From Oopsacas minuta (lineage: Eukaryota; Animalia; Porifera): a stretch of 64,000 bases of DNA. Below, one piece after another: positions 1 through 64,000 of the stretch; position 1 is the stretch's first letter; each line of letters begins with the position of its first letter. The stretch lies in the NCBI GenBank assembly GCA_024704765.1, contig JAKMXF010000312.1, positions 1-64,000 of the forward strand, read 5' to 3'. The notes under the pieces are model-generated. The model did no database searches and was not told the DNA's origin. It was given only the letters and a program-made list of their open reading frames with translations. The translations under genes and the position numbers were made by a program.

Positions 1-3000
1 GAATAGAAATAAAAGGAAAACTGAACTGCCTCCATCAACTACTCAACTTCCTTAAATCCACTCAGCCAGCCATTTCAGTCACTTCTCAGCTACTATCCAC
101 TAAAAATCAATCCTTCAGAACACTCAAATCTACTTCAAAACAGACTTGACTTCCTCCGAGATCGTTCACTGATTAACTAATGCAAGCAAAACTGCCACTG
201 CCTCTGCCTCCATCAAGTACGCTCGTCATTTCAATCATTGACTTCATTTGCTTGTCATTTAGTTACTTGAACTTGTCCTGAATGTGTGTTCTATAATACG
301 CAGAAGATACTGTCGCTCCTTTCCTTATTTTCCTAAAATTCTGAGCCCCCTCAGATTCCCAGAATGAATAGAAATAAAAGGAAAACTGAACTGCCTCCAT
401 CAACTACTCAACTTCCTTAAATCCACTCAGCCAGCCATTTCAGTCACTTCTCAGCTACTATCCACTAAAAATCAATCCTTCAGAACACTCAAATCTACTT
501 CAAAACAGACTTGACTTCCTCCGAGATCGTTCACTGATTAACTAATGCAAGCAAAACTGCCACTGCCTCTGCCTCCATCAAGTACGCTCGTCATTTCAAT
601 CATTGACTTCATTTGCTTGTCATTTAGTTACTTGAACTTGTCCTGAATGTGTGTTCTATAATACGCAGAAGATACTGTCGCTCCTTTCCTTATTTTCCTA
701 AAATTCTGAGCCCCCTCAGATTCCCAGAATGAATAGAAATAAAAGGAAAACTGAACTGCCTCCATCAACTACTCAACTTCCTTAAATCCACTCAGCCAGC
801 CATTTCAGTCACTTCTCAGCTACTATCCACTAAAAATCAATCCTTCAGAACACTCAAATCTACTTCAAAACAGACTTGACTTCCTCCGAGATCGTTCACT
901 GATTAACTAATGCAAGCAAAACTGCCACTGCCTCTGCCTCCATCAAGTACGCTCGTCATTTCAATCATTGACTTCATTTGCTTGTCATTTAGTTACTTGA
1001 ACTTGTCCTGAATGTGTGTTCTATAATACGCAGAAGATACTGTCGCTCCTTTCCTTATTTTCCTAAAATTCTGAGCCCCCTCAGATTCCCAGAATGAATA
1101 GAAATAAAAGGAAAACTGAACTGCCTCCATCAACTACTCAACTTCCTTAAATCCACTCAGCCAGCCATTTCAGTCACTTCTCAGCTACTATCCACTAAAA
1201 ATCAATCCTTCAGAACACTCAAATCTACTTCAAAACAGACTTGACTTCCTCCGAGATCGTTCACTGATTAACTAATGCAAGCAAAACTGCCACTGCCTCT
1301 GCCTCCATCAAGTACGCTCGTCATTTCAATCATTGACTTCATTTGCTTGTCATTTAGTTACTTGAACTTGTCCTGAATGTGTGTTCTATAATACGCAGAA
1401 GATACTGTCGCTCCTTTCCTTATTTTCCTAAAATTCTGAGCCCCCTCAGATTCCCAGAATGAATAGAAATAAAAGGAAAACTGAACTGCCTCCATCAACT
1501 ACTCAACTTCCTTAAATCCACTCAGCCAGCCATTTCAGTCACTTCTCAGCTACTATCCACTAAAAATCAATCCTTCAGAACACTCAAATCTACTTCAAAA
1601 CAGACTTGACTTCCTCCGAGATCGTTCACTGATTAACTAATGCAAGCAAAACTGCCACTGCCTCTGCCTCCATCAAGTACGCTCGTCATTTCAATCATTG
1701 ACTTCATTTGCTTGTCATTTAGTTACTTGAACTTGTCCTGAATGTGTGTTCTATAATACGCAGAAGATACTGTCGCTCCTTTCCTTATTTTCCTAAAATT
1801 CTGAGCCCCCTCAGATTCCCAGAATGAATAGAAATAAAAGGAAAACTGAACTGCCTCCATCAACTACTCAACTTCCTTAAATCCACTCAGCCAGCCATTT
1901 CAGTCACTTCTCAGCTACTATCCACTAAAAATCAATCCTTCAGAACACTCAAATCTACTTCAAAACAGACTTGACTTCCTCCGAGATCGTTCACTGATTA
2001 ACTAATGCAAGCAAAACTGCCACTGCCTCTGCCTCCATCAAGTACGCTCGTCATTTCAATCATTGACTTCATTTGCTTGTCATTTAGTTACTTGAACTTG
2101 TCCTGAATGTGTGTTCTATAATACGCAGAAGATACTGTCGCTCCTTTCCTTATTTTCCTAAAATTCTGAGCCCCCTCAGATTCCCAGAATGAATAGAAAT
2201 AAAAGGAAAACTGAACTGCCTCCATCAACTACTCAACTTCCTTAAATCCACTCAGCCAGCCATTTCAGTCACTTCTCAGCTACTATCCACTAAAAATCAA
2301 TCCTTCAGAACACTCAAATCTACTTCAAAACAGACTTGACTTCCTCCGAGATCGTTCACTGATTAACTAATGCAAGCAAAACTGCCACTGCCTCTGCCTC
2401 CATCAAGTACGCTCGTCATTTCAATCATTGACTTCATTTGCTTGTCATTTAGTTACTTGAACTTGTCCTGAATGTGTGTTCTATAATACGCAGAAGATAC
2501 TGTCGCTCCTTTCCTTATTTTCCTAAAATTCTGAGCCCCCTCAGATTCCCAGAATGAATAGAAATAAAAGGAAAACTGAACTGCCTCCATCAACTACTCA
2601 ACTTCCTTAAATCCACTCAGCCAGCCATTTCAGTCACTTCTCAGCTACTATCCACTAAAAATCAATCCTTCAGAACACTCAAATCTACTTCAAAACAGAC
2701 TTGACTTCCTCCGAGATCGTTCACTGATTAACTAATGCAAGCAAAACTGCCACTGCCTCTGCCTCCATCAAGTACGCTCGTCATTTCAATCATTGACTTC
2801 ATTTGCTTGTCATTTAGTTACTTGAACTTGTCCTGAATGTGTGTTCTATAATACGCAGAAGATACTGTCGCTCCTTTCCTTATTTTCCTAAAATTCTGAG
2901 CCCCCTCAGATTCCCAGAATGAATAGAAATAAAAGGAAAACTGAACTGCCTCCATCAACTACTCAACTTCCTTAAATCCACTCAGCCAGCCATTTCAGTC

Positions 3001-4965
3001 ACTTCTCAGCTACTATCCACTAAAAATCAATCCTTCAGAACACTCAAATCTACTTCAAAACAGACTTGACTTCCTCCGAGATCGTTCACTGATTAACTAA
3101 TGCAAGCAAAACTGCCACTGCCTCTGCCTCCATCAAGTACGCTCGTCATTTCAATCATTGACTTCATTTGCTTGTCATTTAGTTACTTGAACTTGTCCTG
3201 AATGTGTGTTCTATAATACGCAGAAGATACTGTCGCTCCTTTCCTTATTTTCCTAAAATTCTGAGCCCCCTCAGATTCCCAGAATGAATAGAAATAAAAG
3301 GAAAACTGAACTGCCTCCATCAACTACTCAACTTCCTTAAATCCACTCAGCCAGCCATTTCAGTCACTTCTCAGCTACTATCCACTAAAAATCAATCCTT
3401 CAGAACACTCAAATCTACTTCAAAACAGACTTGACTTCCTCCGAGATCGTTCACTGATTAACTAATGCAAGCAAAACTGCCACTGCCTCTGCCTCCATCA
3501 AGTACGCTCGTCATTTCAATCATTGACTTCATTTGCTTGTCATTTAGTTACTTGAACTTGTCCTGAATGTGTGTTCTATAATACGCAGAAGATACTGTCG
3601 CTCCTTTCCTTATTTTCCTAAAATTCTGAGCCCCCTCAGATTCCCAGAATGAATAGAAATAAAAGGAAAACTGAACTGCCTCCATCAACTACTCAACTTC
3701 CTTAAATCCACTCAGCCAGCCATTTCAGTCACTTCTCAGCTACTATCCACTAAAAATCAATCCTTCAGAACACTCAAATCTACTTCAAAACAGACTTGAC
3801 TTCCTCCGAGATCGTTCACTGATTAACTAATGCAAGCAAAACTGCCACTGCCTCTGCCTCCATCAAGTACGCTCGTCATTTCAATCATTGACTTCATTTG
3901 CTTGTCATTTAGTTACTTGAACTTGTCCTGAATGTGTGTTCTATAATACGCAGAAGATACTGTCGCTCCTTTCCTTATTTTCCTAAAATTCTGAGCCCCC
4001 TCAGATTCCCAGAATGAATAGAAATAAAAGGAAAACTGAACTGCCTCCATCAACTACTCAACTTCCTTAAATCCACTCAGCCAGCCATTTCAGTCACTTC
4101 TCAGCTACTATCCACTAAAAATCAATCCTTCAGAACACTCAAATCTACTTCAAAACAGACTTGACTTCCTCCGAGATCGTTCACTGATTAACTAATGCAA
4201 GCAAAACTGCCACTGCCTCTGCCTCCATCAAGTACGCTCGTCATTTCAATCATTGACTTCATTTGCTTGTCATTTAGTTACTTGAACTTGTCCTGAATGT
4301 GTGTTCTATAATACGCAGAAGATACTGTCGCTCCTTTCCTTATTTTCCTAAAATTCTGAGCCCCCTCAGATTCCCAGAATGAATAGAAATAAAAGGAAAA
4401 CTGAACTGCCTCCATCAACTACTCAACTTCCTTAAATCCACTCAGCCAGCCATTTCAGTCACTTCTCAGCTACTATCCACTAAAAATCAATCCTTCAGAA
4501 CACTCAAATCTACTTCAAAACAGACTTGACTTCCTCCGAGATCGTTCACTGATTAACTAATGCAAGCAAAACTGCCACTGCCTCTGCCTCCATCAAGTAC
4601 GCTCGTCATTTCAATCATTGACTTCATTTGCTTGTCATTTAGTTACTTGAACTTGTCCTGAATGTGTGTTCTATAATACGCAGAAGATACTGTCGCTCCT
4701 TTCCTTATTTTCCTAAAATTCTGAGCCCCCTCAGATTCCCAGAATGAATAGAAATAAAAGGAAAACTGAACTGCCTCCATCAACTACTCAACTTCCTTAA
4801 ATCCACTCAGCCAGCCATTTCAGTCACTTCTCAGCTACTATCCACTAAAAATCAATCCTTCAGAACACTCAAATCTACTTCAAAACAGACTTGACTTCCT
4901 CCGAGATCGTTCACTGATTAACTAATGCAAGCAAAACTGCCACTGCCTCTGCCTCCATCAAGTAC
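1..4965. repeat. Tandem satellite array, 365-bp unit, about 13.6 copies (begins at the window edge)
   Basis: The unit start GAATAGAAATAAAAGG recurs at 1, 366, 731, 1096, 1461 ... 4381, 4746 (period 365). I saw no substitutions between copies. There is no long ORF and 365 is not a multiple of 3. Confidence 0.97.
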
Positions 4966-6296
4966 TCAACTTTCTTAAATCCATGCACACAAATGAGATC
5001 AATCAAACAAGCTAATAAAACAAAAACACAAAAATATACAAACAGATATAATCCTAACCCTCCACAATTACTACATCCTAAACAATAATACATAATACTG
5101 ACCAAACAAACTAGAAAAAGAAAAAACTCTACATTCACACACACAATAACAATACCAATCAAAATGAGAATAATCTACACAACCCTAACTATAACCATAA
5201 TACCAACGGGAATAACAAAAACAATAATACACATAAATCAGAATAATATATGAAGTTCGTTATTAGAACATGCCTTTATAAGACATGCTGGTTATATGTA
5301 CTTGCTCTTGTGTATGAATACGCCGGAAATATGAGCACTATGTCAAGTTCTCGACGATGTTCTTATAACCTGCTTTGACTGTACCACTTGTTTAATCTAT
5401 TTGATGAATGTTTCGTAGTATAACTATTTCACCCCCCTATGCCTCATAAGCTCTATAATATTTAAACATATTCGAATATTAATTCTAAGCTCTTAACAAT
5501 TAGAAGATTCAATTTACATACGCTATAATTGTAATTCCAATCACTTCTTAGTATCTCTAATGTTTCTAGGTTCAGTTAGATAGGAATATCTATTTGTAAG
5601 GGCTAAGGTAATTCACGAATTGAGACAATTGCATCAAAAATTTGGGCAGAGGTAGAGAACAAATTGAGAGAATTGTGTCGGAAAATTGAGCAGAGCTGAG
5701 GGAAGATTGGAGAGCAAGACTGTTGCACTGTAAGAGTTTGAGGGAATTGGAGCTTGTAGGAGGAAAGAGAGTGAAGTAGAAGAAATATTTGAGATGAATA
5801 TTATTGCTAGAATTTATACTTATTTCACTAGTTATACAGAGTTTATCATATTTTTATTCTATTATTAGTGTTACTAATTTTGTAATAATTATACAGAAAT
5901 TACGTATTTTACCTTTTCACGATATCTTAGAGTAATCGATTCGAATCTCAACGCATTGCTATCATAATCTTTTTGGGTACAGAGATCGGCTGGAGTGAGA
6001 AGTGAAATCCTGAAATCGCGGCTATCATCTGTATAAGCACCGGGACGCTTTGTGCGTCTCGTCACTAGCTGGTAAATGGTTTGGTTTCGTCTTATCCCAG
6101 TATGATTCACTATAAATTGTTCTTTGGGGGAGAATAATCTACTAAGTTCGTGACGTAATTCACGCTACGTCTTCATTATACAAGGCTTGATTACATGTAT
6201 AGGCGTAATACTTTATCCACTCAGGATTAGGTTTCATTAATTTTATTATTTCACTAGATTTCTGTAATTTGTGAATTTCTTATTATATTCTTAATA

Positions 6297-7099
6297 ATGA
6301 GCTCTATCACTTGTTCAATGTCTCAGCATAAACGAGTTTTGAAAGTGCAACTTGTCGGAAATGTTTCAACTGGAAAATCTTCTTTCTTCAAAAAGGCGCA
6401 GTCCATTTACCCGCCTCATGAACCTTACCCTTGTTTCAATCCTGCCACTGATGTCATATCTCTACCTGATATTCAAATAGGCGCTCAGAAATGGCAGGTC
6501 TCTATTCTATAATTAGTATATGAGTAATGTAAACGTATTATTTATTACGTATTGTATTTTATCCTATTTATATGTGCTAATATTCTTATTATTTACAGGT
6601 TCGGCTCTCAGATACGAATGGTCAAGAGAAATTCTATTCTACTCCTAACTCCTGTCTCAGAGACTCCACGGCTGTGCTCATTTTTTATCGAACGGATAAT
6701 TTACAGACCTTCTCTGACGTCCGCAATTTCTGGCTTGAGAAAATTATTCAAACCAACTCAATGCCTTTTGAACACGGTCCTGTGTTGATCTTGCTTGGCA
6801 ACCAATACCGCGAGATGGTATGCGAGGTTACTCAGACTGAGGTTAAGTCCCTCTGCATGGAGTTCTCTCCAGGAAAAGGTCCCATCCATATAGCCTCCCA
6901 CCGGCTCATTGACACCTCTTCTGGGGAAGGGATACGGGAATCATTGACGGAATGTTTCGACAGAATTAAAGAAGTTCTCTCTCAATCCGTAGAGTTAGGA
7001 AACCCTCTCTCGCTCTCAGGGACAGTAGACTTATCTGTCCAATCCTACGCTCCGGGGGACTTGTATCGGTCTAAAGAGCGGGAATGCTGTAAAAAATAA
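6297..7099 (+). CDS. Divergent Rab/Ras-family small GTPase-like protein (2 exons; intron 6498-6598)
   Basis: P-loop GNVSTGKS. After a phase-0 GT-AG intron comes the G3-like DTNGQE. The G4 position reads GNQYR and the C-terminus is ECCKK (prenylation-like). Confidence 0.8.
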
Positions 7100-7159
7100 G
7101 TTTTCTTTTATTTGCAAGATTAAATATTTTTACGTTTTTATTTCTTTTCCAATTAGCAA

Positions 7160-8188
<1,029 letters not shown>

Positions 8189-8405
8189 CCTCCCGAATTA
8201 TTGAGCTAGTCATGTTACTAGTCTCTCGGATTGTGTATATTTGTGACGTCATTAGTCAATTTATATAACTTTACTTCTCCCATATAAATACATTGGAATG
8301 TTCAAATTAATTAATTAATTAGATTACTGACTGAACCAAGTACAAATATTTACACAAATATTTACGCATTGATTGGGGTAGTTATGAATAAATTAAGGGA
8401 CAGGT

Positions 8406-10883
8406 CTAAGCGTCCAGTGAGGGGTAAGATAGAGGTACAGGGGGTAGCAGGGGGCTAGAGACTCCGCTACAAAATCCTGTGTTAACACATACATCTGCTG
8501 GGTCGACATACTGTCCAACTTTACGAATAATAGTCTTTAGACTGTCCACAACCTCCCAGCACTCATCCTTCTGCATCATATTACATACAGTCTGTACCAT
8601 ATACTCCACGAGGTTAATAGTTAGGTTAGCAGCCTTCATTTGTACAGCTATTACTCCAGCCACTAGTTTGCACAGTACACAGGTGTTGATGGAGTCTTGC
8701 ATTCCATACAATAGAAGATTCTGAGACTCTCGCGGCAGCCAGAGTAGACGGCCAGTAACCTTACTCTTACATTGACCAACAGCTGAGCAAGCTTTTGGGG
8801 GACTACCGTGATGTAATTTGTATTTTTGGAGATGCGTGTGTGCCATTTTCTTAGCAGCAGACTCACACACGGACTTGTAGCCTTTAGGAACCTATAACAC
8901 AATAATAAACGTATATCTTTAAAGCATGACGTCATATTACCTCTTTACATGTGTGCTCCAGCTCTCTACGGTCGTGTCCAGGCAAGTGAGGAAGGTGTGG
9001 CAGATGCAGGTGTTTCTCTTCGTAGTTAGAGGCAACTAAGAACTCACAAGCCATGCACTGGGTCTGATCAGGGGGAGGGGGAGGAGGAGGAGGTTTGTTC
9101 TTGTGTTTGCCTAGAAGGTGTCGATGGCCCGGAGCTGAAGAGAAGGGAGCTAGTGCCTCCCGTCCTATCCAGTAGTAGGCGCTGTGAAAATCAAAGTTAG
9201 ATTTTATTTCTTGAGAAGAGTTAAGACGACAGCAACCGATATAAGAGTGACAGATCTCGTAAGGATGTTTACCCGCTTTAATCAGCTTTGTTATAATTGT
9301 GTCATATTTCTGTCTACAGCTTTTACAATTTATGTTATTGAAGTTAGAGGGTAGGAGGGAACAGCTGTTGTTGAATACTCTATTCTTCTACGGTAGGATA
9401 CATTATATAATTATAATTACTAAATAGAACAGTTCTTACTTACTTTATAGTCTCCACTCTCATTCAGGATTACTGGTGCTAATTGTCCTACCATATAAGT
9501 ACACCAGGAGCAGGTTAATTCCTCCAGATTATTCTCCACCAGTTCCTCAGGTCTAAACACGTCTACTGAGCTTATCAGCTGTCTGGTATCAGCTGTTATC
9601 TTCCACTCACTAGAATTATTGCAGCCTGGCAAAGCATTGCATAGAGAGGTTGTACCAATAAGAGAACCAAACTACAAACAATTAATTCAACAGATTTAGT
9701 CCTGTCCTGTCAGTTACTATTCTTACCTTAGATATCAAGAATGCTCCATAAGTGCTAACAAAAGTATAGCATTGAGAAGATAAACCGCTAGGAAGAGTCT
9801 GACAAGCCTTCTCGATAAGAGATACTATGTTAGAGTCCATATCTGAGTCCTTAAGGATCTCTGTTAGATACCCAAAAGCTGTCTGGCACAGGAAGCATAT
9901 GTTACTGTCTACCTGGCCAGGTTTGTGCTCCAAATTCCTCGCACTCACTGAACTACCTAAAGTATTCAAATTAACATTACATTCCATCTGCTTAGTTATG
10001 TAGTCAATTGTTCTAATACATAGGAATCTCTATAGCTAATTAAATTAAAGTTCAACTTACTACAAACATTAAACAGAGCACACAAAGCCGCAGGCTCAAC
10101 TTTCTGTAGAATTTCCAACAGAACATCGCTATATTTATCTTTCAATTCTTCGCACTGTTTCTGTAGATCCTCATCATCCTTCCCTCCTCCTTCCTGAGGT
10201 AATCCCTCGCAGAGATTATTCATCATATCCTCAAATGAGTCACTGCTCACTGAGTTCATACTGCCCTGAGCTTGGTTAACTATTACTTTACATAAAATGC
10301 AATACTTAGAACCCATGGGCAATCTATTCCCCCTTGACCTGTCGGCACAAGAATCTAGTTTGTTACAAGCTCCACTACGTGCTCCTGCCCCTAGAAGGTA
10401 TGAAAATAGAACCGATGCTCCATCTACACAACTATCCACGTCTTCTCGACACTTGTCATTCCTAGCAGCAAGCTCCGTTAGAGTGGGAGAGGGAAGCCAG
10501 GCCTGTGTATCTCTCCTGAGCTCTATCGCGGCCATCTGACAGAGCGTGCACTCGGAAAGTTTCATTTGATCTCCGGATTGGAATGGAGAGTATGACTGAC
10601 AGAGATTGAGGAGAGGACACAGTTCATACGCTAGAGTACTGGTTATGTCCATGACAGAAGGGAGATATCCTTCCACCAGGAACTTACAGACCAGGGCCAC
10701 ATCCTCCAGATTATCTAAACACATTTCCTGTAGTAATGCTCCGGCTAGCTCCAGGGACGCGTCTGATTGTATGGCGGTCTGTACCTCTGTGACCATCTCC
10801 TCACAGACCGAGCAGAGGGACTCATTGTAATTCCCCCACAGGAGAGGCGCCGTCAGTAACAGAAGAAATATGGAAAGACGCAT
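8406..10883 (-). CDS. Prosaposin-like multi-saposin-B precursor (signal peptide + about 7 SapB domains)
   Basis: Signal peptide MRLSIFLLLLTAPLLWG, then repeated CxxC...C...C modules: LCSVCEEMV, CTLCQMAA, CILCKVIV, CFLCQTAF, CSWCTYMV, CMACEFLV, CVLCKLVA. Confidence 0.87.
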
Positions 10884-11267
10884 GATAGAACGAATCCGAT
10901 TAGTCAGTTATGATTATATACCTGTACCTAGCCTATCCGAAGCCGAACTGTCCAGATGGTGAATCGATAAATCAGAGACAAAGGCTTCAACTGCTAGCTC
11001 CCTTGGGAGATGTTAAAATTTCGCGTTTAATCGCTTTTGTAAACAAACACAACCTAGTAACCATATGATACTCTAGGAATGTGTTACTAATATAGAAGAG
11101 GTTCTAAGATTAGAATAATTATTCAAGAATTCGCTTAGAATTCTCAGGAATATTAGAATCAACAAGTTAGCTATTTCTTGTAATAACTTGAATTGATTCC
11201 ATTTAAGTGATTCTCTTTCATTAGGTAGCTTTTGGCAGTTGTCACGAATACATACTTGTCAAAACAA

Positions 11268-11268
<1 letters not shown>

Positions 11269-11326
<58 letters not shown>
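11269..11326. repeat. (AAC)n microsatellite, intergenic
   Basis: About 19 perfect AAC units read directly. Confidence 0.95.
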
Positions 11327-11327
<1 letters not shown>

Positions 11328-11567
11328 ACTTCAATACATGTTTGTAATTAAATTCAGTTTAATAAATAATATTTTCCCTTAAACAAACCCTTAGAAACAA
11401 AATTACAGAAAGTTTGAATTGAAAATAATACAATACAGGCTCCAGAAGAGAGATATACAATTCTCAAAATTGCTATCTTGATGGGAATAAAATTCAAGTT
11501 GTAGTTCCAGGTTCAGTTCTGATCTCTTCACACTCTGATATATATATTAAATAGTAACACATTGCTT

Positions 11568-12231
11568 TCAACTAGTTGGGGACTCAGCTAGCTCTTTCTT
11601 AGCTAGCTCGATTAGTCCGTCCTCTTCATTCAGTGTTCTTCTAACTATACACATAACAGGTAAGTTGTTACTATTTATAGAAATATGATATTTATAACTT
11701 ACTGGAATTTCTCTTTTCTCTCCTGTTTCCATTCTGTTTGGCTTGTCTGTACTTAACTCCTGTTCTAGGCTTCTTCTTCTCTTTACAGTGCTCCAATACT
11801 GCATTCATAACTCCGCGGGAATATCCTGACCCGTCATCTTCCGGTCCGCTCTCAGATTTAGTCCCGTCCTGATCCGCTCGATCCACAATTTTAACTTGAA
11901 TGTTCTCAGCCTGTAAACCCATAATATAATAGCATGGTAATAGGTAGTGGCTAAAGGAATTCTGAATTTCTAACTTACGATTGGTAGCTTTTTGCCGCGA
12001 GTTTTTTCCCGCCTCTTTTCGAGGGCCATTTTCTCCCTAATTTGTATTATGCGCTCATGATTGGTTTTGTAAGCCAATGAAAAATTGTGTAGAACTCTCA
12101 AGAAATCCAGCAGCTATAATATAATTAGTAAATTCTATTAAAATATAATTTTTACGTTTTACTCACCTTTTGAGAATCTGCGAGATATTTGTCATATCCA
12201 AAGTACAGATACAAATCTCTGTAGCTAGAAA

Positions 12232-12278
<47 letters not shown>

Positions 12279-15200
12279 GCTGTAACTTACTAATTCTCCA
12301 TTCTTCCTAGAGTTATGTAGAATTTATTTATTTTCTGTCCGAATTGTTCCAATTTCTGTGTCAAACTATACAAATATTCACTTATATTAAGGTGTTAAGT
12401 AAACAATAAACAAATAACAAACCTTTTCGAATTAGTTAGTTTTAGCTGAGGAACATTACTTGTACATACTGACCAGTTCTCCTGTTCTTGAGAGATCTGT
12501 AATTTCAGTTGTACGAAGTCTAATTCCATCTATAAAATAATAATAAACTATCTTATATGTATACAGAGTACAGGTACTTACCCTCAGAGCATCGTGTACA
12601 TTATGGAAGTCTGAGAATAGATTAGTACTGTTTGGATATTTCTCTATAACACAGGATGCTGCGTGGTTGATTAAATCTTTCTTCTGATATGCATCTTTAT
12701 AAGCTTCTGCTCTTTGTAGGAATTCTAAATCAAATCCTCCTGCTTCCTTGTGTTCTACAGCATTGCCTATCATTAGGAGGGTGTTAAGCACATCTTTAAA
12801 TGTAGGAGAGGTTCTGATCTCTTTAGCAGCTCCCATCAAGATTAACAACTTCTTAGCTATCTCCTGTAAATACAGTTTGTATGAATTCAGCTGAATAAAT
12901 AAGTAAAATATTACCTCTTCCTTCTCATAAAATCTCAGACAGAAAGTAGCAATATTAATTCTCTCTTTTAACCTTTCCACTTCTCCCAGGGCTAAAATGA
13001 ACTTCTCTTCCTCAGGTAGGGTAACACTCTGTCCCAGGGATAAGGCGTCCTGCTTAGCTCTGATTATGTTTTTCAGCTCATTGTCGAATGAGGAAATAAG
13101 GACATCTTTCTCTAACACCTAAACACACAAATAAACAACAACAACAAACAAACAAACAAACAGCTGACAAACCTCTATAATTTGTTCATTAATCACTTCA
13201 AGATCCAAACCTGTCAATATTTTCCTGAGATTTCTAAAGTTATTATCATCTTCTCTCATTTCAAATTTCTGTAATCGTTTCAGACTAACTCCCAGACTTG
13301 TTCGTCTCTTCATAGGTAGTACTTCTATCCTTTCAATCGGCTTATTCGTTTTAGAAGATTTCCTATCTTCTCGAGCGTTGCTAGGCTGGAAAATAAAGGA
13401 ATTTATTATTTCTGGGGGAATTTCTAGAATTTTATCGAATTTCCAGAAATTTCTTTTCTTCTCCGATTCCTCTTTACCAACTAAATTCCAGCGGAAATTC
13501 ATTTTTCTTTTTCCCTTATTTTCAACCTCTGATCCCGTCTGTACCTCTGGAATATTTGGCGGGGGGTCTGGTATTCTGTTAACCCGGGGTATATCAGGGG
13601 GAGGGGTAGGTATCGTGCCAGGGATGTGTCTGACCTTTGCCTTAACCTCTGACTCGTAGGGGTCCTTATCGTATCTGTTGTCTAAATCCAGGAATTGAAA
13701 TGGTCCGAAGCTCAGTTCGTGTTTAGCCAGGTTAATCTCAGGAAGTGGGAGCATTAATGGAGCCTGTTTAGACACAGAGCTCCTCTTCCTCTCTGCCAGA
13801 TGTTTAGCAAATGGATTCTCCTCTGTAGGAGAGGATACAGGAGAAGGGACCATGGTAGTGTCCTGTGACGGTTCAGGAACTTTCTTAGCTGTAACTCCGG
13901 ACTTATCTTGGATATTCGGTTGAATAGCTCGAGGTTGTGTCGTGATGTAATTATCAGGAGACCATTTTAAATCTGGAGAGAATGGAGTTATATATATATC
14001 TGAGGTATTGCAAACAGGCGCCAAATCACATCCAAACTCTACAAACCCTAATCTCTCCGCCTGTGAGGGGACAGGAGGGAAGACACGGAGGACAGGAACC
14101 TCTGACCTCTTTGGTTCTGATTCCTGTTTCTGAAGTTTAGAAATATTCAAAATTGGAGTTTCCTTTTCAAAAGAACTTATTTCCAAAACAGGCATTTTAA
14201 CAGCTGTTGTAGGAGTCTCCTTCTCATCGATAGAAACAGCTGTTTCACTGCTGAGTGCTAATTCTTTGAATCTTTGTTTCAAATTCTTAGAAGTATCCAC
14301 TTGTGTAATCTCCTTCTTCTCTCTGACAGCCTCCTGATTAACGGACTGTACGTATCCGCTGGTAAGGGAGTTAGGCTTGGGTTTATTTAGATTAGCTCTG
14401 TGGACGGTATATATTGAGTAAGGGGAACTGGTCTCCTGGGTATCACAGATTTTGGATGGAGCAGTCTCTTCCTGAGAAGTGTCCGTTCTGTGGGTCTCCT
14501 TGTTTTGAGAGCTCTGTACTGCCGAAATAATTTGACTAGCGTCCAGTCTTTGTTTCCTGGTTTGTCTGTCTTGAAAAGATTTTGGTTCTTTCGGTTTCGA
14601 ATCCAATTTTGTTATTTTATTTTCAAACTTATTTTCAAATTTGTTTTCTTTGTTTATCCATTTTGAATCCAAACTATTTACTTGTTTATTTGCGGTATTT
14701 GCTTCCTTCATTCTCCATCCTGATTGGCTGTTCATTATTTTAGGTTTTGTATCTATTTTAGTGTCGTACTCCTTCTGAGAAGTTCTGTCTGTCAGGTGGG
14801 AGGAATATGAGTTCTGTTGCGGACTCGGGCGGGTAAAGCTACTGTAAGGGGAGTCTAGCTTCCTTGGAGGGCCAGCTGGAGATGGGAGATTCTCTCTGCT
14901 GTAAGGATGTGACTTAGTAGCAGTGAGAGGAATGTGTGGAGTGTTAAATGAGAAATCACTCTTGTCTGAGTTCTTGAGACTGTACGGAGATTTCCTAGAA
15001 TAACTCCTGGTTGGAGTATCCTTATCGTTAGTAACAGATTCTGTAATAGCAATAGTACGGGGAGAACCTTCATAGTACTCCTTCCGACCTCTGTCATGAG
15101 GTGAGATTATCTTCTCTGTGGATTCTGAGCGGGAGAGAGAGGACCCTGAATGGTATCCTGAGTCCCCACCCGCTGGGGAGTGTATGGACCGATAGGTACC

Positions 15201-17320
15201 AGGGGTGTAACTATCTTTTGGATATAAATAATCTTTTTTGAAATTCTTTTTGTCAAACGAAATTTCATTGGTCAGCTCAGCAGCTGGTTTAGGTGTTGAC
15301 GTCATTCCTATAATTACTAATTAACCAATTATTCTACATACTTCACATTCCTACTTACCTACCCCGTTGCTAAGGGGATTGCGTTTGGAATCTTTCAGAT
15401 TCTGAGTATCTCTCCCACTGATCTCTCCTGGGGATTTGGAGGGAGTAGGACTTGAGAGTCTTATGTCTGGAGTCATGGACCGCGGAAAGGTCAGATCACG
15501 CCTAATATTAGAGTATAAGAGCTGTGACGTCATAATGTTATAACTTACCTGTCAGAGAAGTTAGGAGATAAACAATTATTTGTTAAACTGTTTCTCTTAA
15601 CTCTATCTCTGCTGATTAAGCTGAGATTATCCTCTGACCCTGAGTGAAGACTCCCCGGCTGATAGCTCGGTCTCCGGTGCATACTAATAACAATAACAAT
15701 AATAATTAATTGTTTATTTTATAACCATATTGTCAACAAACCATTGCTTGAGGATAGAGTCCAGATCTCCTGTGTCTGTATCTTCATATTCTTGACACAA
15801 TAATTTCTAAGGAAATGAATAAAACACAAAATATATTTTAAACAATTAACTCACAGAAAAGTTATTGTATTCTTGCACTATTTTGTTTCTTGCAGTTTTT
15901 CCTTGTTTGTGTTTCTAAAGAAATTTAATTATAGCATTCCAATCCTTAGCTAGTGTTGCTGTGATACCAACCTCTATAACTTTACTGAGATCTTGTTCCA
16001 AAAGAGCTAGCACCAAATCATCGAAGAGATCCATCTCATCTGCCTCCTTGAGGGTCTCTAAGATTTTGTTAATAAGCCTGATAACAGCTAGGACGGTCTC
16101 TGGATCTGAGAGTATCTTATCTGAGAGGATATCTATAAATGTGCTGAAGAGAGGACTCTTTTCTCTCTGGTGTACTTCTTGAGCACATTTTATAAACAGG
16201 ACAGCTAGGTCATGAGGTCCCAGAGAGGGTACAGCGTCCGTATCAAGATCACTATCCACAAATATGTACAAAATAGCTATTGTAATGTTCCTGCCCTCAG
16301 GGTTACGTCCATTAGAGCAACCCTTAACTTGTGAGTACAGCCAAGAGACAGTACTTCTGTCTCTGAATACTGACATCAGTCCGTCTACATATGAAACTAT
16401 TTTGAATAAGACATTCAAGACAATAGTTGTTACTTTCTTTCTGTCAAAGTTCGAGTAATTATCTCTCTCAGGCAGAGACCGTAAAAATGCTAATCCTTTC
16501 TGCTTCAAAAGTTCTGGAGCAAAATCAGTGTCTTCCTAGAATATTATGATGTAATAATATCATTAAATGATGACGTAATCGGAACTAACATCTATAATCC
16601 CTGGAATGTGTTTGAGAATAGTTCTGAGCGTCCTCGTGTCTCCGCCATAAGAACACTGATCCATTTTATCTAAACAAATCAGCTGTTCAAATAGCAATTA
16701 GAAGTTCTTAATTAGCCAATCAGAAGCCAGTTTTACAGGTGTAAGGTTTGATGAAAAACATTTCAAAACTATTCAACTTTTAAGAAAACAAATATTTAAA
16801 CTTAAAACTTTCTAAAACTTGTAATTATTCTTATTTTAAGAAATATTAAATTCAATTAAATGGTTTGTACTTTAAGAGGTGTTAGAATATAATATTTTAC
16901 TAATAAACAATTCCATAATTGAGTATTTCATTGAGTATTTGTTTACCTTTGAGAGCAGAAACTAATAAGCTGAGTTTGGTTTTAATCACAATAGTATCTT
17001 GTGGAGTTATAGATACACCAAAATCCTGTATATGTTCCTTGAGGGTATACTCCATGTCCAAATACCTGTGATAGTCCGAGCTTTTTAGTTCCAAACAGGC
17101 ATCTGTAATCTAAGCAATAATATAAACAAATATGTGATATTAATTTGTTGTTATTTACTACCTTGTGAGGAGCTCTGGAGAAGTTTATGAGTCCAGGTAA
17201 GAGATCCTGTAGGGGCTGGTTGTCTGGGAGAGAGTAGGACTTCCGGTCTGACCGTCTTGACACCTGTGTGTAGTAGTGGTCTAGCTTGGTGTCGTCTATG
17301 TATTGCACGAAAATTTCCAT
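11568..17320 (-). CDS. FHOD: FHOD/Fhos-family formin (GBD-FH3, long low-complexity linker, FH2, DAD-like tail), multi-exon
   Basis: N-terminus MEIFVQYIDD...YLDMEYTLKE...KTKLSLLVSAL matches the FHOD GBD. FH3 reads IVSYVDGLMSV..TVSWLY. FH2 reads FKDVLNTLLMIGN...GFDLEFLQRAEAYKD. The C-terminus VMNAVLEH...basic...RRTL resembles the FHOD DAD. Confidence 0.87.
12232..12278. repeat. (TTA)n microsatellite in an FHOD intron
   Basis: Perfect TTA run read directly. Confidence 0.95.
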
Positions 17321-17444
17321 AACTACTGGATGGTTAGCTGTGTGGCGCTTATATAAGAACCTAATTGGTAAAAGTACCAAGGATATTAGTCACATACCTA
17401 ACTCGTAACTAAGCAACACATAGGAATTTAAATTGTTAATTAAA

Positions 17445-18799
17445 CTATTGCATATCCATGAAAGTAATTTCTGAGTACAGCAGACATTTCTTGGGGAGGG
17501 GGGCGGGCTGAGGAGAGAGGAGAGTAATCTCTGATTTGTCTAGACTGACATCTGTCACACATAGGAACCCCATAGAGGAGCTGGTCAGGATTAGGTCAGG
17601 ATCAGAGGCAGAGGAGACCGATAGGATATGAGTAATCATCTGCTTAGAGGGGGAGATCTTTGAGACGGACGGTTTTATACCCTCAGCTGTCTCACCGATG
17701 GGTAAGAGAGAGGAGGGGATGTCAGATTCCACAACTTCGTAGATCTGTACCTCCTCAAATGGGAGGATGATAGAGTGAGGGGAGAGAGGAATGTGATCCT
17801 TCATTCCGTAGAAGTAAGACCGGGTGCTCTCTCGTCGAGTAGATTTTCTAGCAGCTTTGGATCGAGCCACAACTCCGCCAGATTTTGGGAAATGTAGTAC
17901 ATGTACTCCTGGTAGATCCCGCTGGATATCAACGAATAACTTCTCGTGGTCTAGGACTATAACTGTGTACACATGGAACTCTCGAGCCGCGTGTAGGAGA
18001 GAGGAGTACCCAGCGTCCTCTACCCATCCGCATGAGTCTATCAGACACCCTGCATACCGAGACTCAGGCAGAGCTCCGTATCTAAGCTGTATCTTTTCAG
18101 CCAGCTGACTGACCAGCATGTCATAAAGTTTGGAGTTCATAGAAGGTGTGAAGTGTCCGAAGTGATACACGATTGGAGTCTGGTGTAAGAATCCGAGGGC
18201 AGGGTGTGCTGGATGATCTATTATTTGCGCGCCTAAAACCAATAATAAACTAATCAATCAAATCAAATATTCCATAGCAACGCACCGATAGATCCAGGAA
18301 TGCTGACATTACCCTGACCTACATCCAGGTCTACCAGCAGAGGTTTAGTCCCTGACCTTATGGTATAGTTCAGGAGGATACGACAGAGAGTACTCTTACC
18401 GACATCAGCTGGACCCGCCACCAGGACAGCTGGACCATTCAGGACAGACCGCTTACGTCTCTCCCTCTCCTGCGCAACAACAACTTGTAGGTTTAGGAAT
18501 TTGACCATTGGTGTCGTGTCAGACTTGTAACACTTGTGTCTATCTCCGTTAACAACCACCTCACACCCGTACCAGGTGTATACAGCAAGTCTAGCACCTG
18601 GAGGGAAGCTGTACTCGTGATTGGACACTAATTCAGTACCAAACACCTCAGCTGTACCCTTACAGAGGACTAACTTCACACCTTTATCTGTCTCTGCTTC
18701 TATTCTTAGCTCTGTGTCATGACTGAGTATGAATAAGTGTCCTTGAAGACCTGTCTTGAAGGAGGTAACGGGTACCTCATCTCCTGTTACCCCTGTCAT
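17445..18799 (-). CDS. CLP1: Polyribonucleotide 5'-hydroxyl kinase Clp1 (2 exons)
   Basis: ELRIE...GTAEVFGTEL...AVYTWYGC, Walker A GPADVGKSTLCRILLNY, VDLDVGQG, PIVYHFG, IDSCGWV, LHFPKSGGVV, and C-terminal LLSPQPAPLP. Confidence 0.95.
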
Positions 18800-19036
18800 A
18801 TAATCTATAATACATACAGATTACTGCAGTAATTATCTTATAGGAATCACTGTTAGGTAGAAGTGTGCTAACTTAATAATTAGGTGTGTAAATAATTCGT
18901 CACTTAATGAGAGCTAATTATAGGTACGATTTCAAATACTGTATAGTTCCGAATAAGCGCTGGGGTAACAAACAAGAAATTGAAATGACAGGATTGTTCT
19001 CCTTACATATTTGCTGTTTATATTGTTTACAAATAG

Positions 19037-19252
<216 letters not shown>

Positions 19253-19392
19253 GACCTGTCCTGTAACTCTCATTGTGTTTGTTTACTAGTAAATCAGAAT
19301 TATTATTACCCATTATTTCCTTGTTAATAATTAGTTAACACCTGTTCTGTTCTGTTCTTATATAATTCTATCTTATTTGACCAATCAATAGC

Positions 19393-21393
19393 ATGGCATT
19401 CCAAGTAACGTTTGGTAAGGGAGGCATGGCTACCTCTCAGTTAGGAGGGATAACCTCAGGAATGCTGGATGAGGCTCAGAGGACAGGCAAGATGAATCTG
19501 GTTGCTAGGGGCATAGAGGAAATATGTGAAGAAATTCTAGGAATTAATCAGAGATCTACAAATGAAGGGGGTGTAGATTTTGAGGCATCAGGACTGAAAT
19601 GGTACGAGAGGGTGACAGTGACTGTTCTTTTGCTAAATTCTAACTCTATCAAACAGGTAGGTTATCTTCCATCTATTATAATTGCTTAATCTTCTATTAT
19701 ACACTAGTTCTATTTATAGATTCCAGATGGAATATCCAGACTAGAACCTCTTATAACGCTAGACTGTGGAGCTAATGAGATAGCCCTGGTGTCACCGGAG
19801 ATAGGAAAACTCAAAAACCTTACCTCTCTGTCTCTGGCCTCTAATGTCATCCCCTCCCTGCCACCTCAGATATCAGGACTCACTCTTCTCACATTTCTCA
19901 AGCTAGACTCCAATCAATTGACAGAGATAGGAGACTGGATAGGTGCTCTCTCTAAACTGACCTCTCTCAGTGCTAGAGACAATAAACTAACTAAAGTCTC
20001 CGCCTCAGTAGGGGCTCTTGTTAATCTCACAAAGCTAGATTTGAGTCACAATCAGCTGGAAACTCTACCGGAGGAGATCGGTACCCTCAGCGTTCTCAAA
20101 GACTTCCTCTGTTTCAGGAATAAACTTATAATTGTGAGTTATTCAATCATAATTAGATTAGTGTATAATTATTATTATTAGGCGCCAGATTTAAGCAGGA
20201 TGACTAGCCTCTATCACCTAGACATGTCATTAAACAGATTAGAAAAGTTTCCTACCCTACCTCAGGGTGTAGCTCTTAAAGAGGTTAATCTAGCTATCAA
20301 TAGGATACCTGTCCTTCCAGCTGATCGTCTGGTAGGACTATCTGGCTTAATCAACCTACAAATCTCAGAGAATTCCCTCTCCTCTCTCCCCGAGGCTATC
20401 ACTAGCTTAACAGAGCTTAAGAAGCTTGACTGCTCAGTCAATAATATAACTAAGATACCTTACTCTATGGGACATATGAGTCTAACACAACTAGCTTTAC
20501 ATGGAAATATTCTGAAAGAACTCAAACCAGAAATGTTAAGCAAGAATACTGGCGAAGTTCTGACATATTTACTCTCTAAAATACCTAAAGTGAGAATTTA
20601 TCAAATAATTTATAATAGCAGCTGTTCCTGTTACATGAGCCTATTAATCCTTTAGGACGAGGACACTAGTATTCAAGAGGCTACTCCTCTGTCAGATGAT
20701 GAACACCCCCTTAACAAACACCTACAGGACGGACGTATAGCCCGTCTTAACGGTAAGAATTGGGAGGAGCTGCCAGGATACCTGATGACGTCAGTCCTGT
20801 GTCCTGGAGTTAAGGAAGTAGATTTATCTAAAAATAAACTGAGTATTATTCCTGACGAGTTCTTCCATAGTGTATCCCTTACAGAGGGTGTACAGCTACA
20901 GTTTAACAGGTTAAGCAAGCTTCCTATGGGTGTATGCAGTCTACAAAATGTTAAGCTATTACAGCTATTCAATAACAAACTGAGTGATCTCCCAGGAGAG
21001 CTAGCTCAGCTCTCCTGTCTCACAGATATAAGGATAGGATACAATCGATTCACCCAGCTCCCTAAAGTATGTATAACTCCTGCTTAATGACATTTAATTA
21101 CGTAATTCTATTTATAACAGGTCCTGTACGAGATACCATCTCTAACAGCTATTGTAGCAGATAATAACGATATAGACAGAGTAGATGCAACAGGTCTACA
21201 ACTCCTGCCTAACCTAGCTGCTTTAGATTTATCTAATAATTCTATTATAATGCTGCCTCCTAAACTTGCCCTCTGTCCATCTCTCCGCTCCCTCTTGGTA
21301 CAGGGGAACATGTTCAAGGTGCCAGGGACTCAGGTGGTTCAACAGGGGTCTGTAGCCCTGCTGGAGTGGCTCAAAGGACGCATCCCCCAGTAA
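19393..21393 (+). CDS. LRRC40: Leucine-rich repeat-containing protein 40 (about 5 exons)
   Basis: N-terminal AQRTGKMNLVARGIEE...WYERVTVT, two blocks of LxxLxLxxNxL repeats, and C-terminal LRSLLVQGNMFKVP...GSVALLEWLKGRIPQ*. Confidence 0.9.
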
Positions 21394-21472
21394 CACTCCA
21401 ATATTATAGTTTGTAAATTTGACTGATAATTTGTTCTTATTGCATTTGCATACATATTCGGTATTCTGTAGA

Positions 21473-22244
21473 TTAATAAAATCCAAACTGAAATCTCCTG
21501 TCAGGCCTTAAACACCTTATCCTCTGTAAGTTAGTGACGTCAGAGCTTATCTCTGCTACTGACCTAAATATCTGTCTCATCTTACCACTAGCTCGTTTAT
21601 CCTCGTCAGTTAGTCTGTGAAATAACTACAAATTACATTATAAGAGCTAAAATCTGACATTTGTAATGTTTAACAAATCTTAGTAACGTATTAGGATTAT
21701 TGGTATGTTGTATAACTCACATGAACGAATTCTAAGAAATCAATAGCTCCTGAGTGGTCTGTGTCAGTTTCTTTAAATAGATTCTTTCTCTCGTCTTCAC
21801 TACTGTTATCTCCGATCGTATTCAAGGCTTGACACCTAATGTATATTTGATTAAGGAAAGTGTTAAAATATGTATATTTACTAACATCTCCTTATAGTCA
21901 ATCAATCCGTCCTCATTAATGTCTATTGTATGGAAGTATTCTAGCATAGTTTCTATGCACTTGTGTCCTAATTCCTTGAATTCTTCGTTACCAAGACGGA
22001 GGGTTTCCTCTTTGGAGCTAGTCCTAGTCTCTGTTATCTGTCTCCCGATATCCAGCACGATCTGCCAGAGGGGAGACTTGGCCTGTTCGTAGGTCCCCTG
22101 CTCCATCAGTGGAGGGTAGAGGTCACGACCCTCTATGGGATCTCCTGTGCTTGACACCTTGCGGAGGGACACGTATGAGAAGGGAAGTCTTGGAATTGGA
22201 AATGAGAATATTTTGCCCATGAATGGAATTTGCATATTTTGCAT
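21473..22244 (-). CDS. Small EF-hand calcium-binding protein (two EF hands, 3 exons)
   Basis: EF loops DINEDGLIDYKE and DTDHSGAIDFLE in consecutive exons. The last exon LFHRLTDEDKR...QFGFY* is inferred from phase-0 GT-AG sites. The start ATG is uncertain. Confidence 0.75.
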
Positions 22245-22537
22245 TTCACTTCTATTTATACTCGCGCTACTTCTGGATAAGAACCCGACAATCTGATTGG
22301 AGGAAACTTGTATAATTTAGAATATTATTTCTAGAAATGGTAACACCTCTAATACTTACTTATCCCGCCTCTAGCCTCCATAGTTGCCAACTTGTAACTT
22401 GAGAATGTGATTCCTAGAATACTCAGAAGCTCTACCTGCATTGTCCTGTGAAACCCTATACCTCAGATCCCTATATTATGTACAGATGGTTTATGGATAT
22501 ATGCAGTGTCTGCTAATGTAGTATCACAATTTTTGTA

Positions 22538-22640
22538 ATGGCATCTCAGCAGAGTATTATCCCAGATATTAAGGCCGTCAGAGACGCGTATGAAGCTGTT
22601 AGAGATGATGCTAACGAAATACAATGGTTAGTTTGTTGGC

Positions 22641-22674
<34 letters not shown>

Positions 22675-23177
22675 TAATAATAATAATAATAATCACATAT
22701 TTTACATATTTTCTGTTGCTAGGTTGGTACTGCATTATGATGATAAATCTATCGAGCTGAAATGCACTGGGAAAGATTATGATGAAATGATCTCCAAATT
22801 TGTTGGTGAGTTTATTGTTGTTTACGTATGATAAGATGAGGATGAACATATTTACATTATTACAGAAGATGAAAGGAATTTTGCTTACATCAGAATGACG
22901 ACAGGAGACGATATGTCCGTTAGAGCTAAATTTGTTTTCATAACTTGGATCGGTCTTAAAGTCTCTCATCTCAAAAAAGCTAAAGTCTCTACTGACAAAG
23001 CTTTTGTGAAAGAAATCGTAAAAGTAAATTTAGAATTCTAAATTATTTGTTTACATAAATGACGTAATTTGTTTGTTTTAGGAATATTCAGTTGAAATTC
23101 TAGCTGATGACAGAGACGATTTGAAGAAGGAGGCTGTCCTATCTAAAGTGGAACTGTCAAGTGGAGCTAGATACTAA
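22538..23177 (+). CDS. COTL1: Coactosin-like protein (ADF-H domain, 4 exons)
   Basis: AVRDAYEAVRDD...W|LVLHYD...|DERNFAYIRMTTGDDMSVRAKFVFITWIG...KAKVSTDKAFVKEIVK|...SGARY*. Confidence 0.92.
22641..22693. repeat. (AAT)n microsatellite in coactosin intron 1
   Basis: Lies between a GT donor after ..CAATG and a TAG acceptor. It explains the poly-Asn and poly-Ile ORF-track artefacts. Confidence 0.93.
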
Positions 23178-23274
23178 TAATAGAGTATAATTTGTTTGTA
23201 GTTTATGAGTGCTATATTTAGACTATTAGTGTAATTATAGAATTTGAGAATTCCTGGGAAAGTAAGCGCCAGAA

Positions 23275-23333
23275 TTCTAGAACATTCCATTCTATTTCAA
23301 TCTAGGCGCGGAATATCCTGACTAGTATAAATA
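23275..23333 (+). promoter_or_regulatory. Putative beta-tubulin promoter: heat-shock-element-like TTCnnGAAnnTTC plus TATA box
   Basis: TTCTAGAACATTC at 23275-23287 and TATAAATA at 23326-23333, about 70 bp upstream of the ATG. Confidence 0.45.
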
Positions 23334-23334
23334 G

Positions 23335-24744
<1,410 letters not shown>

Positions 24745-25481
24745 TTTATTTTGTTTGGTATTAGCTCTTATCTCTATTACTAGTGTATTTACTCATTATT
24801 CCTTGTACTATTACCAGCATATCTACTACACTTATCTCTTATCGATTCATGTCATGGAGGGTGATTAGTTATAGTGCGGTTATTACTTGCAGCATTCATT
24901 GGGTATAGGTCAATCAATGGTTCCTCAACCTGGCTCATAGGTCTCCATAGGATCACATAATTGGAGAAAGGCTAAGTTATATGAATTTCTTAAAAAGTTA
25001 CATCTCGTTCAATACAAATAGGATGTGTCACATATTTGCTTTTCATTGTAGTTACAGTCAGCATATCCTCCTTAAGCATAAGATTCCAGCAATTCTTCCA
25101 AAGGAAGAGAATTATGCGAGCTGCAAAAAATAAATATTTCCAAATAATACACGAGAAAATGTTGGATTTACAAAATGAGGAACCTCGCGACCAAATCCCT
25201 AAAGAGTTGAGATTGCTATGGGAACAACTGCACAGATATATCATTGCATCTGCTAGGTAATATGAGAGGACCTTAGTTGTTTGAGTCCTAAGCCTGCCCT
25301 GTGAGGTCTCTCTGATCTTATCCTATCTTTCATGATTTGATTAATATTTTGATTTATTCTTTCAATTTGTAACTCGAGTTGTTTTATTTTAAGAATGTTA
25401 CTATTTATATAACAAATCATATAACGTTAGAATATAAATACAATTATTTCTTATTAAAATTAGAAATATTAGATTTTAGCG

Positions 25482-27405
<1,924 letters not shown>

Positions 27406-27633
27406 ACATATCTGTTGTTGTACTATATTGTTATTATTATTTGTTTGTTACTGATTCAAAGATTTGCTACAATATTATAAGAATTGAGCTAATATTTGCA
27501 AATAGAACTATCTTATTATTATTATTATTATATTTCAACACCTCTGACCGTATGAATATATACGTAATATACATATACACATATGTGTCACTATTATAGC
27601 TATGACTCACATACCAATACCCATCTTGTTGCT

Positions 27634-29056
27634 ATGAACTCTCTGATATCTAACAAGGAGTATGAGTTACATTTCTCTGACCCCTCACTCAACTCCGGTG
27701 TGTCTCTCTTCTATCTTAAACTTAATACAAGCTCCATGCGAGCTATCGAGCAGGTGATACAAGCTTTGAGCACCTCTAGGAATCCTGCTCCACCTCCAAT
27801 TAAGCTTGAGATAGGGGAACAACTGTCCGGTACTCTCACCCTCCCTCAAGTATGTCATAACTCCTCACCAATCAATTACTATATTTAATACAAACATACT
27901 CTTATAGATATCAGATGAAAGGGGACAGCCGTCCTGCTCAGGAACTGGCTGCTTCTCTATTTCCCTAGAGCCACAGAGGAAACCTATGGAGTTACTTCAC
28001 ACTTTAACCACATACCCTACTCACGAGGACAGGTCTCATATACCAGGACAGAGGAGAACATCTCTAGGGTACCTCCCTCCCACTCCTGACATATTCCTGA
28101 ATTTCCTTGGACCCATATCACATCGGATGAACATAAAGGCCACGACAGGGGAGACATTTGATAGAACCAGGTCACAGTTCAAACAATTAAATGAAAAATC
28201 AAAAGATTCAGCTGCCATCCAGCTGACTAACCTCCCTCCAGAAGGGGGGCAATCCAGGAGGAATAAGTTTGATTATTTTAGAGGGAGACAGCCCTACGCC
28301 AAGCCCTTCCAGGGCAGGAACCTATCTGCCAAGTTCCAGGCCCATAAACGGCACAATCTTACCAATGGGACCCTCTCTCCTACTCAGGAATCAATTCCTA
28401 AACGGCTTAAAGTCAGTTAGAATAATCGAGCTGTTAAATATATTTATTGTTTAATATAATCATAGGTCTGTAAGCTGATATCTCCTCCTATCGTCACGAG
28501 CACTAAGGAGACAGTTCCTGTCCCATCTATACCCAAGAGGGTGTCTCCTATTCAGAAGAAGCGACCCCTTCATTCCCCCTCTCCCCTTGCGAGCCCTGGA
28601 TCCTCTCCCGAGCCTCAGTCCAAGCGAATACGCAAGGAATCCTCTGGCTCCTCTCCTAAGAAACACAAGAAACCTCGATCAGGTCCCGAGACCATTCTCC
28701 CACCTGACACCCTCTTGGAGATCTCTAAGTTCCAGGAACAGTCATGCTCTTGGTCCGATCTCTACCCGGATATAATCTCCGCGGACATTCGGGCTTCCTA
28801 CAGACAGACATATGACAAGGACTTCTCTTCTTATCAGAAACTCAGAGAGAGCGTAGAAAGGGGAATGAGACAAATGACAGAGTACAAAGATAAACTCCTC
28901 CAGCTGGACTCCCAGAGTCCCGACCACAAGAAACTAAAGAAGAAAGCTACTCGCCTCTTCCACGAGAACAAAGAATTGAGGACAATGTTCTCATTCCTTC
29001 ACGACAAATTGTTCGTTGTCAAGAAACAAATTGAACTATTCGACAAATCTCACTGA
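27634..29056 (+). CDS. ELL: RNA polymerase II elongation factor ELL-like (N-terminal ELL domain, C-terminal occludin/ELL domain)
   Basis: FYLKLNTSSMRAIE...GTLTLP at the N-terminus, a basic NLS-like linker, and YPDIISADIRASYRQTYDKDFSSYQKL...LHDKLFVVKKQIELFD. The start could be the upstream ATG at 27583. Confidence 0.8.
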
Positions 29057-29089
29057 TTTCATTATTTTGTGAGAAAATAAATTTTAATA

Positions 29090-29616
29090 TCTGGGGCCTT
29101 ATTAACTAAAATTCTTAAGTCAAATTCTTAGAATAATTCTAAGAAAAATATTTAGTGAGGTAAAGAGGACACTTAACTTATAATTTATTCTACTTTTCTA
29201 TGAAATTATAATCAATACGCATTTATTTACAAACAAGATTGTTCATCGCTTCAGACAATATGTTTGATTATCATATCCACATGTTGTAATACCCGCTATT
29301 GGGTGGGGCAATTATCTCATTAATGATAAATGAAGTATACAAGTAGAAGGATATTATTTTCTACTATGCGCATATCTTCTCAAAAAGCGATTGAAGTCGA
29401 ATGAATTGGCATAAATTTTATTAATCAATAGCAAGAATCAATCAAGTAGAATTACCCAATTCTAAGAATTATTCTAAGAATCCGTTAAGTATAGCCAACT
29501 TAAGAATTCTTAACGAAAACTAAGAATATTTCATGATTTCTAAGAATTATTCTTAGAAATACACTTAGAATTAAGTTAAGAATAATTCTTAGAATTTTAG
29601 TTAATAAGGCCCCAGA
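29090..29616. mobile_element. MITE-like non-autonomous element with 26-bp perfect terminal inverted repeats
   Basis: TCTGGGGCCTTATTAACTAAAATTCT (29090-29115) and its exact reverse complement (29591-29616). Subterminal TTCTAAGAA/TTCTTAGAA arrays, no ORF. No target-site duplication is evident. Confidence 0.75.
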
Positions 29617-29652
29617 GACTATCCCTTATTTATTTAACATTATTTCCGCTAG

Positions 29653-30487
29653 TTCTGGCGGTTAGCGGTACCTGTGAGTTTAAATTTGAGGTATTACATG
29701 CCCCTGTTACTCCTGTCCTCTGCGAGGAGGTGATCACTTGTCTCCTTGGGTGGGGGGAGGCCTCGATAACGGACATCAGGATACGATTAACAGATAAATC
29801 GGAGAGGAGTAAAGATCTATTCTCGATTTGTAGAGACGGGTCTGGTAAGATCGTGAGTAATACCTGGATAGGATGGAATGGTAGACAGCCCCATGGAGAG
29901 AGGGTAGGACTGTTGGGTCACGTCTTCACACTTCCTGATCACAGATGCAAGGGTCTAGCTTCACAGGTAAGTCACTATCTCATCCATGGTCCAATCTATC
30001 AATTATAATATTATTTTAGGTGTCAAAACTAGCGCTAGAAGAATTCTACACTTCAGGAGGTCTCTGTTTGTTATTGGGGGTTGCTAACGAGTCTGCTCAT
30101 AGGATTTATTACAGATTAGGGTTCAGAGTAGTCACTGGGGGGCTGGATAGGGGAGAGAGCATGATGCTACATTCCAGACATTCCTCACCTCCTCAGACGT
30201 TGCTAGACAACTACTTCAATAAGACAGCCCCCGTGACGTATGAACCTGCTACAAGACACAATGTAGGGGACCTATGTCTCCTCTTCCAAAGGAGCAATCA
30301 GCTAATCAGTGACGAGCTATTCAAGCTGGGGGATCCCTTTGCAGCTGAGGAGGATTGTCTCACAATGTTCCTCCTCCAGGATTCTGGGAAAGTAACCGCC
30401 AGAATCTTATTGGTTGATTACCGAGTAGTCGGGATAGAATTGGAAATAGGGGATAGAAAATATTCTATTTATAGTAGCAAAAAATAA
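29653..30487 (+). CDS. GNAT-family N-acetyltransferase-like protein (start exon not found; one intron at about 29968-30020)
   Basis: Motif A GLLGHVFTLPDHRCKGLASQ|VSKLAL, then LLLGVANESAHRIYYRLGF. The frame is open upstream to about 29600 without an ATG, so the 5' end is inferred from an acceptor at 29652. Confidence 0.72.
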
Positions 30488-30624
30488 ATATCATAGCAAC
30501 CATATTCTAGTTAAGAATGTTATGTTAGATTAATGTATGTTAGTAGCTACAGAGCTCCAGACGCCTCTCGCACTGGAAAACAACAACTAAGGTATGCAAC
30601 TATTTTAGAATTCTATAAATAGAA

Positions 30625-31669
30625 CTAATCTTTCTGTGATTTTTCTTCGGATTCTGATTGATCAGCTGTTCTTATTGAACTAATCTTTCTTGGCGGGAGA
30701 CAGCTGATAATAGCTTCCTTCCAGTCTTTACAGCTGGAGTATCTAAAATTGAATAGTTACCATAGTTACGATCAGGAATGTAGATATTTCTATATCTTAC
30801 CTTAGTAAAATATCAAACACATGATTAATAGCTAGTACTGCTCTCCCCGATAACTCCACCACTTCATCTAGTCCTAGTCTCCCATGACTGAGTCCCATCT
30901 TATCTGCCCTCTCCAGACAGGCCCCCTTGTGCCTATTATGATCCAATAGACCTCCAATAACATAACACCTATCAGTTGATAGCTCTGTAATTAGATTAGA
31001 GCTATCAGCTGTTAAGTACGTAATGTGATTAGTTGAGAATACTTCTGTGATCTCCCCGTTATGTCTGTATATATCCCAGCTGGAGTGCTCAGGACATGAT
31101 CTTGCTAGGGTATCGATAACACCGTTAGAGTACCCAAATATGTGTAGCTGTAATGGAGAGGGACTACTCCTGTTAGAAGAGTAACAGTACTTTATTTGTT
31201 TGGCTAATCCCTCTCTTTCCCGCTCATTCATCAGCTGATTATATGTACAATCTATAGCTACATTAATCTTACTAGACATGACGTCACTCATTAGTGTCCT
31301 CCTTGTCTTAACACCTGCCTCCCTCTTGTTCCTGTTCCTCCTCTTTTTCTCCTCTCTCCTCTTCTCCCTTTGTCTGTTCCTGTTCCTCTCCCATCTCTTT
31401 TCTCTCTTAGCCCTTTTAGACAACTTGACAGGTGGTTCCTTTGTGCCACTATCCACATCTTCTGTAATTGGTTCTGGTACACTTTTCACACCTATAATTG
31501 GTTCTGGTACACTTTTCACACCTATAATTGGTTCTGGTTCTGTATCCTTTTTCTCTAGGATACATGACTCATCTTTTAATACTTCTATTGTGCCACTATT
31601 CACAATTTCTGTAGGTGGTTCCTTGATGCCACAATTCTCCGCTGTAGTATCTGTATATTTGCTAGCCAT
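30625..31669 (-). CDS. TRMT10A: tRNA (guanine-N1)-methyltransferase Trm10/TRMT10A-like (2 exons)
   Basis: Basic N-terminal region, VAIDCTYNQLM...LAKQIKYCYSSNR, YLTADS, YVIGGLLDHN, VLAINHVFDILL|R...WKEAIISCLPPRK. Confidence 0.92.
31465..31538. repeat. 30-bp coding tandem repeat (2.5 copies; PEPIIGVKSV) in the TRMT10A N-terminus
   Basis: TAATTGGTTCTGGTACACTTTTCACACCTA at 31465 and 31495, partial copy at 31525. Confidence 0.92.
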
Positions 31670-31687
31670 AAATACTCTAATTATATA

Positions 31688-32140
31688 ATGGTGAATTACA
31701 CCCGTTATTCTACTAGGTTGTCTGAACCCTCTCCGAGGAGACTGGTCCTATTCTCCCGCCGCTCTCCTCCCTCCCCTCCCCCTGGGGTAGTCTCACACCC
31801 CTTCTCCTACCCTGATCCCCTCGCAGACCCTACAGATAACCCGATCATTCACAGGGTCCAGGAGTTCAGGCGTCTACAGAGTGAGACAATAGCCTTCGAG
31901 GTCCGTAAGAGAAGACCTAACCTTTTTAATGATACCAGACCTAAGATCAGACCCTCCTCTGCCAGTGGACCCAGGAGATCAACTCCTAAGCCCGTTCATG
32001 TCTCCTCAAATCAATCCAGTCCCTCTAAACCTGTCAGACCCAATTCAGCTAGACAGCTGAGGCCCAGGTCCGCTAGGGGACATAAGACAGGTACCCCTGT
32101 GAAGATTAGTTCCCCTCCTAAACAGAAGAACAGATATTGA
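31688..32140 (+). CDS. Uncharacterised 150-aa Pro/Ser/Arg-rich single-exon protein
   Basis: ATG-to-TGA ORF with coding-like composition and a helical core (DNPIIHRVQEFRRLQSETIAFEVRKRR). I do not recognise the family. Confidence 0.6.
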   Translation: MVNYTRYSTRLSEPSPRRLVLFSRRSPPSPPPGVVSHPFSYPDPLADPTDNPIIHRVQEFRRLQSETIAFEVRKRRPNLFNDTRPKIRPSSASGPRRSTPKPVHVSSNQSSPSKPVRPNSARQLRPRSARGHKTGTPVKISSPPKQKNRY

Positions 32141-32266
32141 ATTAATTTTGCATTTCATTCAACCTTTATCGTTACTAAGAAGAATCGTTAAATTTCTAAG
32201 AGAATAACAATTATGTTCATTTTTAGTATATTTATTGTAAAAAATATTTGTTTATGAGAGGTTAGC

Positions 32267-43149
<10,883 letters not shown>

Positions 43150-43417
43150 ACAACGACAACAACAATCAAACTAACAAACTAACAAGTTGCTTGTCTTAAA
43201 TCAGCTTAGATCTCTTCTCAAAGTTTATAAATATTTGTTATGCGTTCATTCACTCACTCAGCATTCCGATGATGGTTGTCATGGATATAGCATATTTATT
43301 ATTTGTTGTTTGAAAATGCTATAATAAAGTGTCCCGCTATCAGCTGACCCCTGAGTACCTCTCTTAACGATTCTTATTGTTATTATTTACAAATACCTTA
43401 GCAATAGATTGGTAACC

Positions 43418-44735
43418 ATGGCTAGTGAATGTAATAGTGGATTATTTAACACCTGTGACAGGATGGAGGGTATAGGGTGTCTGTCTAGCCCCCATTCTGG
43501 AAATTCTAGTACCACCTGCTCACAGACAGGGTGCGGGGGGCAGTTGGATCGGGGAGAGGTATTACCCAATAAGGACAAATTCGATCTACACGAATGGATG
43601 AGATGTGTATTTCTTGATGATGTTGATGAAGTGAGTTATTTCATATTTTTATTTTCCAATAACTTTCTCAAAAATATTGGTTTCTAGGAAGAGATACAGA
43701 GGTATGTGTGTTTATTCACCAGAGAGGGTGTTAACTCCCCCAGGGTACTGAACCTCCTGACAGATGAGGACCTTAAGAATGAGCTAAAGATTAAATTAGG
43801 ACACAGGAGACTGCTCCTTAACGCTATTTCTAATTTCCCTGTTACATCAGCTTGTAGAGATTCCAATGGTAAGGAATGGTAACTAGGATATAGACTGATA
43901 TTCTATTGGTTAATATTATTCTATTTATAGCAACAGCATGTATGGTAGATCTAGAAATGAGCTGTGATCATCTGGACTATTCTGGAGGTATATGCTCTAT
44001 GGGGGTAACTGAGTGTAAACTGAAGGCTAAGAAATCTGACAGAGCTTTACGCAAGTTATTGTTATTGTTTATTTCTTTATTGTTTATACATATTATTGTT
44101 CTTACAGAGAGGAACACAAATGATTTTCAGCTAAGATTGGATCTAAGAGCTGATAAACCTGTACAGAGGAACGATATGCAGCAAATGAAGTTAGAAGCAT
44201 TCATGTCACGTGAGTACTTAGTTGTTTACTTTTTTGTTTGCTTGTTTATTTGTTTACTTGTCTACAGGTGTAACACAATCCTATCCTGGGTGTGAAGTGG
44301 TTAATGAGATGAACATAAAGTGCTCTATCTGTCAGAAAGTTATCAAACTAAACAATCTCAGATGTATGGAGAATTTTGATAGACGTTAGTTACTATTTTT
44401 AAGAAGAATTTACACTATTTTGTGATTAATCATGTTTTCACACCTTTGGTTTGACCCAATAGATCATGTCCCATCTGCTATTGAGGTGTTAAATCGCCCG
44501 CAGCTGTCATATATTACTATTTTTAGATCATATGATGTGCAGTCAGAAGAGATTCTCCCCCTACATAACAAACTACAGCATGAGCTGTCAGCAGTCCCTC
44601 CCCCGGTACACACAATCCCTGATGTGTCCTACGTCGCAATCTGACCTCAACATGTCCTCTCTCCCAGGGGTACCTCTACAATGTCCAATAACAATGATCC
44701 CAATATGTACCGATGTGAAGCCTGATTGTACGTGA
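43418..44735 (+). CDS. SAM-domain protein with a C-terminal C2HC-type zinc-finger-like motif
   Basis: SAM: YVCLFTREGV...LNLLTDEDLKNELKIKLGHRRLLLNAI. Later exons give KCSICQKVIKLNNLRCMENFDRH|HMMC. The middle exon boundaries are uncertain. Confidence 0.7.
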
Positions 44736-44927
44736 ACTGATTCTCTTCTATTCTTTTCTATATATCAGCTGTTCAATTGTATATTATAGTTTATTCTAAT
44801 ATACACATTTCAATGCGTTGCTATAGTTACTGATCGGGATGCTATCTTAGATATTATATTCCACATTCCACACCGTTGCTATAGAAACACAATACTGTTA
44901 GATTGATTGTTATAAGTAGAACAGCTG

Positions 44928-47587
44928 ATGTCTGCTAAATCTATTCGTGAGTATCCTAGAATAAACTTCTACAGACCCCACGATGATTTTTACACCTCTC
45001 CGCCTCACCGTGGGGGCAAGTGGCACAGGTCTAGAGGACGGAAGGAGACAGGACACAATTTTCACAGATCCTTATATGAAATATGTCTCATTAACTTAGT
45101 AGTACAATCAAAGCATCTGATTGGTCATATAAATATATTACCAGAAGCTCTGTTATGTGATTTCTACGGAGCTGTTAGTTATTTAATACTTCCATTATAT
45201 GTATATATTCACACCTTATAGTTCCAAATTCATATAGTTACATCAGTGTAACAGGGCATGTAAGAAGACAGATTTCAAGAATATTCTAACCGATCAGCTG
45301 TCAGACTTAGATGTACTACACAGACTATTGAAGGCAGAACACAGGAGGTACTAGCATTCCATACGCTAATCTTTGTAACTAGGCAGATTATTTCCTGTAG
45401 GAGTATTTTATATGGACCCATCCAGTTCCTCTGTTCTGAGACCATAGGGTACTTGGATCGCCTCATGTCCTCTTTTTCAAATATGTGTATAGCAGAGGAA
45501 GGATACATTTCTGACACCTGGAGGATGGAGCAAGTGGTCTCCTACGGGGTGTTGCTAGGTCAGCTGTTACAAGAAATAGGATGGTATAGAGCAGCTAGTG
45601 ACGTCATAAGATGTGTAATTAGATTAATTATTCCTGAAACCTCTATAAGACAGAAAGAGCTATTTATTGACACAGGATCAAGGTTATTGTTGTTTATTTG
45701 TTTATTTGTTTGTTGTTTATTTCTATGTGCATAGACTCATGCACTGTCTATCCTGTGACTGTAAGTTCTCAGAGGCTCAGGGGCTAGAGGCAAGATGTCT
45801 CCAATACATAGATCAGCTGACTAATCAGAATATAGAGATACACCATCTAGCTGTAATTCATGCTAGGCTAGCTGCTATGAATGACATTCTTTGTAACTAT
45901 TCCGTTGCTAAGAGATGGGCTCTCAAGGCTCTGGAATGTGTTAGTCTACAACTTCCTGTTAAGTCAATCGTGTTTGTGTTTGGGCAAGCTTCTAAGTCCT
46001 GTATCGTCTCTAAACTGTTCAGGAAAGCTGAATCAATAGCCAGGGGAGCTGTTAATATATCAAGGTATAGTATATGATTAATCTTAACACCTTTAGTTAC
46101 GTATTAATTATACTTTCTAGTTTATACTGCGGGACTAGTGACCCTGTGTATTCAGATGCTCTAATGCATTTGGGATACTGTAATCTGTCTATTGATCTTA
46201 CATCTGCAGCTGTAACTTGTTTTGAGGTTGGTTACATTATATACTTATTGTTGTCTTGTTTATATGTATAAATTAACACCTCAGAGAGCTCACACGATTA
46301 GAGAAGAAATATTTGGAGAGAATTGTGTACAGTCAGCATTTTGTCATGAAGACTTGGCTTACTCACTATATGTTAAGAATTATTTGGAAGGCTTCTTCTC
46401 CACAGCTCTGTAAGTTATTTATTTGTTTGTTTGTTTGTTTGTTTGTTTACTTAATTTGTTAACTAGTAAACATGCAGAGCTATCAATATCCACATTCCTT
46501 GAATCACTAGGAGACGATCATCTAATCACAGCCTCTGCTCGTCGAGTTAAAGGTATACATATCTAATACGTTACTATGGCTACACTAAGGTAATTATGCT
46601 ATTTCTATAGCTCTAATACAGGAAGAGATAGCTATTGACTCTAAAGACGATAGCAATAGACGGAAACTGTTAAACGATGCTCTCTCCCTCCATCTAGGCT
46701 CCCTGAAGCTGACAGTGTAAGTGATACATTGTGACACAATTCTAACACCATACGACACAATTTACTGTAATATAACACAATCTATATTTGCATTAAATAC
46801 ATTAGAAGAGTATACTTCTTTTGTTATTTGATAACACCTTATAACTGTTGCTATAATCTAATTAACCCCTCGCCAGGATGGCTTTCGGAGAGGACTCAGT
46901 CCCTACAGCTAAACACTACGGTAACCTCGGTAGACTATATCAGAGTCTGAAAGAATTTCAGGTCAGTCATTTCTGTAATAATATTATACTATTATTGATA
47001 CTATTAATAGAAAGCTGAGAAGTACCACAAGGACGCTATTAGGATCAAAGAGAAGCATCTGGGTCCTGACGTGAGTACATATGATTAATCTACACCCCAT
47101 GAGTAACAAATATGTACCCTATAGGACTACGAAGTTGGTCTATCGGTTGGACATCTAGCAGCTCTCTACTGTTACGATATGGAAAAGTTCCGTCTAGCCG
47201 AGCCTCTCTACTTCCGGTCGATACAAATAGGACTTAAACTGTTCGGGGAAGGATTCTCAGGTCTAGAATTTGATTACAGAGGACTGATACATCTTTACAA
47301 GAAAACTGGTTAGCATAGCTCTTATGTTGCTATGGTTACGATGTGTTATAAATGGAATATGTGTAGGAGATTTCACGAACAGAATGAAGTTCGTGTCTAA
47401 ATTCGATGAGTACAGATTTAAGCGGGACCAGGTGTCAGAGAAAGGGGCAACCAAGGAGGACACAGAGCCTCTCTCCCTCTTGGACACTTTAGAGGTGTTA
47501 CAATCCGGTCCACACACCCAAGGGGACCTGGACCAACCAATGGAGACCTCTGAGAGTATTTTAAACTATATAATGTCTCAAGATTAA
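44928..47587 (+). CDS. APPBP2: Amyloid protein-binding protein 2 (PAT1, TPR protein), multi-exon
   Basis: HEDLAYSLYV, AKHYGNLGRLYQS, DYEVGLSVGHLAALYCYDM, KLFGEGFSGLEFDYRGLIHLY. Confidence 0.93.
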
Positions 47588-47733
47588 TACCAGCTGTCTT
47601 TTTGAATTATTGGGACAATTCTATTGACATTAATATTCAGGATTATGTCACATATGTATACATTAACACCTTATATTCCGGTTACAGATAAGAGGACAGG
47701 TTGTACCATTATTTGTAGCTATAAACAGATTTA

Positions 47734-49113
47734 ATGGACCCATCCATGGTACAACAGCTACAGTCTGAGGTTGGTCTGTTGGTCAGAGAGCTCAAGGAGC
47801 GGGACAGAGAGCTCAATAGTATGGTACTGTCACATCAGCAACAACAGGCATGTTGGAACAAGGACAGAGAGGTTGTTATGTTCCTCAGGGATCAGCTGTC
47901 TCTAGCAGAGGAAAGGAACCTAGCAACGGACAGGGAGCTTAGGAGTTCACAGGTATGTATCTCTAGTATGTTGGATTAGGTATATAACCAGAACTAATTA
48001 TAGGTGTTAGTTACAGAATATGAGAAAGATCTGGAGACAGAGAGGGCAGAGAGGTGTCGATTGGACCAGAGGGTACAAGAGGCTCGGACACAAATTACAG
48101 AGCTAGAGAGTACTATAGAGAAGGAGATGGCAGGGAAAGAGCAGCTGATTCAATCCCTGCAATCAGCTGATAGTAGAATTGCAGAGTTGTCTAGCAACGA
48201 GATCCAAATGAAGAAGGCTATAAAACAAACATTAGAAGGTTAGTATAATTATATTATTTACAGCTGATTTAATTTGATAATTAGGCGCCGAATCCTTGGA
48301 ACAAGACCTCCAGGATAAGGTGTCCTGCCTGGAGGAACTGGGACTGATTAGAGGAGAGAATGAACAGCTGAGAGAGGAGGCTAACGCTAGTAGAGACAGG
48401 TGTATACAGCTATCTAATCAGCTGGAGGGTGTGACGAGGGAGTTTGAGAGAGAGAGGGAAATTTCTGTGAATACTCAGTCAAAGTTGAATAAGTAGATAA
48501 TATTATACTAAATGTATATGTGCAGGTGTTAAGTGGTGTGATTTATAGTAATGTGTCTACTCTTGAGAAACAGCTGGAGGTGTATAGGACAGCTGAGGAG
48601 AGGAAGACACATCTCCTATCATCTTATAGGACCAAACAAGAGAGATTAGAGAACGAGCTGAGGTGTTTGAGAGAAGAGACAGGTAGATACAATTCTAATG
48701 GGTCTGTACCCTTACAGGTGCTTAATCATGTATGTACAAGTGTACCCTCCTTTATATCGTATTTATAGAATAGAACAGATCTGATTTCTCCTCATAAACC
48801 TACACGAGACCTCTCTCCCTCTAGTCCAATCAAATTAGAGAGTCATCCTCACCCCCTGCGGATACGAGACGATCCCTTCCCCACTCCCTCTAGTCCCGTG
48901 TCTCCCTGTCTCATGAGACCATGTACTCTGGAGATTATCCAGGATGTGGATGAGACCGATTTAGTTATGTCCCAAGAAGTAGACAGAGTAGCAGCTTCTT
49001 TAGAACTCAAGTTGGATACCATTCTACATTCCATAGATCCACCTAGGTCTCCATGTCAACATAACTCCCTATCTGCTATTCCAGAAGAAGAATTAGAAAT
49101 TAGAATAACTTAA
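47734..49113 (+). CDS. Coiled-coil domain-containing protein 62-like
   Basis: EVGLLVRELKERDRELNSMVLSHQQQQACWNKDRE resembles the CCDC62 N-terminus, followed by heptad-rich exons. Confidence 0.7.
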
Positions 49114-49346
49114 CTCGAATTACTTGTCACGTCAAATTTTTAATCATATATTCAGATAATTAATTACATATTTCGACATCTATCCTGTTACTAAGGAGCA
49201 TTAGGTAACGATAGTTCCGATTGTTCACACCTTTATGATGCAAAGGCGATTTACATTTCTATTTTACTAATTCCTCTTACTCTGCATTACCCAATCAGAT
49301 TGCTCTCTTATTGGTATATATTACATAAACATTTTAGAACATATAA

Positions 49347-50934
49347 ATGGCTACAGAGGACACATCACCAGAAGAGGTTCTGCCCCCAGGGGAGCTAGAG
49401 AAGAGACTCAGGGACCCTCACTACAATAACCCCACACCTGATCCAATAGCTCAGAAACTAGTCATAGAAGCTGACGGGAAATTAGTGTCCAGCAAAACTT
49501 TCATAGGGAAATTGTTTGGAGGTGTACAGAAAGTTGAAGAGGCAGCTGAGGCATTCCATAGGGCAGGTTGGTTGCTAGGATAATCAATTGGCAATTCTGC
49601 TATTTGTCACCTTTCCTCTCAGTTATGGAGTTTGCTTTATGTTCTAACATATTCTTCATGTACTATTTACATTCTTTCGGTAACTAGGGAATCTATTCAA
49701 AGTGAACAAGAACTGGGAGTTAGCTGGGGATGCATTCACGCGTGCCTCTGAGGTACAGTCCCAGCTGGACAGTAGACACGAGACTGCTACTACTCTAATT
49801 GATGCTGCTGTTTGTTATAAAAAGTGTAATCTAGCTAAAGCAGCTGATAGCTATAGCAAATCCAGTGAGGTAGTATATACATTCCTTTATCACTTAGTTG
49901 TAGTTATGATATTATTATTCAGGTGTCAAAAACACACAATTTTCATGACATATAAACAATTAATATTTCCACAAATGTTTTGATTTAATTAGCAAATACT
50001 TCATAACACCTCATGTAGCCATCTGTATTAATAATCACCCTTAGGTGTTATTATTGTTCCTAAAATTTGTACTTAAACTGAATATTATTTTGTCTGTATT
50101 ACACTGGTTTATACTGGTCTCATACTCCCCGACATTCCTATACCTCTATCTGTTGCTATAGATATACCTTGAGATGGGTCGTTTCAACATGTCCGCTAAG
50201 TATAACATAGCTCTAGCAGAGGTGTTAGAATCCATGAATGATATATCAGCGTCTATAGACAAATACCTGAAGGCAGGAGACATGTATGCAGCAGAGGATA
50301 GTAACAGTGCTTGTAGTAAAGCATTATTGAAATCTGCTAGCTTATATGCTAAGCTGTGTAGATGGAATGAAGCTATACAGCTGTATGATAGAGTTATTGA
50401 GTCATCTCTTAAGACTAGGTGTGAATAATTTATAGATAAACAAACAAACAAACATAGCAGCTGTCCCCAACCAACCCATTGGTGTTCCTTGGACGACAGT
50501 AGGGATTCCACTGGTGAAATAGGTTGTGACCAGCTGTATTAGAATATATATATATTTATGAATTCCATTCCTCCACTAGGTTGCTATCTTACTCAGTAAA
50601 AGAGTACATGTTTCGTTCTCTCCTCTGTCAGATCCTCCTTAAGAGAGGAGAGGTAGCTAGTAAGATTGACACCTATGTACAGCTCCACCCTCCCTTCCAG
50701 GACACCAGAGAGTTAAAACTAATAACAGATGTAATAACAGCTGTAGAGGAGGGGGAAAGTGAACAATTAAATGAATTCTTTGACGAGTATGACAGGATAT
50801 CCCGATTTGATGCCTGGTACAAGTTTGTGATAGGACAGATACGACAATTGTCCTTAGATCCCCAAGGGGACGCTGACCAGAAAACAGACCTAGATGACTT
50901 GAATAAGGACTCCGATCTGAGTGATCTTAAGTAA
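49347..50934 (+). CDS. NAPA: Alpha-soluble NSF attachment protein (alpha/beta-SNAP), 4 exons
   Basis: KLFGG..KVEEAAEAFHRAG|NLFKVNKNWELAGDAF, |IYLEMGRFNMSAK, LLSYSVKEYMFRSLLC, FQDTRELKLI, C-terminal SDLK*. Confidence 0.93.
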
Positions 50935-51193
50935 CCAATTTCTGTATATGTGTGTAATCAGTGGATTGTTGCTATTTTTAGAATATTGTTTTGTTAATCA
51001 ATACTTTACTTCTTTGAGATACCCTCTAGTCCGATAGGGTAACACGTGTCACACCTTACCTCAGAGCTGTGATAAGATTTATCTTAGAAATTTGACAAGA
51101 TTATAAGTTATGCCACTTGACACCTACATGCTATATCTCATATCTGTAGCTGTCATAATATATAAGATGTTCTTAATTAAATTAGCATAGGGC

Positions 51194-53259
51194 ATGCCAG
51201 GTAACAGGAACCTATTCCCCATCAGAGCTCAGCCAGGGCTTAAGATAGCCTTCTCTGTTATGACGTCATATCTCCTGTACGTCCCCTCATGGAGCAGGAG
51301 GACTATAGAATTGTTCTTCTCATTTCAGAGTCTGTTGTTGTTGACATTATGGGTGTTACTACACTTCACGTTCCTAACCTATCCAACTATCTGTCTTAAT
51401 CAATCACACCTAATTCCTCTTATGAATAACTTGTCTGGTACAGACGTGTTAAGGTTATCATTATGGATAAATTACACTATTCCTATCGTATCATATGGTT
51501 AGTTGTTTGTTTGTTTGTTTGTTTGTTTGTTTGTTTCATTGGTTTCCAATTTAATTCAGCCATTTGTTTACAGTTCCTTCAGATTTGGTATGTCATAAAC
51601 CGAACTACAAAACAATAATACAAACATATTCACAATCAACATGTCCTATGAATATTGATACAGGACAACACAACAGGTTAACTTCAATTATTATTATTAT
51701 TACGTATTGTTTATCTATTTGTTGTTATTGTTGTTTGAATGTAGTGAGAGTATGCTCTATAACCTACTGATAGCTGAATACCAGCTGTCACAACAGGAAC
51801 TATCAGATGAATCAGCTGTTCCTATCCTTCAAGAACCAGAACTATCACCTCATAATCATTCACACTTACTAGTATCAACACTGTGAGTATTGTTACTATA
51901 TTACTGTTGTTATTCACTTGTTTACATGTTTGTTTACAGGCTAGAGAGTATGGAATTCTCCTCGTTTGAAGGTGTCTTGAAGTTGCCACATTCCATAAGA
52001 GACACATTAGGAATTAACACTTCTAGAGTAGATATAGATTATTTTACAGATGACTGTATGCAGGTAGCATTAGGATTCCTACCAGTAGCTGCTCTAGTCG
52101 GATATGATGAGGTTTGTGCCACATTATACACCCTATGCCACATTATACATCCTATGCCACCTTATAACCACTTAATACCTTGTAGTTACTCATGCAATCC
52201 TTCCGTTACCTCAGCAAGTATCACTTTAACTCTACAGGGTATGTACAGGATCTGAGTACTCGGGAGATATACAGATTCTATTCTGCATATTTTGACAGAA
52301 TGCTGTTACTATTTGCATTCTTTCCAATTCTAATTATAGCTCTAATGAGCTCTAACTTATTGTGGTTCTGTCACGTTATTATACATCACATGGCTATATT
52401 TATGAGATTTACAGCTGATCATATCGCCCCTATTTTCATGTCACTCGCTACCTTGACACTCCTCTACGCTCTGTTTGGGATATTTGCTGTTATGACAGGT
52501 CTCCTTAATGATGACGGTCCCCTCTGTCTGATTGTAATGCTGGCTATATTCAGTGCAGACCAGTACTATCTGGTGTTCTGTAATCATCCTGTGTCCAAGA
52601 GACAATGGCCGAAGTTCTTCTATTTGTTCTTGTTTGTGTTTGTTGCTTACTATCTCAGGTTTAATGGTCAGCTGTTTCTATACGCTTTCCTGACATGTTA
52701 CACCTTATTAACCCTCTCTATGGTATGTGAGTATAGTAAACTCCTGTTATATCGAAGCTTAAGGGACCGTGATAATTATACCAATGGAAATGTGACGGTT
52801 TGGGAGCATATTTGTTTAACACTTCGATATATCCGTGTTCTATATAATGAGAGTTGACTGTATTTATTATTTACATGTTATATAGGTGTTATGTGATTAA
52901 TCCTTAGGTATACTTCATGCACAGCTGGGAATTAGTACTGGTGGAGCATGCTATGAGACAAGCAGGCCTGACTATAAATACAAATTCTAATAATAGATTT
53001 AAAACAGCATTCCTGAAGTACCAAGTGTTGCTAGGACAGATTAATAGACCAGTTCATCAGTTGATACAAGTTGAAATACAGGTTTGATAATGTGGTAGAA
53101 ATTGGACCAAATTGGTCCAATTCCTGCTTGACAGGAGGCTAATTTGGGTCAGTTATTTTATTGGTTGATTTGTAGGTGGGTCCAGTAATGGCGCCACCGC
53201 CACCTCCACCACCTCCACCACCTGTACCACAAGCGAGACACAACTCCACACAGCAGTAA
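51194..53259 (+). CDS. TMEM259: Membralin (TMEM259)
   Basis: RRTIELFF..LLHFTF..PTICL, EFSSFEGVLKL, VGYDE|LLMQSFR, ADQYYLVFC...SKRQWPKFFYLF...YYLRFNGQ, YFMHSWEL. Confidence 0.88.
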
Positions 53260-53613
53260 CCTTTAAGAAATCAGCCTTCCTGAAGAGCTACATTCCATCC
53301 AGATATATCTGTTGCTATAGATACATTGTATATTTATTCTATCAATCTGGAACCATCTGTGCCACATTTTGTAGAACTAATTCTATTATTTAATTAGCCA
53401 ATAAATCCTTTGCAATCATCCCATTTGTATTATTCTATTTTTAGTAACAAATTACATTAATATTGAGAAGTAGAATGTGTTGTTTGTTTGTTATTTGTTC
53501 AAGGATTTGACGCTTATAACATACAACAAACAAACAAACAAACACAAATAGATAGGTAGACTACCCTAGCAACACCATTTGAATTAGGAATGTAGCATAT
53601 TAATAGCCATTAT

Positions 53614-56600
53614 ATGTGCGCAAAGAGACTAGCTCTCCCCCAGGAGATCCATCATCCCCTGCATAAAGGTTACATTAACAAGCAGGGAGGTTCTCACAAG
53701 AACTGGAAAACAAGATACGCTATCCTCTATCCACACCTACTTGTTTACTACGTACACTCTGGTAAATACGAGTATGATATAAAGAGAGGGTGTTTAGAGG
53801 TAAATAACAACAGGACACTTTAGCTTATATGAAATATAAACAAATATACTAATTAGTTCCGTAAATAGTTTCGTATTACAATTGCTCCATCACACATTAG
53901 TTAAGAAATTGAATTGAATACTATATTTCATATCCTAACAACCATTAGGCTTTATGGAATGCTGTATCGATTACTCCCTATATATGAGAGTCTACCAGTT
54001 CATTCTACAGTATGTGATACCGTGCCATAGGATAGGGGAATTTCTATTGACGTCATTAGTCAACTTTAAGCCACATTATTTGTCAGATATTTAAGTTGTC
54101 CACTTGTTTATATTTCAAGAGAAACACTTTTTCCCTTGTTTACGTTTGTTAGAGTTTGTTTACTAGTTTGTTTATTTATTTAGAACCGTAAGAATCACGT
54201 TATATTACACGGAGCACAGGTCGTATGCTCCAGGAGCTCTCTAGATAAACTACAATTTGCATTCACTATTATTGTAACAGCTACAGACAACAAACGAACG
54301 TAAATAATAATAATAATAATAGAATAATATGCATAACTCTGTCAGCTGATTGGTTGCTATTGTCAGGAGAGCAGCTGATATTCATTTGTATTATATTCAT
54401 ACACACATGGTTACATACCTATTCTATAAATAGACGTGTTAGCCCAATCAAACTTGTTTCAGCGCCCTAATTAGCCCTCTTATTGTTGTTATTTACAATT
54501 ATAATAGCTCCAGGGGATAGGTACATGGGACGGTAGGACCCCAAGAATTTCAAAGGCCCGATCCTCTAAACCAGCGGTTCCAGTTTGGGAACAGCTGCCC
54601 TATACTTATATCTGCTGTTAATAGCATAATTAGTAGCTGAAACAAGTAATTAATAATCCTATTACCCCTGATAATTAGATTAGTCTATTTATAGCACATA
54701 CGTCATTGCTAACAGCAGTATAATAGAGAGAGATCTTTGGATGGATAAAGTGAATGAGGCTATTAATGGGGGCGCTACCCCTGACACTATTAAGGACACT
54801 AAAGTTCATCCTAAACTCAAACTATTAACTAAAGAGTCAACACTCAGACTACTGGATTCGTTAGTTATTTGTTTGTTTGTTTATTTGTTTGTTTGTTTAT
54901 TTGTTGTTGTTTACAGAAATACAGCGGATTCAGTTAGGAATGCTATGGTAGATAAAGATAGTGAGTCTGATATTGATGATACAGATTCAGAGAATGAGGT
55001 ATACTGATTATTTAGACAATCCATTACGGTCTTATTATATGTATATTTCACACCTAGAATGAGCCACATAGACGTTCAGCAAAGAGTCAGGCATTAGCCA
55101 TTAAAGCACACTCTGTAGCACAACCTAGCGTAAGCGCAGTAACACCGGATGCATGTCTATCTACCACAGCTTCTAATATGCCGAGACCTATGCTACAGAA
55201 GGAAGCTATGACTATGAATCCTGATGTTAGTAATACGAATGATGAATCAGTAATATCTCTAGATGACTCACATCTGAAGCATAGACATGTCACTGGTAAA
55301 CAAACAAACAAACAAACAAACAAACAAATAACAATAAAATGTATTCTGTAGATCAAGTCTCAGATGATGTGATACCATCCTGTCCTGGTGTTGAGATTAT
55401 ACTAACCTGGTCAACACATGTACCAAATACTAGTTAGTTGTTTATAATTAGTCAACACCTTAATATGCTATTTATAGTATCATAACTGTCCTGTAGAGGT
55501 TATGCTGGGTAAAGAAGGGTTCCTGTACAAACAGGGGGGTAAGCATAAGACCTGGAAATATCGTTACGTCATAGCTGTACCCGGGAGATTAGCTTACTAC
55601 AAATCTAAACCACATGGACCTGGCGTGAGTTATAAGTGTTTGTTGTTGTTTTCTTGTTTTATTATTGTTTACTTAGGATAAAGCTATGGGTATTGTGAAG
55701 CTTAAGAACATAGCATGTTCCTCTAAACCTGGTTAGTTCATATTAATCATATGAATAATCTAAACACCTATTTATGTAACACTTCTAGGTATTGCCAAGT
55801 TTCCTAACCTGTTTGAGATAACTAGTAACAGTCAATGGAATAAGAGAGGGTATGACCATGGATATAGTTATATTAAAGTTCTATTTATAGTAACATTCTA
55901 TTTTAGGACATATGTATTCTCAGCTGTATCAGGAGATGAAAGAACTGAGTGGATGGAGGCCCTACAGGTGTTAGAATTAATCATATGTAGAAATATTGAT
56001 CCTCATAACATTGAGTACTAGCATCTCTGTATTGTTTGTGTAGTAATCTCCTAGACAGGAGGTAATTGAGTTTACGTGTTAAGTGGTCCAATTGTGTCCT
56101 CAGTGACACTTCCTCCTCTCTGAGACCACTCAGCTGTTCCACTAGATCTGAGTACTTCCTTGACACCTGAATATAATTCCTTTTAATTGGTGTATTGTCT
56201 CTGAAAGATTCATCTAGTTGACATTCCAAATACTTTAATCTGTAACCAAGTTGTTCACATCTCTCTTCCTTCTTCTTCAACCTTTCATCCTATTAGATAA
56301 TTTAATTAGGGATCCCTGTCCTCCTGCCCCCTGTCCAACTCACCTTGTCCCTCAGAGCAGATCTCATATGTAACTTCTCATCATTTCTCATTTCTAAGCT
56401 GTGACACAAATCATTTTGACCACTTTCTGCCACTTTTTTAAGTTTCCGCTCGATGACGCCTATTTTATCATCTAGTTCTGTCACAAATATTAAATATTTG
56501 TGTATCTGTACATCTATAGGTGTTAGAATTGTGTCGCTATTTGATCTCATTTATAACAGTCATAACATTATTTGTTTATATATATGCATATATATATCAG

Positions 56601-58094
56601 TCATCTGATTGGTTACTGGCGTCTGTTATTCTCTTAATACATGTATGTAATCAGGTGCTAGGAGGAAACTATAAGGCTCACATAGAGGAACTGACGGAGC
56701 TTGAGACCCATAGAGACCCTATTGGTCCTGAATCCAGAGCAAAATCATTTTCAGATGCAATTACTTCCTCTATAGACGAGGACGATTATGTACCCAAGAA
56801 GGAACCGGTACTAGAGACAGTACCAGAGGGTGCAGCCCCTGAACTCAATATTGTACCCTGCATAGAGCCTCTTAGTAAGTTCTTTACATAAAAAACCTGT
56901 ATTGAATCAGCTGATTAATGCATTTATTCTATTTATAGCCACTAAGACTAAGAGACATGTAGAAGGAAACTATGACCTGGATATATCATGTAAGTATATT
57001 GTTTTTGTTTTTGTTGTTGTTTACTTGTTATTCCTCAGATATCACCAGTAACATACTAGTGATGTCATTCCCTTACTCTAAGGAAGAACTTTATAATACC
57101 CAGAAAGGAAGAAATGATATTGATATTGTCGAGAAGTAAGTTGTTTATTTGTTTATTTATTTGTTTACCTGTTGTTGTGTTTAGGTTCCTGAATGAGAAG
57201 TACAACAAATCTTACAGAGTGTACAATTTGTAAGCTAGCAAATAATAATAAATAATCAGCTGATTACTTCTGTATACCTTAGGTGTAAAGAGATGACATA
57301 CCCAAACACAAGATTCAATGGGAACATAGGATTGTTCCCATATGAGGATCATTGTCCCCCTCCCCTCTTGATGTTAGACATCTTCATTAAGGATATGGTA
57401 TGTAGCCACTTATGTGCCACCTTACTGCCACTTTTAACACCTTTTTTGTGTTTTATGTAGCAAAATTGGATGGGAGCAGATTCTAATAATGTAGCTGTCA
57501 TTCACTGTAATTCAGGGAAGGGACGATCAGGCTGTATGGTAGCTAGCTATCTCATATATGCCAAGTAAGTACACGCTTAGATAGGTGTTATATACTTCAC
57601 ACCTAGGTCCAAATGGGCTGGTTCCGATGTGACCAGTATGTTATATTTTAATTAACACCTATTTCCATAGAGAGATGTTCTATAATGAAGCTATTACTCA
57701 GTTTAATACCAATAGAATAAACTTTGGAAGAGTGAGTATATTTAATCCCTATATATACACATTTTCACACCTTTATAACCTCTCATCTCCTAGGGCCTTG
57801 TAATACCCAGTCACCTTAGATACATAAAATATGTAGACAGGATCCGTCTTAATCCAACAGAGTACTCATTCGATAGAAATGATGAGAGAACAATAGAATC
57901 TATACAAATAAAAGTACCTAATGACGCAGGACCAGATTGGAGTATGTACATTCCTTTGTTATTATACGGTAACTATGGTGTGTATTATGTTTGTTTGTTT
58001 ATTTAGAACCATTTGTTACTATTGTGTCTATGGATTCTAACTTGGAGATGTTCAACTCGGTTGTAAGTATAATTCATTGTTTCTAAATTTAGTA

Positions 58095-58147
<53 letters not shown>

Positions 58148-58651
58148 GAAAGAGGGAGTAACTGCTAAGAACACAGTATCTAAAGTAAGTCTGTTTGTTG
58201 TTTGTTTATTTGTTTTGTTTACTTGTTAATTTATTTGTTTACTTGTTTAGCTTATCACAATTCGTGACATAAATCTTGTCATCAAGAATAACATACAAGT
58301 AAATATTTGGGACTTTGATGACAATTTGGATAGTAATGTAAGTACAGTCACATATATATATATATCTGCCACTTGACACCTTGTATAACTTCTGACTATA
58401 TTTGAACTGAAACTATAGAGGTGTTAATACCATATATATATATCCAATAGCTATCTCTAGATGCCTATCTATTCATTCACTCAGCATTCATTACAGATAA
58501 TGTTTTGTTATTCAAGAAGTGTGATGTTAGTTATATATTGATTAGGTGTTAAATATATATTTATATATTCTATTTATAGCTCGACAAGTTGTATAAAAGC
58601 AAGGTACAAGGATTCTCAATTAGTATCCATTTCGCACCTCTCGCCTCCTAG
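53614..58651 (+). CDS. PH-PH-PTEN-like phosphatase (two PH domains + PTP + C2), about 20 exons
   Basis: PH1 KGYINKQGGSHKNWKTRY...ERDLWMDKVNEAI; PH2 EGFLYKQGGKHKTWKYRY...ERTEWMEALQ; PTEN module YDLDIS|YITSNILVMSFP, YRVYNL|CKE, FPYEDHCPP, VIHCNSGKGRSG, GLVIPSHLRY, FKKCD|LDKLYKSK. Confidence 0.8.
55981..56550 (-). CDS. Nested antisense coiled-coil protein gene (2 exons) inside an intron of the PH-PH-PTEN gene
   Basis: ATG at 56550. A GACAAG|GTGAGT donor and a TCTAATAG|GAT acceptor join two ORFs in phase 0, giving about 170 aa of heptad-rich sequence that ends in TGA at 55981. Confidence 0.72.
58095..58147. repeat. (ATT)n microsatellite in a PTEN-C2 intron
   Basis: Perfect run read directly. 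Confidence 0.93.
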
Positions 58652-58802
58652 TCCCCTCGCCCCCTTAGGTACCCATATGTATACCCCTGTGTCTGCTAGC
58701 TTATACCTGTATATATTGAACTTGTGTACAAACTACATTTATTATTTTCAATCTATCTAAACAATAACAACTCTAAAAATATAGTAAAAACAAACAAACA
58801 AA

Positions 58803-60065
58803 TTATTTTGTCACTTTCAAGGGTGGTGCAACAACACTGTCCATCGGTTCTACCTCAGCAACCACTTCTGGTTCTTGGAATGCAGTTACTTCTTGCCACA
58901 CCAAACTCTTCCAATCCTTTTTAGTGTAATTTTCCACATCCATAATATCTTCAACTATTTTCTTGTGAGGAGGGTTCACGTCCTTTTCACTGTACCAATC
59001 CTTGAAATAGGGGTGTTTCAAGGCGGACGCCACCGTGATCCTCTCCTCTACCGGTATTACCAATAGATGTTCTAGTAAATCACGCGCCAAATGGTTTAGT
59101 CCCGTTTCCTCATGTGAGTAGCATAAAAATCTTTGGTTTGGAAATATGGATTCTATGTGGGGCTTTTCATGATATGGTCTTCTCCTGCAGTATTCTTGAA
59201 CCGTAGGCACCAGTTGTGCGAAATATGCCTCATTCGGTGTCCCCCTCACCTCACATACCTTGTTCCACTGGTCTACATAATCCTGTCCCTTCATACAAGG
59301 ATGTCCGAGTATGAGCTCTGCCATTATACACCCCACAGACCACACGTCTACTTCACAATGATACGGGAGACCTACTATGATCTCTGGAGCCCGATAATAC
59401 CTCGTGACGACATAGGGTGTGAATTGACTCTCAATATTTTCTGAGTGTATCATCGATCGGGCTAAACCGAAGTCCAATATCTTAAGACACACAACATTAA
59501 GTCCTTCCTTATCAAACTTAACAACTATATTGGATGGCTTCATGTCTCTGTGTGCTACTCCACATAAATGCATGTACAGTACAGCACTAAGCATTTGATA
59601 TACCATTCCTTGGAGGGTTCTGTGGTCAAATGGGTTCTCCATTTTACGGATTAGAGAGGCCAGGTTGTACTTAGCTAGGTCCATAACCACGTAGATCTCC
59701 TCAAAGCTCTCAATACTTGGATCAGGTGTGAAGAGGTTTAGCATTGAGATTATATTTGGGTGACATAAATTCTTCATAAGGTACAGCTCCCTATAGGTCC
59801 GTTTAGCGTTGGGGTCTGACGAAAAACCCTTTATAAACTTTTTAATCGCGACCCGCTCCCCTCGCACCTGGTCCTCAGCTGACACCACATGGCCCTGAGC
59901 GCCAAATCCTATCTTCTTTTCAACTTTATAGCGAGAAGGGATCGTGAAGGGAATAGAGGTGATTGTCTCCGTATGGAATCCTGGCTTCATTGTATTATCA
60001 GATAAGATGGTCAATATCAAATTGCATTTATAGAAATATTGTGAGCATACTCTTGGTGGTGTCAT
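58803..60065 (-). CDS. JNK: JNK-like stress-activated MAP kinase, intronless and divergent
   Basis: GFGAQGHV, VAIKK, AKRTYREL, HRDMKPSNIVV, DFGLAR, activation loop TPYVVTRYYRAPE, GQDYVDQWNKV. The start may be the second ATG at 59990. Confidence 0.9.
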   Translation of the reverse strand: MTPPRVCSQYFYKCNLILTILSDNTMKPGFHTETITSIPFTIPSRYKVEKKIGFGAQGHVVSAEDQVRGERVAIKKFIKGFSSDPNAKRTYRELYLMKNLCHPNIISMLNLFTPDPSIESFEEIYVVMDLAKYNLASLIRKMENPFDHRTLQGMVYQMLSAVLYMHLCGVAHRDMKPSNIVVKFDKEGLNVVCLKILDFGLARSMIHSENIESQFTPYVVTRYYRAPEIIVGLPYHCEVDVWSVGCIMAELILGHPCMKGQDYVDQWNKVCEVRGTPNEAYFAQLVPTVQEYCRRRPYHEKPHIESIFPNQRFLCYSHEETGLNHLARDLLEHLLVIPVEERITVASALKHPYFKDWYSEKDVNPPHKKIVEDIMDVENYTKKDWKSLVWQEVTAFQEPEVVAEVEPMDSVVAPPLKVTK

Positions 60066-61015
60066 GTTCTCTACCTAACTACTAAGTGGGTAAATGGAAT
60101 GTAGTAACGTGGTGGTATAAGTTCAATTATTTGCAACTGTATTCTGATTGGTTAATATTTGTGGTAAAGCTGTGGATACTTGTTTACTTGTTTACTCTAA
60201 TAACTAGGGGATATCGCCATGTTGTTGTTTACAAATGTATTTGTATTATTTACACAGTTTATACACGCATATTTGCTCCAATATATTAATATGCAAATGT
60301 AAACAGCTGTATGATTGTCAAAATTGTATTTCCCTGATTTTTTAGTTTTTTCCAATAATTAGAATTCTTAGACAGAAGCCAATTTTCAAATTACCAAATA
60401 TGACTTTAAAATTTGTTAATAATTGAAGAGTAATTGTGTTCTGCAATCTTTCCCGCGTTTCCCCGCTTAAAATGGTAAAGTTCGATGCCAGTTCACACGT
60501 CAATCTATCAACCTTTATAATCTTATCAAAATCTCAATTATCTGATTTGATGGTATTGAATAATCTAATTATCCTATGACGTAACAGTAGCTGTAATATT
60601 ATTCCGCAATATCCTCTACACAAATGCCACTTACGACACTTTTTCATGCCACAATCCACCCATAACCCACCACACAATAACTTCCTAGTAAATACATTGT
60701 ATAGTTAAAAGACAATCAGATTAGAGAGTAACCACAAATGATGTATAATTACATTAATACACAGGTGTTTGTAGTTTATACTTATTACATCTGGACAATG
60801 TCCCGTCAGAACTTGCATAATAGAACCTTAAGCGGGTATTTCTTCATAACTGGAGTTGTTGAGGGTATTAATTATTTTAGTGTCATATTATAACACCTTA
60901 TCGTAACTAATGAGTGTTATAATAATGATTATTATTAATATTGTCTTGTCATAATCTGATTTATGATTGGTGAATAGAATCTATCATATTAATTAGTCAT
61001 ATTTGTGTTTACAGC

Positions 61016-61206
61016 TATTATTGTTATTATTGTTGTTATTATTGTTATTATTGTTATTGTTATTATTATTGTTATTATTGTTATTATTATTATTGTTGTT
61101 ATTATTGTTATTATTGTTATTATTGTTATTGTTATTATTATTGTTATTATTGTTATTATTATTATTGTTGTTATTATTGTTATTATTGTTATTATTGTTA
61201 TTATTA
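61016..61206. repeat. Compound (TTA/TTG)n microsatellite, about 190 bp
   Basis: Read directly. It produces the poly-N, poly-L and I/V artefact ORFs. Confidence 0.95.
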
Positions 61207-61706
61207 GAATTTTGTATCAAATTTGATTGTTCTATACTTTTCTGAATAACAGCTGTTATATTCTCAGAACACAGGATTTGATTGGTTGCCACAATTCATA
61301 CATATTTGAGGTAATTAATATTAGTATGACATATTTGTGTAGATTGAGAATTCACACCTATCCGCCAATTTCTGCCACAATTCCACCATTACAAAAATAT
61401 AATTAATAATTCTTGGTTTCAATAAGAGACACTTTAAGCCACAATTCTAGAAATCTATAAATAAGGAATAGTTCTAAGCATTAGAAGTAATTCTGTTGAT
61501 AAAATGAAAGTTTTAAGTTTGTTGTTATTTGTATTATTGTTTGTTTATAAAGTTACACCTCGAGGTTGTTATTATTATTATTATTATTATTTGTAAACAA
61601 ATTTAATATATTTACAATCATTCGAATCATCAGATTAGAGAGAATTTGTAATTTGAAATATTTTGTAATTAGTTTCGTAAAAATAATTGATAACTTTTCA
61701 ACAAGG

Positions 61707-61757
61707 AAACAAACAAACAAACAAACAAACAAACAAACAAACAAACAAACAAACAAA
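61707..61757. repeat. (AAAC)n microsatellite just upstream of the VWA exon acceptor
   Basis: About 12 perfect AAAC units. Confidence 0.93.
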
Positions 61758-61779
61758 TAAACAAAAACACTTCCTCTAG

Positions 61780-64000
61780 ATGGATCTTGCCAATTTGAAT
61801 CTCATCGTCTTCCAAACGGTTCCCTATTCAACATCCAATCAGAAGTATTCCCAGAGCTTGACACCTCTAAACTGCTCCCAGCAGCTGATATCATGGTGCT
61901 AGTAGATGAGAGCGGATCAATGACAGACGAACACGCGTGGTTACACAAATTCGCACCCCTTATAGATCAACGTCTCAGAGACAGAGGTGTAGGACTGCCT
62001 ACCACAGGCTCTCAGAACCTGTTCTGTCTGGTACGGTATGGGTCCCCGGGTAATCTCATGGGTCGCATGGTAGCAAGAGGTGTTGATGCTAATGAGTTTA
62101 CTGTAGCTCTGAGTGAGGTGAGACAAAATGGGAGATTAGAGGACGGATATTCTGCTATGAATGTAAGTTATGTAAATAATAATAACAAGATTTGTTTACT
62201 TGCTCTGTGCGGTCTGTATAACTATATTGTTAGAGTCTCAAATCTGATAGGACAATATTTTTAACACCTATCTCAGAGACTTTATGAGATATCGCTTAGA
62301 TATTAGAACCTGTCACTATATTTATCACATACCACACTCATCCAAAATTTCAAGTCTCAGTTCCTCCGTTTAAAACAAATAATAACATACATACCAACAC
62401 CTCTCTTCTGTATCTAGGTAGCAATTGAAGAATGTGGCATACGGACGGGTACAGCTCACATAATGATACTAGTGACAGATGAGGGTAGGAATATAGTAGA
62501 CCAATCATTAAACAGAGTTAATATGGAACAGCTGTTAATTAGAAATTCCATTATACTTAATGTTGTTGTTAACACCCAGTTTGGTCTCAGAGGGTACTAT
62601 AACGGTCCATTTGCTATTGGTATGAATTCTAGAGGCGATGGGTACTACGGGGACAACTCAGGGAACTGTCTGACTGTACCAAGCAGTATAATCAACTTCC
62701 CAGGTATATTCATATTTTGTCACCTTCTGATAATATTTCTTACATCACATTCTATACACATACCAAATTACAATTCTCTATTTAACACTTCTAGGTGATA
62801 ACAACACAAACGCAGCATATGTGGAGCTAGCACATGCAACTAACGGTGCTTCCTGGGATATTAATCAGCTGAGGAATGGAGGTGCTATCGCGCAATCATT
62901 CAGTAATTGTCTTATTAAAGTTAAGATAGATGAAATTATTACTGTACTGGCCAGCTGTAGGGAATGTTTGTGTGTTGCTGGAGAGCTCAGATGTAGCGAG
63001 GTGAGTAGTAAACAATAACAAACAAACAAACAAACAAATAAATAACTAATATAAACTACAATGTATCCTCGTTAATACGACCACCAACACAAAGTCAAAT
63101 CTATTCGAATTAACACCAGTAATACCAATTGAATAACCATTGTAGGGGCCTGATTTATGAAATTATTGTTCCTTTTATCCGTAACACACACCCCTAGGGG
63201 CATTATTGCACCCTAGGGTATCAAATAACTGACTATTACGATAGAATTAATTATCCTTTCTTCTTATCCAATCATATTACGTACTTCTGTTATTGGTTCT
63301 AAGAATGTCCTTACTTGATTGGTTAATATTGGTGTTATTGGTGTCATATTATTAAGCATGTTATGAATTACAGGATAGCTTAATTCTATTAATTATTGTG
63401 ACACTAAAGGACACAATTAAATATTCATTATCATCAGCAACTTGTAATCTGATTGGTTGCAATTTTTATGCCACCTCCACAGGTTTAGTTGCATATTCTA
63501 ATTTGTGGTTAAATAAGCTCCGATTAGAACCAGCTGGTGTGAATACTTTAGCGTTGCTTGGATACACAATGCCTGCTGTAGAATGCATATTAACCTGCCT
63601 ATTGGTTAATACGCCTGCCTTAAATATGTAAAATCTTTTTATCTATATATTGAGGCTATTTCACACCTTTTATGGAAGTGTTTATTAACCAATTATATTT
63701 GAGGAAATTTTACTAATCATATTATCTAATATTATTAAATTCTTATAATTCCTAATACCCAAAGCGTTTCCATGAATAGCTCATATATTCTCTCTAATCT
63801 TATTGGTCCTTATTCTATATTAGATACAACTAGGACCAGGAGAGGAATGTGGGGTGACATTACCCATAGAGGATGAGTGCTGTGGGGCCTGTGACTGTAC
63901 CTCTGGTACCCTAACCTGTCCCTATTCCCGCACTAATCTGTGTAACAAGGATTGCAGGTGTGAATTGGAACCAGAATCAACCACATATATACAAGTCTGT
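61780..64000 (+). CDS. VWA-domain protein with downstream Cys-rich VWC-like modules (partial; 5' exons not resolved, runs off the window)
   Basis: ADIMVLVDESGSM (MIDAS DxSxS), EDGYSAMN, MILVTDEGR, GASWDINQLR; then CRECLCVAGELRC|...CCGACDCTSGTLTC...CNKDCRC. Confidence 0.8.

Follow-up and report, generated by a model that had tools for sequence, protein, structure and literature searches.

Structure of the LOD99_5934 gene

The window, a stretch of 64,000 nucleotides of DNA from the glass sponge Oopsacas minuta (contig JAKMXF010000312.1), contains LOD99_5934, one gene on the + strand at 53614-58651. It has 23 exons and encodes a protein of 779 amino acids. Its exon structure, with one reading frame throughout, shows that this gene encodes a PH domain (PH1), a 170-amino-acid linker, a second PH domain (PH2), a 73-amino-acid linker, a PTEN-type phosphatase and a PTEN-type C2 domain, in that order. 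A gene model built by hand is identical, letter by letter, to the public protein LOD99_5934; the PH-PTEN fusion is therefore already present in the database, where the record is titled "hypothetical protein" (Oopsacas minuta). The gene is expressed as spliced RNA in the cDNA-like run X4, with GT..AG joints or loose ends for at least 12 of the 22 introns. Apart from the antisense gene within intron 10, the features described in this section are all on the + strand.

PH1 (amino acids 16-118; 53614-54859), the first of two PH stretches found with Pfam, is spread across three exons with two intervening introns of about 390 nt each. Exon 1 (53614-53799) begins with the ATG at 53614 and includes the basic motif KQGGSHKNWKTRY at 53680-53718. 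It is followed by exon 2 (54184-54299), and the exon 1-2 junction is found in cDNA contigs. The end of PH1 lies in exon 3 (54695-54859). The inter-PH linker (54917-55432) occupies exons 4-6. Exon 4 (54917-54998) codes for an acidic Ser/Thr cluster, SESDIDDTDSE. The joint between exon 4 and exon 5 (55058-55295) and the joint between exon 6 (55352-55432) and exon 7 are both backed by loose ends in cDNA contigs, and a cDNA loose end marks the end of exon 6 at 55432. PH2 (amino acids 292-392; 55497-55967) is spread across four exons, 7 (55497-55624), 8 (55677-55731), 9 (55789-55849) and 10 (55907-55967), with a Pfam PH match over residues 295-391. Its basic motif, KQGGKHKTWKYRY, is at 55529-55567 in exon 7.

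Intron 10 (55968-56654) is a GT..AG intron of 687 nt that contains an antisense gene. Exon 11 (56655-56874) encodes the linker between PH2 and the phosphatase (amino acids 392-464), and its junction with exon 12 is present in cDNA contigs. The phosphatase domain (amino acids 465-650; 56939-57941) is encoded by exons 12-15 (56939-56989, 57039-57135, 57185-57229 and 57283-57397) and exons 16-18 (57461-57564, 57671-57731 and 57794-57941), and several of the junctions between them are visible in cDNA contigs. The P-loop HCNSGKGR is at 57503-57526; YEDHCPP lies in exon 15 and GLVIPSHLRY in exon 18. The C2 domain (amino acids ~655-779; 57900-58651) comprises the end of exon 18 and exons 19-23 (58007-58062, 58149-58184, 58251-58337, 58451-58525 and 58580-58651). 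Translation stops at a TAG codon (58649-58651), and 15-20 residues follow the last C2 strand, up to the end ...HFAPLAS. The C-terminal phospho-regulated tail and PDZ-binding motif that animal PTEN orthologues have are missing.

The joint between the PH and PTEN halves

Exon 10 ends with WMEALQ, whose final base is 55967, and a phase-0 GT donor follows at 55968. Reading through this donor gives 17 more codons and then a stop at 56019-56021. Exon 11 begins at 56655 (VLGGNYK) after CAG, also in phase 0. Upstream of this acceptor there is no in-frame ATG in O. minuta, and in the PTEN half no in-frame Met occurs before its residue 99, which lies within the phosphatase fold. On inspection of the sequence, the motifs, donor, read-through stop and acceptor all lie where the sequence-only reading had placed them. 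The cDNA-like reads reach a depth of about 25,000 in the final PH2 bin and about 31,000 in exon 11, with 275-473 over intron 10 between them; the depth falls about 60-fold at the donor at 55968 (from about 25,000 to about 390) and recovers at the acceptor at 56655. O. minuta's own 55967^56655 junction is thus placed by depth edges and annotation, and it is absent among the best 15 of the 23 joints listed.

The joint can be read directly in a relative. P0003 is an uninterrupted ORF of 664 amino acids on a Logan contig from another species, and it runs from PH2 into the PTP-C2 module (...AEWLDCLE|ILGGDCK...). Ahead of the first Met, this frame extends into PH1 sequence resembling exon 2. The relative's intron-free contig does not contain the intron 10 stretch. 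Contig L001 is taken as RNA solely because it lacks introns and begins at the exon-2 acceptor. The loci L002-L004 have the same gene order, with a phase-0 GT after W[IM]EAL[QE] and CAG before [VI]LGG. Relatives keep the whole arrangement, in three more genomic loci and in a single spliced contig.

Within intron 10, on the - strand, lies an antisense gene (55981-56550) for a coiled-coil-like protein of 170 amino acids, as seen from a cDNA contig and an open frame. Its exons are 56550-56343 and 56288-55981, with an intron at 56289-56342. The CT..AC joint 56288/56343 has a depth of 389 in the cDNA contig, and the frame is open across it. The protein is 47-57% identical to its counterpart at the same place in L002-L004. 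The gene is missing from the NCBI gene list for the contig. It is context for the locus and lies outside the PH-PTEN protein. A possible alternative first exon in the same intron, from an ATG at 56453 to a donor-like site at 56519, was rejected: it is 67 nt long, is out of phase and has low RNA depth.

An expressed and conserved antisense gene that nearly fills the gap raises the question of whether the public fused model is an annotation error, and the region instead holds three genes: a PH-PH adaptor ending at 56019-56021, the antisense gene and a separate PTEN. The absence of the joint from the best 15 of 23 listed would agree with this, as would an in-frame ATG eight codons ahead of the acceptor in L002. 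However, O. minuta, L003 and L004 have no usable ATG, and the candidate at 56453-56519 is the sole ATG-to-donor combination within intron 10. Read depth between the two halves is about 1-2% of that of the flanking exons and is explained by the spliced contig from the minus strand, the relative's contig passes through the joint in one ORF, and donor, acceptor and phase are kept in all loci. We consider three separate genes highly improbable. The matching annotation, the depth edges, the relative's spliced contig and the conserved splice sites and phase bear out the earlier proposal that the two halves are joined, and support their being one gene in O. minuta.

Relatives of the phosphatase and PH domains

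The best PDB match of the full protein is human PTEN (E 1.4e-38, residues 464-646), followed by Ci-VSP (6e-29), TPTE2 (2e-23) and auxilin (2e-16). By these E-values, PTEN proper is ahead of VSP and auxilin as the nearest relative. A two-sequence profile aligns over positions 4-302, with PTP and C2 in one stretch, to Ci-VSP, TPTE2 and auxilin. Structure matches to PTEN-family clusters in the Atlas have TM values of 0.58-0.73 over about 320 residues. In O. minuta the Pfam matches to DSPc (31.4 bits) and PTEN_C2 (26.0 bits, cut-off 27.1) are both slightly under their cut-offs; these are cleared by the orthologue P0003 (36.2 and 36.4 bits). The C2 region alone had no match to the PDB by phmmer, and AlphaFold2 on the two-sequence alignment gave a mean pLDDT of 32, too low to use.

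The P-loop HCNSGKGRSG, opposite HCKAGKGRTG in PTEN, does not vary among five loci; it keeps the catalytic Cys and Arg and has an Asn where PTEN has Lys125. Judged from the alignment, this substitution could alter substrate preference. The general-acid Asp loop YEDHCPP is opposite FEDHNPP in PTEN. The TI-loop, the segment that widens the pocket in PTEN (KGVTIPSQRRY), reads GLVIPSHLRY opposite GVTIPSQRRY, with Ile, Pro, Ser, Arg and Tyr kept, Thr replaced by Val/Ser and Gln by His. HCNSGKGRSG, [FY]EDHC, PSHLRY and KTKR[HY] are invariant across the five loci, as are the Cys, the Arg, the residue equivalent to Lys128 and, in the WPD-like loop, the Asp and His. The description of the C-terminal half as a complete PTEN-type PTP and C2 module thus holds, on the alignment with PTEN and the invariance of the catalytic residues, and the module looks catalytically complete.

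Compared with human PTEN (PDB 1d5r, 7jvx), the O. minuta protein has the same PTP-type phosphatase and PTEN-type C2, the Cys, Arg and second Lys of the CX5R P-loop, the Asp-His pair of the WPD-like loop, the IPS..RY residues of the TI-loop and, directly ahead of the domain, a basic patch. It differs in carrying two PH domains on an N-terminal extension of about 465 residues, in its P-loop HCNSGKGR and in lacking the C-terminal regulatory tail and PDZ motif. The loop that we equate with PTEN's basic CBR3 loop, by manual alignment to the PTEN sequence, is acidic in O. minuta.

The PH domains are found by the Pfam profile PF00169 as two stretches in the full protein (E 2e-31, 109 bits), and exon 1 (28.1 bits) and exon 7 (30.0 bits) each exceed the cut-off of 25.1 on their own. 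Both contain the basic beta1-beta2 motif K-x-small-x(6-11)-K/R-x-R-hydrophobic (KQGGSHKNWKTRYA, KQGGKHKTWKYRYV), invariant in the five loci, and the two KQGGxHKxWKxR[YF] motifs are likewise invariant. The best PDB match of PH2 is the Akt2 PH domain (E 8.9e-10), aligned over the full length of PH2; other matches are the pleckstrin C-terminal PH domain, GRP1, TAPP1 and DAPP1, and these closest solved relatives are all known as 3-phosphoinositide binders. PH1 matches solved PH domains weakly (E ~7e-4). PH1 and PH2 are 33% identical (E 1e-15). Since PH1 and PH2 are more alike than either is like a solved PH domain, internal duplication is the probable origin of the pair. TAPP and pleckstrin are also more distant from both than the two are from one another, which suggests a local duplication and not a captured TAPP-like gene.

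The sequence-only reading had taken the basic signature as an established mark of PIP3/PI(3,4)P2-binding PH domains. The signature is present in both domains, as a putative mark of such binding. The KxG...K/RxR motif is found in PH domains of many specificities, and the KxGG...KxWKxR type is said, in work attributed to Dowler and colleagues in 2000, to select phosphoinositide binders of varied specificity (PI3P, PI4P, PI(3,4)P2 and PIP3). The basic motif of PH1 or PH2 alone does not fix lipid specificity. PH2 keeps the equivalents of Lys14, Arg23 and Arg25 of Akt2 and of the beta-3 Tyr of GRP1. The further headgroup contacts are Akt R86 and GRP1 R305, K343, N354 and H355. In tool alignments the positions of Akt R86 and GRP1 R305 are opposite Tyr and Met in PH2, and so, unlike in Akt and GRP1, are non-basic; these further contacts are opposite Tyr/Met or outside the aligned part, with Lys/Arg nearby.

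The SESDIDDTDSE cluster is identical in all five loci, and the remainder of the inter-PH linker has diverged. Alone, the acidic linker had no match in the PDB, so the likeness that SESDIDDTDSENENEP may have to the phosphorylated tail of PTEN is a suggestion rather than a result.

Possible function and distribution

Ordinary PTEN, among the most studied of signalling enzymes, has its product PI(4,5)P2 to keep it at the membrane and a phosphorylated tail to gate it, and finding the membrane, through a PI(4,5)P2-binding N-terminus, C2 loops and an inhibitory tail, is central to its function. With moderate confidence, we favour as the best explanation a fused gene whose product is an active phosphoinositide 3-phosphatase, targeted by its PH pair via phosphoinositides and limiting PI3K signals. 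The C-terminal half is predicted to be the active enzyme, and the PH pair is predicted to give membrane targeting through phosphoinositide binding. PIP3 or PI(3,4)P2 would be the most likely PH ligand because PH2 has Akt, GRP1, TAPP1 and DAPP1 as its nearest solved relatives. Such binding would bring the enzyme to its own substrate, where it would limit PI3K signals. The missing C-terminal tail and the acidic CBR3-equivalent loop would fit PH domains that have taken over targeting and regulation. PIP3/PI(3,4)P2 binding and negative feedback, described earlier as a 'self-contained PI3K feedback module', are what we infer.

It is possible, though we think it doubtful, that the PH domains instead bind PI(4,5)P2, PI4P, PI3P or a protein and serve as a constitutive anchor without sensing substrate. 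Such an anchor would replace the PI(4,5)P2-binding N-terminus, basic C2 loop and tail of ordinary PTEN, so that no feedback logic is needed. The many specificities of the KxG...K/RxR motif agree with this, as do the two Akt/GRP1 contact positions not retained in PH2, the weak likeness of PH1 to any solved PH domain and the absence of a tail after C2. Against it, the closest solved relatives of PH2 are all known as 3-phosphoinositide binders, and conservation extends to the phosphatase's N-terminal basic patch, KTKR[HY]; the ordinary anchor has therefore not simply been lost. Another reading would make the phosphatase half a protein phosphatase, or a catalytically altered scaffold like tensin or auxilin, brought to membranes by the PH domains. 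The change of Lys125 to Asn (HCNSGKGR versus HCKAGKGR), the TI-loop changes of Thr to Val/Ser and Gln to His and the DSPc and PTEN_C2 scores slightly under the cut-offs would agree with such a protein. However, the scaffold members tensin-1 and auxilin have lost catalytic residues, whereas here the Cys, Arg, Lys128 equivalent and WPD-like loop Asp/His are invariant in five loci, and the score with PTEN is far above that with auxilin. We regard this reading as improbable.

The preferred reading, an active 3-phosphatase targeted by its PH pair, has a bolder form, which we think unlikely. Glass sponges are syncytial animals, and their PTEN targeting may have been rebuilt: a duplicated Akt-like PH domain would recruit the enzyme to its substrate, one protein would act as a negative-feedback controller of PI3K, SESDIDDTDSE would substitute for the tail, and this protein may be the animals' only PTEN.

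Other proteins combine these parts differently. Ci-VSP and TPTE2, the second-best solved matches, also have a sensor N-terminal to a PTEN-like PTP-C2 module. Their sensor is a four-helix voltage sensor, whereas that of the sponge is a soluble PH pair, and PTEN scores above VSP. TAPP1/2 and pleckstrin have two PH domains with a long linker between them, and TAPP1 and pleckstrin are among the PDB matches, but these proteins have no catalytic domain. PH2 is joined to a phosphatase, unlike the PH domains of Akt, GRP1, TAPP1 and DAPP1, which are found with a kinase, a Sec7 domain or in an adaptor. A PH-fold module is fused to a phosphoinositide phosphatase in OCRL/INPP5B, SHIP and the myotubularins with PH-GRAM; these differ in catalytic fold or family (5-phosphatases and myotubularins), and none of them is known to contain a PTP-C2 of the PTEN type. 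A PTEN-like PTP-C2 is fused to other domains in tensin, auxilin/GAK and plant class II formins. Their partners are SH2-PTB, a kinase or J domain and FH1-FH2, on other sides of the module, and most of these modules have lost phosphatase activity, whereas the O. minuta protein retains the catalytic residues. The significance of the new combination is limited, as its parts are familiar, PH and lipid-phosphatase combinations are known in other enzyme families and the function is predicted. Besides the voltage sensor, SH2-PTB, the kinase/J domain and formin, the PTEN module nevertheless gains a fifth kind of partner in the PH pair, and the gene is a case of domain shuffling within the PI3K pathway in an early-branching animal lineage. 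A natural PTEN of this kind, with its PH pair and without a tail, would show how a PIP3 phosphatase behaves when it is recruited by the type of phosphoinositide sensor found in Akt, its antagonist.

The architecture had been proposed as possibly lineage-limited, and the searches agree: a non-exhaustive survey found no PH+PTEN protein outside this sponge group. Word-index protein searches returned only P0003 and P0004 and missed ordinary PTENs as well, and are therefore too insensitive as a survey of architectures. Atlas feature and structure searches, with three families per cluster and clusters of at least 50 members, contained no PH+PTEN_C2 cluster, and a JGI metagenome scan gave no match. 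In a literature search we found no description of a PTEN-family protein with a PH-PH-PTEN arrangement, and PTEN, PI3K and Akt go unmentioned in the O. minuta genome paper. The architecture is annotated once, as a hypothetical protein in the same genome, and so is not widely annotated. As far as searched, it appears confined to this sponge group. Orthologues P0001-P0003 were recovered by an HMMER search with exon 11, and, besides O. minuta, at least three genomes or transcriptomes of relatives contain the PH-PH-PTEN gene.

The PH-PTEN gene and the joint across intron 10

The exons of the PH-PTEN gene were assembled by their GT..AG ends and the open frame, within positions 53000-59500. There are 23 of them on the + strand, from the ATG at 53614 to the TAG at 58651. 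Exon 6 was set at 55352-55432, because a contig of the cDNA-like sequencing run X4 ends at 55432 and runs on into the first letters of exon 7. The corrected 779-amino-acid product is identical at every residue to a public protein (P0004), whose gene spans 53614-58651 of contig JAKMXF010000312.1 (GCA_024704765.1); the window is the first 64 kb of this contig. NCBI lists this protein as 'hypothetical protein LOD99_5934 [Oopsacas minuta]', its UniRef name is PIP3 3-phosphatase. The fused model is already in a public database, but unnamed.

Whether this is a single gene is the main question, since a gene on the minus strand takes up nearly all of the 687-nt gap between exons 10 and 11 (55968-56654). 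The profile of X4 is that of cDNA, with a depth of 8,000-31,000 in bins with exons and 0-600 in introns; among the joints listed, at least 12 of the 22 introns have GT..AG joints or matching loose ends. Depth is about 24,700 before the gap (bin 55792-55975), 389, 275 and 473 in three bins within it, and 31,500 past it (bin 56712-56895); the bin 56528-56711 has 9,900, as expected with coverage starting at 56655. The low coverage there comes from a contig in which 55947-56288 is joined to 56343-56434. This joint has CT..AC ends, which identify the contig as a transcript spliced on the minus strand. Among the X4 joints listed, 55967^56655 is absent; in O. minuta it is supported by the depth edges and by the public annotation. 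The PTEN half has its first Met only within the fold.

A search with exon 11 against a library of 1.84 billion proteins gave three orthologues, P0001, P0002 and P0003. The species carrying their loci (L001-L004) were called relatives by synteny and 47-89% exon identity. P0003 (664 aa) is found on L001, a 3.5-kb Logan contig of run SRR29297749. Its unbroken open reading frame begins at the end of PH1, covers PH2 (...AEWLDCLE) and leads directly into ILGGDCKAQIEEL... and then the phosphatase (PTP) and C2 domains. Upstream of its first Met the frame holds exon-2-like PH1 sequence, which is interrupted precisely at the boundary of exons 1 and 2, following ...ACAG. The contig is best read as spliced RNA, since it lacks all of 21 introns and ends in an acceptor. 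Through P0001 and P0002, three genomic loci were located in two other assemblies (L002; L003/L004). The order at each is that of O. minuta: PH1 exons, linker, PH2 exons, antisense gene, exon 11, PTEN exons and a convergent kinase gene. In all three PH2 ends in W[IM]EAL[QE] followed by a phase-0 GT, and exon 11 starts with [VI]LGG after CAG.

The depth edges, the P0003 reading frame through the joint and the conserved splice sites and phase bear out the sequence-only reading that the PH and PTEN halves belong to one gene, and we regard their fusion as very nearly certain. The same reading held that exon 11 has no start codon of its own, and no in-frame ATG is present upstream of it in O. minuta, L003 or L004. 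L002 has an in-frame ATG 8 codons before the exon 11 acceptor (9998-10024, MTAAILSQ followed by ILGG), which is absent from the other loci. P0001 was called as a protein because of this ATG, which is probably incidental.

Domain matches and conserved residues

PH-PTEN is a single gene that is expressed, is under conservation and keeps its catalytic and PH motifs intact. In Pfam the full protein matches PH in two stretches (E 2e-31, best stretch 295-391), PTP-SAK (30.9 bits, cut-off 27), DSPc (31.4 bits, cut-off 33.5) and PTEN_C2 (26.0 bits, cut-off 27.1). The orthologue P0003 is above the cut-off for both DSPc (36.2) and PTEN_C2 (36.4). Exon 1 and exon 7, each taken alone, match PH at 28.1 and 30.0 bits (cut-off 25.1), and the P-loop exon alone matches DSP-type phosphatases.

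Residues 464-646 match human PTEN (1.4e-38), Ci-VSP (6e-29), TPTE2 (2e-23) and auxilin (2e-16) in the PDB. A two-sequence profile of the C-terminal half aligns with Ci-VSP, TPTE2 and auxilin in a single stretch over PTP and C2; the C2 region alone gave no match in the PDB. The ESM Atlas model of LOD99_5934 can be superposed on clusters of the PTEN family for about 320 residues (TM 0.58-0.73 by target). The best PDB match of PH2 is the Akt2 PH domain (8.9e-10, full length), followed by the C-terminal PH domain of pleckstrin, GRP1/cytohesin-3, Akt1, TAPP1 and DAPP1. PH1 has weak matches to ARHGAP25, SWAP-70, pleckstrin-2, DAPP1 and GRP1 (E 7e-4 to 9e-3). The two PH domains share 33% identity (53.9 bits, E 1e-15). 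No solved PH domain is as close to either one as they are to each other, which suggests an internal duplication.

Invariant in the five loci (O. minuta and L001-L004) are the basic motif KQGGxHKxWKxR[YF] in both PH copies, the P-loop HCNSGKGRSG, [FY]EDHC, PSHLRY and a basic KTKR[HY] immediately before the phosphatase. In the PDB alignment Cys124, Arg130, Lys128, His123, Asp92 and His93 of human PTEN are shared, whereas Lys125 is replaced by Asn in the P-loop, and in the TI-loop Thr167 is replaced by Val or Ser and Gln171 by His. The sponge protein ends right after C2, so the phosphorylated tail and PDZ motif of PTEN are missing. The acidic WDFDDNLDS is presumably the counterpart of the basic CBR3 loop of PTEN, a lead from a manual alignment with PTEN.

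An acidic Ser/Thr cluster in the inter-PH linker, SESDIDDTDSE (54971-54998, exon 4), is also invariant in the five loci, whereas the rest of the linker is divergent. It resembles a cluster of CK2-type phosphorylation sites and is reminiscent of the CK2-phosphorylated regulatory tail of PTEN. A search with the cluster gave no support for a link to that tail.

Proposed function of the PH pair

PTEN-like modules are known with a voltage sensor, SH2-PTB, a kinase/J domain or a formin as partners; we know of no described partner that is a PH pair. No other PH+PTEN protein was found in the Atlas or in JGI metagenomes, and none is described in the literature searched. Word-index protein searches gave none besides P0003 and P0004, but their sensitivity is too low for this to carry weight. 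PTEN, PI3K and Akt are all unmentioned in the O. minuta genome paper.

The C-terminal half is predicted to be a lipid 3-phosphatase, and the PH pair would target it to the membrane. If the pair recruits the phosphatase to its substrate, the protein would exert negative feedback on PI3K. This is the most likely reading, because the solved PH domains nearest to PH2 are binders of PIP3 or PI(3,4)P2. A serious rival is that the PH pair is a constitutive anchor to another lipid, since the basic motif is reportedly found in PH domains with a wide range of specificities, and two positions that make contacts in Akt and GRP1 are not conserved in PH2.

The nested antisense gene and flanking sequence

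The antisense gene within intron 10 (55981-56550, - strand) has two exons and encodes 170 amino acids. The distance from its stop codon to the exon 10 donor is 13 nt, and that from its ATG to the exon 11 acceptor is 104 nt. The gene is expressed, as a spliced contig at a depth of about 390, and occurs at the same place in L002-L004 with 47-57% identity; nothing similar was found in the L001 contig. NCBI does not list it among the genes of the contig. The protein looks like a coiled coil, and its sole Pfam hint is SKA2 (E 0.004, below the cut-off). The 13-mer AGGTGTTAGAATT is present on the + strand across the exon 10 donor (55966-55978) and again within intron 10, where the antisense gene has its first codons (56518-56530). 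It had zero copies in 100 of 100 shuffles of the window. The repeat may have arisen by chance in AT-rich DNA, may be a cryptic donor, or may mark how the nested gene came to be there.

A membralin gene and one resembling alpha-SNAP lie upstream of the PH-PTEN gene. Downstream, an intronless protein kinase gene (58803-60065, - strand, 420 aa, Pfam Pkinase) is convergent on it, with the two stop codons 152 nt apart. In the relative, both genes were assembled into the single contig L001, as they would be if their 3' ends overlap. Many short introns of the PH-PTEN gene are mostly (TTTG)n/(CAAA)n or (ATT)n tracts (54861-54912, 55297-55330, 57140-57180, 58098-58146 and 58195-58245). Contigs of the DNA runs break at several of these tracts (54852/54913, 55291/55340 and 58086/58225).
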